From the IMG/VR virus record IMGVR_UViG_3300045988_131721, positions 72,795 to 136,794 of that record: a stretch of 64,000 nt of DNA; one strand, written 5' to 3'. A model generated the notes under the pieces. It was not told where the DNA came from, did no database searches, and was given only the letters and a program-made list of their open reading frames with translations. A program made the translations under genes and the position numbers. Shown in pieces: positions 1-64,000 of this stretch (positions are counted from its first letter, which is position 1; each line of letters starts with the position of its first letter). The DNA is from a virus.

Positions 1-1
1 A

Positions 2-670
2 GCAACATATATAGATTACAACGACAGAGAAGAAAATGTATTGGTTAAATATACTAAAAATAATAAAATAGAATATATGAATAAAAGAGACGTGAAATAT
101 TTATTAAATTTAGGAGACACGGCGTTTAAGTCTTTTTATAAAGAAATAAAAGAAAAAGAATTATTATTTGAAGCTAATGGTAAGATATATTTAAACCCAG
201 TATACGTGAATAAAGGTAAAAGTAATTTTAAAGATAAAGAATATGCAAGAATGTTTATAGATACGACAAGAGAGTTATATGAAAATTGTAAGCCAAGACA
301 ACACAAACATTTAAGTTATGTTTATCAATTATTACCATTTTTACATTATGAAACTAATATATTATGCAAGAATCCAGAAGAAATAGATATTAATAAATTA
401 GATAAATTACATTTCACTGATATATGTAGAATGTTAAATTTAAGTAATGATAAAAAAACAATGGATAAATTAAAAAGAGATTTGTTTAAATTTTATATAA
501 CTAGAGATGATGAGAAATATTATTTTTTATCATATGTCACTATAAGACAAGAAATTGGAACAAGAAGTTATTATGTTGTGAATCCTTATGTTGTATGGAA
601 AGGTAAAAATTTACAAGTAGCTAAAGATATAATAGGTTTTTTAACATTAGAACATATGAAAGGTAGATAA
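2..670 (+). CDS. putative replication-initiator / winged-helix DNA-binding protein, 5' end probably cut by window edge
   Basis: The frame is open from base 2, with no stop upstream of the listed TTG at 41. There is a loose RepL-like look (the C-terminal ...VVNPYVVWKGKN). It is followed directly by two 22-bp iteron-like direct repeats and an AT-rich spacer. Confidence 0.4.
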   Translation, partial: ATYIDYNDREENVLVKYTKNNKIEYMNKRDVKYLLNLGDTAFKSFYKEIKEKELLFEANGKIYLNPVYVNKGKSNFKDKEYARMFIDTTRELYENCKPRQHKHLSYVYQLLPFLHYETNILCKNPEEIDINKLDKLHFTDICRMLNLSNDKKTMDKLKRDLFKFYITRDDEKYYFLSYVTIRQEIGTRSYYVVNPYVVWKGKNLQVAKDIIGFLTLEHMKGR

Positions 671-672
671 AT

Positions 673-727
673 TCAAAGTTAGGTATTCTACGACTAAAAT
701 CCAAATCAAAGTTAGGTATTCTGCGAC
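673..727. repeat. two 22-bp direct repeats (TCAAAGTTAGGTATTCT[A/G]CGAC) 33 bp apart, iteron-like
   Basis: Copies at 673-694 and 706-727 match at 21 of 22 positions. They lie just downstream of the RepL-like ORF and before an AT-rich non-coding stretch. Confidence 0.7.
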
Positions 728-868
728 CATATTTATTTTCAAAATAATATATAATTAATATAATATTTGTTATAAAATAGCCTTTTAACTCTTCTATATT
801 CTATAGCACTAGATTAGATATAAGATATAGTTGAGATACAGTATAGAAAACTAAAATTAATTAATATT

Positions 869-884
869 TACCCCTAGAGGGGTA
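869..884. repeat. perfect 16-bp palindrome TACCCCTAGAGGGGTA
   Basis: Read directly. It is a GC-rich island inside the AT-rich 671-1000 non-coding region. It could be a protein-binding site or a small hairpin. Confidence 0.6.
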
Positions 885-1001
885 TAGTTTGAAAAAATAA
901 TTGCTCTTTGATTATTTTAGAAAACGAAAAAGGGTGGTGGAATTTTAATAAAATTTTCATTCATTAAATATTAATATACTAATATAAGGAAAGGAATTGA
1001 T

Positions 1002-1784
1002 GTGAAAATGGTAGCAAAAATTAATAGAAAAGGAGAAAAGAATTATAACACTTTCGGAAGTGAAATGATAATTACAGAATATAGAGAACGTATGGACATT
1101 GATATATATTTTCCAGAATATGATTGGACTTTTAAAGGAGCAACATATCAATCTTTCAAAAACGGTAGAATTGCATGTCCTTATGAAAGAAGATATTATG
1201 GAGTTGGTTGTATTGGAGATGGAGAATACAAAGTAAGTGAAAACGGTAAACTAACTAAGGTTTATAACACTTGGCATCATATGTTGAGAAGATGTTATGA
1301 TGAAAAATACCACAAAAAACATCCTACGTATATTACTTGTGAAGCATCTGAGGAATGGTATAATTTTCAAAACTTTGCAGAATGGTACGAGGAAAATTAT
1401 TATGAGGTAGATGGTGAAAGAATGGAATTAGATAAAGATATAATAATTAAGCATAACAAAATATATAGTCCAGAAACTTGTATTTTTGTACCTCAAACAA
1501 TAAATTTATTATTTGTTAAATGCGATAGGAGTAGAGGGGAATCAGTTATTGGAACAAGCCCATATCGAGATAAATATAGAGTAAATTGTTGTTTAATCAA
1601 TCCTCGAACTGGTAAATCAAAGAGTGAATATTTAGGGTTATACGACACTCAAGAGAAAGCGTTTGAAGTGTATAAATATTACAAAGAAAAGAATATAAAA
1701 GAAGTAGCTGACTACTTCAAAAGACAAATACCAAGGGAATTGTATTATAGTATGTGTACTTATGAAGTAGAAATAGATGATTAA
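1002..1784 (+). CDS. AP2-domain putative homing endonuclease (HNH-like), paralog 1
   Basis: Paralogous to 6826..7548 and 10411..11190. The C-terminal KYRV.C.LINP.TGKSK.E.LG.Y.T.E.AFEVYKYYKEKNIKEVA resembles an AP2/integrase-type DNA-binding domain. Free-standing position typical of homing endonuclease genes. The start could be GTG 1002 or ATG 1008. Confidence 0.55.
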   Translation: MKMVAKINRKGEKNYNTFGSEMIITEYRERMDIDIYFPEYDWTFKGATYQSFKNGRIACPYERRYYGVGCIGDGEYKVSENGKLTKVYNTWHHMLRRCYDEKYHKKHPTYITCEASEEWYNFQNFAEWYEENYYEVDGERMELDKDIIIKHNKIYSPETCIFVPQTINLLFVKCDRSRGESVIGTSPYRDKYRVNCCLINPRTGKSKSEYLGLYDTQEKAFEVYKYYKEKNIKEVADYFKRQIPRELYYSMCTYEVEIDD

Positions 1785-1798
1785 AAATAATTAATAAA
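1785..1798 (+). repeat. AT-box AAATAATTAATAAA (perfect)
   Basis: Starts right after the stop codon of 1002..1784 and is followed by early promoter/leader unit A. Confidence 0.8.
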
Positions 1799-1808
1799 AA
1801 TTTTAATT

Positions 1809-1860
1809 CATAGGTAAATTTTACTCATTAATTGTTAATATATTAAATATAAGGGGAGTG
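1809..1860 (+). promoter_or_regulatory. early promoter/leader unit A (CATAGGTAA..TGTTAATAT..TATAAGGGGAGTG)
   Basis: One of five similar units. It has the conserved ATAGGTAA box, an extended -10-like TGTTAATAT at 1833-1841, then a strong SD-like leader. Confidence 0.45.
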
Positions 1861-1867
1861 ATGTAAA

Positions 1868-2332
1868 TTGGATGTAATACAAAGGAATAAAACAGAAACG
1901 ATAGATACAATACATGATTTGTTAAATTGTTGGAAATTTAATATAGAAAGTGAATATTCTAATCTAATAGACTTAACTAATATAATTCTAATTGTATCAG
2001 ATAGAGATGTGGATATTATGTTAGATAAGTTATTGACTGTTATTAATACATTTGAAACATCATTATCGTATGATAAAATTAAATGTAAAGATTTTTATTT
2101 AGTTGTGTTGAAATTTTATTTTGATAATTTAGATATTAATATACATCTACAATTTAGAGTAATATCATATGAGAAATATTTAGAATTAACATATCACTTG
2201 AAATATAGTCTTCTATTATTTGATATGAATTATAATAAATTCAAAGAAATTGATTTAGATAAGGCAAAGAAAATAATTAACAAAGAACCAGAGAATATGT
2301 TTATAGATTATGGTATTATTAATTTATATTAA
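1868..2332 (+). CDS. hypothetical protein
   Basis: 154-aa ORF with a TTG start 9 nt after a GGGGAG SD. An ATG-TAA start-stop pair lies between the SD and the start. Confidence 0.6.
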   Translation: MDVIQRNKTETIDTIHDLLNCWKFNIESEYSNLIDLTNIILIVSDRDVDIMLDKLLTVINTFETSLSYDKIKCKDFYLVVLKFYFDNLDINIHLQFRVISYEKYLELTYHLKYSLLLFDMNYNKFKEIDLDKAKKIINKEPENMFIDYGIINLY

Positions 2333-2345
2333 AGGAGGAGATATT

Positions 2346-2726
2346 ATGGAGAAAACATTTCAAGAGGTAATGAATACAATTAAAGAAGGTGAAACATGGA
2401 TTAATAAATATGATGATAGAAGATTGGCAAAAATAGAAAAATCTTCAAATGTTATACATTTTAAATTTAATGGTGAGTTTGAAAAAATTGGTGTCATGTT
2501 AGATGACATATTTGTATTAGACAAGAAAAAATATACTTTTGAGGAGGCTATGAAAGCCTTAAAAGAAGGTAAAGAAATAGAAAGCTGTTATAGTGAAATA
2601 AAGTATGTAATGTCCCCTAAAGGGAATGAAAATGTACATTATTTTGATACAGAATATAATAAATGGAATGAGTGTAGTATGTTTAGTCTTAAAGAAATAT
2701 TCGGTGTTTGGTATATAAATAATTAA
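2346..2726 (+). CDS. DUF2829-like (Tad2-family-like) protein, tandem motif
   Basis: The ATG at 2346 is preceded by AAAGGAGG. There are two copies of TF(Q/E)E(V/A)M..(I/L)KEG(E/K) and a ...FGVWYI tail, reminiscent of the F.EAL.ALK.GK ... DW.I hallmarks of DUF2829. This is from memory only. Confidence 0.4.
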   Translation: MEKTFQEVMNTIKEGETWINKYDDRRLAKIEKSSNVIHFKFNGEFEKIGVMLDDIFVLDKKKYTFEEAMKALKEGKEIESCYSEIKYVMSPKGNENVHYFDTEYNKWNECSMFSLKEIFGVWYINN

Positions 2727-2729
2727 ATT

Positions 2730-2783
2730 CATAGGTAATTTTTATAAAAGTTTTGTTAATATAGTAATATGAAGGAGGTGATA
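2730..2783 (+). promoter_or_regulatory. early promoter/leader unit B
   Basis: CATAGGTAATTT, then 13 nt, then TGTTAATAT (2754-2762), then GAAGGAGGTGAT. Same architecture as units A, C, D and E. Confidence 0.45.
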
Positions 2784-2785
2784 AT

Positions 2786-2875
2786 GTGAATGATAGAGTA
2801 CATAAATGGTTTTACATAGGTTTTTGTTGTTCACTACTTAGTATTTTATTCTTTGTATTAGAAATAATTTTATAA
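2786..2875 (+). CDS. small hydrophobic peptide (29 aa, VNDRVHKWFYIGFCCSLLSILFFVLEIIL)
   Basis: GTG start 7 nt after GGAGG, one predicted transmembrane helix, and a stop that abuts the AT-box before nrdD. Below the 60-aa cutoff of the ORF track. Confidence 0.35.
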   Translation: MNDRVHKWFYIGFCCSLLSILFFVLEIIL

Positions 2876-2889
2876 AAATAATTAATAAA
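2876..2889 (+). repeat. AT-box AAATAATTAATAAA (perfect)
   Basis: Directly abuts the AAGGAG SD of nrdD. Confidence 0.8.
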
Positions 2890-2902
2890 AAGGAGCGATG
2901 TT

Positions 2903-5161
2903 ATGATAGTTAAAAAAAGAAATGGAAATATGGTGGCATTTGATAAAAACAAAATAATAGTAGCTATTCAAAAAGCAATGTTAGAAGTAAATATAAATAC
3001 AGATAGAGCTTATGATATAACTGAAAAGGTGTTAGATAAAATATCAGATAAAAATGAAATATCTATAGAAGAAATCCAAGATATTATTGAAGAAACTTTA
3101 ATAGAAAAAAATTATCCTACAGTAGCTAAAGCATATATACTTTATAGAGAAAAAAGAAAAAGAACTAGAGAGAACCAAGCTAGACTATATGAAGAATCTC
3201 AAAAACAAATATCAGAAATTATGGCAATGAAAAACATAGAAAATTCAAACGCAAATGTGGATGAGGCTTCATTTAGTGGCAAAAATTCCAAGGTAACTTC
3301 TTATTTTTTAAAAGAATATGCTTTGAATAATTTAATGAGACCAGAGGTTGCAAAGGCACATAGAGATGGTTTATTATACACTCACGATTTAGATAATTAT
3401 GCAAGTGGGATGCATAATTGTTTATTTATAGATTTTGAAGATTTATTTAATAATAAAGGTGGTTTTACAACTAGAAATGGTGATGTAAGAAAACCAAATG
3501 ATATTATGACATTTTTTCAATTAGTAGCAGTAACATTTCAATGTGCCTCTCAATGTCAATATGGTGGAATCGCTAGTAATAAAATAGATTATGATGCATC
3601 TCCTTATGTAGCTATAACCTTTAGAAAAAGTTTTAGAAATGCTTTAATGGATATAGATGGAATAAGTAAAGAACACGCAGAATTAATAATGAAAAATATA
3701 GAAGATACCAACGGAGACATTATAAAATTAGAAAATGAAAAGCTTAAATTATTTTATCCTAAACATTACAAAGTTGCAGAAAGACATACTATAGAAAAAA
3801 CCATGCAAGGAGCAGAGTCTTTATACCATAACCTTAATACTCTTGAGTCTAGAGCAGGAAGTCAAGTTCCTTTTACAAGTATAAATTTTGGGACAGACAC
3901 ATCACCAGAAGGAAGATTAGTATCTAAGGCGTTATTGACAGCTAGTATAAATGGTATTGGTAAATTTAATAAAACATCAATATTCCCAATAAGTATATTT
4001 AAATATGCAAAAGGAATAAATGACAAAGAAGGAACTCCAAACTACGATTTAAAATTATTAGCTTTAGAATCTTTATCAAAAAGAATATATCCTAATTTTT
4101 GCAATGTTACAATAGAGGGTGAAGGTGATATAAATGACCCAGATACCCAATCAGCAACTATGGGATGTAGGACGAGATTAGGGTATGATGTAAATGGTAT
4201 GGGTTGGCACAAATCTGGCAGAGGCAATATAACACCTGTAACATTGAATCTTGTTGATATGGGAATTAGACATGGTATCTGTTTAGGTAAAAGAGATGTT
4301 GCAGATATTGACGGATTTATGGATGAATTAGAAGAGAATCTAAAATTATCTGAAACAGCATTATTAGATAGATATGAATGGATTTGTTCTCAAAAATCTA
4401 AAAGTGGATTCTTTACTCATCACAACGGGTTAATGAAGAATCTCTTAGGAAGAACGCTGAAAGATGAAGAAGATGTAAAAGAATCGATGAAACATGGCAC
4501 ATTAGCTTTAGGATATATAGGAATTGCAGAATGTATGTATGCTATGTTTGGTGAAACTCATACATATAATAAAAATGTTTATAATTTTGCATTAAAAATA
4601 GTACAAAGAATCAATTCATTTGCAAAAGAGTGTGTAGAAAGAAATCATCTAAATTTTAGTTGTTATGCTACTCCAGCGGAGGGTAGTTGTTTTACATTAA
4701 GAAATAAATTAGTTGAAAAATATGGTATTATAAAAGGTGTTACAGATAGAGAATACATAACTAACTCACACCATATACCTGTGTATGAAAAAATATCTAT
4801 TAAAAACAAAATAGATTTAGAAGCACCTTTCAGTAAATTAGCGACTGGTGGATATATTTTATATGTTGAATTAGAATCATCTTTTATGAATAATATAACT
4901 GCTGTTGAAAAAATAATAGATTATGCAATGAGTAAAGATGTTTATTATTTTGCATTAAATTTTCCAATAGATACTTGTATGAATTGTGGATATTCTTCAG
5001 AAATAAAAGAAAACTGCCCAAAATGTGGCAGTAATAAAATTGAAAGACTTAGACGTGTCACAGGTTATTTAACTACTGATTATTCTAAATTTAACAATGG
5101 TAAAATAGCTGAAGTAGAAGATAGAGTTAAACATTCTGTTGGTGATATTAATGAATATTAG
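2903..5161 (+). CDS. nrdD: anaerobic ribonucleoside-triphosphate reductase (class III)
   Basis: N-terminal ATP-cone (VKKRNG.MV.FDK.KI), a C-terminal Zn ribbon CMNCG...CPKCG, and the glycyl-radical motif RRVTGYL. Followed by its activase. Confidence 0.95.
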   Translation: MIVKKRNGNMVAFDKNKIIVAIQKAMLEVNINTDRAYDITEKVLDKISDKNEISIEEIQDIIEETLIEKNYPTVAKAYILYREKRKRTRENQARLYEESQKQISEIMAMKNIENSNANVDEASFSGKNSKVTSYFLKEYALNNLMRPEVAKAHRDGLLYTHDLDNYASGMHNCLFIDFEDLFNNKGGFTTRNGDVRKPNDIMTFFQLVAVTFQCASQCQYGGIASNKIDYDASPYVAITFRKSFRNALMDIDGISKEHAELIMKNIEDTNGDIIKLENEKLKLFYPKHYKVAERHTIEKTMQGAESLYHNLNTLESRAGSQVPFTSINFGTDTSPEGRLVSKALLTASINGIGKFNKTSIFPISIFKYAKGINDKEGTPNYDLKLLALESLSKRIYPNFCNVTIEGEGDINDPDTQSATMGCRTRLGYDVNGMGWHKSGRGNITPVTLNLVDMGIRHGICLGKRDVADIDGFMDELEENLKLSETALLDRYEWICSQKSKSGFFTHHNGLMKNLLGRTLKDEEDVKESMKHGTLALGYIGIAECMYAMFGETHTYNKNVYNFALKIVQRINSFAKECVERNHLNFSCYATPAEGSCFTLRNKLVEKYGIIKGVTDREYITNSHHIPVYEKISIKNKIDLEAPFSKLATGGYILYVELESSFMNNITAVEKIIDYAMSKDVYYFALNFPIDTCMNCGYSSEIKENCPKCGSNKIERLRRVTGYLTTDYSKFNNGKIAEVEDRVKHSVGDINEY

Positions 5162-5639
5162 TGGAATAGTGTATGATTCAGTTGTTGATGGAGAAGGTTT
5201 AAGAAATACAATATTTGTATCGGGCTGTTTTCATTTTTGTAAAAACTGCCATAATCCACAAACATGGGACTTTAATTATGGTTATGAGTTTACAGAAGAT
5301 TTACAAGATGAATTTATAGAAAAATGCAAAGAAAATATTTTATTAAATGGAATAACTATAAGTGGGGGAGACCCTATTTATAGTTATCGAGAATTAATTC
5401 CTTTTTTAAAGAAGTATAAAAAGAAAAATCCCACACACGATATTTGGTTATATACTGGATTCAAATATGAGGGTATAAAAAACAATGAAATATTAAAATT
5501 AATAGATGTTTTAGTTGACGGAGAATATATAGAAGAATTAAAGGATTCAACATTGTCTTTTAGAGGTAGTAGTAATCAAAGAATTATAGACGTGCAAAAA
5601 AGTTTAAAAGAAAATAAAGTAATATTATTGAATATATAA
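5151..5639 (+). CDS. nrdG: anaerobic ribonucleotide reductase activating protein (radical SAM)
   Basis: CFHFCKNC (CxxxCxxC) cluster motif and adjacency to nrdD. The likely start is ATG 5151 (MNISG...) after GGTGAT, overlapping the end of nrdD. Confidence 0.9.
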   Translation: MNISGIVYDSVVDGEGLRNTIFVSGCFHFCKNCHNPQTWDFNYGYEFTEDLQDEFIEKCKENILLNGITISGGDPIYSYRELIPFLKKYKKKNPTHDIWLYTGFKYEGIKNNEILKLIDVLVDGEYIEELKDSTLSFRGSSNQRIIDVQKSLKENKVILLNI

Positions 5640-5644
5640 ATTAA

Positions 5645-5658
5645 AAATAATTAATAAA
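5645..5658 (+). repeat. AT-box AAATAATTAATAAA (perfect)
   Basis: Lies after the nrdG stop and runs straight into promoter/leader unit C. Confidence 0.8.
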
Positions 5659-5716
5659 CATAGGTAATTTTTATATCAGTTTTGTTAATACACTACTATA
5701 AGAAAAGGAGGTGATA
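5659..5716 (+). promoter_or_regulatory. early promoter/leader unit C
   Basis: CATAGGTAATTT..TGTTAATAC (5683-5691)..TATAAGAAAAGGAGGTGAT. The perfect SD is not followed by a real ORF (TTG-TAA); the next gene starts about 70 nt further on. Confidence 0.45.
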
Positions 5717-5784
5717 ATATTGTAAGATGAAATCATTCTAAATAAAACATTAATAAAAATAACAAATTTTAAGGAGATGATGTT

Positions 5785-6021
5785 ATGGTAATGATTTTTA
5801 TAGATTCAAAAATAGAACATCTGCAAGAAATCGTAGGGCAAAGAGTTAGTTTGGATTTTGATAGTATGACAGGTGAATTATATATTAATGCATTACAAAC
5901 AGGAAAATATATCAAATTATCATCTAATATAAATATAAATAATGAAGGTAGATATGTAATAATTTCAGATAATGATAATAATAGTTTATTTATAATGAAA
6001 GATTTAAATGAGGAGGAGTAA
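5785..6021 (+). CDS. hypothetical protein
   Basis: 78-aa ORF with an AAGGAG SD 8 nt upstream. Confidence 0.6.
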   Translation: MVMIFIDSKIEHLQEIVGQRVSLDFDSMTGELYINALQTGKYIKLSSNININNEGRYVIISDNDNNSLFIMKDLNEEE

Positions 6022-6028
6022 ATATAAT

Positions 6029-6751
6029 ATGAATATAAAAGTAGGAGATAAAGTTAGAATAAAAGAAGATTTGAGTGAATGTGAATTTGGATATTGTGGT
6101 TATATGGAAGAGTTTGCAGGTAAAGAGACAACTGTAATAAGTACTTTTGGTAAAGGTGTGATAAAGTTAGATATAGATGAACAAGTCTGGGATTGGTCAG
6201 AAAATGTATTAGAATTAATAGAGGAAGGAAAAACAATGAAAATGAAAAGAATAGATTATATATTAAATGCCAGAGATAACATACAAGCGATACTAGATGA
6301 AACAGTACTAGATTGCGATATATGTCCAGCTTCTTGTGAGAACTGTAATGGTAATTGCGAGTTTCATTATAAAAAATATCTAAATGAAGAAATAGAAGTA
6401 AATGAATCAGATTTAAAAGACGTTGGGGTTAAAGAAGAATTAGATACAAAAGAGAATATAGTTAACGACACTGTAAATCCATTTATGGAAGAATATGAAA
6501 AAATAGTAATGGATACAATGGAATTGTGTAAACGTAAAAATAAAGATTATGGTAATGCAACAGATGAATCATTTAAACAATTCGGTGATGTAAGTTATTT
6601 GGTAAGATGTTTTGATAAATGGAGTAGAATAAATACATTATTAAAAAATAGAAAAGCCGAGGTATCTGAATCCCTAGAGGACAGTTTATTAGACCTTAGT
6701 AACTACTTATTCCTTTGGGTTACAAGTAGAAGATTAAAAGAAAATAATTAA
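6029..6751 (+). CDS. two-domain protein: N-terminal GDKVRI..EDL small-barrel-like module plus C-terminal DUF1599-like helical domain
   Basis: The start is placed at MNIKVGDKVRIKEDL by analogy with the paralogous modules at 8425 and 9632. The C-terminal KNKDYGNA...FGD...VR..DK..R...L pattern resembles DUF1599, which is associated with nucleotide metabolism and modification. From memory only. Confidence 0.45.
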   Translation: MNIKVGDKVRIKEDLSECEFGYCGYMEEFAGKETTVISTFGKGVIKLDIDEQVWDWSENVLELIEEGKTMKMKRIDYILNARDNIQAILDETVLDCDICPASCENCNGNCEFHYKKYLNEEIEVNESDLKDVGVKEELDTKENIVNDTVNPFMEEYEKIVMDTMELCKRKNKDYGNATDESFKQFGDVSYLVRCFDKWSRINTLLKNRKAEVSESLEDSLLDLSNYLFLWVTSRRLKENN

Positions 6752-6825
6752 TCAATGCAAGGTGATGTTATGAGCAAAAAATTGATAGGATAGGAGAAAA
6801 AAGATTTAATAATTTTGGGAGCGAA

Positions 6826-7548
6826 ATGATTATAGTTAGATATAAAAAAGCAAAAAATATAGATGTTTATTTTCCTCAATACGATTGGATTGCCAAAAAT
6901 AAAACTTATCAGAATTTTAAAAACGGTCAAATAAGTTGTCCATATGAGAAAAGATATTTTATGATTGGCTATTTAGGTGAAGGAGATTATAAATCAAGAG
7001 AAAATGGTAAAGATACTAGGGTTTATGATACTTGGGTTAATATGATGCAGAGATGTTATGATTCTAAATATCACGAAAAATATCCTACTTATAAAGATTG
7101 TGGTGCATCTGATGAATTTCATAATTTTCAAAATTTTGGAATGTGGGATGGTGATAATTTCTATCAAGTTGAAGATGAAGTAATGTGTCTTGATAAAGAT
7201 ATTTTAATTAAACATAACAAAATCTATTCACCCGATACTTGCATTTATGTGCCTAAAACAATTAATAGTTTATTTACTAAGAGACAAAATGATAGAGGTG
7301 TCTCGGCTATTGGAACAACTCCTACTGAAAATGGGAAATACGAGGTACAATGTTGTTTAATTAATCCTGAGACTGGAAAATCAAAACAAGAACACCTAGG
7401 TACTTATGATACCGAGTTAGAAGCCTTTGAAGTTTACAAATATTATAAAGAAAAAAATATTAAAATGGTTGCAGACTATTATTTTGGAAAAATATCTGAA
7501 AGACTTTACAATGGTATGTATAATTATATAGTAGAAATAGACGATTAA
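6826..7548 (+). CDS. AP2-domain putative homing endonuclease, paralog 2 (5' end disrupted by a frameshift in an A6 run)
   Basis: The conserved N-terminus KIDRIGEKRFNNFGSEM is encoded upstream (6778-6828) in frame but without a start codon. ATG 6770 (MSKKLIG*) is in a different frame, and A6 lies at 6776-6781. Confidence 0.55.
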   Translation: MIIVRYKKAKNIDVYFPQYDWIAKNKTYQNFKNGQISCPYEKRYFMIGYLGEGDYKSRENGKDTRVYDTWVNMMQRCYDSKYHEKYPTYKDCGASDEFHNFQNFGMWDGDNFYQVEDEVMCLDKDILIKHNKIYSPDTCIYVPKTINSLFTKRQNDRGVSAIGTTPTENGKYEVQCCLINPETGKSKQEHLGTYDTELEAFEVYKYYKEKNIKMVADYYFGKISERLYNGMYNYIVEIDD

Positions 7549-7581
7549 TAATTATAATGAATAAGGGAGGAGGAAATATGT

Positions 7582-7884
7582 ATGTTAAAAGAAAATAAAA
7601 ATAAACAAGTAAAAATATATGAACTTGCAGAAGATTTTTCTGTAATATTAATGAGAGAAGACGTGGATAGAGCTTATAATTGGACGCTTTATTATGACGA
7701 AGAAAAGCCCGATGAAAACAATATCATAGAAGGTATTCAATATGTTGAATGTTGTTGTGACACGAATAAAGAATTAACATTTAATACAGCGTTAGAATAT
7801 TTAATGGATGTAACTAGATTTATAGACGTACATTTTGATAGGATAGTTGAAGGCGAGGAATACGACGACCCTTGGGAAGATTAA
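7582..7884 (+). CDS. acidic hypothetical protein
   Basis: 100-aa ORF with a GGGAGGAGG SD. Rich in D and E. Confidence 0.6.
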   Translation: MLKENKNKQVKIYELAEDFSVILMREDVDRAYNWTLYYDEEKPDENNIIEGIQYVECCCDTNKELTFNTALEYLMDVTRFIDVHFDRIVEGEEYDDPWED

Positions 7885-7911
7885 ATCCTATTCATTTAAT
7901 TAAAAAAGGAG

Positions 7912-8409
7912 GTGATTATTATACCAAATAAAAGTAATAAAATAGGTGCTAAATTTGAAAATAGATTAACAAAACAATTTGAAAAATATAGAAAAGAAGG
8001 AAAGGCTTATATATTTAAGATTCCAACTGAATTTATAGTATTAAGAAAAGGAGCTAAAATCGTATCGGCTTTTCCTAAAAAACAATCACCTTGTCTGGAT
8101 TACATAGGTATATTACCTAATGGAAAAAGCATAGTATTTGAGGCTAAAACAACAGCTAACAAAACTTCTTTTCCTCTTTCAAATATAAAAGACTATCAAT
8201 ATGATTTAATTGATGAGATTCAAAACTATGCAAATAATGTATTCTTTATAATAGAATTTAGAGAATTTAAAGAAGTGTATTTAGTGAGTGGGCTAGCAAT
8301 CAAAAAGTTTAAAGAAAATAACAAGCGTAAGAGTATACCATATAAAGAGTTTAAAAATATAGGTATATTAATGAACGATTTAGATGTATTAAAATATATA
8401 AATTATTAA
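7912..8409 (+). CDS. recU: RecU-like Holliday junction resolvase
   Basis: G.KFE..L......Y...GKA.I.K.PT ... LDYIG.L..GK...FEAKTT.NKTSFPL.NI...Q matches the RecU/PBP-related factor A pattern. The start is ambiguous: GTG 7912 sits directly against the SD, so a nearby non-canonical start is possible. Confidence 0.65.
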   Translation: MIIIPNKSNKIGAKFENRLTKQFEKYRKEGKAYIFKIPTEFIVLRKGAKIVSAFPKKQSPCLDYIGILPNGKSIVFEAKTTANKTSFPLSNIKDYQYDLIDEIQNYANNVFFIIEFREFKEVYLVSGLAIKKFKENNKRKSIPYKEFKNIGILMNDLDVLKYINY

Positions 8410-8424
8410 TAAAGGAGAGATGTA

Positions 8425-9165
8425 ATGAGTAAATTTAAGATTGGTGATAAAGTGAGAATAAGAGAAGATTTAAATGAATATAATTTCCATGATATAATAC
8501 CAGAAATGTTAAAATATGCAGGGAAGGAATTTGAAATAATAGATATACGTTATAATGCTATCTTTGGCGAATGTTATGTGTTAAACGATGTTAATTATTT
8601 TTGGTATGGAGATGCGTTAGAATTAGTAAATGAATCAGAAATTAAAATATTAGGTGTTGATTATACAACAAGCACATTAAAAATAGAAGAAAGTGTCTCA
8701 CAAAAAGTAAGGGGATTTGAAATTGTGTCTAATGAATTTAGAAAACATCCAAATGTAGATATAAGAATACCTACACGTGCCACTAGTGAATCAGCAGGAT
8801 ATGATATATCTACTCCAATAGATATTAAAATACCACCTCATGGTATATCCGAAGCAATACAAACAGATATCAAAGCATATATGTTATATAATGAATATTT
8901 GGAAATAGTACCTAGAAGTAGCATTGGATTTAAAAAAGGATTAATGTTAGTAAATACATGTGGAATTATAGATAGTGATTATTATGGTAATCCAGATAAT
9001 GATGGGAATATAGGGTTTAAATTTAAAAATTTAACAGATAAAACAGTAGAAATAAAAGCAGGAGAAAGAATTTTGCAAGGGATATTCAAGAAATATTTAT
9101 TAGCAGATGAAGATAATTGTAATATAATTAGAAAGAGTGGGATTGGTTCGTCGGGTACTAAATAA
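8425..9165 (+). CDS. dut: dUTPase with about 100-aa N-terminal GDKVRI..EDL module
   Basis: Trimeric dUTPase motifs SAGYDI, PRSS and GIIDSDYYG are present. The N-terminal MSKFKIGDKVRIREDL...YAGKEFEI...ALELV is paralogous to 6029 and 9632. Confidence 0.85.
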   Translation: MSKFKIGDKVRIREDLNEYNFHDIIPEMLKYAGKEFEIIDIRYNAIFGECYVLNDVNYFWYGDALELVNESEIKILGVDYTTSTLKIEESVSQKVRGFEIVSNEFRKHPNVDIRIPTRATSESAGYDISTPIDIKIPPHGISEAIQTDIKAYMLYNEYLEIVPRSSIGFKKGLMLVNTCGIIDSDYYGNPDNDGNIGFKFKNLTDKTVEIKAGERILQGIFKKYLLADEDNCNIIRKSGIGSSGTK

Positions 9166-9179
9166 AAATAATTAATAAA
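9166..9179 (+). repeat. AT-box AAATAATTAATAAA (perfect)
   Basis: Starts right after the dut stop and is followed by promoter/leader unit D. Confidence 0.8.
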
Positions 9180-9189
9180 TTTTATAACG

Positions 9190-9245
9190 GATAGGTAATT
9201 TCTTTATGCTATCCGTTAATATATAAGTATAGAAAGGACGTGATA
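9190..9245 (+). promoter_or_regulatory. early promoter/leader unit D
   Basis: GATAGGTAATTT..CGTTAATAT (9214-9222)..TATAGAAAGGACGTGAT. Here the ATAGGTAAT box lies in the loop of a 9-bp hairpin, AACGGATAG/CTATCCGTT. Confidence 0.4.
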
Positions 9246-9247
9246 AA

Positions 9248-9424
9248 ATGAATAGATATGAAATATTACACACATTAACATTAGAACAATTAGCAGAAGT
9301 ATTAGGTAAATATAAATTATGTAATATATGTAAATACCAATCAGATAATAAATGTCTAAGTATTTCACATAAAGAAAGTAATTGTTATGAAGGCATAGAA
9401 CTATTTTTAAGAGAGGAGTTTTAA
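9248..9424 (+). CDS. small Cys-rich protein (58 aa, MNRYEILHTLTLEQLAEVLGKYKLCNICKY...)
   Basis: ATG follows the unit D leader and the stop lies 2 nt before the next gene. Not in the ORF track because it is under 60 aa. It replaces the implausible antisense ORF 9216..9545. Confidence 0.55.
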   Translation: MNRYEILHTLTLEQLAEVLGKYKLCNICKYQSDNKCLSISHKESNCYEGIELFLREEF

Positions 9425-9426
9425 AT

Positions 9427-9630
9427 ATGAGAAACATAATAGATGTTTTAAAACCTATATTGGTCGGTGCTATTCCATTAGGATTTACTGTAGGACTTAT
9501 TTTATTTGCTTTATATAATGAATATGGTTGGATTTTATTAAGCATTATTTTATTTTTAACAGTAAGTTTTATAATAGGTAAAACAATTATAGATGATTGG
9601 AATAAATTTTATAAAAAGGAGGCTAAATAA
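9427..9630 (+). CDS. small membrane protein (2 TM)
   Basis: 67 aa with two hydrophobic helices. Tightly packed against its neighbours. Confidence 0.6.
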   Translation: MRNIIDVLKPILVGAIPLGFTVGLILFALYNEYGWILLSIILFLTVSFIIGKTIIDDWNKFYKKEAK

Positions 9631-9631
9631 T

Positions 9632-9868
9632 ATGTTTAGTATAGGAGATAAAGTTAAATTAATAATAACAGAGGAAGAATTAAATGAAATTTTAAAAACC
9701 AATAAAGAATTAAAAGAAAGTATTTTAAAATGTTATAATCAACGAGTTGGCACAATAGTTGATAAATTCTTACCAAGCGAACTCATACCAGAAACTTATT
9801 ATTGTTTAGATGTAAGTCCAGACGTTGCTTGGAAAGAAAGCGAATTAAAGTTAGTGAATGGAGAGTAA
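9632..9868 (+). CDS. stand-alone GDKV small-barrel-like module protein
   Basis: MFSIGDKVKL... start follows an AAAAGGAGG SD. Paralogous to the N-terminal modules of 6029..6751 and dut. Confidence 0.55.
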   Translation: MFSIGDKVKLIITEEELNEILKTNKELKESILKCYNQRVGTIVDKFLPSELIPETYYCLDVSPDVAWKESELKLVNGE

Positions 9869-9872
9869 TCTT

Positions 9873-10028
9873 ATGAATCTTTTAATTAATTTTATATTAT
9901 TAATTATACTTAGTTATGTTTTAGAAGAATCTTTTAAGTTATTAAAACCGTATAGACATATAATAATTAGCATTGTGATACTATCAGTTGTGTTAATTAT
10001 GTTTAATTCGTTTGATTTATTATTCTAG
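9873..10028 (+). CDS. small membrane protein (51 aa, 2 TM)
   Basis: MNLLINFILLIILSYVLEESFKLLKPYRHIIISIVILSVVLIMFNSFDLLF. It fills the gap between 9868 and 10041. Below the ORF-track cutoff. Confidence 0.4.
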   Translation: MNLLINFILLIILSYVLEESFKLLKPYRHIIISIVILSVVLIMFNSFDLLF

Positions 10029-10040
10029 GGAGGATATATT

Positions 10041-10391
10041 ATGAAAATGAACAAAAAAGAATTACAACAGTTTGATGCTTATGTAGAAGAATTAGGAAGA
10101 GGACTTAAAAATACAATATTATGGGAATCTACGGATGAATACTTGAGATTACAATGTGAATATAAGTATGACAGTTTTCTTGTTAATTATATTGAAAGGT
10201 ATATGGGGATACAATACGAAGATGTCAAAGACGATATGAGATTGAAATCAAGATTTGATAAAATTTTATTTCCAGTATTAAAAGATATGAGAGAAGAGTT
10301 AAAGATTGAACACGAAGAAAGAATAAAAGAAGAAAGAAAAAGAGCAAGAGAAAAAGAAATGAAAAAAGGACATAAAAGAAAGATAAAATGA
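10041..10391 (+). CDS. hypothetical protein with Lys/Arg/Glu-rich tail
   Basis: 116-aa ORF with a GGGAGG SD. Confidence 0.6.
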   Translation: MKMNKKELQQFDAYVEELGRGLKNTILWESTDEYLRLQCEYKYDSFLVNYIERYMGIQYEDVKDDMRLKSRFDKILFPVLKDMREELKIEHEERIKEERKRAREKEMKKGHKRKIK

Positions 10392-10410
10392 TTGATAAGG
10401 GGTGAACAAT

Positions 10411-11190
10411 ATGGGAAGAAATAAAATTAATAGAACAGGAGAGAAGAATGTTAATAATTTTGGAAGTGAAATGGTAATTATTAAATATAATAATGCACAT
10501 GATATAGATGTTTATTTTCCAAAATATAATTATACAGCTAGAAATAGAGAATATGGAAGTTTTAAAAAGGGGAATGTCAAATGCCCATATGATAGAACTG
10601 TGTTTGGAATAGGTTATGTTGGTGAAGGAAAATATAAAGTGAGTGAAAATTGTAAACTAACTAGAGCCTATAATACATGGATGCATATGTTAGAAAGATG
10701 TTATGATAAAAAACTACATGAAAAACGTCCCACTTATATTGGATGTACAGTATCAGAAGAATGGCATAACTTTCAAAATTTTGCTAAATGGTATTATAAT
10801 AGCTATTATGAGATAGAAAGTCAAAAAATGCATTTAGATAAAGATATTTTAATTAAAGGAAATAAAATTTATAGTCCAAAAACTTGTATATTTGTACCAG
10901 AAAGAATAAATACTTTATTTACTAAACGACAAAATAAGAGGGGAGAATCGGTTATTGGAACAAGTCCTAAAAATGGCAAATATGTAGTGCAATGTCATTT
11001 AATCAATCCTAAAACAGGAGAATCTAAACAAGAACATTTAGGCTATTATAATACACAAGAGAAAGCTTTTGAAATATACAAATACTATAAAGAGAAAAAC
11101 ATTAAGGAAGTGGCAGATTATTATAAGGAACAGATACCTCAAATTCTTTATAACGCTTTATATAATTATGAAGTTGAAATATATGATTAG
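10411..11190 (+). CDS. AP2-domain putative homing endonuclease, paralog 3
   Basis: Full-length paralog of 1002..1784. ATG 10411 lies 8 nt after AAGGGG. Confidence 0.55.
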   Translation: MGRNKINRTGEKNVNNFGSEMVIIKYNNAHDIDVYFPKYNYTARNREYGSFKKGNVKCPYDRTVFGIGYVGEGKYKVSENCKLTRAYNTWMHMLERCYDKKLHEKRPTYIGCTVSEEWHNFQNFAKWYYNSYYEIESQKMHLDKDILIKGNKIYSPKTCIFVPERINTLFTKRQNKRGESVIGTSPKNGKYVVQCHLINPKTGESKQEHLGYYNTQEKAFEIYKYYKEKNIKEVADYYKEQIPQILYNALYNYEVEIYD

Positions 11191-11194
11191 TCCA

Positions 11195-11248
11195 AAAAAT
11201 AAAAAAGTTGGGATAGATGTTAATTTAAAACACCTATCCCTTTATTTA
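11195..11248. terminator. bidirectional intrinsic terminator at the convergence of the two arms
   Basis: Stem GGGATAG(11210-16)/CTATCCC(11234-40), flanked by an A-run upstream and TTTATTTA downstream. Confidence 0.6.
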
Positions 11249-11341
11249 TGTCTGTTTTTACAGGTATAAACTATCAATGAAGAAATTTAAACGCCTTAGA
11301 ATCGATTTTACAGCGTCATTATTTCTGCAATACTCGGAAAT

Positions 11342-12172
11342 TTATATAATTTCTAAATATTTTTTATTGACAAACCCATAATCTGTATTTGTATAAACAG
11401 ATACCCATCCATTCAATGAATATCCTATAGTTACAATTTCACCTTTCTTTAATACAAATTTAACTTTACCTAAATTACCATTTTTATCTGGTCGTGTATC
11501 TCTAACATTTAAAGTTGTACAATTAATTACTCTTGCTTGAACATTATAAGCCTTCTTGTCTTCTATTGTCTTATCAACAACTTTTTCTTCTCCAATTACA
11601 CTGTTACCTTTTCCATTGGTACAATTTCTTATGTTTGATTCTTTTAATTTTCCTATCATATAGTTATAACAATCTAATTTAAATTGTTCCCATTGAGATT
11701 TATGATTTACAAAGTATCTTGGACAAATTTTACCTGTAACATCGTAATGTCTTATAAAATCTTTTCTAGGGTCTAACCCGTATAATTTAGCTAACCAAGC
11801 ACCTGTTTTAATCATTGAAACATATTCTTTGTCAGTGTAATGGTCGTCTGAACCTGTTGTTGCACATTCTACTCCTACACTATAAGCATTTGCACTATTT
11901 GTTGTATAAGCTATTTCGTTAAATGGAATTATATGATATATTTCTCCTTCAAGTCCCATAACTAAATGAGAACTAGCGTATATATATCTACCATTTACTC
12001 TATATCCATTAGCTACAACGTTAGAAAAATAACTTACTGTATTTTTAGCAGAAACATCATGTTGTCCTGTAAAATGCCATGCTATTTTAGTTGTTCTTCT
12101 TCTTTTAGTTCCAGGTCTCCCATATTTATTGATTTTCATAAATTTTTCTATCATTTCTGGTTTTTGTACCAT
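11342..12172 (-). CDS. endolysin: N-acetylmuramoyl-L-alanine amidase (Amidase_2/PGRP-like) with C-terminal SH3-like cell-wall-binding domain
   Basis: The AWHFTG...SSH...YSVGVECA pattern is typical of Amidase_2. The C-terminal NVRD...G.....LKKGE.V......NGW..V is SH3_3-like. Sits next to the holin. Confidence 0.85.
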   Translation of the reverse strand: MVQKPEMIEKFMKINKYGRPGTKRRRTTKIAWHFTGQHDVSAKNTVSYFSNVVANGYRVNGRYIYASSHLVMGLEGEIYHIIPFNEIAYTTNSANAYSVGVECATTGSDDHYTDKEYVSMIKTGAWLAKLYGLDPRKDFIRHYDVTGKICPRYFVNHKSQWEQFKLDCYNYMIGKLKESNIRNCTNGKGNSVIGEEKVVDKTIEDKKAYNVQARVINCTTLNVRDTRPDKNGNLGKVKFVLKKGEIVTIGYSLNGWVSVYTNTDYGFVNKKYLEII

Positions 12173-12190
12173 ATTAATCAACTCCTTTAT

Positions 12191-12228
12191 AAAATAAAAA
12201 GAGAGCAGATAAAATCCACTCTCTTTTG
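12191..12228. terminator. hairpin with flanking A/T runs between holin and endolysin
   Basis: AAAAGAGAG(12197-12205)/CTCTCTTTT(12220-12228). In the leftward sense it is followed by TTTTATTTT and then the endolysin SD. Confidence 0.5.
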
Positions 12229-12300
12229 GCTTTGGTTTATATTTAAATTATAAGAAATTTATAAATTAATCTTACTTATAATTTAAATAGTAGTATTATA

Positions 12301-12314
12301 AAATAATTAATAAA
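12301..12314 (+). repeat. AT-box AAATAATTAATAAA (perfect) in inverted orientation relative to the surrounding leftward genes
   Basis: This is the only perfect copy whose orientation opposes the local transcription direction. Confidence 0.8.
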
Positions 12315-12386
12315 GTTTTTGGAATATAATTTTGACAAAATTTATCCTTACTTTATTATAACACTTCACATCTTATTTTACAATAA

Positions 12387-12653
12387 TTATTTTTCGTCTT
12401 TATTAATTAAATTTCTATAAGCTTCATACAATCCTGTACTTGCTAATCCTGTAATTAAACCACTTAAAATTACATTAAAATCATAACTTTGAGCATTAAC
12501 TATTGCAACAAGCATACCTACAATTCCCATAATTAAAGGTATATATCTATTTGGTATTTTAGGTATTGAAGTTTTAATTATATATCCAATCACCAAACAA
12601 AATAACATCACACCACCATTTATTAAACTCATGTATAAATCTAAATCAATCAT
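12387..12653 (-). CDS. holin
   Basis: 88 aa with 2-3 transmembrane helices and a charged C-terminus (NKDEK). Immediately upstream of the endolysin. Confidence 0.65.
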   Translation of the reverse strand: MIDLDLYMSLINGGVMLFCLVIGYIIKTSIPKIPNRYIPLIMGIVGMLVAIVNAQSYDFNVILSGLITGLASTGLYEAYRNLINKDEK

Positions 12654-12943
12654 TATTCATTTCCTCCTTTTTCATGTTGTTTCATATCTCTAATATCCAT
12701 TTTTAAATCACTCATATCATGTTTTAAGTCATCAATTTTTACATTTGTATCTCTTACTTCATTACTTATTTCTTTTATCGTTAATGAGAACTCATTTACA
12801 GTTTTATGAAATTCTTCTACTGAAGTTTTATATAAGTCTCTATTTTGATTATCCTCATTTAAAACTTGTTGTATTAAAATCCATACCAATATTACAAAAA
12901 CTCCCATTGCACCATAATTACTCAACACCTCCAATAAATCCAT
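12653..12943 (-). CDS. BhlA/UviB-like holin-associated membrane protein
   Basis: N-terminal transmembrane helix followed by a coiled-coil region. Likely start is MDLLEV after AAAGGTGG. Lies in the lysis cassette. Confidence 0.45.
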   Translation of the reverse strand: MDLLEVLSNYGAMGVFVILVWILIQQVLNEDNQNRDLYKTSVEEFHKTVNEFSLTIKEISNEVRDTNVKIDDLKHDMSDLKMDIRDMKQHEKGGNE

Positions 12944-12960
12944 TATTAGCACCACCTTTC

Positions 12961-12974
12961 TTTATTAATTATTT
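12961..12974 (-). repeat. AT-box (perfect, gene-sense AAATAATTAATAAA)
   Basis: Abuts the GAAAGGTGG SD of 12653..12943. Confidence 0.8.
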
Positions 12975-12982
12975 ATTATGGG

Positions 12983-13005
12983 TATACAACTTTAAGTGTG
13001 GAAAG
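12983..13005. repeat. left arm of inverted repeat (core AACTTTAAGTGTGG 12988-13001)
   Basis: Perfect 14-bp reverse complement of 13603-13616. Confidence 0.8.
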
Positions 13006-13209
13006 TCTAGAAACATTAGTTGCATGTCCCAAATCTGTCTAGCATTTAAATCCTCTTTGTTCCTCAGTAGCAAGAATCTATCTTTTTCAAAAACCCGTAT
13101 TTTTTATTAAATTTCTTCTGTGTCCTTTTCTTTTTACTTCTTCTTTTGGGAATATTTGTTTCACTTTCAAATGGATAATCCACTATTTTTACTTGCATTC
13201 CATTAAAAA

Positions 13210-13566
13210 TCAAGTTCTTTCTCCTTCCTCATAAAATTCATTCAACACTTTATTTATAGTAGCTACATTGGGTCTACATGAATCATATTTTTCAGTTCCA
13301 TCACTATACATTCTAAATATTTCTATTGTTTCCTCATCAATTAGTTCAAACTCTAAATAATCGCCATTATCTTTTTCATATTCAAATCGAATACTCTCGC
13401 ATACAGTTGGAAATATTTCAGGTTGATATTTTAATCCATAAATTAAATTTCTCATTATATCAATTAAATCTTTACTAATAGGTTCTGCTCCATATAAGTC
13501 CCAATTATATTTTAATTTTGAAATTAATTTAAGTTTTTCTAAATTAGTCGAATATTTTGCACACAA
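13210..13566 (-). CDS. hypothetical protein (moron-like, bracketed by inverted repeats)
   Basis: 118-aa ORF with a TTG start after AGGGGGTG. It sits between the fibre genes and the lysis genes, with about 250 bp of non-coding DNA downstream. Confidence 0.55.
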   Translation of the reverse strand: MCAKYSTNLEKLKLISKLKYNWDLYGAEPISKDLIDIMRNLIYGLKYQPEIFPTVCESIRFEYEKDNGDYLEFELIDEETIEIFRMYSDGTEKYDSCRPNVATINKVLNEFYEEGERT

Positions 13567-13598
13567 ACTTTACACCCCCTGTAATATTTTTACCTCAT

Positions 13599-13622
13599 TA
13601 TACCACACTTAAAGTTATATTT
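13599..13622. repeat. right arm of inverted repeat (core CCACACTTAAAGTT 13603-13616)
   Basis: Perfect 14-bp reverse complement of 12988-13001. Confidence 0.8.
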
Positions 13623-13649
13623 TCCACAGTTATAGTTTCATACCCTTTA

Positions 13650-14345
13650 TTATAAGGCTATAGTTATTTCAATATATGGTCGAGTACTACCCGTACCACT
13701 AAAATATCCATAATCTGTAACTGCGAATCCAGTTGGTGCTAATAGTCTAAAACCATCAATAGTACCATTTTGGATAGATTGTATTGCTGTACTATTTAAT
13801 GTTAATGTTAAAGTTCCTCCTTTATTAAAATGAGTACTACTACAATATTGAGTAGAATTAACATTATTCATTGAAAAGCTTGTAGGTCTATAAGTATTCA
13901 TATTAGTTGCTCCACTTATTATAGTGTCTAATCCTGCATAATAATACGAATGTAAATTAGTTAATTTTAATTTTACGCTTGTTATTGTTCCTAGCTGTCT
14001 AGCTTGTTCAAATAAACTTTTAAAACATATTATTCCTAAATAATTAAAATTAGGATAATAACCTTGATATATTCTATCTCTTCTATCGTCATTGAAATTA
14101 TCTGTAAATGTTCCAGTTGTACTAGAGCCACGATAACTTCCACTCCAATCAGCATAACCTTTTACAATATATGGTGAAGATGGAGTTGAACCTCCACCTC
14201 CAGAAGAGCCATTGCCTAAATCTATTCTTTCCATACCATTAGAAGTTTTTTTATAAACAGGACAAATTTCCATACCATTAGAAGTTTTTCTATAGATAAG
14301 TATGTTATTTAATGAACCATTTTTATTGATGTATATACCACTCAT
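13650..14345 (-). CDS. tail-fibre-associated structural protein
   Basis: Lies downstream of the fibre gene. Has a Gly/Ser linker and an internal 22-bp perfect direct repeat (14229-14250 and 14268-14289) that encodes a duplicated KTSNGME. Confidence 0.45.
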   Translation of the reverse strand: MSGIYINKNGSLNNILIYRKTSNGMEICPVYKKTSNGMERIDLGNGSSGGGGSTPSSPYIVKGYADWSGSYRGSSTTGTFTDNFNDDRRDRIYQGYYPNFNYLGIICFKSLFEQARQLGTITSVKLKLTNLHSYYYAGLDTIISGATNMNTYRPTSFSMNNVNSTQYCSSTHFNKGGTLTLTLNSTAIQSIQNGTIDGFRLLAPTGFAVTDYGYFSGTGSTRPYIEITIAL

Positions 14346-14355
14346 AAAATCCCTC

Positions 14356-16635
14356 CTAATTAATATTTGAAATTTGCGAATCTGTTAAAACCGAATCATA
14401 TACTTTGATGTATTCATAATCAGAATAACTATTTGTAGCATTGTATAAGTATCTTAATGATGAGGCTCTTCTTGTATAAGTTCCTTCATATTTAGTGTCA
14501 CCTACATTTAAAGTTAATTGTTTCTTAGTAGAATCACATCTCATAACTAAAATTATTTCTCCTGTAGCAACTTTACCTGTTACATTATCACCATTAATTA
14601 TAGCTTGGTAAACTGTGCTTGAAGGCATTATATTACAAGCCATATTATCAGTCCAATTTCCTGTTCCTGCTCCTAAAGTCACAATGTTATCACCAGAAGC
14701 TACTACGCTTGCATTTGTAGGATTAACTAATATTTTAGCCACCACTGTATAACTATTTAAATTTAACGAACCAACATTGCATAAGAAATATTTATCTCCA
14801 TTAAATCTAACTCTACCATTAACTTTTTGCACAGTTCCATTAATTGTAGCTGATTTATCTCCTACTAAATCCACCCATTTATTTGCTCCACTTGTAAAAT
14901 TAGATGCATTTAATTCAAACACAGGATTAGGAACAGTTGTAGTGGTTGTCAATGTAGCACTTGCTGTGATTATTACATTACCAGTAACTTTAGATATGTT
15001 AATTGTATTATTTGCCACTGAAGTAGAAGTTATATTTGTTCCACCCATTGTAACTACTATAGAATTAATAGTATATCCATTATAAGCTGTTAATTTTGCA
15101 CTATATGATTTATTTTTTTCTATACTTGTCATATCATTGTTTGTAATTACATTAGTTAAGTTATTTGAAATAACATATTTATCAGTACTTGGAGTAGTAC
15201 TTCCTCCACTAGAAATTCCTTCTATTTTTATTAATATATCATTTTCTCTAGCGTCTGAAGGGAATTCTGAACCTGTATAAATTCTGATTCCATTTATTTC
15301 AATACAACCTAATGCTAATCTACTATTATTGATTTCTCCATTTCTCTTCATTTCAAATTGAGAATTGTCAACACTGTAATCTATTTTTCCTTCAACTGAA
15401 ACATTTATATCTCCGTTAACATCTAATCTATCTGTTACATTTTTTACCGAATTAACTTCATTTATATCAGCTTTATTAACATACGCTTTATCAAATCTAT
15501 ATTCTTCTGAACCTAAACTAGAACTTATTCCTCTTTCATAAGGTATTAAGCCTTCTTTAGTTGTACGAATAGCTCTAGTTTCATTACCATCTTCAGTAAT
15601 CATACCTTTGTAACCGTCTATCTCTTTAACTAATAAACCTTTTGTTTCATCTATTTTTTCAATGTAATTATTATGTGTATGATTTATATCGGCATATTTT
15701 TTATCGCAATTATTTTTAAAATCTGCTAGAGTAGTTTTAACACTATCTTGTAAATCTTTTATATCTTTTTCACTAGCAAATCCATCAAAATCAATATTAT
15801 TATTGTCCATAATTATTTCAACTAACCATGTACCTATATAACTTAATCTACACTTATAATAACCTCTAGCAAGTCTATAAACATAATCTTTTTCTGCACT
15901 TCTAAATGTTGCATAAATCACTTCTAATGTATTTATGTATAGTATAAATTCATTATGAAAGTCTATACTAGGAAGTTTTATAACTAAATCATTATCTGTA
16001 GTTACACTTTGATATCTATCTAAAGATAAACTTATTTCTCCATTTACAGGAAGTTTATTTACAACCAAATTGTCTAATGAATAATATAAAGCGTCCTCTA
16101 TCTTATTCATTTTTTGTGCTGTTATAGTGTCTTTGTCATACCATGTGGTTTTATTATATCTTTTATTTACATCAAATATATTTATAGGGTCTCCTATAGT
16201 TATATGAGAACTTCCTATACCACCTTGATTTACTCCACTTGAAGTATCCTCTGAATAATCAATTATAGGATTTACATGAAATTGATTATAAATTATAGGT
16301 AAATGGATTTCACTGTTATCTTTACCAAATAATTTTATTTGAAAATTATAATCTCCTATTTCTACAACTTCATCAACTATATCTTCTGTAACTTTTAAAA
16401 TTATTTCGTTAATATCTACTGCTGTTTTGGGAAGAACCACTTTGGTTTTATTAGGTTTTTCTAATGTTATTTGAGAATAACTAGCACCTTCTATACCTTC
16501 GCCATTAGAAAATTTATAAGGAAAACCATCAACAGTAAAATAAAGCACTATATCTTTATCTTTTTTGCTTAAAAATATATCTCTATCTAATGTTGCTTTA
16601 CCACTTTTTATTTTTATATTAAATTTGCCGTACAT
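14356..16635 (-). CDS. tail fibre / baseplate upper protein-like, with Ig-like repeat and C-terminal LamG-like domain
   Basis: The N-terminus is paralogous to 20782..22023 and 42358..43656 (BppU-N-like). Contains the motif TTWYDKDTITAQKMNKIEDAL typical of fibres. An Ig-like 75-aa module is shared with 40424..42343. The C-terminus looks concanavalin/LamG-like. Confidence 0.6.
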   Translation of the reverse strand: MYGKFNIKIKSGKATLDRDIFLSKKDKDIVLYFTVDGFPYKFSNGEGIEGASYSQITLEKPNKTKVVLPKTAVDINEIILKVTEDIVDEVVEIGDYNFQIKLFGKDNSEIHLPIIYNQFHVNPIIDYSEDTSSGVNQGGIGSSHITIGDPINIFDVNKRYNKTTWYDKDTITAQKMNKIEDALYYSLDNLVVNKLPVNGEISLSLDRYQSVTTDNDLVIKLPSIDFHNEFILYINTLEVIYATFRSAEKDYVYRLARGYYKCRLSYIGTWLVEIIMDNNNIDFDGFASEKDIKDLQDSVKTTLADFKNNCDKKYADINHTHNNYIEKIDETKGLLVKEIDGYKGMITEDGNETRAIRTTKEGLIPYERGISSSLGSEEYRFDKAYVNKADINEVNSVKNVTDRLDVNGDINVSVEGKIDYSVDNSQFEMKRNGEINNSRLALGCIEINGIRIYTGSEFPSDARENDILIKIEGISSGGSTTPSTDKYVISNNLTNVITNNDMTSIEKNKSYSAKLTAYNGYTINSIVVTMGGTNITSTSVANNTINISKVTGNVIITASATLTTTTTVPNPVFELNASNFTSGANKWVDLVGDKSATINGTVQKVNGRVRFNGDKYFLCNVGSLNLNSYTVVAKILVNPTNASVVASGDNIVTLGAGTGNWTDNMACNIMPSSTVYQAIINGDNVTGKVATGEIILVMRCDSTKKQLTLNVGDTKYEGTYTRRASSLRYLYNATNSYSDYEYIKVYDSVLTDSQISNIN

Positions 16636-16646
16636 AAAATCACCTC

Positions 16647-17036
16647 CTATTTACCAAAACAAGTTAAAAATACTGTAAAACTACCTTCTAATTTTATATT
16701 TGAATCCAAATGTCTTAATCCTATCTTTACTTTATCTTTTCCAGATGGGATAGCTACAACATTTAAATTGCTATAAATGTATTTAGTAGACTCACAACTA
16801 CAAGCTACTGTAAGTATCACGTTAGGAAACGACTTCTTTAATGTAATTTCTTGTGTTATATTTTCCGAACTACCATCAGCAGTTAATGAAATAGTCATAC
16901 ATTCTACTATCATTCCATTTATGTTATTGTAAATATAATCGTCACCTAATGTAACCGAACTTGAATTATCTCCAACTGTAGTTGTTCCTAATGATTGGAA
17001 TGCACCATCAATTTTGCCTAATATTGATAAATTCAT
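16647..17036 (-). CDS. hypothetical tail-module protein
   Basis: 129-aa ORF with an AGGAGGTGG SD. Confidence 0.55.
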   Translation of the reverse strand: MNLSILGKIDGAFQSLGTTTVGDNSSSVTLGDDYIYNNINGMIVECMTISLTADGSSENITQEITLKKSFPNVILTVACSCESTKYIYSNLNVVAIPSGKDKVKIGLRHLDSNIKLEGSFTVFLTCFGK

Positions 17037-17047
17037 TAAACCACCTC

Positions 17048-18817
17048 CTAAAATCCATTTTTGTGATTAGCTCTTACATATGTTGGATAATCGAAATAGC
17101 AAGTATCAAAATCTACGTCTACTCCACCGTAACCACTTAATTTCTTATATCCACCTTGCCATAATTTAACATCAGTTCTAGTCCAAGTACAAGCTGAACT
17201 CCATTGAGCCACCCATATGTGGTCAGTATATTTTACATTATTCCAATTTACATAATTTGTTGCCCATGAGTTATTAGTATAAATTCCTGCCATATATCCT
17301 GCATCATTTATTATTTGACAAAAAGCGTTCATACAATTTGTCAATACGGTTTTGCCAGGATTCCCTAATTTATCAACTAAGTCATTTTCTTGGTCAAAGA
17401 ATATTGGGAATTCAAATGTTTGAGAATACTTATTTAATTGTTGAACCACCCAATTTGCTTCTATTTTAACCTTTTCAACTGTATTTGCATATGAGAAAAA
17501 ATACACACCTACAGGTATTTTGTTTTCAACACATCCTTTTAAATATTCTTCAAATTTAGGGTCTATTATAGGTTGTCCACCTTTTCTGCTACCATAACCT
17601 ATTCTAAGTATTGCAAAGTTAGTTTCGCCATAAGTTTTAATTTTAGCGAAGTCAAGATTTCCTTGATATTTAGATATATCTACACCCATACAAGGCACTG
17701 TAAATCCTGTATTGCCACCTACTTCTCCCGTTCCTCCTGCATCAACTGTTATAGTGGATATAGTTACATATGAGGGATTAGCATTTATATACCCTATACT
17801 ATTATTGTAACTTACTTTAACCCATGAAGTATTTGTATAGGTTTCAAGTATTGGTAATGTATATCCATTAGGTATAGCTCCTAATACTGGATATTTTACA
17901 CCCATACCACTTCTAACGTTTAAAGCATTACAAATTACTTTTGCAACTTTAGTAGTAGAAGATAATAATAATCCCACATACGCTTTACCTGTATTTTCTC
18001 CTATTGCAGTAGCAGTAGGTTGGTCTTTACAGTTTATAGCGAATACGGGAAGACTGTGTGAAGAACTTAATCCTAAAGCATCCTTACTTATTGTTCCTGT
18101 TATTTGGAATACCTTACCATCTATATCTTTTCCAGTGTCTGCAAATTTAACATATTGTCCAACATATCTTTGGTCGGTAGTTAAACATACATTTTTATCT
18201 GGATATTTATCACTTGTAAATTCTGAATCTATATAATAACCCATTATAGTTGAGTCTAAAGTTAAATTAGATACCCATACAGTTTTATCTTCAGCAGGTG
18301 GTTTTATAGGTGTTGGATTACTCGGAACATCTTTACCGTCGTCGTCATCGTCTTTAGGTTCTTCATAAATTCTTATCCATAATTTATATTTTGGGTCATT
18401 AGGAATATCACTACCAATATATATTTCTTCTTCTGTAAAATGTTCAAACATATATTTAAATATATCATTAAGAGAATCGAATTTAGTTCCTTCAATTAAA
18501 CCTTCTTTATAACTGCATAATTCTTTTCTCATAGTTTCAATTAATTCATCTTTAGTCATATCGTTATTATCTAATAAAGCTCCTATGCCTTTTACTTCAT
18601 ACGCAACTTTAATTTCCGTATCTAACTCTTCAAAAGAAGAAATTATCAAACATTCTCTTTCTTCGTCATATTCTGGTTTTACTCCGTTTATTTTTTTAAA
18701 CCCATATCTTTTCATTAAATCTTCATTTGTATTAAAATTAGTAATTAATATCCCATCCGAAGTTTTGTAATTTATCGGAGCAAATATTAATTTTCCGTTA
18801 ATAATTTTACCGTACAT
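17048..18817 (-). CDS. tail-module GH25 muramidase with SH3-like domain
   Basis: The C-terminal GVDISKYQGNLDFAKIK...FAILRIGYG...VGVYFFSYA pattern matches glycoside hydrolase family 25. The central ALNVRSG......G.......W.KV is SH3-like. Confidence 0.8.
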   Translation of the reverse strand: MYGKIINGKLIFAPINYKTSDGILITNFNTNEDLMKRYGFKKINGVKPEYDEERECLIISSFEELDTEIKVAYEVKGIGALLDNNDMTKDELIETMRKELCSYKEGLIEGTKFDSLNDIFKYMFEHFTEEEIYIGSDIPNDPKYKLWIRIYEEPKDDDDDGKDVPSNPTPIKPPAEDKTVWVSNLTLDSTIMGYYIDSEFTSDKYPDKNVCLTTDQRYVGQYVKFADTGKDIDGKVFQITGTISKDALGLSSSHSLPVFAINCKDQPTATAIGENTGKAYVGLLLSSTTKVAKVICNALNVRSGMGVKYPVLGAIPNGYTLPILETYTNTSWVKVSYNNSIGYINANPSYVTISTITVDAGGTGEVGGNTGFTVPCMGVDISKYQGNLDFAKIKTYGETNFAILRIGYGSRKGGQPIIDPKFEEYLKGCVENKIPVGVYFFSYANTVEKVKIEANWVVQQLNKYSQTFEFPIFFDQENDLVDKLGNPGKTVLTNCMNAFCQIINDAGYMAGIYTNNSWATNYVNWNNVKYTDHIWVAQWSSACTWTRTDVKLWQGGYKKLSGYGGVDVDFDTCYFDYPTYVRANHKNGF

Positions 18818-18842
18818 ATTATACCTCCTTTATTAACTTTTA

Positions 18843-18878
18843 GCAAAAATAAAAGAAGAGGAAAATAATCCTCTTCTT
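18843..18878 (-). terminator. intrinsic terminator upstream of the GH25 gene
   Basis: Leftward sense AAGAAGAGGA-TTATTT-TCCTCTTCTT followed by TTATTTTT. Confidence 0.65.
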
Positions 18879-18960
18879 AAAATAGAAATAATTAAATTTT
18901 TGAATAACAACATGGTTGTTTTTATAGACATTAATATTATGTGTTTTTTATTTAATTTAG

Positions 18961-18986
18961 ATACACAATATTTTTAAATTGTGTAT
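18961..18986. repeat. post-stop palindromic site ATACACAAT-ATTTTTAA-ATTGTGTAT
   Basis: 9-bp perfect arms. Abuts the stop codon of 18986..20767. Confidence 0.8.
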
Positions 18987-20767
18987 TACAAATTCTCTAA
19001 AAATTTCAAAATTTTCGGAGCTATTAGTTCTTGATGTGCTAAAGAGTTTGGATGAGTTTGGTCGTGAAAATATTTATCGGTGAAAGTTTTATTCCACACA
19101 AAAAGTCCACTTTCTCCATTTAAATCATAAACTTTTATAGAAAATCTCTTACCTATTTTTATCATTTCATCTGCAATTTTTCTAATATTATTATCATAAT
19201 CATATCTATAAGTAGTGTTTGTTGGAGTTATAAGTGCTATCTTTGCGAATGGAAACTTTTTAGTTAGTTGTTCACAACAATAATGAATTGCCCCACAGAC
19301 AGTATCTTTTGTAGTGTCACCACATTGACCTATACTAAAACTTCCACTATCATTTATACCTGCTAAAATTGTAATATAATCATATCCTTCATTTCCTGTC
19401 AAAGTGTCTATTCTATCACATATATTTTCACTTGCATTGTAAGTTTTTATAAATCCAGTACCAGCTTTTGCTTTATCAATAACGATTATCCCAGTTTCAT
19501 CAGCAATATAACTATGATACTTCCTTACACCCTCGCTCGAACTATCGCTTGTACTATCTCCTATTACGCACCACTTTTTGCCCTTTAATTTATTATCTAC
19601 TCTTTTTAATTGTTCGGAAATATTTTTAGCATACTTTTCAGTTGAAAAATTTATACTTCCTTCTAAAGAATAAGAAACATATGATGTCGGTAATGTTCTA
19701 CTCATTATCATATAAGTATCTTTTAAATTCATGTTTAAAGACATTCTTAAAAATTTTGCTCTAGAAGGAGCAACCGCATTAGTAGTCCCGTATTCCTTTA
19801 ATGAAATATATTCTTTATTAGCATCGTACCATGCACCATTCCAATTATTTGTAAAGTAATAAGTTTTTCCACTCTCTACAGGAATGAAATCACTTATACA
19901 ACCAACATCACTAGCTACAGGAGCACCATTAGTTTCAATTATATAATTATCGGTTGTTTTAGTTTTATCAAATAAGTTGTTATCATCTTCAATTTTCAGA
20001 AATGTTGTTTTATTCGGTGTAATATTATTATTTATAGTGTCTTTAATTTTTTCACTAAATTTAGTTGTAAACTCAATACTATATTCGCCAAAACCAACAT
20101 AATTTTGTGGTAATACATTCCCTTCAACAAGCATTACTGTATCTATATTAAGCATATTAATATTTTGTCTATAAAATTTTGCATTTGCAGGTGATGTAAA
20201 AGTTGATTCACCGTAAGGTTTATCTGATATATAAGTCTTTCCACTATCGAACCAAGCTCCACTCCAATTGCTAGAATAAGTATAAATTGTATTGCCTTTT
20301 ACTGGTATATAGTCGCTAATACAACCATTTGTATTTTCAACTAATTTATTTTTTTCTAAAATATAACCTTGATTTGAAATAGAATTTTTATTAAAAAGAT
20401 TCATAATTGATTTTTTAATAAATGTTAAATTGTTATAATCAACACAATCATTCATTAGTTTATCTTTTGAGATTGTATTATCTCCAACTATGGCATTTAT
20501 GGACGCATTACCGGCGATTTGTTGTAAAAATTCATCTGTCATATAAGTTTGGTCAAATTTGCCTAAATTCTTGTTAATTTGATATATTGAAATATCAGTT
20601 GTATTTTTATCAAGCTTTTCATTCGCAATATCTTTACATTGTGAATTTACCCCATCTAAATTTTCTCTTAATGTTTTACCATCTTCACATAATACATTAT
20701 CATCAGTACTCCAAAACGAAACAATATTTCCATTCTCATCACTATATTTATTCTTCATATACTTCAT
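18986..20767 (-). CDS. tail fibre with tandem carbohydrate-binding-like repeats and C-terminal SGNH/GDSL esterase
   Basis: Block I CVIGDSTSD and the DQTHPN catalytic D..H are present. There are two roughly 105-aa tandem repeats (NLF.K...GCISD(Y/F)IPV..G..Y......W.GAW(F/Y)D). The N-terminal NSQCKDIAN anchor motif is shared with other fibre genes. Confidence 0.75.
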   Translation of the reverse strand: MKYMKNKYSDENGNIVSFWSTDDNVLCEDGKTLRENLDGVNSQCKDIANEKLDKNTTDISIYQINKNLGKFDQTYMTDEFLQQIAGNASINAIVGDNTISKDKLMNDCVDYNNLTFIKKSIMNLFNKNSISNQGYILEKNKLVENTNGCISDYIPVKGNTIYTYSSNWSGAWFDSGKTYISDKPYGESTFTSPANAKFYRQNINMLNIDTVMLVEGNVLPQNYVGFGEYSIEFTTKFSEKIKDTINNNITPNKTTFLKIEDDNNLFDKTKTTDNYIIETNGAPVASDVGCISDFIPVESGKTYYFTNNWNGAWYDANKEYISLKEYGTTNAVAPSRAKFLRMSLNMNLKDTYMIMSRTLPTSYVSYSLEGSINFSTEKYAKNISEQLKRVDNKLKGKKWCVIGDSTSDSSSEGVRKYHSYIADETGIIVIDKAKAGTGFIKTYNASENICDRIDTLTGNEGYDYITILAGINDSGSFSIGQCGDTTKDTVCGAIHYCCEQLTKKFPFAKIALITPTNTTYRYDYDNNIRKIADEMIKIGKRFSIKVYDLNGESGLFVWNKTFTDKYFHDQTHPNSLAHQELIAPKILKFLENL

Positions 20768-20781
20768 TACTTCATACCTCC

Positions 20782-22023
20782 CTAATTTATATAACCCTCT
20801 TCAGAAGAAATTTTATTAAAAGGAATTTTTGTGATAGTTCCCGTTGTTCCTCCCGATGTGTCACCTTTAATCACAGGCACATTTTCATCATGTATTAAAG
20901 TATCTCCATACCAAACTTCATTTAAATAACTTAATTTTATTTGACATAATACATCTTTTTTTAATATTGGTTGAGTTCTCCATGCTATACTTGGAAATAT
21001 TAGAATTAAATTATCCACTGTCGGTCTAATAAATAAATTTAATTCCACAAATTCATCCATTTCTGGTAACACAATAGTTGATAATGTTTCTGTTTTTAAA
21101 TATTGATATTTATCACCTGTTAAATTTAATTTATCTTCATCATCGGTAATAACTACATTTAAATAATCTACTATTTGTTCTTTTTTATTTTTTATTTTAT
21201 TGAATTTATATAATTTGAAATAATCTTCATTAAAACAACATAAACCATATGTATAAGTATCTGTATTACTTGTTATATATGTATAATTTCTATTACCATC
21301 TAAATATATTATTTCAGTACTAGAATTAAAATCTTTTGCCCAACCCTTTAATATATAAGAACCTTTACTTAATTCTGATATTATTATAGGTGTATCTTCT
21401 GTACCCTTTTTAATTGTATAGCCTTTACTTTCTTCTAATTCTATTAATTTTGTTTTATGTTGTAATATTTCATCTCTGATTTCGCTAGTTGCTTGTTCTA
21501 ATTTATTCAATTTAGAATCGGTAATTACATCTCCAGATATCCAAATAGTTCTATTATAAGACCCATCGTCATTGAAAGTTTTTAATTCTTTTCCATATTT
21601 AGCAACTTTTGTGTTATCTATTGCTGTTCCGTCAACTGTTCCATAAGATAAATCGTCGTCATCCACTTCACATTCTTCAACCGACATTATAAAATAAGGT
21701 AGCTTTATTCTTCCACCTTTATCATCATAAATTCTAATATGAACATGATAATTTCCTATTTCGTCAATTTGATTCATTATTTCATTATTGATTGTAAATA
21801 ATATTTTATTATCTATAATAGGTACTATATCTGATTTTATTTGTTTTTTTAGAGGGCTAACTAATACTATATCAGATAACAAATAATTAGAACTTAAATC
21901 TAAATAATCAGTATCCATTAATTTAAAATATATGTCTACGCCTTTATCGTGTTGAAATATTGACAACTGACGATTTAAAATACTCTTTTGTTTATTGATA
22001 ATTATTGAATATTCTTTTTTCAA
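20782..22023 (-). CDS. baseplate upper protein (BppU-N-like) / fibre adaptor
   Basis: TTG start after AAAGGAGG. The N-terminus is paralogous to 14356..16635. Contains the motif TIWISGDVITDSKLNKLEQAT. Confidence 0.5.
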   Translation of the reverse strand: MKKEYSIIINKQKSILNRQLSIFQHDKGVDIYFKLMDTDYLDLSSNYLLSDIVLVSPLKKQIKSDIVPIIDNKILFTINNEIMNQIDEIGNYHVHIRIYDDKGGRIKLPYFIMSVEECEVDDDDLSYGTVDGTAIDNTKVAKYGKELKTFNDDGSYNRTIWISGDVITDSKLNKLEQATSEIRDEILQHKTKLIELEESKGYTIKKGTEDTPIIISELSKGSYILKGWAKDFNSSTEIIYLDGNRNYTYITSNTDTYTYGLCCFNEDYFKLYKFNKIKNKKEQIVDYLNVVITDDEDKLNLTGDKYQYLKTETLSTIVLPEMDEFVELNLFIRPTVDNLILIFPSIAWRTQPILKKDVLCQIKLSYLNEVWYGDTLIHDENVPVIKGDTSGGTTGTITKIPFNKISSEEGYIN

Positions 22024-22046
22024 AATTTTATACCTCCTTTTAATTA

Positions 22047-22292
22047 TTAAATATCTACTTCTAAATCATATTTAATCCAATTTATAAAATTTGATACATC
22101 CTCAATACCATATCCTTGTTCTAATGAATTTTCAGATAAAAATTCTTCCCTAATTAATCTACTTAGAAATAATCTAAATTCATCCTCTGATAAATTTAAT
22201 AAATATTTTTTAATATCTTCTTTTGAATGATTTATTCCACTATCTGTTGCTCCAGTATCATAAGCAAATTTTTCTAATATTTTATCTTTCAT
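22047..22292 (-). CDS. small acidic hypothetical protein
   Basis: 81-aa ORF with a good SD. Confidence 0.55.
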   Translation of the reverse strand: MKDKILEKFAYDTGATDSGINHSKEDIKKYLLNLSEDEFRLFLSRLIREEFLSENSLEQGYGIEDVSNFINWIKYDLEVDI

Positions 22293-22307
22293 AATATAAT
22301 CTCCTTC

Positions 22308-23834
22308 CTAAACATTTGTATTATTTTCAAGAGCATCTAATCTTGATTCTATGTTAGATAATCTTGAATTTATATTTCCTATTTTAGAATTTAAATCATT
22401 AACTTGATTTTGAACTTCTAAGATTTTATCATTTAATCTTTTTTCAATTTGTTGTAAATTAACTTCACTTGTTGCTGAATTAATTAAATTTATACAGTTT
22501 AACATTTGTGAATTTAATTTATTTCTAGCTTCCCTATATAATGCTAATCTTATATTGAATTCTTTTCTCTCGTCTTTATTAAAAATTAAATCTTTCATAT
22601 CTACTCGTATTGAATTAATGAAATTTGTATGTTTTGCTTTAAAATCATCAAAATATTCTTTTAATAGTTGTTTATTATTATCTCCTAATTTTTCATTATT
22701 ATAGTAAGATTGATAACTAGCTTCTATTTTAGAAACATAATTAACCATTCCATTTGCTAAAGCGTCCAATGAATTATATTGTGCTACCGTTAATTTCCCA
22801 TCCGTATTCAACAATGACTTAGTTATAGGCAACATATCATTTGAGTACTTTTGATTTGCATCAAAGTATCCTTGAATAGTTTGTTGTTCTTTAGCAAATG
22901 AATTAATTAGTGAAGCTTGTAATTCATTCATATTGTTAGATAAATCGTCTATTCTAGTATTTGTATTATAAACTTCATCTGATATAGTACTTGAAGCTCC
23001 TAATGTTTTTTCGCCTTCTGTAGAAATGGATAGAGTTGTACTACATGAATCTTTAAAAGAAGATAATGTTATCAATATCGTAGTTATATTAGATGTTATA
23101 GACGAAATATCTACTAATGTTATATTTTCTCTATCATCTTCTGTGACGATTTTAATTTCTACAATTAAATCAGCCAGCATTTTTTGCAAAGATAGTTGAT
23201 ATTCTAAAAAAGATGTTGTGTCTACATCATTAGAATTTTCTGCCATCATATCAATTAAAGCATCACTATATCCAAGCATTTCTTCAAATTTATTATTGAT
23301 TATGTCAAGTCTATAATTAACATCTGCTTTTTCTGCTGAATTAAATGTCTCATCGGAAAGTCTATCGGTTAATGTGGTCTTTAAATCTATCATTAAAGAA
23401 TTGGAATTTATTATTGCTGTATTTAATAATTCTTTAATTTGTTCAAATGATAAGTTTTCTTGATATTCTTTTGATAAATTCTCAATATTATCTTGAGTGA
23501 TTTCAAGTTGTTTTTTATAAAATTTATTGTTCTCGTTCACTCCCTTTAATTTTTCTGATATTGATTTTTTGTCATATCCATCAAATAGCATATCTAATAA
23601 ATCTGTTGTAGTTGTTACTCCTATGCCATCTATATTTTTAATAATAAATATTAAATTTTCCTCTTCATCTAATTTATTATTTGAGCTTACTAAATCAGAA
23701 GTTTCTATCTTCCAATAAATATATTTATTACTGGTGTATAGATTATTTATTGGATATAATTTTTCTGAATATTTAATAACTAAATCTTTAATGTAAATAT
23801 ATTTTTGTGTGGGGCTATTATTTTCAATCGCCAT
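22308..23834 (-). CDS. coiled-coil tail/baseplate structural protein
   Basis: 508 aa with long heptad-like regions, directly downstream of Tal. Confidence 0.5.
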   Translation of the reverse strand: MAIENNSPTQKYIYIKDLVIKYSEKLYPINNLYTSNKYIYWKIETSDLVSSNNKLDEEENLIFIIKNIDGIGVTTTTDLLDMLFDGYDKKSISEKLKGVNENNKFYKKQLEITQDNIENLSKEYQENLSFEQIKELLNTAIINSNSLMIDLKTTLTDRLSDETFNSAEKADVNYRLDIINNKFEEMLGYSDALIDMMAENSNDVDTTSFLEYQLSLQKMLADLIVEIKIVTEDDRENITLVDISSITSNITTILITLSSFKDSCSTTLSISTEGEKTLGASSTISDEVYNTNTRIDDLSNNMNELQASLINSFAKEQQTIQGYFDANQKYSNDMLPITKSLLNTDGKLTVAQYNSLDALANGMVNYVSKIEASYQSYYNNEKLGDNNKQLLKEYFDDFKAKHTNFINSIRVDMKDLIFNKDERKEFNIRLALYREARNKLNSQMLNCINLINSATSEVNLQQIEKRLNDKILEVQNQVNDLNSKIGNINSRLSNIESRLDALENNTNV

Positions 23835-23884
23835 TTTTTCACCTTCTTTTAAAGAGGGATGTTATACCCTCTTTATTGATTATT

Positions 23885-26800
23885 TTAACTATTTAATATT
23901 GTCCAATAAATAGTATTTCTAATGTTTTTGTCCGTATCATAGAATTTAGTAAAATTAATTAATACGCCATCTCCATTATTCATATAATTTTTAAATGCTG
24001 TTTTGAATCTTGACAAACTACCATTATTGTATGCTATTTTATAAGTGTCAGTAAAACTGTAATTTTTGATATTACTTGTACCCCATTCGATTACATATCC
24101 ATCTAAACGTTTTGGATTAGTCCAATTTGAAGTACAGGCTTGTATAGTAGAACCTGCCACGATATCGCAATCTGTCATGAGGATACCACTATCTGTTGCC
24201 ATAAGTATACCATCTAATTTTGTTTGACTGCCATCTGCATTAGTCCATATTCTTCCATCTAGTTCTGGGAAATACACTAATGTTCCATATGGTAAATTTC
24301 CACAACCAAAAGTTTTACCTATATGAGTTCCTAATCCAGAACGTCCACCTTTATCATTTTCGGTTGCATTGTAGCAAGTACATCTTAATCCTTTAAATTT
24401 ATAAATATATTCATGTCCATTTATAATACCTTGTTCATTGAAACAGTTCTTGTATTCTTCTACGCCATTACCAATATTTGTATTTCCATTAGAAGTGTTT
24501 TTATCAGCTTCAGCTACCTCTTTAATTCTTATAAAGAAATGTTTATTTGTAAAATTAATTTTTTGTTTTAATATACCAGAAGTAAAACCACTCGCATGTA
24601 GAACTGTATTTCCTCCACCACTAATCATAACATGGTGAGTACTAACCGTTGTCATATTACTATCTGTAACATTATAATTAGCGACCATTATAATATCTCC
24701 TTCTTTTAACTTGTCAACACTTTCTTGTCCTGTATATCTCCAAAATTCAGCTCCATGATTTTTACATACAGTTTGTAATGAGCCTGCCGAACATGAAAGT
24801 CCTTTTAAATAGTCTATACCTGCATATTCATAACATACGCCAGTAAATGAACTACAATCATAACCTATTGTTTGATTTAATACAACCCATGAAGGCTGTG
24901 TATATAATTGATTTCCTACATATTCAGTTCTCGATTTAATGGTATTTGGAGCTTTATAACTTATTGTTCTATATCTTTGACTATAATTACTAAGATGGTT
25001 TACACACATTCTAACTATTTCTTCAGCTTTTTCCATAATCTTTTGTCTTATGGGATTTACTCCATTTGTCCCACTGTCTTCATCATCTGGAGGAATAAAA
25101 GAACTTACATTATTTTTGATTTGATATTTAATATTATTTAACAACATTTTACATCCTACTACATTTAAGTCTAATCCATTATAAGTATAATGTGAAGCTA
25201 ATATATTGCTTTCAACCATTCCACCTTGAACTGTTATAGATTTTAATCCTAATTCATTTGCGATTTTTTGTAACATATTATTATAATTTTTAATTTGACT
25301 ATTTAATTGTTCATAGCTATAATCTACAGTTGCATAATTTATACCGACAGGTAATTCATTTGCTACAAATATGTATTTTCCTGTGTATTTAGTTTTTATA
25401 GAATTTAATAATGTCTTTATTTTGCTTATGTCACATAGAGAATCATTGTTTAATCCTAACATAACAACGATAGCTTTTGGGTCTGATGGATAAGTTGTAA
25501 TATCAAAATCTTCAACAATATTTCCAAAATACGTCATTTTTGGGGCTAAATTATATTCCTGTAGATTTTGAATTCTTTTTGTTCCTATAATTAATACTTC
25601 ATCTAAATCGTCTATATTTATTTCTGCCTCTTTACCACTAACTGTAACTGTGCAAGATGCTTTTATTTTAGAATTTTTATTTGATATAGCTGTTATAGTA
25701 CATTTTCCTTGACCTACACCTGTTATTAATCCCTCATTTGATACTTTAGCTATATTACCATCGGAACTAATATATGTTATTGATTGATTCGCATTAGTAG
25801 GAATTACTGTAGGTAATAAATAAACTGATTCATGTTTATCTATTTCTAATGAATTTGTATTTAATCTGATACCTGTAACATTAACATTACTACTATCCCC
25901 CATATCAACTTCTACAACTACTTTACAAGTATCTGTTTTATTACCGTCTTCTGTTATTACGGTTATTATGCAAGCTCCATATCCATTTCCTACTATTACA
26001 CCGTCACTTACACTTGCAATGTTTTCATCACTACTAATCCATATTACATTTTTATTTTTAGCTGTATCTGGTAGTATTGTCGCCTTTAAAATATATTCTT
26101 CATTTAAATTTATATTTAAAGTATGCTGATTTAAATCTACACTTGAAACACTGTCAACGTAAGCTTTATTAGGGGAAAAATCTAAGTCTAAATCCATACC
26201 AGTCATTAATGTACTATTAACTTTATTGTATTTTTGTTTATTCCACAACCATTTATTAACTGATATAATTTTTTTTGTTTCTTTTGATTTTTTTAATAAA
26301 TCAGCAATTACTCTAGTATCTTCTTTATTAGTTTTTTTATTCGAGAAGGTTAAACCTAATTTATTATCTTCATAATTCATAGTCCAACCTGTAAAAAAAA
26401 CTAATTCTTCTTTATCTCTTTCTTTATCGTAAGTAGATATAACGTCTCCTAAACCTAATTGAATTTCTGGACTCAATCTACTTTTATCACCCAACAATCT
26501 ATTTACAAAATTCACTGAATCTATCGAGAATTCTACCGTAGGTTTACATTTAGATTCTAAAATATGTTTTCCTGTTTTTATTAATTCATTAGCATCTACA
26601 AAACTATCATCTGAATATGTATCATAATAAATATAATCTTTTAATTCACTTAATAATTTTTCATCAAATAATAAATTCCCTGCCTCGTCTTCTGATGTCT
26701 CTCTTCTACATAATTTGTTTAATCTATTAATTTTAATATCTAATTCTTTTAATTCTCTTTCTATTTTATATATTTGACTTGAAACAGATTGTAATTCTAA

Positions 26801-27871
26801 ATTAGATACATCTAATTCACTTTTTATATCATCTAATAAATAATATTCTTCTTCAGTTTCCATATCTGTATAACCGTCTATTATATTTTGTAATTGATTA
26901 CATTTAGTCATAAGTATATTTTCTGATGAATCCAATGTAGACAATTCTGAATTTTTTTGTGCTTTTAAACTTACATATTCTTTCCATTTTTCCATTCTTT
27001 TAGGAGTTAATTCTTCAAATAGTTTTAAAGCTCTAATTAATTCTTTGCTCATATCTTCGTTTTCTATAAAATATGAATAATTTTCAATATAATTTAATCC
27101 CGTTGGGTTTGCCTCCTCTACTATACACTCTTCTTCATTACCTTCAAGGATTAATCTAGTTACAATATCAGAAGAATTAAAAGTTTTTTCCAACGATTTT
27201 AAGTAATTATCTTTATTTAAAACTAATTTTAAATCATTCCCAAATCCGTCAATATCATATAGGTTTATTAATTTATTTTTTCTATCAAATATAGGAACAC
27301 AACAAAATTGTTCTGCAATGGTTTCAGTTATAAATGAATAAAAAGAAGTATTTGTTTCTTCTTGCATACGAAGTTTAGGTTCTCCATTATCCATATATCT
27401 AACTGAATCATCTATATGACCCAATCTCCAACCTGTTTGTTGATATAAATATTCATCAAAAGAATAAGTATATGTCTCTTCATCTTTATCTTTTAACATA
27501 AGTCCACAATCTGATAAAGCTATTGTGTTTTTTTCTAATTTTTTTTCTAATCCATAAGCAGTAATTTCTTTTGTATGATTTGATTGATTTTCATTTATTT
27601 CTTTAATCACAAAATATTCACCATCAACACATATTAATCTTTCTGCTATAACTTCATCATATACATAATAATTTACCATCTTCTTTGAGAAATTGTCTCT
27701 ATATCTCAAAGGTATTGTAAAAGTTATCGTATCTACCTCGTCGATATTTCTACTTTCTTCTGTTAAATAAAACATAGGTATTTCTGCAATAACGTCTCCA
27801 TTTAATTTTGTTAATACAATCTCTTGTATTGGTTTTAATTCCTTAATAATTACATCATTCATATCTATCAC
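23885..27871 (-). CDS. tail-associated lysin (Tal) with 2 Big_2 domains, SGNH-like region, NlpC/P60 endopeptidase and C-terminal 3D domain
   Basis: Follows Dit. Has two Ig-like Big_2 repeats (...ATILPD.A.N..V.W.SSD..IA.V...G...). NlpC/P60 signature GYDCSSF...HHVMISGG. 3D-domain-like CTCYNA...G...G...G.LPYGT.VY...ATDSG. The start could be GTG 27871 or ATG 27862. Confidence 0.75.
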   Translation of the reverse strand: MIDMNDVIIKELKPIQEIVLTKLNGDVIAEIPMFYLTEESRNIDEVDTITFTIPLRYRDNFSKKMVNYYVYDEVIAERLICVDGEYFVIKEINENQSNHTKEITAYGLEKKLEKNTIALSDCGLMLKDKDEETYTYSFDEYLYQQTGWRLGHIDDSVRYMDNGEPKLRMQEETNTSFYSFITETIAEQFCCVPIFDRKNKLINLYDIDGFGNDLKLVLNKDNYLKSLEKTFNSSDIVTRLILEGNEEECIVEEANPTGLNYIENYSYFIENEDMSKELIRALKLFEELTPKRMEKWKEYVSLKAQKNSELSTLDSSENILMTKCNQLQNIIDGYTDMETEEEYYLLDDIKSELDVSNLELQSVSSQIYKIERELKELDIKINRLNKLCRRETSEDEAGNLLFDEKLLSELKDYIYYDTYSDDSFVDANELIKTGKHILESKCKPTVEFSIDSVNFVNRLLGDKSRLSPEIQLGLGDVISTYDKERDKEELVFFTGWTMNYEDNKLGLTFSNKKTNKEDTRVIADLLKKSKETKKIISVNKWLWNKQKYNKVNSTLMTGMDLDLDFSPNKAYVDSVSSVDLNQHTLNINLNEEYILKATILPDTAKNKNVIWISSDENIASVSDGVIVGNGYGACIITVITEDGNKTDTCKVVVEVDMGDSSNVNVTGIRLNTNSLEIDKHESVYLLPTVIPTNANQSITYISSDGNIAKVSNEGLITGVGQGKCTITAISNKNSKIKASCTVTVSGKEAEINIDDLDEVLIIGTKRIQNLQEYNLAPKMTYFGNIVEDFDITTYPSDPKAIVVMLGLNNDSLCDISKIKTLLNSIKTKYTGKYIFVANELPVGINYATVDYSYEQLNSQIKNYNNMLQKIANELGLKSITVQGGMVESNILASHYTYNGLDLNVVGCKMLLNNIKYQIKNNVSSFIPPDDEDSGTNGVNPIRQKIMEKAEEIVRMCVNHLSNYSQRYRTISYKAPNTIKSRTEYVGNQLYTQPSWVVLNQTIGYDCSSFTGVCYEYAGIDYLKGLSCSAGSLQTVCKNHGAEFWRYTGQESVDKLKEGDIIMVANYNVTDSNMTTVSTHHVMISGGGNTVLHASGFTSGILKQKINFTNKHFFIRIKEVAEADKNTSNGNTNIGNGVEEYKNCFNEQGIINGHEYIYKFKGLRCTCYNATENDKGGRSGLGTHIGKTFGCGNLPYGTLVYFPELDGRIWTNADGSQTKLDGILMATDSGILMTDCDIVAGSTIQACTSNWTNPKRLDGYVIEWGTSNIKNYSFTDTYKIAYNNGSLSRFKTAFKNYMNNGDGVLINFTKFYDTDKNIRNTIYWTILNS

Positions 27872-28612
27872 CTATATTACTTCTGGGAAACTACAATAAA
27901 TAATTATATTACATTCTCCTTCAACGATTAATTGATTATCTCCTTGTTTTAAAGTAATCCATTTTCTATTACAATCTGATATAGGATAATATCGTTTATT
28001 GGATTTAACTAAACACATTTTATTGTCTATTTTAATAGTTTCCTCTTCAAGTAAATTATTTATTACAAAATCGTTTATTTTTACCTTTTGATTTCTTTTA
28101 CAATTACTTTCAATTACAATTATAGGTTCATAATTTAAGTCTCCACTATTATGTATATCTATTAATTCTTTACCTTTTACTTCTTTTTCTATAATTACTT
28201 TTTTATATGCATATTGACTTAAAGGTTTAAATGTAACTTCTATACAACCTTTAGGTTCACCGTATGTAAATTTTTTTTGTATTTTCGTACATTTTAAATA
28301 ATATACATAATCTAAATTGTCATAAGAAATAAATTCTTCAAAGTCATCACTTACTAACCATTTTTTAATTTCTCTAAAATTTTCACCAGTCCATATTAAA
28401 GGCATTCCGTCTTTTTCTAAATATAATTGTAATGTTATATCTTCGGGTTCTTCTTCTTTTTCATTATATAAATCTAAATTATCTTCTTTTTCTAATGTTT
28501 TATTATATGGAACTCCAAAATCATTTAGAACATCATTATCAGTGGTTAATATACTTAAAAATTTATCTTTAGATTGTTTTCCTTTCCAAATAAAATATTG
28601 ACTTTTAAACAA
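27872..28612 (-). CDS. distal tail protein (Dit)
   Basis: Positioned between the tape measure and Tal, with the right size. TTG start preceded by GGAGGGTG-ATG-TAA. Confidence 0.6.
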   Translation of the reverse strand: MFKSQYFIWKGKQSKDKFLSILTTDNDVLNDFGVPYNKTLEKEDNLDLYNEKEEEPEDITLQLYLEKDGMPLIWTGENFREIKKWLVSDDFEEFISYDNLDYVYYLKCTKIQKKFTYGEPKGCIEVTFKPLSQYAYKKVIIEKEVKGKELIDIHNSGDLNYEPIIVIESNCKRNQKVKINDFVINNLLEEETIKIDNKMCLVKSNKRYYPISDCNRKWITLKQGDNQLIVEGECNIIIYCSFPEVI

Positions 28613-28628
28613 TTACATCACCCTCCTT

Positions 28629-28657
28629 ATAAAAGAGGGCTAATATATTAACCCTCT
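28629..28657 (-). terminator. hairpin plus U-run overlapping the tape-measure stop codon
   Basis: Leftward AGAGGGTTAA-TATA-TTAGCCCTCT followed by TTTTAT, immediately before the Dit SD. Confidence 0.5.
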
Positions 28658-31600
28658 ATAATGATTTATTAACAATATCTTTTAAAGTTTTATTAATCAT
28701 TTCTTGCATGTCATCAAGAACATTTTCATCAACACTTCCTTCAACATTAATATTGATATCACCTACATTTAATGTTTTAGAAGTTGTATCTTTATTCATA
28801 CCTTCTTTATAATTTACATTTCCTAATTGTTTGAATCCAAGTTCTTTAAATATATCTTTATAGTCTTTTAAATAATCCAAAGCTACTTCAAGATTATCAC
28901 ACAATTCTGTTTTAATTGAATCACCTAATATTCCTACTGCGTCTCCACTTGTTTCTGCAAAGTCAATCAATTTATCTTGTAAATTGGTAATATTACCATT
29001 TAAATCAGTAAAAGTATTAGTCATCATCGCATCTTTAACCATTTGTGCTATCTTTTGTTGAGTATAAGTGTCATCTATATTTTGCGTCATATCTTCTTTC
29101 TTTTTATCTAAAGCGTCTAATTGTTCTTGGAATATATTGTCTATATCTTCATCAACCTTATTTTGAACTGTTTCATCTAATTTATCTTGAGCTTCTTTTA
29201 AATCGTCTAATAATTCTTTTAACTTAGATTTACCACTCATAGAATTATCTCGTTTTGCTAATTCTATCTTTTTATTAATAGTGTCAATTTCGTCTTGTTG
29301 TTCTTTTAAATTTTTTGCATAATCATCTTCATCACGTTGTTTTTTATAATCATCTCTTCTTTTTTCTATTAATTCTTTTTCTTTGTCATATTGTTTTTCT
29401 ATAGCGTCTTTACGTTTATCTATTTCATCTTTTATTACATCTGTGATTTTATCTTCTATGTCTTTCACTTTATTAAGTTTATCTTTTTGTAAATCTACTA
29501 TGTTTTTTTGTAAATCAGCATAATTTTTTTCTGCGTCGGCTAAATCGTCATTTATTAAAGAAGTATATTCTTCTAATAAATCATTAACTTTTTCTAAATC
29601 TTCACTGTTTTGAAAACTGTTTAATACTTCGTCTATATTACTTACATTTCCTTCTACATCAAATGTGAAACCATATTTAGATAAACTTTCTTGATATGTA
29701 GGAATCTTATTTTTCATATTAGTCATTAAATCCATTTGTTTAGATAGTTGTTCATTCATAAGTTTTAATTTTTCTTCTGTCAATTTAATTGTATCTACTC
29801 CATTTGAATTTTCTAGTTTAACATCTATTATATCAATTTTATTTCCTAGTATATCGAATTGATTTTTTAATTGAGTTATGGCGTTGCTAAATTTATACAA
29901 TTTATCTTCTCTAGTTAGTTTTTCAATTTCGTCATTATTTTCTTTAATTGTATTTTTCATTTCTTGCCATTGTTCTTCACAACTAAATATATCACTTTGT
30001 TGTATATCATAATATTTATTAGCTAAGTTTGTAAGTTTATCCAATTCTTCTTTATATTTACTAGCTTTATCACTTGCTGTATTATTTGAAGAACCACTAG
30101 AAGAGCTACTCTTAGAAGATTTATCAGCTACATCTTGAAGTCGTTTATATTCTTTTTGCATAGCTAATAATTTTTCTTCATAGTTAGTCATATTCCCATC
30201 TTCATTAAATTTGAATCCTTCTTTTTGAAGTTTTTGTTGAAGTGTTTCTCTTTCAGAAATTAAATCGTCATAATATTCCTTTTGAAGTTTTGCTTGTTCT
30301 TCTAATAATTTATTTTTTTGTTTAAGGTATTTAATTTTTTCAGTACCTACCGCTTTTTCCATTTGTTTATCTAACAATGAAGTTTTCTTAGTTACTGTTT
30401 CAATTCTATATTGCAACTCTTTAAATAGCTCTACAGAGTATTCAATCATATCTAATACATCTTGATATTTAAGACTTATAGGGGTTAAAGCAGTTTCTAT
30501 ATCACCTATGCTATTAAAATCTCTCGTAGCATAGGTACTTATTCCACCAGAACTATCTGAAGTAGGAGTTGTTGTGTTTATATCATTTGCAGTTACTACA
30601 GGTTGTGAAGTCACCATTGGTGTAGCACTTAATTGCTCTACAGAATAAGGATTATCTTCTATATTAGAAAATTCACCTATAGAATCTCCCCACATTACTG
30701 ATTTTCCCTTTCCACTATGGGGAACTTTTGATTTACCTTTTTCTGTATAGGTTAAAGTAGCCATTATTGATATACTTCGTGGTATTTCTTTTATTTGTTG
30801 TTTTAAACTAGCTAATTTGCTTGCTACATCGGCACTATTACTAATTATTTTAATATATTTCTCTGGAATTTTTAATCCTTGCAACGCATAAAGTTGCTGT
30901 AATGCTTGAAAAGCCATTACGGTAACATCTACAACTTTATTTTTTAATTGTATAGCATCTACAGTTCCAAGTTCATCTAATGCGTTAGATAATGCTACTC
31001 CAACTTCAATTTGTTTTTCTGCTGGTAATTGCCCTATTAAGTCCATTATGGTTGCTATGTCACCTTGAGCTAAAGCTTTATCTATTTTTACTTTTATGTC
31101 TTTTTCATCTTTTTCATTTAATAGACTATCTATTTCAGCTTTAGCAGTTTTTATTGTATCTTCACCTAAAACATTTATATGACAACTTGTTACTGCTTCT
31201 GGATGGTTAAATACCCATTGAATCATGTCTTCATAAGATTCTAATTTAGATAAATCTTCAATGTTATTTTTAAAGAATGTTTCAATGTCTTTATCTTTAC
31301 CTCTTAAATTATCCATTAATTTGGCATAATTTTCAACTTGGTCAGTATTTTCTATATTCGCTCTTAAAGTTTTTACTATTTCATCTTTTCCGTCAAATTG
31401 TTTAAAACTCGCAAAAGCGTCATCTATTTTCTTTTTATCGTCATCAGATACAGCATATTCTCCTGTAACAAATAATTTACCTACGTCTATTTTACCTTTT
31501 CCAAATTGTTTATCTACAAGATTTTGAACGTCTTGAATTAAATTATTTCTAGTTTCTTCATCATCTTCTACATAAATTTGAGATAATTTAGCTGTTAACT

Positions 31601-34600
31601 CCATATCGTCTAAAGAAAATTCACCGTCATCCATTAATTTATTAACTAAATCTTTTACTTTATCGGGCAAACTACTATCTTCTAAAGTGGCTTTAACTTC
31701 TTTGATGTTATAAACCATTTTTCCGTCTTTTTCTACTGTATCAAGACCACCTAAATCTTCGAGAAAATTATTGTAAGCATCCCATGTTGCCATTAAATCT
31801 TTAGTTTCTTTATCAGTCATGTTTATGTTTTTACCAAAAGAACGTAAATAAGCATCCATAGCATTTTGAGCCATTTTAGCACTTTCTGGTAATTCCACCA
31901 TACTTCTAGCTACGTCTTCATTTACTCCCCATAATTTAGCTAAAGAAGGGATTAATTTTTCAATTCCTTGTTCATAAGCAGTAATGTCACTTGTGTCCGC
32001 ATATGCTTGTTGTAAATCATACAATTTTCTTATTGATTTATCTATTGTTCCAGAATCAAACATTTTTTTCATATTTGATTCAAATAAACTTTGTTGTCCA
32101 CTTGTTAATTGAGAAAAATCTAATGCGTTTACAACTTCTATCATTTCAGATTGAACATCACTTTTTAACCTACTAAAACCATCGCCCACCTCTAAGGAAT
32201 TTACTATACCTTTATTTATTTTTTGAGATTCCGCACTTATTTTTGCCTCGGCATCTACAACCGCTTCTTTAGCGTTAGCATAGGCATCACTTAATTTAGC
32301 AAGTCTTTCTGAATAATCTTCTAGCCATGCTGAATCACCTGTTTGAGTAAATGTATTGTTAAGTTCACTTTTCTTTTTTCTGATGTTTTCTATTTGTCTA
32401 TTATATTCCTTAATTGCTTGTTTATTGAAAGCCCCATCTTTACCAGCAAATCCTTGTCCTTCATTCATTTTGTCTGTAGCATTTCTTTGTTGGTCTTTAT
32501 ATTCTTGATTCAAAGCCTCTTGTTGTTTCTTGATTAATTTATCATATTTTGCAATTAATTTATCAATATCTCCACCCATTGATAAAATCGGGTTATTATC
32601 TTTATCATAACCCAAGACTATATCTTCTCCACAAATATCAATTATTTGTTGCTGTAACTCTTTAAATCTTTCTTGCTGTTCAGAAGTTTTATCTACCGTA
32701 TCATATAATTTTTTATATTCGTCTCTAATATTTGAAAGATTTGTTTTTGCTTTTGTTGAGCTAGTTACTTTATTATTTAAATTGGTTATATTTTCTGCAT
32801 TTTTTTCTAAAGCGTCATTAAGTCTATTAGCCTCGTCTGTAAAATGTTGAATAACTTTACCTATGCCAAATGATATAAGCATACCTATACCCATATTTAC
32901 AACACTCATAGCTAAATTCATAGCTCCTAAAGCTATTTTTGTCCCTAATGCTTTAGCCTCTACACCTGCTAAAGCACTTCTAACTGCTGTTAATCCAGAG
33001 GCAAATACTCCAGATGATTGACGAGCCTCTTTAAATGAAGTACCTATTCCTCTCATTACATTTATAGTTTTTCCAAGATAACTAGCTTGAAATCCTTCTT
33101 TCATTGTTGCTAAAAATCCTGGATTAGTAGTTCCAATCATTGTAGCACTAGATGCTTGTCGTGTTGCAGTGGCTTGTCCTTCTAACGCAGTAGTTGTACT
33201 CAAAGCTTCAGCTTTTAATCTTCTTTCTTGATTAATTAATGCTTCAAATCCACCACTTCGACTAAATTTTAATGATTGAAAAAGACCAGAAATTGCACCT
33301 GCTATTACGGGAAGTGCTACTCCTGCATCGTCTAATTTTTTAATAATCTTATCTATTATATCTAATACAGTTATACCAATATCTAAAAATTGTTTTGCCG
33401 TATTACCACTTACGGCAGTATTAATTATACTTCTCCATTTTTCTTGCAATAATGTAAGTTTCCCTTGCACAGAGTCTATATATCTCGCATTTTCTTTCAT
33501 TGAACTTCCGAAAGTGTCGCCATTTTCGTATTCTTTTAAGAATTTTTCTGCTTGACTCCAGTTACTCATTATTGCTGTGAAAACGTTCAACTGGTTTTTT
33601 CCTGCAATCGCTTCAGCTACAGAAGATTTACTTTTTTTATCTAATTTATCCCACATTCCTGCTATATCGCCCATGATGTCATAGAAATCTCTAACTTGAC
33701 CATTTGAATCGTGCATATCAATTCCAGTTATTTTTTCTATAGCCATTGCTGTTTTATTCATTGAAATGCTACCGTCTTTGGCACTTGTTTTCCAACCTGC
33801 CATGTTTTGCATGATTGTTTTTAAACCATTACCTAATTTACTTGCATTTTGTAATGGTTCTTGCCCTGCAATTATAATAGCAACCAACTCTTGCATACTA
33901 ACACCTAATGTTTTCGCAACAGAAGATGAACGCATCATTGCTTCAGATACGTCTTTACCTGTAACAGCATAGTTGTTGTTTGCATAGTTGACCATATCCA
34001 TCATTTGCATCATTTTGGTAGTTTCTTTGGTGTTACCTTTGACTTTCATTGTGACTTTATCTAATGAGTTTGCAACACCACCATAAGATGCTAATGTTGA
34101 TTTCAAGTATTTATCTGCATCTGCTTGGCTTGTATCTATAACGTTGGCAAACATAGATGCGTTTTTAGCATATTGTAAAGCTTTGCTGACATTATGGAAA
34201 CCAGATTGTAATGCCTCGGCAGTGGAATCAATTATATCAATACTACTTCTGGCAACCTCTTGACCTGCCTCACTTGCTTTTTGAGTTAACCAATCTAATT
34301 GCTTGGCTGTTCCTGTAAAGGTGTCTGGTGCAACTTTTAATAATTTTTTAATAGCCGTATCTGTATCAATAATAGTACTAGGAATTGAAGATATACCTTG
34401 AGTGATAAGTCTACCAATCATATTTGGTATTGAATACATTGATAACATAGAGGCTAAATTACTGAAAAATCCAGACGTTTTCTTGGTTGCATTTCCTAAT
34501 ATATTCATTGCTTGAGTTGCACTTCTAGCTCCATTAGCAACACCATTTATACCATTTCCGTTAATATTAGATAAACTACTAGAAAAAGTACTCACATCTT

Positions 34601-35801
34601 TAGTTAACGCTTTTAACTCTGCATCTCTATCTTTTAAATTACTCATATTAGCTATCGTTTGCAATCTTTGTCTAAATTCTTCTATTTTAGATGACGAAGC
34701 TCCTAACTCTTGACATCTTCTTGTTAAGTTTGTTAAATCTTGAGATACTTTATTAAAATCTGCATCAAATTTTACATTGGCTCTTTTAGTGGAAATTTCA
34801 CTTTCAAATTGTTTATATTTATTTTCACATTGTGCTATTTTATCTTTTAAACCATCAAATTCAGCTTTAGCACCTTCTGTATTAGGGTCTATATTTCGTA
34901 ATTTTGATTGATATTGTTCTATTTGAGTTATTAGTTCTTGTATTCCAGATGTATTAGCAAATTTACTCGTTCCTAATTCAGCAAGTTTAGTTTTAAAAGA
35001 TTCTAACTTAGCAACAGATGTATTTATCTTATCGGTGAATGTAATTGAGCCGTTCAACCCTTTTAATGATACCGACACATTACTAATCTCTGCATTTAAA
35101 TTATGTATTTGTTCATATGCCTTGTCGGATTTTAATATTTGACTTAAATCAGCACCTTTAACATTATTGATTTTATTTTGAAGTTCTTGAAGTTGCCCCA
35201 CCTGTGAACTTGTTAAGTTTTTATTTTTGAACATATTATTAATTTGTTCAGAGGTGTTATTAGCCTTTTGTTGAATTTTATCAAATGAACTTATTAAATC
35301 TCTACTTATATCTATATTAGATTTATTTTTTAAGTTGTCCATTTTTTGTGCAGTAGATTGCATCTCACTGTTAATTTTTGATAACTTAGATTCTAACTCG
35401 TTATAAGCTTGAGTATTTATAGTTTTAGACATTTGTTTTTGAAGTGATTCTGATTGTTTTTGTAAAACTTTATATTTAGCTATAGTATTATCTAATTCTT
35501 TATTACCAGTAGAAGTCTTAGTAGAACCATTACCAAATAAATTTTTCTGTACGTCTTTACTTAAAGAATTTATTTCTTTCAAAGTATTCTGTATCTGTTT
35601 AAGATTGTTTAATTGGTCGTCTTTAAGTTTAAAAGCATTATTTAATACTTTTTGAAGTTCCTCCATTTGAGATTTCATTTTTGTTGTATCAAATTTCAGA
35701 TTAACTTCTTTTTTTTCTAATTTCTCTTTCAGTTTTGCAACTTCTTGTTCTGCTCCACTTCCGTCTACAGAAGTTTTTAATCTAATAGTTAAATCTGCCA
35801 T
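28656..35801 (-). CDS. tape measure protein (2381 aa)
   Basis: Giant, mostly alpha-helical and coiled-coil ORF with a central hydrophobic/Gly-rich stretch. Sits in the canonical position upstream of Dit and Tal. Confidence 0.9.
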   Translation of the reverse strand: MADLTIRLKTSVDGSGAEQEVAKLKEKLEKKEVNLKFDTTKMKSQMEELQKVLNNAFKLKDDQLNNLKQIQNTLKEINSLSKDVQKNLFGNGSTKTSTGNKELDNTIAKYKVLQKQSESLQKQMSKTINTQAYNELESKLSKINSEMQSTAQKMDNLKNKSNIDISRDLISSFDKIQQKANNTSEQINNMFKNKNLTSSQVGQLQELQNKINNVKGADLSQILKSDKAYEQIHNLNAEISNVSVSLKGLNGSITFTDKINTSVAKLESFKTKLAELGTSKFANTSGIQELITQIEQYQSKLRNIDPNTEGAKAEFDGLKDKIAQCENKYKQFESEISTKRANVKFDADFNKVSQDLTNLTRRCQELGASSSKIEEFRQRLQTIANMSNLKDRDAELKALTKDVSTFSSSLSNINGNGINGVANGARSATQAMNILGNATKKTSGFFSNLASMLSMYSIPNMIGRLITQGISSIPSTIIDTDTAIKKLLKVAPDTFTGTAKQLDWLTQKASEAGQEVARSSIDIIDSTAEALQSGFHNVSKALQYAKNASMFANVIDTSQADADKYLKSTLASYGGVANSLDKVTMKVKGNTKETTKMMQMMDMVNYANNNYAVTGKDVSEAMMRSSSVAKTLGVSMQELVAIIIAGQEPLQNASKLGNGLKTIMQNMAGWKTSAKDGSISMNKTAMAIEKITGIDMHDSNGQVRDFYDIMGDIAGMWDKLDKKSKSSVAEAIAGKNQLNVFTAIMSNWSQAEKFLKEYENGDTFGSSMKENARYIDSVQGKLTLLQEKWRSIINTAVSGNTAKQFLDIGITVLDIIDKIIKKLDDAGVALPVIAGAISGLFQSLKFSRSGGFEALINQERRLKAEALSTTTALEGQATATRQASSATMIGTTNPGFLATMKEGFQASYLGKTINVMRGIGTSFKEARQSSGVFASGLTAVRSALAGVEAKALGTKIALGAMNLAMSVVNMGIGMLISFGIGKVIQHFTDEANRLNDALEKNAENITNLNNKVTSSTKAKTNLSNIRDEYKKLYDTVDKTSEQQERFKELQQQIIDICGEDIVLGYDKDNNPILSMGGDIDKLIAKYDKLIKKQQEALNQEYKDQQRNATDKMNEGQGFAGKDGAFNKQAIKEYNRQIENIRKKKSELNNTFTQTGDSAWLEDYSERLAKLSDAYANAKEAVVDAEAKISAESQKINKGIVNSLEVGDGFSRLKSDVQSEMIEVVNALDFSQLTSGQQSLFESNMKKMFDSGTIDKSIRKLYDLQQAYADTSDITAYEQGIEKLIPSLAKLWGVNEDVARSMVELPESAKMAQNAMDAYLRSFGKNINMTDKETKDLMATWDAYNNFLEDLGGLDTVEKDGKMVYNIKEVKATLEDSSLPDKVKDLVNKLMDDGEFSLDDMELTAKLSQIYVEDDEETRNNLIQDVQNLVDKQFGKGKIDVGKLFVTGEYAVSDDDKKKIDDAFASFKQFDGKDEIVKTLRANIENTDQVENYAKLMDNLRGKDKDIETFFKNNIEDLSKLESYEDMIQWVFNHPEAVTSCHINVLGEDTIKTAKAEIDSLLNEKDEKDIKVKIDKALAQGDIATIMDLIGQLPAEKQIEVGVALSNALDELGTVDAIQLKNKVVDVTVMAFQALQQLYALQGLKIPEKYIKIISNSADVASKLASLKQQIKEIPRSISIMATLTYTEKGKSKVPHSGKGKSVMWGDSIGEFSNIEDNPYSVEQLSATPMVTSQPVVTANDINTTTPTSDSSGGISTYATRDFNSIGDIETALTPISLKYQDVLDMIEYSVELFKELQYRIETVTKKTSLLDKQMEKAVGTEKIKYLKQKNKLLEEQAKLQKEYYDDLISERETLQQKLQKEGFKFNEDGNMTNYEEKLLAMQKEYKRLQDVADKSSKSSSSSGSSNNTASDKASKYKEELDKLTNLANKYYDIQQSDIFSCEEQWQEMKNTIKENNDEIEKLTREDKLYKFSNAITQLKNQFDILGNKIDIIDVKLENSNGVDTIKLTEEKLKLMNEQLSKQMDLMTNMKNKIPTYQESLSKYGFTFDVEGNVSNIDEVLNSFQNSEDLEKVNDLLEEYTSLINDDLADAEKNYADLQKNIVDLQKDKLNKVKDIEDKITDVIKDEIDKRKDAIEKQYDKEKELIEKRRDDYKKQRDEDDYAKNLKEQQDEIDTINKKIELAKRDNSMSGKSKLKELLDDLKEAQDKLDETVQNKVDEDIDNIFQEQLDALDKKKEDMTQNIDDTYTQQKIAQMVKDAMMTNTFTDLNGNITNLQDKLIDFAETSGDAVGILGDSIKTELCDNLEVALDYLKDYKDIFKELGFKQLGNVNYKEGMNKDTTSKTLNVGDININVEGSVDENVLDDMQEMINKTLKDIVNKSL

Positions 35802-35822
35802 ATATTAATCTCACCTGCCTTT

Positions 35823-36266
35823 CTATATAACATCTAAACCTTGCTCTATTAAATATCTTTTTAATTCAGTTGGTATTTGTTGAGCTATTTTAACTTGTGA
35901 ATCTGGTATAATCGTTGTTGGAGGATAATAAGCAACCGTAGAATCACTTTTAAAACTCCAAACTTTACCTGCTTCCCAACCTATAATTGGAAAGAAATGT
36001 TCTCCCGTTAATACACTTGTCCAATCTCCATTATCTTGAAATTCTACTACAGCACAATTCATATCAATACTCGATATTTGTGCTATTTCTCCCATTTGTC
36101 CTGTACGTTCATATACAGATGGTTCATGGTCAGCATATATTTGTTCATTTACTTCTCGTTGCATTATCTCTACCATTTTATTTGCCATAGGTGTCATAGC
36201 AGTAGAAACAACGGATTTAATATAATTGACTGCACTTTCAATATCATTTACAACCAAATTAATCAC
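35823..36266 (-). CDS. tail assembly protein (possible T-part of a chaperone pair or HK97 gp10-like)
   Basis: Overlaps the upstream ORF by 8 nt. Its frame opens only 9 nt before its GTG, across an AAAAAAG run. Confidence 0.4.
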   Translation of the reverse strand: MINLVVNDIESAVNYIKSVVSTAMTPMANKMVEIMQREVNEQIYADHEPSVYERTGQMGEIAQISSIDMNCAVVEFQDNGDWTSVLTGEHFFPIIGWEAGKVWSFKSDSTVAYYPPTTIIPDSQVKIAQQIPTELKRYLIEQGLDVI

Positions 36267-36723
36267 CTTTTTTCATTTCTTGTATTTCCTCTTCCAATTT
36301 TTCACATTGTTTATTTAATATTTCTAATTTTTCAGCCTCTAATAATATTCTTTTGCTTAAAGTTAATGAAGTCATATTTGCTAATAGATTTTGTTTTTCT
36401 AACATTACTTCTATAACAATTTCACTTACTATTTCGTCTACATCTTGTGCAATAAACATTAATTCTTTTTTACCTTTATTTATTGATTCTATTAAATCTT
36501 CGTCTAATTCTAAATCAGTAGCCAATTCAAATGCTTCCTTGTATATAAGTTCCATTAATGCTTTTTCTTCTAATCCTTGTTCTAGTCCTTTAGATATTTT
36601 TTCTTTTAATTCATTTCTATTCTCACCAAATATATTATAAACTAAAACAGTTTCTATTTCGTTATTTACTTCCACATCATATGAACTTCTAATCATATCT
36701 AATGTTAAATCACTTAATTTCAT
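36259..36723 (-). CDS. tail assembly chaperone-like acidic protein
   Basis: 154-aa acidic helical protein just upstream of the tape measure. Ends ...EMKKGD on an A6G run. Confidence 0.5.
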   Translation of the reverse strand: MKLSDLTLDMIRSSYDVEVNNEIETVLVYNIFGENRNELKEKISKGLEQGLEEKALMELIYKEAFELATDLELDEDLIESINKGKKELMFIAQDVDEIVSEIVIEVMLEKQNLLANMTSLTLSKRILLEAEKLEILNKQCEKLEEEIQEMKKGD

Positions 36724-36739
36724 TCCTTAATCTCCCTTC

Positions 36740-36753
36740 TTTATTAATTATTT
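36740..36753 (-). repeat. AT-box (perfect)
   Basis: Abuts the GAAGGGAG SD of 36259..36723. Confidence 0.8.
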
Positions 36754-36794
36754 TTAATATCTTTCCTCTCTTTATTCATCTTTTCATACAACGA

Positions 36795-36824
36795 AATAGG
36801 AGAAGAAATTAATCCTCTCCTATT
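36795..36824 (-). terminator. imperfect hairpin downstream of the tailspike gene (weak terminator)
   Basis: AATAGGAGA../..TCTCCTATT. Homologous to the terminator at 18843-18878 but lacks a clear U-run. Confidence 0.35.
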
Positions 36825-36910
36825 TCCACACATTATACAAATAGTAATTAGAGTTAATACACAGCTGGTTTTGTGTACGTTTATATTATATGATTTTTTT
36901 TAATTTATAT

Positions 36911-36931
36911 ACATAATATTTTTAAATAGAT
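36911..36931. repeat. degenerate post-stop copy of the palindromic site (ACATAATATTTTTAAATAGAT)
   Basis: Overlaps the stop of 36922..38649. The flanking 3' sequence is homologous to 18879-18990. Confidence 0.55.
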
Positions 36932-38649
36932 ATTACATTATTATAATATCTATAATCTTTTTCAGCATCTGTAAATTTTATATTTATATCACTATTATTT
37001 TCTATACAGTTTATACAAGATATATTATTCAATATAATATCGGGTGTATATGAACCTGTGGTTACATATCCTATCATACTAGAAGTTCTTTTATTTCCAA
37101 TATTTTCTATTATACCATTTGTCATTAAAAAATGAGGTGAATTAGTTTTCGTATACTTAACCCCGTTTTTTGCATTCCATCCAAAATGATATAAATTATT
37201 AACCATTATTATACTATTATATAAATCTACAGAATATATATCTTCACTTATAATATTCATGCCATAATTATTAGTACCACTATAATCAATAATAGAATTA
37301 ATAAATTGTAATTTTTTACTCCCTGCAACTAATCTAAAAGTACAATATTTGTTAATTGAATTAAGTATTCTTAAGGAACATTTTTTAAATATTATAGAAT
37401 TATTAACATAAGAATAGTTTTGGGTTATTTTCTCAAAACTATCCAGGATGAAATTACAATCTATAAATTCACATTTTGAATTATCATTAAATTGTAATAA
37501 TCTAGCATATGTAGCATTATTACCAACAGCTTCTATATCACAGTTTATAAATCTACAATCAGATGAATTATGCAAATAAAATAAGGTACTTGTAATAATT
37601 CCATTTATTTTAGTATTTTTTACAATTATATTATTTACGGCACCGTCATTAGACCCACATTTTATTATGTTTGACCCTGTACCATTCATACGTAAATCGT
37701 TATTATCAATTACTACATTATTACTATTGTATCCTAAATATATAGCATGACCATATATATCTGTATTAGTTTGAGTTGTAATTTTTGTATTTAATATTTT
37801 TAAATTATTACAATTGTCACTATATATACCAAAATACGCTTCATCTATAACTAAATCAGATAAAATTGTATTATCTGCTTTCATATTAGAGACAAGAAAA
37901 CTTAAGTTTTTTGATTTACAGTTTTTTACGCAATTATTTAAAATTTTATTAGTTGTATTACTCACTATTGTTATTCCACAAATATTAGACACTATCGCAC
38001 TTGCGTCAAATTCTTTTAATGTATTTTTATATTCTAATTGACTGTAAAAATTTAATTCTTCTATACAGCAATTATCATTATTTATTGCAAATACTGTAAA
38101 ACTTGTTTCCTTTGGATTTATATATATATTTGCTCCATTTCCTATAATCTTTGTATTTTTAGGTAGTATAATAGTATTATCTATTAAATAATTACCCTTT
38201 TCAAAAATTATTACTACATTTTCTTTATTATCTAATGTGGCTTTTATTTTATCAGAACAATCTGATAAATTATAAGTTTTAGTAGTTTCATCATAACTAA
38301 CTTGACTGGATGGTTTCACTCCAAATTTTGATAAATTGATATAAAGTTTATTTATTCCATCTATCTCATTCACAATATCTTTATATTGTGCATTAACTTC
38401 ATTTATACTGCCTATTAATGTTTTATCCTGTGTAGTTAGTGTATCATACTCATTGTCTTTTACACCTTCCATAGATGTCTCGTCTTTAACTAAGGTTACT
38501 TCATTATCTTTTAAGGTTTGAATATCTGTTTTCATATTATTATTTTTTGTAGTTTGACTCTCTCCTGTACTGTCTACAACTAAATCTGGTGAGGTATAAG
38601 GATAATTAAATCCGTCTTTACCTTTTCTAGTTTTTATATTTTTTGACAT
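36922..38649 (-). CDS. tailspike with right-handed beta-helix (pectate-lyase-like) domain
   Basis: The N-terminal GKDGFNYPYTSPDLVVD and ...TLIGSINEVNAQYKDIVNE anchor is shared with 43763 and 40424. The body has repetitive N/I/G-rich turns typical of parallel beta-helices. The likely start is ATG 38649 after GAGGTGAT. Confidence 0.6.
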   Translation of the reverse strand: MSKNIKTRKGKDGFNYPYTSPDLVVDSTGESQTTKNNNMKTDIQTLKDNEVTLVKDETSMEGVKDNEYDTLTTQDKTLIGSINEVNAQYKDIVNEIDGINKLYINLSKFGVKPSSQVSYDETTKTYNLSDCSDKIKATLDNKENVVIIFEKGNYLIDNTIILPKNTKIIGNGANIYINPKETSFTVFAINNDNCCIEELNFYSQLEYKNTLKEFDASAIVSNICGITIVSNTTNKILNNCVKNCKSKNLSFLVSNMKADNTILSDLVIDEAYFGIYSDNCNNLKILNTKITTQTNTDIYGHAIYLGYNSNNVVIDNNDLRMNGTGSNIIKCGSNDGAVNNIIVKNTKINGIITSTLFYLHNSSDCRFINCDIEAVGNNATYARLLQFNDNSKCEFIDCNFILDSFEKITQNYSYVNNSIIFKKCSLRILNSINKYCTFRLVAGSKKLQFINSIIDYSGTNNYGMNIISEDIYSVDLYNSIIMVNNLYHFGWNAKNGVKYTKTNSPHFLMTNGIIENIGNKRTSSMIGYVTTGSYTPDIILNNISCINCIENNSDINIKFTDAEKDYRYYNNVISI

Positions 38650-38701
38650 TTTTTTTATCACCTCATTTTTAATTTTTTATTATGCAATTAATTCACATTA
38701 A

Positions 38702-38727
38702 GTTCACAATATTTTTAAATTGTGAAC
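38702..38727. repeat. post-stop palindromic site GTTCACAAT-ATTTTTAA-ATTGTGAAC
   Basis: 9-bp perfect arms. Overlaps the last base of the stop of 38727..40355. Confidence 0.8.
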
Positions 38728-40355
38728 TAAATTTCTATATTATTAAAATTCCAAATGATATTATCTCCATATGTTGTTCCTATGTTAAAAGGGATTCCTT
38801 TAATATAACTGTTATATGCTACAACTGCATCAGTTTTTGCACTGAATACCATTTTTGTACAACCACTTTTATTCGTAGTCCAATTATTTTTAAATATTCT
38901 ATAATTTTCACTATCTACCCTAAAATCTAAAGTTGTATCTTGAAATTCATTATTAAACATTGCAATATTTCTACTTTTTACAGATATTACTTGTTTAACT
39001 TGCCCGTTATTACAAATAAATTTACAATTTTTAACTATATGACCGTGAATATGTTGCCCCCCATCTTCCCAGTCTATATGTGACGCAGGGTCATAATAAC
39101 CGCAATTTACAAATTCACAACCGTCTAATATTATATTATTACCACCTTGAGGACTCATACCAGTAGACATAGTTTCTTGAAATTTACAATTTTTAAATGT
39201 AACATCTTCCAACTTACCAACTGCAAAAATGTGTACAATACCACCAAAATCGGGGTCACTCGCAGTAGGAAGGTAGTTTTGATAAAACTCTATTTTACAA
39301 TATTTTGCGGTAGAAGGAAATTCATAATATTCAAATTGTAAACAATTATTAAGTTTAGAAACGAATTGTTTATTTTCATCGAAGAAATATATATTATATA
39401 TTCTGCCAACAACATAGGCATATCCGCCATAACCTTGCATACAACCTACACCAAATGTGTTAGTATTATAATTATGTAAAGAAGAAATGTCTATATAATC
39501 CTTACATCTAAACCTAGTTGAAATACTATCATTATTTTTACCAATATCTGTATACCCACCCATTTCAGTATTACTCAATTTAAAAGGTATACGTGTATAT
39601 AATTTATATCCTAATCCAACATTAAAACCAGGAGAATATGAAAATTCACAATTCACAATATTAACATTTTTACTTCCAGTAAGTTCTAAAGTTTGTTCCT
39701 GTTCAATATGATATTTTTTACTACTTATATAATTCTCGGCATAAAATTTACCATTTAAAACATTTAAATTTTCAATATTTTCAATATTAAACATTTTATA
39801 TGCATATTCATTACCTGCTCTAATACCATGCCAATCCGCTATGTTTTTATTTTTTCTAAATTCTAATTGTATAATAGAATTATTCCAATCAATTGTCATA
39901 TTACTTGGATAAGAAATACTTCCCACATCGCCTTGAACATTATAAGTTCCAGTAGGGAAAACAACTTTATCATAATTATTTTCTGACGCATATTTAAAAA
40001 CATTTATAATACCTTGTGTATTAGCTATACCACTATCACTTTTACCAGTATTATTTAAATTGTAAGTATTTAAATCAACATTCAACACTTTTAAATTATC
40101 CGAATTTATATCGGGACGTTCTACCACATTTATTTCTATTTGTTTTGAAATATTTTGTCCTACATATTTTACAGTTATTGTGGCTGTTCCAATAGAATTT
40201 GCAAAGAGCACACCAAATTGACAAGATATAACAGAAGTATTAGAGGATGTTATAGAAACACTATTATTATCACACCTCATATCCCATTTAAAAGGATTTT
40301 CTGATTCATCTTGCAATCCTACTGCCCATAAAACATATTCATCACCAATATACAT
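38727..40355 (-). CDS. beta-helix (pectate-lyase-like) depolymerase-type protein with N-terminal Ig-like domain
   Basis: Contains LNNTGKSD...NYDKVVFPTGTYNV..., like the Pectate_lyase_3 N-terminal cap, and repeated N.....C.F turns. No SD is recognisable before ATG 40355. Confidence 0.55.
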   Translation of the reverse strand: MYIGDEYVLWAVGLQDESENPFKWDMRCDNNSVSITSSNTSVISCQFGVLFANSIGTATITVKYVGQNISKQIEINVVERPDINSDNLKVLNVDLNTYNLNNTGKSDSGIANTQGIINVFKYASENNYDKVVFPTGTYNVQGDVGSISYPSNMTIDWNNSIIQLEFRKNKNIADWHGIRAGNEYAYKMFNIENIENLNVLNGKFYAENYISSKKYHIEQEQTLELTGSKNVNIVNCEFSYSPGFNVGLGYKLYTRIPFKLSNTEMGGYTDIGKNNDSISTRFRCKDYIDISSLHNYNTNTFGVGCMQGYGGYAYVVGRIYNIYFFDENKQFVSKLNNCLQFEYYEFPSTAKYCKIEFYQNYLPTASDPDFGGIVHIFAVGKLEDVTFKNCKFQETMSTGMSPQGGNNIILDGCEFVNCGYYDPASHIDWEDGGQHIHGHIVKNCKFICNNGQVKQVISVKSRNIAMFNNEFQDTTLDFRVDSENYRIFKNNWTTNKSGCTKMVFSAKTDAVVAYNSYIKGIPFNIGTTYGDNIIWNFNNIEI

Positions 40356-40423
40356 TTGAGATATAGGGTTAACTATTAATATTTCATTGATGTTCCTATT
40401 CTGTTTTTTTGCTAACTCTTTAG

Positions 40424-42343
40424 TTAGAGATACTCCTCATCTGTACTAGAAATTTCTTTACCTACTACCACAGGAATGGTTTTAGTAAGATTCTTTGCAA
40501 CAATATTAACATTAGAAGTACCATCTTTTAATGCAGTAATACTATTATCATCATTAATTTTTATTATATCGTCAGTATTTGTTTTTTCTAAAGATACACT
40601 ATCTGAATAATTTATTACTGGTGATGTAGAATATGGTATAGAATATGTTTCACCAACACCCATATTCAATGCATCTATTGAATTTACACTTTCAACATTT
40701 AACGCCTCAAATATAACATCTGTAGTATAACTATTTCCAACGTTTGTGGTTTTTATAGTTACAGTAAATTCTTTATCTGACAATCTTGTTACATTTCCAA
40801 GACTATCTATTGTTGCATTATTTTTATCACATATAAACTCTATATCATAAAAAGACTTATCTCCAAAAGGTAATGTAACAGGATGTAATAAAACAGTAGA
40901 ATTAACAGCTATATTATATGAAGTAACCTTAATTTCATTACTATCAGTAAGAAAGTTTCCATCAACTTTATAATTTCCTATACCAGTAATAGAATTATCA
41001 CAATATGGAGTAAAAGTATATTTTTTATTATTAACAATTATAAAACCGTTAATAGCATTTTTATATAATGGTTGAATATTATAAACCCAAGTATAATTAT
41101 TTGTTTTTTGAAAACCTAATTTAATGAATTTAGTTCCTTCTTTAAGGCACATAGAACGTTTCTTTTCATTCCAAGGTAGATAAACAACATTATATCTATC
41201 ACCAGTAATAGCCCCCAATGATTTTTTATTTTCATCATAACAAATAATTGATAAAACAAATCCCTTATATCCCGCAGATATAACAATTTCTTCTGAATTA
41301 ACTTCAATATATTCACTTGTAGAACAAGATGTAGTTACACTATTACCATAAGAAAAATCTACTTGGGTAGCGTGCGACCTTTGTAAAGTTAAAACATTAC
41401 CATCTATAATAGTTTCATTTTGTATACTTGCCCCATTTGCATTTATAATTATATCTCCAGTAACAGAATTAATTGTAGCTGTTCTCTCATATTTATCATA
41501 AACTTCATTAGTAATATCTTTACCACCCATACTAATAGAAAGTGTATTTGGTTCATACTCCAAAATAGGTTCTAATTTAGCTACATATTTAGTATTTGGA
41601 GTAATAGACTTATTAGTATTACTATTTGTATAATTAGTTAAATTGTTTGTTATAGAATAACTTGTAGGTTGAACAATTTCTGTACATTTTACGGTTATAA
41701 CAATTTTACCGGTAACTTTAGGTATATTAATATTTCCATTATTATACACACTATCGGTAATATTTGTACCACCCATAGTAATAGTAACACTATTAATAGA
41801 ATATCCTTCACTAGCAGTAATAGTTGCAGTATAAGATTGATTCTCCTCTATTTCGGTTGCGTTATTATTATTACTTGCATTAGATAGTGTATTTGTTATA
41901 GTATATTTTGTTACGACAGGTTCAACAGGTGTAGTACCTCCAATAGGTATTTCTGCTATTACTTTGTTTCCACACTTTATTTTATAAGAATTAGTGGTTT
42001 GTTCTGTGGTAAATAAGTTCGCAATATCTTTATATTGCGAATTAACTTCATTAATAGAACCTATTAATGTTTTATCCTGTGTAGTTAATGAGGGATATTC
42101 GTTATCTTTTATTCCCTCCATAGATGTTTCATCTTCAATTAAATTTATTGCATTATCTTTTAAAGTTTGAATATCAGCTTTTATTGCAGTAGTATCTGAG
42201 CTATTTTTAGCTTCTTCTATTTTCTTTTCTAGTTCTTGTTTAGCACTTTTGCCAGTTCCGTCATAGTCAACATTCTCTAAATCAACTAATTTAAAGTCGC
42301 CATTATTCTTTTGAGTAAGTTTTCCTATTATTTCAATACCCAT
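40424..42343 (-). CDS. tail fibre with two Ig-like 75-aa repeats and C-terminal Big_2-like domain
   Basis: The N-terminal ADIQTLKDN...TLIGSINEVNSQYKDIAN anchor is shared with 36922. It has repeats KYTITN...ITMGGTNIT...VTGKIVIT, as in 14356..16635. Confidence 0.6.
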   Translation of the reverse strand: MGIEIIGKLTQKNNGDFKLVDLENVDYDGTGKSAKQELEKKIEEAKNSSDTTAIKADIQTLKDNAINLIEDETSMEGIKDNEYPSLTTQDKTLIGSINEVNSQYKDIANLFTTEQTTNSYKIKCGNKVIAEIPIGGTTPVEPVVTKYTITNTLSNASNNNNATEIEENQSYTATITASEGYSINSVTITMGGTNITDSVYNNGNINIPKVTGKIVITVKCTEIVQPTSYSITNNLTNYTNSNTNKSITPNTKYVAKLEPILEYEPNTLSISMGGKDITNEVYDKYERTATINSVTGDIIINANGASIQNETIIDGNVLTLQRSHATQVDFSYGNSVTTSCSTSEYIEVNSEEIVISAGYKGFVLSIICYDENKKSLGAITGDRYNVVYLPWNEKKRSMCLKEGTKFIKLGFQKTNNYTWVYNIQPLYKNAINGFIIVNNKKYTFTPYCDNSITGIGNYKVDGNFLTDSNEIKVTSYNIAVNSTVLLHPVTLPFGDKSFYDIEFICDKNNATIDSLGNVTRLSDKEFTVTIKTTNVGNSYTTDVIFEALNVESVNSIDALNMGVGETYSIPYSTSPVINYSDSVSLEKTNTDDIIKINDDNSITALKDGTSNVNIVAKNLTKTIPVVVGKEISSTDEEYL

Positions 42344-42357
42344 ACTATTTACCTCCT

Positions 42358-43656
42358 TTATTTTATAGTTATATTAGTAGTCCCTAAATTTGCATTATCT
42401 GATTTATATATATCATAGTTTTCCGCATAGTTATCGCTGTTAGTAAAGTTTACAGTTGCCACCTTGCTAAATCCTCCGTCAAAACCACCAACGTTGAAAC
42501 TACAAGTACCTAATCTACTAGGAACACAATAGAATATATATTCTCCAGCTCCTGCATTTACTGTTATGGTTCTATTCTTTGAATTAGATAATTGTTTTGT
42601 TAATCCACTAATCAAAACACTATCATAAGTTGTTGTAGTAGATTTTCCATAGTAAACACCATTAGCAAATGTAATAGTAGCAGTCTTTGATTTTTGAACA
42701 CCACTATTAGATATTCCAGCTAAAGTATAAGTAGTTGTTGTAGTAACTGCTGTGAATGTTTTCGTTCTTAATGTATTCTCAACAGTTGCATTATTAATAG
42801 TTTGACTTTTTATTGTACTATGGGTATAGTTCCATGTTAATTTAGGACTAACAGTACTACCCATTTGTGATATATTTGGTGTTACTGAAAAGGATGAAAT
42901 ATCAAAAGGATTTTGTATATCCCATATTTTAGCATCAAGTTCAATTTGACTCTCTTGTACTTTCTTTATTTTATTATTTACTTCATTTATCCCACCAGTA
43001 ATTGTTTTTTCGTCGGTATTTAAAAATTCATCATTTTTCTTTTGATAATTTGTTAAATCTACAGTTCCTCCACCGATTCCAGAATTAACATCTTCTCTTA
43101 ACTGATTTATTGCACCTACTATAGTTTTGTTATCACCAACTAAATTTTCATCTCGTTTCATCTGAATTTCATTTTTATTTATTCCGTTGGTTATTTCTTT
43201 AACATCTTTTATTAATTTTTCTAATATAGGTAGATTTTTATCATTTTTTATTTTTTTATTTAACTTAGCAGTTATATTTGGTTTAACTACATAATCAAAT
43301 TCTTCAGATGTAAAACATTTTAATTCATTTTCTATTGTTCCAGAAACTCTTATTTCACATGAATATTTACCAACTATATCAAAATAATCTGTAGTTAAAT
43401 CAACTTGATATAATAAATCTTCTTTAGATATTAATGTTGCGTCTAAAGGTTTAAATTCATCTGTCTCTGGTTTTAATACTGCAAATTCAACGATTAAATC
43501 ATCTGGTATGGTTTTATCTTCATCAGTACAAATTAATTTTATAAAAATATTACATATATTTAAATCTGTATTATAGAAAAATATAGTTTTATCGGATTTA
43601 ACTTTTGTATTTTTTAAATCTACGGTAATTAAATAATCTTTATCTATATTAATCAT
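42358..43656 (-). CDS. BppU-N-like baseplate/fibre adaptor protein
   Basis: The N-terminus is paralogous to 14356 and 20782. Contains the NKTIVGAINQL and EKTITGGINEV fibre motifs. Confidence 0.5.
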   Translation of the reverse strand: MINIDKDYLITVDLKNTKVKSDKTIFFYNTDLNICNIFIKLICTDEDKTIPDDLIVEFAVLKPETDEFKPLDATLISKEDLLYQVDLTTDYFDIVGKYSCEIRVSGTIENELKCFTSEEFDYVVKPNITAKLNKKIKNDKNLPILEKLIKDVKEITNGINKNEIQMKRDENLVGDNKTIVGAINQLREDVNSGIGGGTVDLTNYQKKNDEFLNTDEKTITGGINEVNNKIKKVQESQIELDAKIWDIQNPFDISSFSVTPNISQMGSTVSPKLTWNYTHSTIKSQTINNATVENTLRTKTFTAVTTTTTYTLAGISNSGVQKSKTATITFANGVYYGKSTTTTYDSVLISGLTKQLSNSKNRTITVNAGAGEYIFYCVPSRLGTCSFNVGGFDGGFSKVATVNFTNSDNYAENYDIYKSDNANLGTTNITIK

Positions 43657-43683
43657 TTAATCATCCTCCTTTATTAATTTTTA

Positions 43684-43715
43684 TATAAAAAGAGTGGTAA
43701 ATTAACACCACTCTT
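43684..43715 (-). terminator. intrinsic terminator after tailspike 43763..45379
   Basis: Leftward AAGAGTGGT-GTTAATTT-ACCACTCTT followed by TTTATAT. Confidence 0.6.
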
Positions 43716-43737
43716 ACAATTTCATTTCGATACTAAG

Positions 43738-43762
43738 TACACAATATTTTTAAATTGCGAAC
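43738..43762. repeat. post-stop palindromic site TACACAATATTTTTAAATTGCGAAC
   Basis: Abuts the stop of 43763..45379. Matches at 22 of 24 positions the copy inside the same gene at 45237-45260. Confidence 0.8.
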
Positions 43763-45379
43763 TTAAGACAATAAAATAAAATCATTACTCGCTATTCCTG
43801 TTTCAGAAATTCTTAAATATATTTTTTTATCACAACAAACTAGATTTCCAATTTTACTCCCAACTGTATTTGGTAATTCATTAACTTTACCAACATTAAC
43901 AAAATTATTAATTATTGTAAAACTTCCTTCATCTGTAATTTTACCACTTCTATTTCCAATATTCATTGATGTATATTCTGAATTACTTCTTATTCTATGT
44001 GTCATAGCTCCATTACTTGCACAAGTAACTTTAGTTCCTTTGCAATAATTGATATCTATTCCCGTACCACCATCACAATTTATATAACCTATTATAGTAT
44101 CCTCTACTTTGCTTTCTGTTCCATTACTTAAATCTTCTATTTTTATTCCACATCCTGTAATATTTGTTGCGTATATTTTTCTAATCTCATTTGCTACAGG
44201 ATGACCCGTATTGGTAGATTGTAATACGATTATATTTCTTGCATCTTTAGCACTTTCTGTTGTATCATCATTATCTGTTCCCGTTAGATATTGAATACAG
44301 TCAAAAATATTATTTTTACAATTTCCTTTTACACTTATACAATCTTGATTATCATTTATGACCCTTTCTAAAACAACATCTCTAAATCTATTTCCTATTA
44401 TTTGCATTTTATTTCCATCTAATATAATATGTCTAGTCTTTATAAAAGCTATATGAAGATAGTCAAAATACAGTTGACCAACTTCTCTTTTTTGATTACT
44501 TCCCCCAACAACTAATCCATAATCACAATACTGTATATCAACTTTTCCATTGAATATTAATCTAGCAGTACCTCTAATTTCAATTCCAGTTGTAAAATAA
44601 TTATCTGTATTATTTACACCTCTTATTGTTATTCCAAGTGGAAATAATATATTTTCGGGTTTTTCTACATCATCTATTAACAATCCCGCTGAAACAATCC
44701 CATCACAACTTAATTCCCCATACATATTTATTATAGCTTGGTTGCATTTATCATCTAAAACCCAAGGTTCAGTTAATTTCCACACCCACCAATTTATATC
44801 ATTATCACTTAATTGTTTTGCCCCCTCTTGATTAGGGTATGGTTTAGGCACAATAAGCTCATAGTTTCTCCAACTTTCCAATGTTTGTTTTATTTTATTC
44901 CATTTTATATTAAAACTATCACCAGAATACCAACTTAAAACAATTGGAGTGGAAGATAGATGGATATCTGCAATACCCTCACCATCAAAAATAGTATAAT
45001 TTCCAGCAAAAATTTTTCCATTTATTATAACTTTTTTATTAGTAGCAATTTTTATTTTAGCACCCATATTAAATTTAAAAGATATATTGGAAGGGATTGT
45101 AATAGTTTCGCTTATCAAATAAGTTCCTTTTGGTAAAGTTACCAAAATTTCATCTGAAAACTTATTTATTATATTTTCAAGAACTTTACTATTATCTAAA
45201 CCGTTTTTATCCCCACCATAGTCAATAAAATTTAGATTCACAATATCTTTAAATTGCGAATCAATTTCTTCAAATTTCTTTGTATTTGATTTTCCGTTTT
45301 TATCTATAACTAAATCTGGGGAAGTGTATGGATAAGAGTAACCATCATTCCCTTCTCTGACTTTCACTTTATCGCCCAT
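43763..45379 (-). CDS. tailspike, pectate-lyase superfamily-like beta-helix
   Basis: The N-terminal GNDGYSYPYTSPDLVID...SQFKDIVN anchor is present. FIDYGGDKNGLDNSKVLENII...LPKGTYLI resembles the Pectate_lyase_3 cap. Confidence 0.65.
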   Translation of the reverse strand: MGDKVKVREGNDGYSYPYTSPDLVIDKNGKSNTKKFEEIDSQFKDIVNLNFIDYGGDKNGLDNSKVLENIINKFSDEILVTLPKGTYLISETITIPSNISFKFNMGAKIKIATNKKVIINGKIFAGNYTIFDGEGIADIHLSSTPIVLSWYSGDSFNIKWNKIKQTLESWRNYELIVPKPYPNQEGAKQLSDNDINWWVWKLTEPWVLDDKCNQAIINMYGELSCDGIVSAGLLIDDVEKPENILFPLGITIRGVNNTDNYFTTGIEIRGTARLIFNGKVDIQYCDYGLVVGGSNQKREVGQLYFDYLHIAFIKTRHIILDGNKMQIIGNRFRDVVLERVINDNQDCISVKGNCKNNIFDCIQYLTGTDNDDTTESAKDARNIIVLQSTNTGHPVANEIRKIYATNITGCGIKIEDLSNGTESKVEDTIIGYINCDGGTGIDINYCKGTKVTCASNGAMTHRIRSNSEYTSMNIGNRSGKITDEGSFTIINNFVNVGKVNELPNTVGSKIGNLVCCDKKIYLRISETGIASNDFILLS

Positions 45380-45484
45380 TTAATTATCCTCCTTTTGTAT
45401 ATTTTATTGGAGGTGTTTATTGCCCCCATATAATTTATATACTTTCGTAAAACCATTAATCCAAATACTCTTACAAAAGTATAT

Positions 45485-45515
45485 AAAAAAATATGGGGAC
45501 ATTTCTGCCCCCATA
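45485..45515 (-). terminator. strong intrinsic terminator after the major tail protein gene
   Basis: Leftward TATGGGG-GCAGAAATGT-CCCCATA followed by TTTTTTT. Confidence 0.75.
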
Positions 45516-45523
45516 AGTTAAAA

Positions 45524-45537
45524 TTTATTAATTATTT
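45524..45537 (-). repeat. AT-box (perfect)
   Basis: Begins right after the stop codon of 45538..46047 and is followed by the terminator. Confidence 0.8.
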
Positions 45538-46047
45538 TTACACACTTGTTTTATCTTCTTCAAATGTCATAAAATCTCCATTTGTATCAGTACCTATATC
45601 AAAAGTTACAGAATAAGTTTGTAAATCTAATGAACTTGTACCAAAGTCTTCAGTTATTTGTGGAGTACAATTAGCTATTGTTGCATTTAATATTTTTCTT
45701 GTACCGTCTGGGAATTTTAATTTCATTTTTCCTGTATAAGTATAAGTAGTAGATGGAGAATCACCTATATGTACTTTACCTTCTGCATCTTTTGTAGCTC
45801 CTAAAGTAATTAAAAACATATCAAAATTCATAACTTCCATTTCTGCTGTGAAAGTCATAGCTTTATTTGCTTTTAATGTTATTTTATTTTTACCATCAGC
45901 TCTAGCATTTAAAGTATCTTCTGATTGACCTAAATTAAATGCATTTACATAATCTAACGCTACGTCTTTTTCTGTTCCAGTTTCACCGTTTGGATGAAGT
46001 TTACCTTGCATAGCACCTTCTATTACGAATAAAGTTTCTTGTGCCAT
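45538..46047 (-). CDS. major tail (tube) protein
   Basis: 169 aa with a beta-rich composition and a strong SD, followed by a strong terminator. Lies downstream of the head-tail connector genes. Confidence 0.55.
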   Translation of the reverse strand: MAQETLFVIEGAMQGKLHPNGETGTEKDVALDYVNAFNLGQSEDTLNARADGKNKITLKANKAMTFTAEMEVMNFDMFLITLGATKDAEGKVHIGDSPSTTYTYTGKMKLKFPDGTRKILNATIANCTPQITEDFGTSSLDLQTYSVTFDIGTDTNGDFMTFEEDKTSV

Positions 46048-46063
46048 TTCACATTACCTCCGT

Positions 46064-46077
46064 TTTATTAATTATTT
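46064..46077 (-). repeat. AT-box (perfect)
   Basis: Overlaps the stop of 46076..46816 and abuts the ACGGAGG SD of the major tail protein gene. Confidence 0.8.
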
Positions 46078-46816
46078 ATTCATCCCTCATTAGTCTTGTA
46101 CCCATATACCAAGGAGGAATTTCTTTACCTTTATATGCTCCTGCAATAGCAAGTTTCCAAGCCAATTCGCAATCTTCCATTGCTTTCATTGATTTATAAG
46201 TGTCTTGTAATTGCCAAGCAGTCCAATTTTTTATTTCTTCATACGTAGTTTTTCTTGTATGTATCACTTGTCTTACTATTTCTTCAAAATATATAGCATT
46301 TCTTTTTATTTGTTTTTCTTTGTATTCTTTTTCATACTTTTCAAACAATGCTATATCTTCAGCCGAACCTTCAATCTTTTGCTTGATTTCTTTTTTAGGT
46401 TCATCATAATACATTATTTCTAAAACAATTTTAGACAATATATTAAAATTACTATCGTCTATAAAAGATTCAATATTATCTTGAGATTTAATAAATATAC
46501 TATATCCTTTATCTCCACAATTTTTTAACTTTATATCTTTCGTATCATATAAAATCATAAGATATAATATTAAATCTATTAATAAAGATTTATTCTTTTG
46601 AGATAAAGTATAATATATATTAAAAGGCATTTCCACTTCTTCAAAAGCACCATTATTATTCCAATATCGAACCATATAAAAAGGTTTTATAAATTCTATA
46701 CTATCTACCACCTCTATAAAGGTTTGAACCTTGGGTTGTTTAATAATGCCTAAATTAAATTCTTTTAAATCAATATCTTTACCAGATAATAACTCTTTAG
46801 TGAATTTACATTTCAT
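46076..46816 (-). CDS. hypothetical head-tail/tail-completion module protein
   Basis: 246-aa ORF overlapping the upstream gene by 11 nt. Confidence 0.5.
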   Translation of the reverse strand: MKCKFTKELLSGKDIDLKEFNLGIIKQPKVQTFIEVVDSIEFIKPFYMVRYWNNNGAFEEVEMPFNIYYTLSQKNKSLLIDLILYLMILYDTKDIKLKNCGDKGYSIFIKSQDNIESFIDDSNFNILSKIVLEIMYYDEPKKEIKQKIEGSAEDIALFEKYEKEYKEKQIKRNAIYFEEIVRQVIHTRKTTYEEIKNWTAWQLQDTYKSMKAMEDCELAWKLAIAGAYKGKEIPPWYMGTRLMRDE

Positions 46817-47333
46817 TGAAATATCTCACTGTAACACTTGTTATATAAGTGTTATAATCAATTGGTATTGAATAATTTTGTGATGTAGTTCCTATAATTG
46901 GTTTTCCAATAGCCTCTAATCTTTCATCTTCTCTAAGAATTTCATTTATTCTTTTGTAAATGATAACATCTCTTGAACCATTTAATGTATTGGAACAACT
47001 ATTGTGACAAACTACACCTATATCTAATCTAAAAGAACTTATAAATGAAGAGGTTTTACCATTATTTAAAGAAGCTGGTTCATCTTTATACATATTTAAA
47101 AATATATAACAATCAGATTCAAATATAGCGTCAAAGAGTTTATTAACTCTACGGTCTATAAATATTTTTTTATCATTAAGGTTCTTTATAGGCTCTTTTA
47201 CTTTAGGTAGAGATAAAATATCATCTTCAGTGGTGTTTGTATAATACAACATTTTATTAATTGTATCATCAAGCATTAAAAGAGTTCCCACTTTATTTAT
47301 ATATCTATCTGGAAATGTTATTAACTTGCCCAT
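46806..47333 (-). CDS. hypothetical tail-completion/terminator-like protein
   Basis: 175 aa. Called from position only. Confidence 0.45.
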   Translation of the reverse strand: MGKLITFPDRYINKVGTLLMLDDTINKMLYYTNTTEDDILSLPKVKEPIKNLNDKKIFIDRRVNKLFDAIFESDCYIFLNMYKDEPASLNNGKTSSFISSFRLDIGVVCHNSCSNTLNGSRDVIIYKRINEILREDERLEAIGKPIIGTTSQNYSIPIDYNTYITSVTVRYFNEM

Positions 47334-47334
47334 T

Positions 47335-48330
47335 TTAAGATGCCCCCAATCCTCTTATTGTTATATTTTTAATATCTATAGTTTCACCATTCTTATTTTT
47401 TGCTATTAAAGTAATAACTTCTCCAATAATATCAAAATCTAAATCTACAGATATAGTACATTCTTTATTATTTGCATTAGTAATTTTACAAAAACCATAA
47501 TCAAAATCTAATTCAAAATTTACTTCTTCGTCATATTGAATTTTATAAATTAAATCTTCACCTATATGTATTTTATCATTTCCTTCTATTTCTCCAGATT
47601 TAACAGACGAGTCATAAAAAGGATTATAAGCAACTAAGTTATCGTCATCGTCTTCAACTAATTGAGTAGTTTCAAGTAACAACCATTTAATTAATCCATC
47701 ACCTGGAGTTTCTCTTCTGGTATATTCAAAATCATTTTTATGAGTTATTTTATAGGCTTGTCTATCTTTACCCATAAGTCTTGCACCGACTCTTAAACTA
47801 GAAGTTATAGGATTAGCACCTACCAAAACTGTTCTTTTTGCATCTAGGTTAGAAATATATTTATAATCGTGAATACCTTTAGAATACATTGTTAAGTTTG
47901 TAATATTAACAGGTATTCTATAAATTTCACCTTTGTATCCAATATTGAACCATTCATTACATCGTTTTAATGTATACTTTTTATGAGTCATTGTACTTAT
48001 TACTTCTTCAAATTCTAATATGTAATATGATTTATTCCAATATATATAGCTACCTACATCTACAGGACATTCTAATCTACAAACTAAATATTTTTCATCA
48101 AATGCTGTTTTATCATTATCGGCAATGTCTTTTATAACCATTCTTTCATGTGAATTAGTTTCTTTATTTATTAATTCATCTGGTCTCGTATATTGGATTT
48201 CATAAGCACTTCGAGCCTCTTTAGTTAAGTAAAACTCAAAGTCGTTAATCATATCATTTCTTTCTTTTTCCTCTATTGTATTAAAATCTTTTAGATTTCT
48301 TTTTCTATATTTTTCAAAGTAATTACTCAT
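47335..48330 (-). CDS. hypothetical head-tail joining structural protein
   Basis: 331 aa. Called from position only. Confidence 0.45.
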   Translation of the reverse strand: MSNYFEKYRKRNLKDFNTIEEKERNDMINDFEFYLTKEARSAYEIQYTRPDELINKETNSHERMVIKDIADNDKTAFDEKYLVCRLECPVDVGSYIYWNKSYYILEFEEVISTMTHKKYTLKRCNEWFNIGYKGEIYRIPVNITNLTMYSKGIHDYKYISNLDAKRTVLVGANPITSSLRVGARLMGKDRQAYKITHKNDFEYTRRETPGDGLIKWLLLETTQLVEDDDDNLVAYNPFYDSSVKSGEIEGNDKIHIGEDLIYKIQYDEEVNFELDFDYGFCKITNANNKECTISVDLDFDIIGEVITLIAKNKNGETIDIKNITIRGLGAS

Positions 48331-48733
48331 TTATGTCAACTCCTCTTGTGGCATAACCTATTCTTAACTTTCTTAATTCTTTAACATACATTTCTCTAGT
48401 TTTCAAAAGGTTATTCAATAAGGTTGCAGGTGACTTAATAGAATATTCACTATCTGTTATATGAATAGTTAACGCATCTCTATTAAGTATTTTTGTATCT
48501 ACAAAAGGAATTAACATACCTTTAGCTAATATTTGCTTTTCTTTCCAAGTTAATTCTGATTTAAAATAGCCGTCCTCTATAGTTAAATCTTGTTTGCATT
48601 GTTCAAAATTAGATATTGAAACATATAAGTAGGATTCTAACAAATCTTCAAGGACGGATTCATCTATTTCTAATAAATCATCTTTACCTAAATGTTTTAA
48701 AAATAAATCATAAATTTCTGTGACAGGTGTCAT
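48323..48733 (-). CDS. head-tail connector/adaptor-like protein
   Basis: 136 aa with a helical N-terminus, in the position downstream of the capsid gene. Confidence 0.45.
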   Translation of the reverse strand: MTPVTEIYDLFLKHLGKDDLLEIDESVLEDLLESYLYVSISNFEQCKQDLTIEDGYFKSELTWKEKQILAKGMLIPFVDTKILNRDALTIHITDSEYSIKSPATLLNNLLKTREMYVKELRKLRIGYATRGVDINE

Positions 48734-48743
48734 TTAATCACCT

Positions 48744-49340
48744 CTATTCATCAATATCTATTAATTGTTCTCTTCCTAATTTTCTGCATAAAACACGTTC
48801 TTTTTTTCTTGATAACTCATAGTCAGATTCTTCAGATTTAGTTAATAATATAGCTTTACAAGCTAAAGTTCTTATAAATTTATTACTTCTTCCTTCAATT
48901 TCTCTTTCAAAAACATCATCTGAAAGATTTAATATTGAATCTATTTGCATAGCAAATTGATTTTCTTCACTATTATATATACTTGTTATACCTAAATAAT
49001 CAATTATATTATCTATTGTATATTCATCAGATAAAACATCTGTTATTGCCAACATATAATCTTTAAAATATGATTTATTTTTAGTTGCAACTTCATATAA
49101 TTCCGATAGTGGTAATTCAGCATATTCATTTGGATATAAATCAAAATAAGTTTCTTCATTTTTATTCATGTATATTACACTCATAAAAGACATATTGCAA
49201 ATTTCAATATATATTTCATCTTGTTTTTTTCTTAATTCCATATTTATCTGTCTTTTAGTTTTTTTTGTTTCTACTTTTTTTTTGATTTCTTCCGTTTTAT
49301 CTACAGTCTTCGTTTTAGTAGTTTTCTTTATTTTTTCCAT
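48744..49340 (-). CDS. hypothetical protein with Lys-rich N-terminus
   Basis: Start placed at MEKIKK after AAGGGAG. Confidence 0.5.
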   Translation of the reverse strand: MEKIKKTTKTKTVDKTEEIKKKVETKKTKRQINMELRKKQDEIYIEICNMSFMSVIYMNKNEETYFDLYPNEYAELPLSELYEVATKNKSYFKDYMLAITDVLSDEYTIDNIIDYLGITSIYNSEENQFAMQIDSILNLSDDVFEREIEGRSNKFIRTLACKAILLTKSEESDYELSRKKERVLCRKLGREQLIDIDE

Positions 49341-49410
49341 TTTATTCTCCCTTCTTGTAGAATTAAGCACTACTAATTAAAGTAGTGCTATATTATTTAA
49401 ATATTAATTA

Positions 49411-50412
49411 TTATGCAGATATTTTTATCATTGCGTATGTAGAAGCTATAGCAACTCCTAAGTGTAACATACGATTCATTTCCATTTCTATTTGATAGTC
49501 TTGTCTATCTCCTTCTGTATCTTCGTACAATTCAACATCACCTTCATATCCAAGTTTTACAAGTGATTCTCCAACTGGAACTATTAATAACATATCGTCA
49601 TCAACTTCAAAAGCACCAGTAGTTTTATCATAATAATTTGGTAATGGAACTAAAGGAGTACCTTCAAATACTTGAGTATATCCATAATTTCTTCTATCGT
49701 CTTTTTCAGCATCTGATACAAAAGTCGCATCTGATTTTACATGAGCTAATGCTGTTTTAGTTCCTAGTATTTGAACTTCTTGACCTGTAGAATCTGCAAC
49801 TTTAGCTATCATTTCTTTTAAAGTAGTTGATAAAGCACCGTCATTAGATGCTTTACATAAATTTGGATTTCCAGAAGCATCATAAGCTCCAAATATAGTT
49901 TTTGTAACTAAAGTACATACTTTTTTATCAAAAGATTTAGATACTCTATCTACAAATAAAGTCCAGTCTATATTTCCTTTTAAGAAATCAAACATTTCAG
50001 CATAGATTTTAACGCCTAATCTGAAAGCTTTAGTATCTACCTTTTTATCATAGATTCTTTGTCTATGAACTGTTTTGACACCAGTAGCCATTATAGCAAC
50101 TTTGAACAATTCGTCATTTTGAATTAAGAATTCTTTTTTATCTCCTATATCAAAAGTGTCAACATCTACTAAATCCCCAAAAGATTCAACAGTTATTTCG
50201 TTATGAGTTACAGTTATTAATTCTTCTAATAATTCAAATACTGTATTACCATTTCTTTTTAACCATCTTCTATAATTAGATTTCTTTTCTGGAAGTGGTT
50301 CTACTTTTTCAAATATCATATTTCTTATAACATCTGAAGCTTCTTTTCTTGAATAAGAACACACACCGTTATGTAAGTCTATTACCATTTGTCTAACATC
50401 GTTATCTATCAT
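49411..50412 (-). CDS. major capsid protein
   Basis: About 333 aa, in the position after the scaffold and decoration-like genes. Strong SD (TGGAGGT) 7 nt before ATG 50412. Confidence 0.65.
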   Translation of the reverse strand: MIDNDVRQMVIDLHNGVCSYSRKEASDVIRNMIFEKVEPLPEKKSNYRRWLKRNGNTVFELLEELITVTHNEITVESFGDLVDVDTFDIGDKKEFLIQNDELFKVAIMATGVKTVHRQRIYDKKVDTKAFRLGVKIYAEMFDFLKGNIDWTLFVDRVSKSFDKKVCTLVTKTIFGAYDASGNPNLCKASNDGALSTTLKEMIAKVADSTGQEVQILGTKTALAHVKSDATFVSDAEKDDRRNYGYTQVFEGTPLVPLPNYYDKTTGAFEVDDDMLLIVPVGESLVKLGYEGDVELYEDTEGDRQDYQIEMEMNRMLHLGVAIASTYAMIKISA

Positions 50413-50427
50413 TCTTTTAACCTCCAT

Positions 50428-50441
50428 TTTATTAATTATTT
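50428..50441 (-). repeat. AT-box (perfect)
   Basis: Lies between the stop of 50447..50953 and the capsid gene SD. Confidence 0.8.
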
Positions 50442-50446
50442 TATTC

Positions 50447-50953
50447 TTAATAGAATAATATTTGCACCATATCTTTACCCATTAAGTTTGAAGTACCTAT
50501 AACTTCCCCTACTATTCTTTTAGCATCTGCTTCTTCACCAGTTGGAGCAGTGTATTTTTTAAGATTATGTGAACCAGCTTTAACAGTTAATTGGTCTCCT
50601 TTAGCAACAGTTCCATCTATAAGTGTTTTTTCTATATCAACAACCATACCTTTGTGTAAGAAATAAATTCTCACTGCTTCTCCAGCTGGTGTGTTTGCAT
50701 AATCACCAAAATTATAAGATGTTTCTTTTTCATATCTATGACCGTCAGATGCTACCATAGCTAATATTTTATTAGCGTCATCTTCTAAGTCTGTCACTTC
50801 ATAACATTCACCTTCAACTCCTATATCATCTATTTTAGCTAGAGTTGAATCAGCTAGTCCTTTTACTAATACTACTTCACCATTTTTTAATTCAGTAGAG
50901 CATATTGCTGATTTAGCAAAATTATCTTCTACATAAGTTAATATTTGATACAT
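50447..50953 (-). CDS. capsid-associated (decoration/auxiliary) protein
   Basis: 168 aa, between the scaffold and capsid genes. Confidence 0.4.
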   Translation of the reverse strand: MYQILTYVEDNFAKSAICSTELKNGEVVLVKGLADSTLAKIDDIGVEGECYEVTDLEDDANKILAMVASDGHRYEKETSYNFGDYANTPAGEAVRIYFLHKGMVVDIEKTLIDGTVAKGDQLTVKAGSHNLKKYTAPTGEEADAKRIVGEVIGTSNLMGKDMVQILFY

Positions 50954-50973
50954 AAATTTTACCTCCTGTTTTA

Positions 50974-52236
50974 TTATTTTTTAGTTCTCCATTTTTCTAA
51001 TCTACCACCGTAAGGTGCATTAGAATCTATAAATTCTTCATTTGGATTTATTATACCTATTGAATTAGCCTTTCCAGTTTTAGTTTTACTAAATGATTGA
51101 GCTTCTTTAACTTGTTTAGCCCACATTATAGCTAATTTCCCTTCATATTCTTCTTTAGATATTTCATGTTTTAATACTGTGTCTTGAAGTGCTTTAGCAT
51201 CTTCTGTATCTAAAGAATATTTTTCAGTTATAGAATCAATTTCTAATTTAAATTGTTTAGCATCGCTATCAGCTTTAAATTGTTTTAATTCTTCATAATC
51301 ACTCATGTTTTCTAATTGAGTTTTTAATTCTTCATATTCAACTTTTAATTGGTCAAAAGCAGTTTTTAATTGTGTATATTTTTCATCTTCTGTGTTATCT
51401 TCAACAGAATGATTTTCCTTATCTTTATCTTCTTCCTCTTCTGAACAATCTTCTTTCTTTTCTTCAGAATTATCTTGAGAACATTCTTCTTCATCTGGAG
51501 TGAAATCTTCTTGTTGAGTTTCCTCTTGATTTTCAAATTCTTCAGTTTCTTGAACTTCTTGATTTTCAAACTCTTTGTCCATTGTTTCACCTCCCTTTTC
51601 TAAAGAATAAATTTTCTTCATTTCTTCTAATTCAGTTTTAACATCTCCACAAGTGAACAGAGATAAGTTAGCTCCTGCCATAGCAGGTTTAACACCTACA
51701 CCAAGCATTGTTATACCTAAAAAAGTAAAATCAGTTATTTCAAAGAATCCATCTTCTCTAAAGCTGAAATCGTCAACATCTATTTCCATAGATACCTCTA
51801 ATGTACCATCATTAGAATCTAATACATCAAGTAATTGTTGGGAATATTCTCTCCATATTAATGCTGTGCAAGATAAATATTTCTTGCCGTCTTTTTCTAC
51901 TTGTGTAATTATAGTATCTTCTGGAACGAATCCATAAGCTTTTTCAAGATATATTAATTGATAATCATAACCATCTGGGGTGTCTGTAGTTTCTATTTTA
52001 GTATCATGTCCACCTAAAACCCATTTGTCATCTTCATTTTTATAAACATGAGCCAATAAAGGTATACCCCTAATACTTTTTTCGGCACATTTCATTTGTG
52101 TTTCTGAATCAAACCAAGAACCATTTAAATTGTCTTGGTCGTGGCATACAAGTATTCTGCATCCTACAAATCTACTATCACTTGAAGATTTAAAAACTTC
52201 CATTTCACTATATAATTTTAAATGTTTATTTCCCAA
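50974..52236 (-). CDS. scaffold protein, possibly with N-terminal prohead-protease-like domain
   Basis: Has a very acidic central linker and a C-terminal coiled coil. The N-terminal ...IPLLAHVY...GGHD loosely recalls HK97-type prohead proteases. TTG start. Confidence 0.45.
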   Translation of the reverse strand: MGNKHLKLYSEMEVFKSSSDSRFVGCRILVCHDQDNLNGSWFDSETQMKCAEKSIRGIPLLAHVYKNEDDKWVLGGHDTKIETTDTPDGYDYQLIYLEKAYGFVPEDTIITQVEKDGKKYLSCTALIWREYSQQLLDVLDSNDGTLEVSMEIDVDDFSFREDGFFEITDFTFLGITMLGVGVKPAMAGANLSLFTCGDVKTELEEMKKIYSLEKGGETMDKEFENQEVQETEEFENQEETQQEDFTPDEEECSQDNSEEKKEDCSEEEEDKDKENHSVEDNTEDEKYTQLKTAFDQLKVEYEELKTQLENMSDYEELKQFKADSDAKQFKLEIDSITEKYSLDTEDAKALQDTVLKHEISKEEYEGKLAIMWAKQVKEAQSFSKTKTGKANSIGIINPNEEFIDSNAPYGGRLEKWRTKK

Positions 52237-52260
52237 TTCTAATTCACACCCCCTTTCTTC

Positions 52261-52446
52261 TTAGAAAAATAATTTATTAGAAAACATGAATTTTCTTTTA
52301 TCTTCATTACTGAATTTAACTTTAGTACTATTAAGAAAAATATAAACAGTTTTATTGTCTATAATACCTTCAGATAAAAACACTAATCCTTGATTTAAAA
52401 GTTCATGTTTATCTTCTTCATTAAATGCATATATGAATTTATTCAT
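52261..52446 (-). CDS. small DUF5659-like protein
   Basis: 61 aa. The pattern IY.F......LLN.GL......I....VY.F is paralogous to 54336..54512. Confidence 0.45.
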   Translation of the reverse strand: MNKFIYAFNEEDKHELLNQGLVFLSEGIIDNKTVYIFLNSTKVKFSNEDKRKFMFSNKLFF

Positions 52447-52456
52447 AATATATCAC

Positions 52457-53308
52457 CTACTCATTTATATATAAAAATCCTTCACCTTGAAGTTTTGAAC
52501 TTATACCTAAGTCTTTAGTATGCTTAATAAGTCTTGCATATAATTCTTCTTCTGAAGGAATTCTACCATATTTATTTATAAATTTTTCTCTTAACAATAA
52601 TGCTGTTCCTGCAACTATAGGGCAAGCCATTGAAGTTCCACTACTTTTGCACCATTTATTGTTAAAATATACTGAAACAATATCAGTTCCAACAGCCACC
52701 AAATCTACCCATTTATTTGAATTACTATATTTTGCAATAGATAAATCTTGATTTACTGCACCAACGTTTACACATTCTTGATAACTAGCAGGATATCCAT
52801 ATTCATCTGTATCTGCATTTCCATCACCGTCATTACCTGCTGAAGTAACAACAAGAATACCACGTTTATTAGCTTCTTTTACTAATTCATGTAATTCTTC
52901 ATCACTTTTGGTACTTCCTAAACTCATAGATATAACATGAACATTTTGTTCTAAGGCATATTTAAAAGCATTTATAATACCTTCTATACTACCTTTACCT
53001 TTAGAGTTTAACGCTTTAGCAACTACTACTTCACACTCTGGTGCTACTTGTATTATCTCACCTATACAAAAACTACCATGATTATTTTTATCAGTGTAAT
53101 CTTCTGAAGTTCCTTCATTTGTAAAATTTTTACCTGCTACAATATTATTAACTATAAATGAATGAAGATGTGAACCTGTATCAATAATACAAATTCTTTG
53201 TCCTTTTCCTTTATATCCTTGTTCATGTAAAATTTGTATATTAGAAAGTTGTATTCCTTTACACATATAATTACTATAAGGATTTGTTGATAAAATATTA
53301 TAATCCAT
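52457..53308 (-). CDS. subtilisin-like serine protease (peptidase S8)
   Basis: Full catalytic triad context: IIDTG (Asp), NNHGSF (His), GTSMACP (Ser), and the oxyanion Asn in SAGNDG. Confidence 0.8.
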   Translation of the reverse strand: MDYNILSTNPYSNYMCKGIQLSNIQILHEQGYKGKGQRICIIDTGSHLHSFIVNNIVAGKNFTNEGTSEDYTDKNNHGSFCIGEIIQVAPECEVVVAKALNSKGKGSIEGIINAFKYALEQNVHVISMSLGSTKSDEELHELVKEANKRGILVVTSAGNDGDGNADTDEYGYPASYQECVNVGAVNQDLSIAKYSNSNKWVDLVAVGTDIVSVYFNNKWCKSSGTSMACPIVAGTALLLREKFINKYGRIPSEEELYARLIKHTKDLGISSKLQGEGFLYINE

Positions 53309-53316
53309 TATATCAC

Positions 53317-54309
53317 CTATCCTAAATTTAATTCTTTTATTAATATTCCTTCTATATTATCCATGTCATAATACCAAATTTCTAATAAATTAATATTATG
53401 TTCTTTAGCATAATTTCTTTTTCTTTTATCATGCTCTAATTGTCTTTCAAAATCCTTCTTTGACATCCAGGTCTTTTGCCATGATTTATGTTGTTCTCCT
53501 TGACATTCTATTAATAAATTATAATCTGGTAAATAAAAATCGTATGATAAATTGCCATTTCCTAATCCTAACAATCCCTCATATTTTACTTGTGTCTTAT
53601 AATTAATATTATATTTTTCTAATATATTTTTAGTTTTTGTTTCTAATTGTGAAGAATTACAATTTATGCAAATAACACCTGTATCAGCTCGATTTAAAAC
53701 TTTTAATTCCCTCTCAAATTCACTTCCACATTCTTGACATATAAATTTATATTTTTTATGACTCTTAGGAGTGACTTCATAAGAAGATTTATCATTATTA
53801 GGAGACCAATACTTCGCTTTATCGGGATATAAAGTACCAAAACTATCTAAAGGATGTACTTTACCTCGTCTAGTGCTACAATACGGACATCTATCACCTC
53901 TCGAAAACTGATGTCCCGTAGTTTTATAACTCCCATGTTGATTATTTTTGACACACTTTATATAAACTATTTTTTTAGCACCCTTATAAATCAGATAAGG
54001 ATTTAATTCATTCTTTTTCCAATCCCAGTATTTATTTAAAGGTTCTTTTAATTCTTGTTGAATATAATAGGCAAAACTATTTTCATAAGCATTACAGCAA
54101 TTGGTACATTTATCTTTTCTATTTATAAAACTATATTTAACGACGTCATATTCCTCATCACAATAAGGACATTTAACTCTAATATAAGTAGCATTATGTT
54201 TTTCATTCTTCATATCCATAGTTGTTTCATTTTTATGATAACTTCCTATATAAACATATCCGTCTCCACGATTTTCAACTCTTTCTTTGTGCTTTTCATT
54301 AAAATACAT
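53317..54309 (-). CDS. multi-zinc-ribbon protein with C-terminal PD-(D/E)xK (DUF559/Vsr-like) endonuclease fold
   Basis: Several CPYC...C..C ribbons, each followed by a YW(D/S).(K/N)N-type motif. The C-terminal YDFYLPDYNLLIECQGEQH is typical of DUF559-type nucleases. Likely a free-standing homing-type nuclease. Confidence 0.6.
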   Translation of the reverse strand: MYFNEKHKERVENRGDGYVYIGSYHKNETTMDMKNEKHNATYIRVKCPYCDEEYDVVKYSFINRKDKCTNCCNAYENSFAYYIQQELKEPLNKYWDWKKNELNPYLIYKGAKKIVYIKCVKNNQHGSYKTTGHQFSRGDRCPYCSTRRGKVHPLDSFGTLYPDKAKYWSPNNDKSSYEVTPKSHKKYKFICQECGSEFERELKVLNRADTGVICINCNSSQLETKTKNILEKYNINYKTQVKYEGLLGLGNGNLSYDFYLPDYNLLIECQGEQHKSWQKTWMSKKDFERQLEHDKRKRNYAKEHNINLLEIWYYDMDNIEGILIKELNLG

Positions 54310-54327
54310 ATATATTCCTCCTAATAT

Positions 54328-54341
54328 TTTATTAATTATTT
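54328..54341 (-). repeat. AT-box (perfect)
   Basis: Overlaps the stop of 54336..54512, upstream of the SD of 53317..54309. Confidence 0.8.
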
Positions 54342-54512
54342 TTTATTCCACTTATTTAATGCTAAATCTAAATCTTTATCTCTCATAAATACCCAAAATG
54401 TTTTATGATTATTGGGATTTAATCCACAAACATAATATTTAAGTCCTTCATTTATTAAAAAATTTTTTTGCTTAGCATCATAACATATATATAATGGATT
54501 TTTATATTTCAT
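54336..54512 (-). CDS. small DUF5659-like protein (58 aa, MKYKNPLYICYDAKQKNFLINEGLKYY...)
   Basis: ATG follows TAAGGAGG. Not in the ORF track because it is under 60 aa. Confidence 0.5.
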   Translation of the reverse strand: MKYKNPLYICYDAKQKNFLINEGLKYYVCGLNPNNHKTFWVFMRDKDLDLALNKWNKK

Positions 54513-54529
54513 ATTTAATCCTCCTTAAA

Positions 54530-55996
54530 TTAATAATCTCCAGCATTACTACTCTCTGGCATTCTATTCGGGTCACCAGACTCCTCTGATGCACTCGGTC
54601 TTCCACCAGTATCTCCAATTTCAGAACCATTCATAGTATGCGAGTTGGCTAATGGAGTCATCAAACTATTAAAATCTAATATACTTTCTATTTGAAGTAT
54701 ATTTAACGCTTCTAATGGTGAATATCCACATAATCCTAAATATTCCAATTTGCTTGCCCATGTAGTTAATCTATTGCAACTAGATTGGATTCTTTCCTCT
54801 TTATTAAATTTGGTTGTATCACAAAAACACAATTGAAAGTTCTTTAATGATGAATTTTTACTAAAAGCATAATTTAACCATATTTTAATTCTATCTAATA
54901 GATTTAATGGCATTAAACTATCTACAATTGTTCCATAGATTACAGATTGAGTACTACTTCTATTGTCTCCATTAAATAAATTACTATCTATACCAGCTGT
55001 ATCGTATACATTTTTAGTTAAATTGTTTATTTCCTCATAATCAGAAACTTTATTGGTTTGTAATGAAACGGAATCTATTGGATAAGGTGAACTTACAACA
55101 CCTATACCATCTCTGACATTTTTAACTAATGCTCTATGATAAAACGTTGCCGTTTCTGGTTCTATACTTAAATCACCATCATCATCCGTAGGTAATAATT
55201 GATGAATTAATTTAAAATTATTAGCCTCAATATTTTCCATGCTAGCATCTGCTAAATCTTTTATTCTACTTAAATCTAAAAGCAATCCAGAATAATATGG
55301 AATACCTTTACTTTCTATTACTTCTGGAAGAAAAGCTATTGCATTTTCAAGTGGTAACATATAATAGTTGTCTATGAAATTTTCATCATTTTTCAATTTA
55401 CCTGCTTTATAATCAGCGTATAAATTTTGAATATCTATTGGGTAATATCCTAATTGTTTAGTATTAATACCACTAAGTTTTATACTATAACCTAACATAA
55501 AAGATTCGGTATAAGTAACTTTGCATAAATCTTCTGGTAAAGAAACAAATGTAATATTATCACTTGTTTCTTGTTTATATAAATATATTTCTCCTTTTCT
55601 AAATTCGCTTTCTAAAATCCAGGGACAAAGAGTTTTTAAATTATATTTTTCTAACTCTAAACAGGCTTTTCTGTAAGATTTAAAAAAGTTATCTTGTCCT
55701 TTAGTTATAAATTTACTTGCATCTAATGGGACTAAATAATGGTCGTAAGTTAATAAATTCGATTTATAATTTATTATTTCTTTTAAATTACCATTAATAA
55801 CCCTCATTAATTCAGATTGTTGTTGTAGTGTAGTAACATTAGAATAAGGATTTTCTAAGGCACTAGCTATTGTATCCGTATCAACTTTACTTCTCTTTCT
55901 ACTACTAGCTACCTTATCTATACTATTTATATCAATCATAGAAGATTTCTGTGCAAATTCTAAATTATTCTTTCTATTATCTTTCCCTTCGTTCAA
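54530..55996 (-). CDS. portal protein
   Basis: 488 aa immediately downstream of terL. TTG start after AAGGTGGTGA. Confidence 0.7.
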   Translation of the reverse strand: MNEGKDNRKNNLEFAQKSSMIDINSIDKVASSRKRSKVDTDTIASALENPYSNVTTLQQQSELMRVINGNLKEIINYKSNLLTYDHYLVPLDASKFITKGQDNFFKSYRKACLELEKYNLKTLCPWILESEFRKGEIYLYKQETSDNITFVSLPEDLCKVTYTESFMLGYSIKLSGINTKQLGYYPIDIQNLYADYKAGKLKNDENFIDNYYMLPLENAIAFLPEVIESKGIPYYSGLLLDLSRIKDLADASMENIEANNFKLIHQLLPTDDDGDLSIEPETATFYHRALVKNVRDGIGVVSSPYPIDSVSLQTNKVSDYEEINNLTKNVYDTAGIDSNLFNGDNRSSTQSVIYGTIVDSLMPLNLLDRIKIWLNYAFSKNSSLKNFQLCFCDTTKFNKEERIQSSCNRLTTWASKLEYLGLCGYSPLEALNILQIESILDFNSLMTPLANSHTMNGSEIGDTGGRPSASEESGDPNRMPESSNAGDY

Positions 55997-56013
55997 ACAT
56001 TTTCACCACCTTT

Positions 56014-57774
56014 TTAATTAGCCAAGAAAATATGTCTCTTTTTCTTATTCCTATTTTTCTTTCTTATATCTCTTTCTATCAATTCTGCTAAATAATTACC
56101 ATAAGTAATAGAAGAATATCTATCCTTACGATTTCTTCCTTTTTCTTTAAGAACTATATCACCATTCCCCATAGTTTCATAATCTAAGTTTATTGATTCA
56201 AATATAAAATTAGATGTTTGAATAAATGGTGCTATTTTATTAGCATGATATTCTGCGTCTTGATGATATTTTAAGTCTTTACTAAAATCTCCTCTTTTTT
56301 CATTTTCTTCTATTAATAATCTTATTTTTTTACTACTAAAAGCATTTTTAAGATATACTGCACAATCATTATTTATTTTTTGATTCCCTTTAATTACATA
56401 TATACAATTTATACCATTTTTTAAAGGTTGAAAATCTTTTGATTGCGTACTCATATCATAAATGCCAAAAGGTTCGTAATGTTCATCAATATTTTCGTCA
56501 TAAGATGATTTTTCCATCTCTTGTATTACTGCTATACCTAAACCACCACCATCTATAATGATTTTATCAGCTTTAAATTCTGTATATAATCTCTTAATTC
56601 TAGTGGCTTGTTTTTCAAATTTCATACCATTATGTGATTCCATATAAACAACTTCTCTAATAATATTATTTCCACTAGGAAGTAATCTCCATAAAGTAAA
56701 AATAGAGTTATCATTTTTATTTGATTTGTTAGCTTTTGCCGTTGCTACGTCAACTGAAATTATTCTTATTTCATCTTTCTTTTTAGGCATTCGTTTTAAT
56801 TTTTCTTTCTTTTTATCTGGATTCCTATAATCGTCGTCCGTTAATGGATAATAACAATTCTTTAGAACTCTTGCATTCAACATATCTGCTGTATTAAAGA
56901 AACAATCTCCACTTTGTCCATGCCATATAGCACCATATTCCATATTAAATACAAATTCACCCATATCCTCTTTATCTTCTTCAATCTTATCTTTTAAGAC
57001 AAGTTTATGGTCTAAAGATGCCAAATAAGGAATTGCACAAGCAAATGCTTTTCCACTTTCAAACATTCTATTAAATATGGTTGTGAATTTTTCATAACTC
57101 CAGTGAACTTTTAACCATGCACTAGAAAGATATATTTCCATGTTAGATTCAAGAGGATAATCCTTATATTCGGGTTTTTCTAAAAATGGAGGTTTTCTTG
57201 GATTTGTTAAGAATTGTTTTAAAACTGAATTTATTATATCTAATTTGATAAGCCTAAATTCATCTGCAACCAATACATTCCCTCTCAAGCCCCTCGCTCC
57301 ATCATTAGAAGCTATAGCTGTTATTACAGAACCATTTTTAAATATACATTTAACATTATCTTTATTATTTTGAACTTTTTTAATTTCTTTTGCTAACGCA
57401 GGGTATTCCCTTCGTAAATCTTCAATCTTTTCGGTTATAATTAATCCTGCCTGGTCTTTGTTACCAGATGCAACTATTATTTTAGAACCTGGATATAATA
57501 TTGCTCTACAACATACAAATATCGCAGTTAGAAATGACTTACCGAGACCACGTGACGCAATAAAGCAGAAACTTGTGCATATATTCATCATGTAAAGTAA
57601 TACTTGTTGAAACCAATATAAATTAATTCCTAACCAATCCATACAAAATCTATGTGGATTTTTTCTAAAATATTCTGTCCATATTTTTACACCATCTAAT
57701 AAATTTTCATATGAATCTTTTTTTAAGTTTTTTCTTTGTTTGCATTTTAATCTATTCTCCATATCCTTTTTCAT
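56014..57774 (-). CDS. terL: terminase large subunit
   Basis: Walker A SRGLGKSF, Walker B VLVADEF, and a C-terminal RNaseH-like nuclease region (IIIDGGGLG). The start is uncertain: candidate ATGs at 57774 and 57762, and the ORF is open to 57801. Confidence 0.85.
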   Translation of the reverse strand: MKKDMENRLKCKQRKNLKKDSYENLLDGVKIWTEYFRKNPHRFCMDWLGINLYWFQQVLLYMMNICTSFCFIASRGLGKSFLTAIFVCCRAILYPGSKIIVASGNKDQAGLIITEKIEDLRREYPALAKEIKKVQNNKDNVKCIFKNGSVITAIASNDGARGLRGNVLVADEFRLIKLDIINSVLKQFLTNPRKPPFLEKPEYKDYPLESNMEIYLSSAWLKVHWSYEKFTTIFNRMFESGKAFACAIPYLASLDHKLVLKDKIEEDKEDMGEFVFNMEYGAIWHGQSGDCFFNTADMLNARVLKNCYYPLTDDDYRNPDKKKEKLKRMPKKKDEIRIISVDVATAKANKSNKNDNSIFTLWRLLPSGNNIIREVVYMESHNGMKFEKQATRIKRLYTEFKADKIIIDGGGLGIAVIQEMEKSSYDENIDEHYEPFGIYDMSTQSKDFQPLKNGINCIYVIKGNQKINNDCAVYLKNAFSSKKIRLLIEENEKRGDFSKDLKYHQDAEYHANKIAPFIQTSNFIFESINLDYETMGNGDIVLKEKGRNRKDRYSSITYGNYLAELIERDIRKKNRNKKKRHIFLAN

Positions 57775-58597
57775 CCTCCTCTGTATAAGGAGTTGAATCA
57801 TTATTTATTAACTTTTTAATAGGATTTAAGAAGTAACGATTTAACCACCATTTAATTCTATCCACATCATCGTATTCTGGGTGGACATCTGGAATAGGTT
57901 CATTTTTTTCTACTTTAGCAATTAATGTACCATAACTTAAATTATCGTCTTCACCATATTTGCTCATTTTAGATGGTAAAACATTTAATTCTTCCATACG
58001 TTTGGAAATTTGATTAGTTAAGTTTTCAAATGCTTTTTGGTCATTCTTGACTATAGCTCTTTCTCTTAGAACCTCTAACATACATATTGTTTTAATTAAA
58101 TTAACTTCTTGAATGGCTTTAGACGGATAATTATCTGTGTATTGTTCATATTTTCTTTGGAGTAATTCATACTCATCATCTTGAAATCCCTTACCCCAAA
58201 AGTTAACAACCTCACTTGAAGTAACTGTCTCTCCAGTAATAATATTAGTTACACCATCATAAGTAAGCATATTATCTAAAGATGTTAACCCTTTAAATGC
58301 TTTATCTCTATTCATTATTCTAGTATAATTACCTAAAAAATTATTGCCATATTTCTCAACACATTTCAGATATGTTTCTTCGTCATAATACATATCTAAA
58401 ACCATACATAAATGTATAAATGCTAATCTATGGTCGTTGTTATAATTTTTTAATAACTTTTTAAAATATTTATCAACTACTTCTTTACTCATGGGTAATT
58501 TCTTATCATGCTCATAAAGCATTGATTGTGTAGAGTAGAAATCTCTAACGGTAGGTTTAAATTTACCTGTAGCTGAACATTGTTTTGTGTCTGCCAT
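57752..58597 (-). CDS. putative terminase small subunit / DNA-packaging accessory protein
   Basis: First gene of the late block, overlapping terL. No motif recognised; the call is by position. Confidence 0.4.
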   Translation of the reverse strand: MADTKQCSATGKFKPTVRDFYSTQSMLYEHDKKLPMSKEVVDKYFKKLLKNYNNDHRLAFIHLCMVLDMYYDEETYLKCVEKYGNNFLGNYTRIMNRDKAFKGLTSLDNMLTYDGVTNIITGETVTSSEVVNFWGKGFQDDEYELLQRKYEQYTDNYPSKAIQEVNLIKTICMLEVLRERAIVKNDQKAFENLTNQISKRMEELNVLPSKMSKYGEDDNLSYGTLIAKVEKNEPIPDVHPEYDDVDRIKWWLNRYFLNPIKKLINNDSTPYTEEDEKGYGE

Positions 58598-58619
58598 TAT
58601 ATCACTCTCCTTTAAAATG

Positions 58620-58663
58620 AAAAAAATGGTTACGACTAATGGAAGGAGTTTTTAGCCGTAACC
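58620..58663 (-). terminator. terminator-like hairpin in the leader of the first late gene
   Basis: Leftward GGTTACGGCT-16 nt-AGTCGTAACC (9 of 10 bp paired) followed by ATTTTTTT, about 22 nt before the terS-like SD. Confidence 0.5.
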
Positions 58664-58745
58664 TAAAGGGGAGAATTTAATTTTTGAGCCTTATTTTAAA
58701 GACTCAAAAAATACTGATATAATTATCAATATCATTTCAATCCTT

Positions 58746-58776
58746 AAAATAAAAATACCACTCTTATTCGAGTGGT
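58746..58776 (-). terminator. intrinsic terminator ending the leftward early/middle block
   Basis: Leftward ACCACTC-GAATAA-GAGTGGT followed by ATTTTTATTTT. Confidence 0.7.
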
Positions 58777-58784
58777 TTAATTAA

Positions 58785-59912
58785 TTATTCAACTTTCATT
58801 ACATAACTTGCAACTATTCCATCTTCATCGAGTATTAATAATGTTTGAGAAGGCTTGTTATATAATTTTTTCTTCATAGCATAATCATCTGTTGAAATTA
58901 AACTTCCGTTCACATATATATCTGTATTATATTGTGAAAACATTTTAGGTTGATGATAATGTCCTAATAAAATTAAATCTATATTTTCACCACCTATAAC
59001 CATAGATAATTCTTCACTTACTTTATTTAAATTGACTTGGTCACCATGACATGAAACAACTGTATTTCCTTTTACATTCATTACAGATAATTCACCATTA
59101 TTTATCGAATCTAAAAATACAACATTAGATAAATTCGATGTTCTCATTTTAATCATTTCATTTAATAACATAGAATAATTGTTACTATTACTTCTGTCAT
59201 CTTTCATCATTTCTACTGCTTCATGATTACCATTATTTTGAGTTACAGTTAAATAAAAATAATTTGATAGTTTTTCTATTACCTGTGATATTATTTCGCT
59301 AACACTTACTATTTGTTTTACCAAAGATTCTTGATTAGATAATTTAATACTATTATGTAATTCACCAGATATTAAATCTCCGTTCAATACTAAATGTAAT
59401 TTATCTATATTATTATCAATACAATGTTCTATTGTTTTATCAATTATTTTATCTAACCTTTTTATGGCTATATCTTTATTATATTTATTTATTGAATTTT
59501 CTACAGTCATAGAAATATGTAAATCACTTAATATCAAAATTCCGTCTTTTCCACTAGAATCTTCTTTTGGAACATAGCGGTTCATTAATGGATTTCTTGA
59601 ATTTAAATTATTGATTTCTTCACTTATTAAATTCATTACATTTTCCATCCTAGATAACCCTCTTAATTGTCTATTCACTTCTGTCCTTAAATCAGTTAAC
59701 TTTATTTTTTCCTTTTTTATTTCAGCTAATGTTTTGCTATCTACATCATTTTCATTTATAGTTTCAAAATATAATTTAAATCCATATGCTAATTTCCTTA
59801 AATGGTCATCTGAATAATCTGTTTCATATTTTCTATTTATATCTTCCCATGACATATCGTTTAATTTATTAAGTTTATTTAAACAATCCTGTATTAATCC
59901 TTTTTTATTCAT
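58785..59912 (-). CDS. calcineurin-like metallophosphoesterase with N-terminal helical domain
   Basis: Motifs LSDLH, NGDL, GNHE, HGD and GHYH appear in canonical order. Confidence 0.75.
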   Translation of the reverse strand: MNKKGLIQDCLNKLNKLNDMSWEDINRKYETDYSDDHLRKLAYGFKLYFETINENDVDSKTLAEIKKEKIKLTDLRTEVNRQLRGLSRMENVMNLISEEINNLNSRNPLMNRYVPKEDSSGKDGILILSDLHISMTVENSINKYNKDIAIKRLDKIIDKTIEHCIDNNIDKLHLVLNGDLISGELHNSIKLSNQESLVKQIVSVSEIISQVIEKLSNYFYLTVTQNNGNHEAVEMMKDDRSNSNNYSMLLNEMIKMRTSNLSNVVFLDSINNGELSVMNVKGNTVVSCHGDQVNLNKVSEELSMVIGGENIDLILLGHYHQPKMFSQYNTDIYVNGSLISTDDYAMKKKLYNKPSQTLLILDEDGIVASYVMKVE

Positions 59913-59969
59913 AATTCCCTCCAAATAAACAAAAAAATAATTGGGAGGTTTTGTACCTCCCTTATTTAA

Positions 59970-60161
59970 TTATCTTTCAATTACATTTTCTATCTTAATT
60001 TTAACTTTATCCTCTCCAATAAAATTACTAAATAAATCTTCCAAAGAAAAAGTTTCTAAACCATAACCATCTTTATCTAGTTCTTCAATAATAATACCAT
60101 TATCAGTTTCTTTAACTCTTGATACTTTTATTTCTAATGTTTTTCCTTCTTTAAATATCAT
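59970..60161 (-). CDS. small hypothetical protein
   Basis: Start placed at MIFKEG after GGGGAG. Confidence 0.5.
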   Translation of the reverse strand: MIFKEGKTLEIKVSRVKETDNGIIIEELDKDGYGLETFSLEDLFSNFIGEDKVKIKIENVIER

Positions 60162-60179
60162 CAAACCACTCCCCATTTA

Positions 60180-60461
60180 TTAATTGTTACAAACCAATTG
60201 TTCAAGCATATATTTTAACGACGATTTTATCTCTTCAAAATTATAAAAACGATATATATCTGTTTTAAATATTTTACTACGTACACCTGTAGGGTATATT
60301 CTTTGAACCCCTGCACTCTTATCATTTACCGTATATGCTATTATTCTATTACAATCATAACATACCATTTCATACGTTAATGTATCCTTATTTAATTCAA
60401 ATCCCAACTCTTTTAATTTATTGTCTGTATCTTCATTGAAAATATAATATTTATTAAACAT
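60180..60461 (-). CDS. hypothetical protein
   Basis: 93-aa ORF with a GGGAGG SD. Confidence 0.55.
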   Translation of the reverse strand: MFNKYYIFNEDTDNKLKELGFELNKDTLTYEMVCYDCNRIIAYTVNDKSAGVQRIYPTGVRSKIFKTDIYRFYNFEEIKSSLKYMLEQLVCNN

Positions 60462-60478
60462 TACTCTTTTCCTCCCGT

Positions 60479-60781
60479 TTAAAATTCTAAAACAGATTCA
60501 CTTGTTGTTGCAACAACCACATCGCTTCCAAACAAACCTTTCAATACTAATTCTAAATCATCTATTAATAAATCTGTGTTTCTTCCTTTCATAACTATTT
60601 CAAAATTATTTCTATTCACCACTATCGGTTCTGGTATTTCTAATGCCATTTCTTTTGCTTTATCTAATATGTATTTTTTACTTTGTTCTGTAGCACATAT
60701 TATGGGAGAATCAAGGATAGCAGATAATTTTATCAAGTGGAAAGTTTTGCCATTTCCTCTATCCATTCTTAAAATTTTCAT
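60479..60781 (-). CDS. small P-loop-like protein
   Basis: GNGKT (Walker A-like) and LLIDDLE (Walker B-like) in only 100 aa. Confidence 0.35.
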   Translation of the reverse strand: MKILRMDRGNGKTFHLIKLSAILDSPIICATEQSKKYILDKAKEMALEIPEPIVVNRNNFEIVMKGRNTDLLIDDLELVLKGLFGSDVVVATTSESVLEF

Positions 60782-60801
60782 ATTTATCCTCCCTTTATTA
60801 A

Positions 60802-61104
60802 TTATTCTTCTATTCTTTCTTTTACAGATTTTTTAAGTCTAACTTTTACAGTAACTTTATCATCTGTTTTATAAGGTGTAACTTGTCCTTCTTTAGTTTT
60901 TAATACACCTTCTCTACCTTTTTGTATCTTCTTATCAACTAGAAACATTCCCATACTAACTGTGTCTCCTACTTCCATTTGTTGATATATTGAAGAAACA
61001 GTATCTTCTAATCCTTTTAATATTTCTCTAGCCTCTGCTTGAGATACTTTTAAGCCTCTTTCTTCTAAAGCTCCTTGTAATTCTTTTACTACGTTTATTT
61101 CCAT
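60802..61104 (-). CDS. HU/IHF-like DNA-binding protein
   Basis: Length and pattern (helical N-terminus, GD.V...G.F, beta-arm with Lys/Arg, ...V.VR..KK.K) resemble bacterial histone-like proteins. Confidence 0.5.
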   Translation of the reverse strand: MEINVVKELQGALEERGLKVSQAEAREILKGLEDTVSSIYQQMEVGDTVSMGMFLVDKKIQKGREGVLKTKEGQVTPYKTDDKVTVKVRLKKSVKERIEE

Positions 61105-61156
61105 AAAACATACCCCCTTAATAAATTATAAAATATTAATAAAAATAACAAATATT

Positions 61157-61176
61157 GTAGGCTTTTTTAGCCTTAC
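61157..61176 (-). terminator. small hairpin after the regulator gene
   Basis: GTAAGGCT-AAAAA-AGCCTAC with a bulge, followed by T-rich sequence. A TATAAT (61125-61130, leftward) follows it, before the HU-like gene. Confidence 0.35.
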
Positions 61177-61242
61177 ACAAAATACGCTATTTATACTAGG
61201 AAAAAAGTAGTATATTTTGCACACTTTTAAAATATTCTATTT

Positions 61243-62421
61243 TTATCGGCATTTTTTACATATAGATAATACTCCTTTACTTCCATTTTTATTAAATTTA
61301 TTAATCAATTTAACTTCACCACATTTATTACAACGTTTATATTCTCCTTTTCTTATATTTAAATAATACCAATTTTCCAATTTTTCTTCATATACCTCAA
61401 CTATTTTATTAACTATTCTGTCTAAATATTTACTCACTGTACCTACGCTTTTATTTAACTCTTTAGCTATTTTACTAACCGTCATACCTTTCATCCATAA
61501 ATTTAATAATTCCTCTTGTTTTTCAGTTAATTTAACCTCATTGAGTACATCTTCTAAATCTTTAAATATACATCCTAAATCGCTTTGAAAATCATACACT
61601 TCTAATTCTCTATATAATTGCAATAAAGCTTTCATATGAGTAGAATCCAATTCATCAAGTTCGTCCCAATCGGGCTCCCCTGCATCTTTTAATGGAGCTT
61701 TCCAAACAATAGGTCTTGCTAATTCTATTTTTGCTTGTAGCATGTCTTTTTTAAGTTCTCCTATGTGGTTTACTAAAAATGATTTAGCTTGTCTTTCCGT
61801 TTTAATCTTAGTGTGTCCTTTGTTTTGCATGTACTCCATAAACTCATCCAATCTATCTTCTCTTATGTAAGAACTCAATCTATCTATTTCTTTTTTATAT
61901 TCTCTTAACTCTGGATAATTTTTTAAATCTTCAGCTGTAACTTTTTCATCTTTAGCTTTCTTGTAATTTTCTTTTCTCCTTAATATAATAACACCATCAT
62001 CTACCGATTCTCCATATGTATCAAAATATTTTCTATCTTTAGATATAGCATCTTGAAATTTCTTTTCATTGTCATATATTTTAATATGTTCTTTCTTTTT
62101 TTTATTAGGGTCACACCACATTATATAATTTGCTATAGCTTCCAAAGTCTTTGCTATATTTGATTCAGAATATAATTCTGTTTCTGAATTAGGCATTAAA
62201 TCAATATAACTTGTTTTATTAATACGTTGAACGAATATTTCATTCCAAAATTCATCGTTACTAAATTCTGTTCCATTTTCATCTTTCACTACATTTAATA
62301 AATCATATACATATTGTATTCTCTCTTCTAAATCATTTATATTTGTATCTAATTTTGCATAATCATATATACCCTTTTTATCTATTTTGCTAAAAAATCT
62401 ATTGAAATATACTCTTGACAT
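61243..62421 (-). CDS. transcription regulator: sigma-70 region-4/LuxR-type HTH plus C-terminal zinc ribbon (candidate late-gene activator)
   Basis: LTEKQEELLNLWMKGMTVSKIAKELNKSVGTVSKYLDRIVNKI is a classic region-4-type HTH. The C-terminus is CNKCG...CKKC. Confidence 0.55.
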   Translation of the reverse strand: MSRVYFNRFFSKIDKKGIYDYAKLDTNINDLEERIQYVYDLLNVVKDENGTEFSNDEFWNEIFVQRINKTSYIDLMPNSETELYSESNIAKTLEAIANYIMWCDPNKKKKEHIKIYDNEKKFQDAISKDRKYFDTYGESVDDGVIILRRKENYKKAKDEKVTAEDLKNYPELREYKKEIDRLSSYIREDRLDEFMEYMQNKGHTKIKTERQAKSFLVNHIGELKKDMLQAKIELARPIVWKAPLKDAGEPDWDELDELDSTHMKALLQLYRELEVYDFQSDLGCIFKDLEDVLNEVKLTEKQEELLNLWMKGMTVSKIAKELNKSVGTVSKYLDRIVNKIVEVYEEKLENWYYLNIRKGEYKRCNKCGEVKLINKFNKNGSKGVLSICKKCR

Positions 62422-62436
62422 TTTATCCACCCCTAT

Positions 62437-62450
62437 TTTATTAATTATTT
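62437..62450 (-). repeat. AT-box (perfect)
   Basis: Overlaps the stop at 62445-47, upstream of the ATAGGGGTGG SD of the regulator gene. Confidence 0.8.
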
Positions 62451-62920
62451 ACAAAGTATTTCTTCAATCATATCCTCATCTTTTAACCATTCGATAGGTA
62501 ATAAATATCCTTTAGCATTATCTCCCATATCTATTTGAGAATATTTATTTTTATAAGAGTGTATAAATTTTTTTACACTCTTGATATCCATTTTATATAT
62601 CTTTTGATTTTCATATATATACCAAAATACATAATCAGCTTTTGTTTTTCTAAACATCCTATTGTGTTATTTTTTATATTACTTCGATATTCATAGGGTA
62701 AATTTCCTGTCTTATGCGCCTCATAATCGGTTTTAATTTCTATATTTAATTTTTCCCCATTACTAAATATAACAATAAAATCTATATCCATATCTCTATA
62801 TTTTTCATCATCTCTAACATCGATGACATTATTGACATTAGATAAATTAATAAAATAATTATATATTATATTTTCTCCTATTTCCCCTCTTTCAATATCT
62901 TCTTTGAATTTATAATTCAT
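62445..62920 (-). pseudogene. PD-(D/E)xK nuclease-like gene split by a -1 frameshift at an A5 run (or a programmed/assembly frameshift)
   Basis: ORFs 62573..62920 and 62445..62657 overlap. Joining them at GAAAAAC (62644-62650) gives one continuous protein: ...DIDFIV...IEIKTD...TGNLPYEY...GCLEK|TKADYVFWYIY... Confidence 0.55.
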
Positions 62921-62934
62921 ATATTAATCTCCTT

Positions 62935-62948
62935 TTTATTAATTATTT
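62935..62948 (-). repeat. AT-box (perfect)
   Basis: Lies just after the stop of 62950..63108 and abuts the AAGGAG SD of the nuclease gene. Confidence 0.8.
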
Positions 62949-62949
62949 T

Positions 62950-63108
62950 CTACTTTGAATAATCATCTATTCTATCAATTTTATATTCAATACGCTCCAA
63001 GCTTAAAAACAATCTTTCTATATGTTCTTTATTTTTACCTTCTTCAATTGCTTGTTTAATTTTTTCTTCTATTTTTATAACCCTATCTATCTTAGATATC
63101 CTACTCAT
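62950..63108 (-). CDS. small coiled-coil protein
   Basis: Start placed at MSRISKIDRV after AGGAGG. Confidence 0.5.
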   Translation of the reverse strand: MSRISKIDRVIKIEEKIKQAIEEGKNKEHIERLFLSLERIEYKIDRIDDYSK

Positions 63109-63122
63109 TTCGTATTTCCTCC

Positions 63123-63329
63123 TTAAAATAAACTTCCATATAATAAATAATGTAACAAGCAAAATATAACTATAAAATCCTTAACCAAATCTATTATACA
63201 AAATAATGATTTAATCATATCAGTACATTCCCCATCATATTCTCCATTATAAGATATAAATTTTGCTATACCTAAACCTATACAGATTATTAATGAAAAT
63301 AATAATATAACTAAATAACCACAATTCAT
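63123..63329 (-). CDS. small membrane protein
   Basis: Start placed at MNCGYLVILLF after AAAGGTGGTGAT. Two hydrophobic helices. Confidence 0.5.
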   Translation of the reverse strand: MNCGYLVILLFSLIICIGLGIAKFISYNGEYDGECTDMIKSLFCIIDLVKDFIVIFCLLHYLLYGSLF

Positions 63330-63513
63330 ATAATCACCACCTTTATTAATTATTATCAAATATCCATTTAAATCAATTCTAAAAATATTGTATCTCTTAC
63401 TTGATTAAATTATCTTAAATAAGTTTAAAACCTTTTATAATTGATTCTGTTATGCATTTTTGACTATTGTGTAACTATGTACTATTGTATTAATTATTTT
63501 CTACTTTGAATAA

Positions 63514-63759
63514 TCATTCTATCACCTCCCAATCATTTATTTTAAATACAAGCGATTCGTATATGCTGTCTAAAATACATTTATCGTCTTCTATCGTTGT
63601 TATTGCCCAATCTTCATATTCAAATTGTTCCTCTAGTTGTTGCTTTGCATATTCTTTCATTTTGTCTCTAGCTGTGTTCTTATCTTTACAAACACATTTA
63701 ACTTCCCTATGAACTCCTTCTTCACTACAATATATTTCTGTGACAATATACACTTTCAT
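63514..63759 (-). CDS. hypothetical early protein
   Basis: Start placed at MKVYIV after TAGGAGG. First gene downstream of promoter/leader unit E. Confidence 0.55.
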   Translation of the reverse strand: MKVYIVTEIYCSEEGVHREVKCVCKDKNTARDKMKEYAKQQLEEQFEYEDWAITTIEDDKCILDSIYESLVFKINDWEVIE

Positions 63760-63880
63760 GTTTATACCTCCTAAATTCAATTTTAAGCAATTCTACCTCT
63801 TTCTTGAATAACTAATCCTTTTTTCAATTAAAAGTTCTTAGAAAAGCTCTCATTAGATATTTTAACTATGTCTTATTTAA

Positions 63881-63933
63881 CCACCTCCTTATATTAGTGT
63901 ATTAACATTGATGATAAATAAATTACCTATGAG
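63881..63933 (-). promoter_or_regulatory. early promoter/leader unit E (leftward)
   Basis: The reverse complement reads CATAGGTAATTT..TGTTAATACACTAATATAAGGAGGTGG, nearly identical to unit C. Confidence 0.45.
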
Positions 63934-63961
63934 TTAAAATTATTTTTAATCTTTCGTATTT

Positions 63962-64000
63962 ATGAATGAAATGAATAAATTAAGAAAGAAGAGGAAAGAG
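63962..64000 (+). CDS. possible 5' end of a rightward gene (MNEMNKLRKKRKE...), XRE/Cro-CI-like beginning, cut by the window edge
   Basis: Only 13 codons are visible and no clear SD is present. The KLRKKRKE start resembles N-termini of XRE-family regulators. Divergent from unit E. Confidence 0.2.
   Translation, partial: MNEMNKLRKKRKE

Follow-up and report, generated by a model that had tools for sequence, protein, structure and literature searches.

The 64,000-nucleotide stretch of viral DNA analysed here (the window) raises the question of why a complete subtilisin-like (S8) protease is encoded within a phage head-morphogenesis module, between the genes for the portal and the scaffold. A sequence-only reading of this DNA had offered three possibilities: that the enzyme is a novel capsid maturation enzyme, that it is an ejected effector, or that it belongs to a nuclease-plus-cargo mobile cassette bounded by two duplicated small genes. 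The slot and its surroundings consist of the following features:

56014..57801, minus strand: large terminase (TerL), context (PF03237 and PF17289)
54530..55996, minus strand: portal protein of the SPbeta YonE / phiCD211 gp3 type, the upstream border of the slot (phrog_2739, E 4e-94)
54336..54512, minus strand: smallA, 58 aa, a variable accessory gene (phrog_21297)
54328..54340, minus strand: linker AATAATTAATAAA, an exact match, overlapping the stop codon of smallA and immediately preceding the nuclease gene
53317..54309, minus strand: nuclease, 330 aa, a putative free-standing homing endonuclease (PF14311, E 7e-9; phrog_559, phrog_9084)
52457..53308, minus strand: S8, 283 aa, a predicted minimal protease of the intracellular-subtilisin (ISP) type (PF00082, E 5.8e-39)
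52261..52446, minus strand: smallB, 61 aa, a core head-module protein (phrog_13023)
50974..52236, minus strand: predicted prohead protease-scaffold fusion of the YonD type, 420 aa (phrog_3313)
49411..50427, minus strand: major capsid protein of the YonB type, context (phrog_4088; homologues in L021-L023 are labelled PF27364 YonB)

The four open reading frames of the slot are present exactly where they had been described, all on the minus strand, with TerL upstream and the major capsid protein downstream. The 137-kb genome is that of an SPbeta/phiCD211-like gut siphophage, and the slot lies within its late head operon. Its portal is 29-33% identical to those of phiCD211 and LIBA2945, and no DNA-level relative emerged when the head region was compared with cultured phages by megablast. 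Genes are separated by gaps of only 8-26 nt and preceded by ribosome-binding sites of the AGGTGAT type; no terminator-like sites were found on the minus strand from ~58757 to 49400, and promoter-like sites are not enriched. The head region thus appears to form a single operon, in which S8 would be co-transcribed with the head genes. None of the four slot proteins contains a MuF-type domain by Pfam or PHROG, and a search of the window's head region against Rfam gave no hit up to an E-value of 1. In some relatives the TerL and capsid genes are split, and these split genes gave no Rfam match to group I introns (E up to 1).

The S8 protein matches PF00082 with 134.6 bits (cut-off 21.8) over profile positions 1-286 of 288. 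In an alignment of phage with cellular homologues (A2), Asp43, His77 and Ser226 never vary, nor does the oxyanion Asn159, and the intact triad that had been read from the gene is thus borne out, in subtilisin order. The closest solved relatives are ISPs, with E-values of 3e-55 to 6e-49 versus 9e-37 for subtilisin BPN', and S8 is 40-45% identical over the whole catalytic domain to B. subtilis IspA/Isp1, B. clausii ISP (2X8J/2WV7) and Planococcus ISP (6F9M). Like these enzymes, it combines the Asp-His-Ser triad and oxyanion Asn with the lack of a signal peptide and of an I9 prodomain; on direct reading, the 16 residues that precede the catalytic domain contain no hydrophobic stretch. At the C-terminus, phage S8 proteins end 2-5 residues past the G-x-G-x-hydrophobic motif, whereas cellular homologues in A2 run 10-35 residues further, and the tail that S8 lacks serves dimerisation in solved ISPs. 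The N-terminus differs as well. The role of the LIPY/F inhibitory propeptide motif of ISPs has been described (PMC6220982); cellular ISPs in A2 read L/V-I/L-P-F/Y at this position, whereas phage proteins start with M-D-Y-N-I, M-E-F-K/N or K-I-A/S-D-Y/F, keeping an aromatic residue at the Y/F position but lacking the Leu-Ile-Pro, with the Pro missing in all of them. The window allele has, in addition, lost 11 residues after the His helix. S8 therefore reads as a minimal enzyme of the ISP type, presumably cytoplasmic, which differs from its bacterial counterparts in being encoded by a phage, within a head operon, and in forming a phage clade of its own. Our literature search turned up no publication on S8 proteases encoded in phage head modules or lysis cassettes.

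Could such an enzyme be the capsid maturation protease? When compared with the prohead protease families HK97/S78, U35, ClpP-like S14, S49 and U9, S8 matched only PF00082, in keeping with the earlier remark that subtilases are not among the usual prohead proteases. A better candidate is encoded next door. The 420-aa protein consists of an N-terminal protease-fold domain (aa 1 to about 205), an acidic linker and a C-terminal coiled coil. The AlphaFold model of the N-terminal domain (pLDDT 88) matches phage prohead proteases in BFVD with E-values of 1e-18 to 1e-5, all of them predicted rather than solved structures, and His77, Ser149 and Glu151 are invariant in 62 homologues. In fold, in the order of His then Ser, and in having a linker and a coiled-coil scaffold, the protein resembles P2 gpO, Mu gpI, lambda C/Nu3 and the HK97-fold S78 proteases, and, as in other prohead protease-scaffold fusions, its gene closely precedes that of the capsid protein. 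Unlike the HK97/S78 type, it has no match to the Pfam protease models (S78/U35), none to HK97 gp4 by hhalign, and no Foldseek match in the PDB below E 0.1; its profile matches solved structures through the coiled coil only. Homologues in L021-L023 carry the label PF27290 YonD_N. The model thus points to a fusion of a domain of prohead-protease fold with a coiled-coil scaffold. Because of this fusion, the phage would possess a conventional maturation protease, and since the scaffold-fused domain would have that job, S8, which is itself unrelated to the fusion family, is very probably not a prohead protease. As a separate candidate, we considered the C-terminal tail of the portal as an S8 substrate, but a GGRP motif is found in tails with or without S8, with no correlation, and the candidate was rejected.

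The distribution of S8 argues in the same direction. S8 is present in 15 of 16 close relatives. The exception, L016, has flanks 94.7% and 98.5% identical to those of its S8-bearing sibling L015, the latter value covering the scaffold/capsid region; in place of a 2.09-kb block that comprises the portal tail, smallA, nuclease and S8, L016 has 69 bp. A maturation enzyme would thus be missing from a genome whose scaffold and capsid genes are nearly unchanged, which is hard to reconcile with the earlier suggestion of a novel capsid maturation enzyme. Two S8 alleles that are only 42-46% identical occur in otherwise near-identical head modules, with capsid proteins 96-100% identical, and the 420-aa protein keeps an intact His/Ser domain in genomes with and without S8. 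In the distant phages phiCD211 and LIBA2945, as in L016, the slot holds only portal, smallB and scaffold, and other head modules of the YonD/YonB type likewise lack S8. Assuming that L016 is viable, S8 appears to be a dispensable accessory gene, and the slot is an accessory, variable region, as its description as an island had implied. To label S8 a new prohead protease would very probably be a misannotation across a large, uncultivated family of Clostridia-type gut phages.

Dispensability does not mean recent arrival, and here the sequence-only reading missed the age of the gene. At least six phage lineages, with portals sharing only 29-36% identity, have S8 beside the portal gene, and in a seventh it lies between TerL and portal. 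Of the portal-adjacent S8 proteins, 31 of 32 fall in one clade (support for the head-module clade 95/98), and dN/dS values of 0.26 for S8, with further estimates of 0.13-0.20, indicate purifying selection. These comparisons suggest that S8 is an old resident of the slot in many lineages rather than a recent passenger, and they define a monophyletic, phage-specific clade of apparently minimal intracellular subtilisins. Having been kept so long beside the portal and yet being dispensable, S8 offers a clean target for asking what a second late protease does.

As to that function, our leading guess, held tentatively and at less than even chances, is that S8 helps with lysis and egress. Its basis is the endolysin-like architecture of related phage S8 enzymes and their location in lysis cassettes. 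In uncultivated Firmicute phages, S8 relatives that carry a fused wall-binding domain (Cu_amine_oxidN1 or SPOR) are found between XhlA and a GH25/Amidase_2 endolysin plus holin; a holin_1::S8 fusion follows an XhlA-like gene, and one further relative lies between XkdW and XhlA. Their ISP-type catalytic domains are 34-41% identical to that of the window S8, and both groups are phage-encoded late genes without signal peptides. S8 itself entered the portal-smallB junction long ago and can be lost, or exchanged for a 45%-identical allele, with the capsid genes unchanged. It would be made late alongside the head proteins, without a prodomain or the ISP inhibitory motif, and would act in trans on non-capsid substrates; as an aid to lysis, it would digest proteins of the envelope or associated with the wall after the holin has opened the membrane. 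Against this, the lysis-cassette enzymes carry wall-binding or holin domains, whereas the window S8 consists of the catalytic domain alone and is encoded in a head operon; the only GH25 lysin-like gene lies ~35 kb away, and neither lysis genes beside S8 nor an Amidase_3 were found in this genome. Moreover, in every lineage of the head-slot clade S8 lies in the head/packaging module and never in a lysis cassette, so that its position favours a head-related role, and since this clade is separate from the lysis-cassette enzymes, the function of S8 may have diverged.

A head-related role need not be maturation itself. S8 could be an auxiliary head-morphogenesis protease that works beside the scaffold-fused one and is helpful but non-essential, for example in clearing scaffold fragments or in trimming a minor head or portal-associated protein. 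We regard this as possible but rather unlikely. It would account for the location of S8 in the classical protease slot (portal, protease, scaffold, capsid) and its apparent co-transcription with head genes, for its retention beside the portal or at the TerL-portal junction across at least seven lineages, and for the purifying selection on a monophyletic clade; the scaffold also has a long, acidic, disordered linker, and ISPs favour unfolded or disordered substrates. On the other hand, the S8-less sibling L016, the S8-less modules of phiCD211, LIBA2945 and other phages of the YonD/YonB type, the intact His/Ser domain of the scaffold regardless of S8, and the service of such divergent S8 alleles to nearly identical capsid proteins are all difficult to explain if head assembly is what S8 assists.

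Presence and absence of the gene and replacement of its allele are instead typical of host-interaction genes, and S8 could degrade host proteins late in infection as an effector or counter-defence enzyme, for example by removing immune sensors that respond to co-produced portal or capsid proteins. The homologous SPbeta portal YonE is the trigger of the abortive-infection protein SpbK (PMC11984713), in other lineages the same slot holds DNA methyltransferase genes, and S8 lacks the self-inhibitory motif of ISPs. Yet the known counter-defence gene of SPbeta-type phages, Nip, is an early gene located elsewhere, models of defence, anti-defence or named families returned only the generic subtilase domain for S8 and none matched at family cut-offs, and conservation of position over such deep divergence would be unusual for an anti-defence gene. 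We therefore consider this explanation decidedly unlikely. It is very improbable that S8 travels inside the head close to the portal and leaves it together with the ejected DNA, as SPP1 gp7/MuF-type or internal proteins do: the gene does occupy the MuF/gp7 position of Mu- and SPP1-like modules, as the sequence-only reading argued and the gene order confirms, but the product is a bare 283-aa catalytic domain without any MuF, portal-binding or capsid-targeting domain, and it is dispensable in L016.

Returning to lysis and egress, the phage enzymes as a whole may be taken one step further, although we think it rather doubtful that the generalisation holds: phage S8 proteases of the ISP type could represent a hitherto undescribed class of proteolytic factors that serve lysis or egress in phages of Firmicutes. 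Small temperate phages would use S8 in endolysin-like form, as Cu_amine_oxidN1/SPOR or holin fusions encoded after XhlA and before the endolysin and holin. In the large gut phages of the SPbeta/phiCD211-like type, a pared-down form that lacks a prodomain would have moved into the head operon, to build up in the cytoplasm during late expression and to become effective only after holin opening. ISPs are calcium-dependent, and S8 might be switched on by external calcium; it would then shred S-layer or wall-anchored proteins that impede the release of virions. The S8 domains joined to wall-binding or holin modules in lysis cassettes are thus a possible unrecognised class of proteolytic lysins, of interest both to phage lysis biology and to enzybiotic design.

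If S8 is an old resident, is the island nevertheless a unit? The claim that S8 and the nuclease form one mobile cassette bounded by duplicated small genes is already contradicted by the synteny table, and we find it scarcely credible. Co-occurrence of smallA and nuclease in the window clade, and a smallA-like gene before a nuclease paralogue in L021, would fit a cassette. However, S8 occurs without the nuclease in L003, L004, L007, L013, L019 and others, and without smallA in L006, L013 and L019, and other nuclease paralogues in the genome have no DUF5659 neighbour. A search for DNA repeats bounding the island gave only short chance matches; therefore the island does not appear to be a single mobile cassette. 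Comparison of the portal-scaffold interval likewise showed that the four genes are not a universal core module. The interval as a whole is probably best explained as a layered accessory hot spot. The narrower idea that smallA and the nuclease travel as a two-gene mobile unit was set aside because the genome's two other nuclease paralogues lack a DUF5659 neighbour.

The supposed boundary genes have different histories. A smallB homologue lies directly upstream of the protease-scaffold gene in the window clade, in phiCD211, in LIBA2945 and in every S8-bearing lineage examined. Alone among the four genes, it is present in all 16 close relatives, including the one that lacks S8, and is 46-48% identical to phiCD211 gp4; it is thus a core head gene. 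smallA (dN/dS 0.09) is found in 12 of the 16, being absent from L016 and from the three S8-bearing genomes named above. The two genes had been called paralogous: remote kinship is supported by profile-profile comparison of the families (hhalign probability 87%, E 4e-6), whereas there is no DNA similarity and protein identity is about 20-28% overall (28% over 39 aa). Their labelling as DUF5659-like (PF18903) stands in part: four of seven smallA-family members match (best E 1.7e-5), but only one of 13 in the smallB family does, weakly (E 0.05), and the window proteins themselves match in neither case.

The mobile layer of the slot appears to be the nuclease. Its N-terminal part has two matches to DUF4379 treble-clef zinc fingers (PF14311), the protein matches PHROG families annotated as HNH/homing endonuclease, and in its AlphaFold model (pLDDT 85) the C-terminal domain superposes on I-Bth0305I (3r3p_B; Foldseek TM 0.69, probability 1.00, rmsd 3.8, 22% identity), with further matches to Vsr (1vsr, 1cw0). 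Residues D257, E268, H274, H293, D294, R296 and K297 are invariant and E292 is conserved at 90%, giving a DUF559-like pattern D257...E268-x-Q...H274...E292-H293-D294-x-R296, in which the motif reads L-E-H-D and not literally E-D-x-H-D. These results agree with the earlier description of a Zn-ribbon nuclease of DUF559/PD-(D/E)xK type, and the model suggests a free-standing homing endonuclease that joins zinc fingers to a Vsr/I-Bth0305I fold (EDxHD, PD-(D/E)xK superfamily). Like I-Bth0305I, it behaves as a mobile phage gene; unlike I-Bth0305I, it begins with a DUF4379 zinc-finger array whose number varies by paralogue (lengths of 330, about 410, about 490 and about 570 aa), and unlike intron-encoded enzymes it stands free between genes, its activity and target being putative.

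Among the 16 close relatives, the nuclease is at this site in eight and elsewhere in one, and four retain a ~60-bp 3' remnant; presence and absence, relocation and 3' remnants all occur among genomes at least 90% identical. Such comings and goings, together with the fold, favour the view that it is a homing-type passenger. Divergence among its alleles is too great for a meaningful dN/dS. The family is very large, comprising over 1,100 clusters that come mostly from phage contigs of 130-140 kb, and adds a predicted zinc-finger/Vsr-fold family to the homing endonucleases; its natural occupied, empty and scarred sites should be useful for studying spread in phage structural operons. The gene was inserted immediately behind the A/T linker that overlaps the stop codon of smallA. 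This motif, AATAATTAATAAA, has 30 copies in the window, compared with 6.2 expected, and nuclease paralogues elsewhere likewise abut it. In L011 and L017, a 55-bp unit sits between two copies of the motif.

The slot between the portal and the scaffold-like gene holds four ORFs, all of them present where the sequence-only reading had placed them. The slot and its borders are laid out as follows.

Genes of the portal-to-scaffold slot (window positions)
54530-55996: portal (phrog_2739, E 4e-94), one border of the slot
54336-54512, minus strand: smallA, ORF of 58 aa
53317-54309, minus strand: nuclease, ORF of 330 aa
52457-53308, minus strand: S8 subtilisin-type protease, ORF of 283 aa
52261-52446, minus strand: smallB, ORF of 61 aa
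50974-52236: 420-aa scaffold-like gene, the other border

TerL lies upstream of the genes flanking the island and the major capsid protein downstream, and the genes carry AGGAGG or AGGTGAT ribosome-binding sites. Gaps between genes are only 8-26 nt, and from ~58757 to 49400 we found no minus-strand terminator-like site and no enrichment of promoter-like sites, which suggests that the four island genes are most likely carried on the late head/packaging transcript. We found no DNA repeats bounding the island. The window, with a G+C content of ~27%, forms the right half of a viral record that is complete at 136,794 bp and has direct terminal repeats. The phage is a distant relative of phiCD211 and LIBA2945, both large Clostridioides phages, as well as of the SPbeta, Lactococcus 949 and Tsamsa-type phages.

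The S8 protein matches PF00082 over the whole model, and Asp43, His77, Ser226 and Asn159 are invariant in an alignment of homologues, confirming the intact D-H-S triad read from the sequence. Among solved structures, the closest to it are intracellular subtilisin proteases (ISPs; 7y6m, 7xr8, 6f9m and 2x8j, E 3e-55 to 6e-49), compared with ~1e-36 for secreted subtilisins. Cellular homologues, 40-45% identical, are 315-320-aa Firmicute S8 peptidases, and close phage copies are labelled 'major intracellular serine protease' in some sources. Unlike ISPs, however, the window S8 lacks the Leu-Ile-Pro of the inhibitory LIPY/F propeptide motif, the role of which has been described (PMC6220982), and keeps the aromatic residue alone; it also lacks the C-terminal tail, and the window allele is short of 11 residues after the His helix. 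Judged by sequence, S8 is thus ISP-type by descent with two ISP regulatory features missing, from which we infer that it would escape self-inhibition of the ISP kind.

Viral contigs supplied 17 close relatives (portal 81-96% identical), of which 16 span the slot. Rather than the same four genes throughout, synteny revealed that smallB alone is constant (16/16), while the other three each vary: S8 is present in 15 of the 16 (missing in L016), smallA in 12 (missing in L006, L013, L019 and L016), and the nuclease at the window site in eight, having moved to the smallB-scaffold junction in L006 and being missing in seven. Four nuclease-free relatives (L003, L004, L007 and L018) keep a ~60-bp scar of the nuclease 3' end, and must therefore have lost the gene rather than never acquired it. 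phiCD211 and LIBA2945 have a single small gene between portal and scaffold, a smallB orthologue (46-48% identical). The portal-scaffold slot is a general insertion hot spot.

S8 had been considered a possible novel capsid maturation enzyme, but four lines of evidence argue that it is very probably not the prohead protease. First, the 420-aa neighbour resembles a conventional protease-scaffold fusion. Its first 230 residues (51547-52236) are predicted to adopt a confident fold (pLDDT 88), His77, Ser149 and Glu151 are invariant in 62 diverse homologues, and an acidic linker and a coiled coil make up the C-terminal part. Among the predicted structures of BFVD, the N-domain model matches 'Prohead protease' entries (E 5e-18 and 2e-15) and, at E 1e-7 to 1e-5, COG3740 head maturation proteases, a T4-type prohead core protease, and the Streptococcus SpSL1 and Leuconostoc 1-A4 proteases; it matched no solved structure in the PDB, no Pfam protease model, and not HK97 gp4 (hhalign). 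The modelled fold points to a probable protease-scaffold fusion, with an N-domain from a divergent prohead protease family in SPbeta/phiCD211-like phages. Second, L016, which lacks S8, has a near-identical scaffold and capsid: compared with S8-bearing L015, identity is 94.7% across TerL and portal and 98.5% over the stretch that begins at the S8 stop codon and takes in scaffold and capsid, with 69 bp coding a divergent portal tail in place of a 2.09-kb block. Third, two diverged S8 alleles (283 aa versus 299-300 aa in L005, L014, L017 and L018; 42-46% identical to each other) accompany scaffold and capsid proteins that are mostly 96-100% identical across genomes of both alleles, the exception being L017 (91% and 81% to those of the window). 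Fourth, S8 is absent from the slot of phiCD211-type, LIBA2945-type and several other head modules with YonD-type scaffold and YonB-type capsid proteins.

S8 does not appear to be a recent passenger in the slot either. The dN/dS ratios indicate purifying selection on both alleles (0.26 and 0.13-0.20; portal 0.13). The order portal, ISP-type S8, smallB homologue, YonD-type gene recurs in lineages with portals only 29-36% identical to that of the window, with S8 identities of 60% (L021/L027), 54% (L022), 52-54% (L028-31), 43-47% (L032-39) and 37-42% (L056/57/L132-135); in a further lineage S8 lies between TerL and portal (L023, L159-161). A maximum-likelihood tree groups 31 of the 32 distinct head-module S8 proteins in a single clade (support 95/98), separate from cellular ISPs as well as from the S8 genes that Bacillus and other phages carry, the sole exception being of the TerL-portal type. 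Purifying selection, the portal-adjacent position in diverged lineages and the single clade together suggest an old resident, and the simplest reading would be that a cellular ISP gene was captured once, long ago, at the portal-smallB junction and then descended vertically, with occasional allele exchange and loss. The fixed gene position favours a non-essential auxiliary role in head morphogenesis, which we rate as somewhat less likely than help with lysis or egress.

We propose that the interval is a layered accessory hot spot, in which the nuclease is a homing endonuclease inserted past the junction linker, and S8 would be a late, cytoplasmic, trans-acting protease without self-inhibition, dispensable for capsid assembly. 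By analogy with related enzymes, S8 might help with lysis or egress, the likeliest role in our view, though one we put forward tentatively. A host-directed or counter-defence protease seems improbable: SpbK is known to be triggered by the SPbeta portal, but Nip, the counter-defence protein already known, is encoded by an early gene located elsewhere (PMC11984713). An effector packaged and ejected with the DNA, also raised by the sequence-only reading, is very improbable.

The analogy with lysis draws on S8 relatives in lysis cassettes. P0087 (41% identical; L157:5670-7125), found in two samples, is a Phage_holin_1::S8 fusion encoded after an XhlA-like gene and before an integrase in a temperate siphophage, and P0058 (L156:5494-7447) lies between XkdW-like and XhlA genes in a PBSX-like element. 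The order in L050:4245-7587 is XhlA, S8-Cu_amine_oxidN1, a 108-aa ORF, GH25 endolysin and holin, and in L047:3580-6013 a predicted coiled-coil/membrane protein (weak XhlA match, E 0.004), S8-SPOR and Amidase_2 endolysin. Three further S8 proteins carry Cu_amine_oxidN1, and on a further seven contigs weak XhlA-like matches lie within 2-4 kb of S8. These enzymes appear endolysin-like in architecture and position, and look like an undescribed proteolytic class of lysins; we found no paper on S8 enzymes in phage lysis cassettes. In contrast, the window S8 has no wall-binding domain and lies ~35 kb from the sole GH25 muramidase domain of the genome (17156-17683, minus strand; G000:C1:89950-90477), so a lysis function for S8 would follow by homology. 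The 593-aa ORF containing this domain may be the endolysin or a virion-associated lysin; no Amidase_3 was found in the genome. Taken singly, subtilases, ISPs, homing endonucleases and protease-scaffold fusions are familiar kinds. The novelty lies in a regulator-less ISP clade that is specific to phages and resides next to the portal in a large group of uncultivated gut phages; a by-product, also new, is the finding that S8 enzymes in lysis cassettes carry wall-binding or holin modules.

The description of the nuclease as zinc-ribbon/DUF559-like and homing-type was confirmed. The protein contains two DUF4379 treble-clef fingers, and its PHROG matches are to homing/HNH endonuclease families; in an AlphaFold model (pLDDT 85) the C-terminal domain matches the catalytic domain of I-Bth0305I (3r3p_B, TM 0.69, 22% identity) and Vsr (1vsr, 1cw0), with a DUF559-like pattern of invariant residues (D257, E268, H274, H293, D294, R296 and K297). 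The family is very large, comprising >1,100 clusters, chiefly on 130-140-kb contigs, in forms of 330, ~410, ~490 and ~570 aa that differ in finger number, and the window phage genome encodes two more paralogues. The smallA stop codon lies within AATAATTAATAAA (54328-54340), a junction linker that recurs in the genome (30 copies in the window versus 6.2 expected) and also adjoins other nuclease paralogues. The nuclease starts 26 nt past this stop codon.

The two small genes had been described as a duplicated, DUF5659-like pair. smallA does belong weakly to DUF5659, but smallB is a distinct family, phrog_13023; in the window clade, phiCD211, LIBA2945 and all S8-bearing lineages examined, the YonD-type gene has a smallB homologue before it. 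The families align with an hhalign probability of 87% but only 20% identity, consistent with remote homologues and arguing against recent duplication.

Several further features were observed among the relatives. In some, a 55-bp unit, TCATAGGTGATTTATAATATAGAAATGTTAATACAATAATATAG, lies between smallA and the next gene, flanked by two TAATTAATAAA linker copies (L011:9660-9740, L017:9662-9743, L007:9662-9765); it is not in the window and may be a portable promoter-like or regulatory unit. P0073 (386 aa) fuses a homing-endonuclease-type zinc-ribbon N-terminus in frame to a TerL-portal-type S8 domain, probably a scar of endonuclease insertion and deletion beside S8. In many close relatives (L003:5454-6708 and 13551-14882, L008:5983-6822, L014:5240-6823 and others) inserts of 0.3-1.3 kb split TerL, after about aa 86, 171 and 210-223, and the capsid gene, after about aa 285 or about aa 297; several of the inserts code nuclease paralogues. 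At least one shifts the reading frame, so the inserts are intron-like rather than inteins, and Rfam revealed no group I or II intron in them; both genes are uninterrupted in the window. All portals of the broad group share a conserved GGRP motif near the end, after which comes a tail of ~20 acidic or polar residues that varies (e.g. window 54530-54640), and L016 has a different tail allele exactly at the missing S8 block. Other cargo in the slot, in other lineages, includes two different DPPY-motif DNA methyltransferases (L032:6196-6960 and L037:6235-6954), a 1079-aa fibre-like protein (L028, 4326-7565), a P-loop-like 160-aa ORF, and winged-helix-like ORFs of 250 and 313 aa (L022:5386-5868 and 7345-8097; L030:8073-9014).
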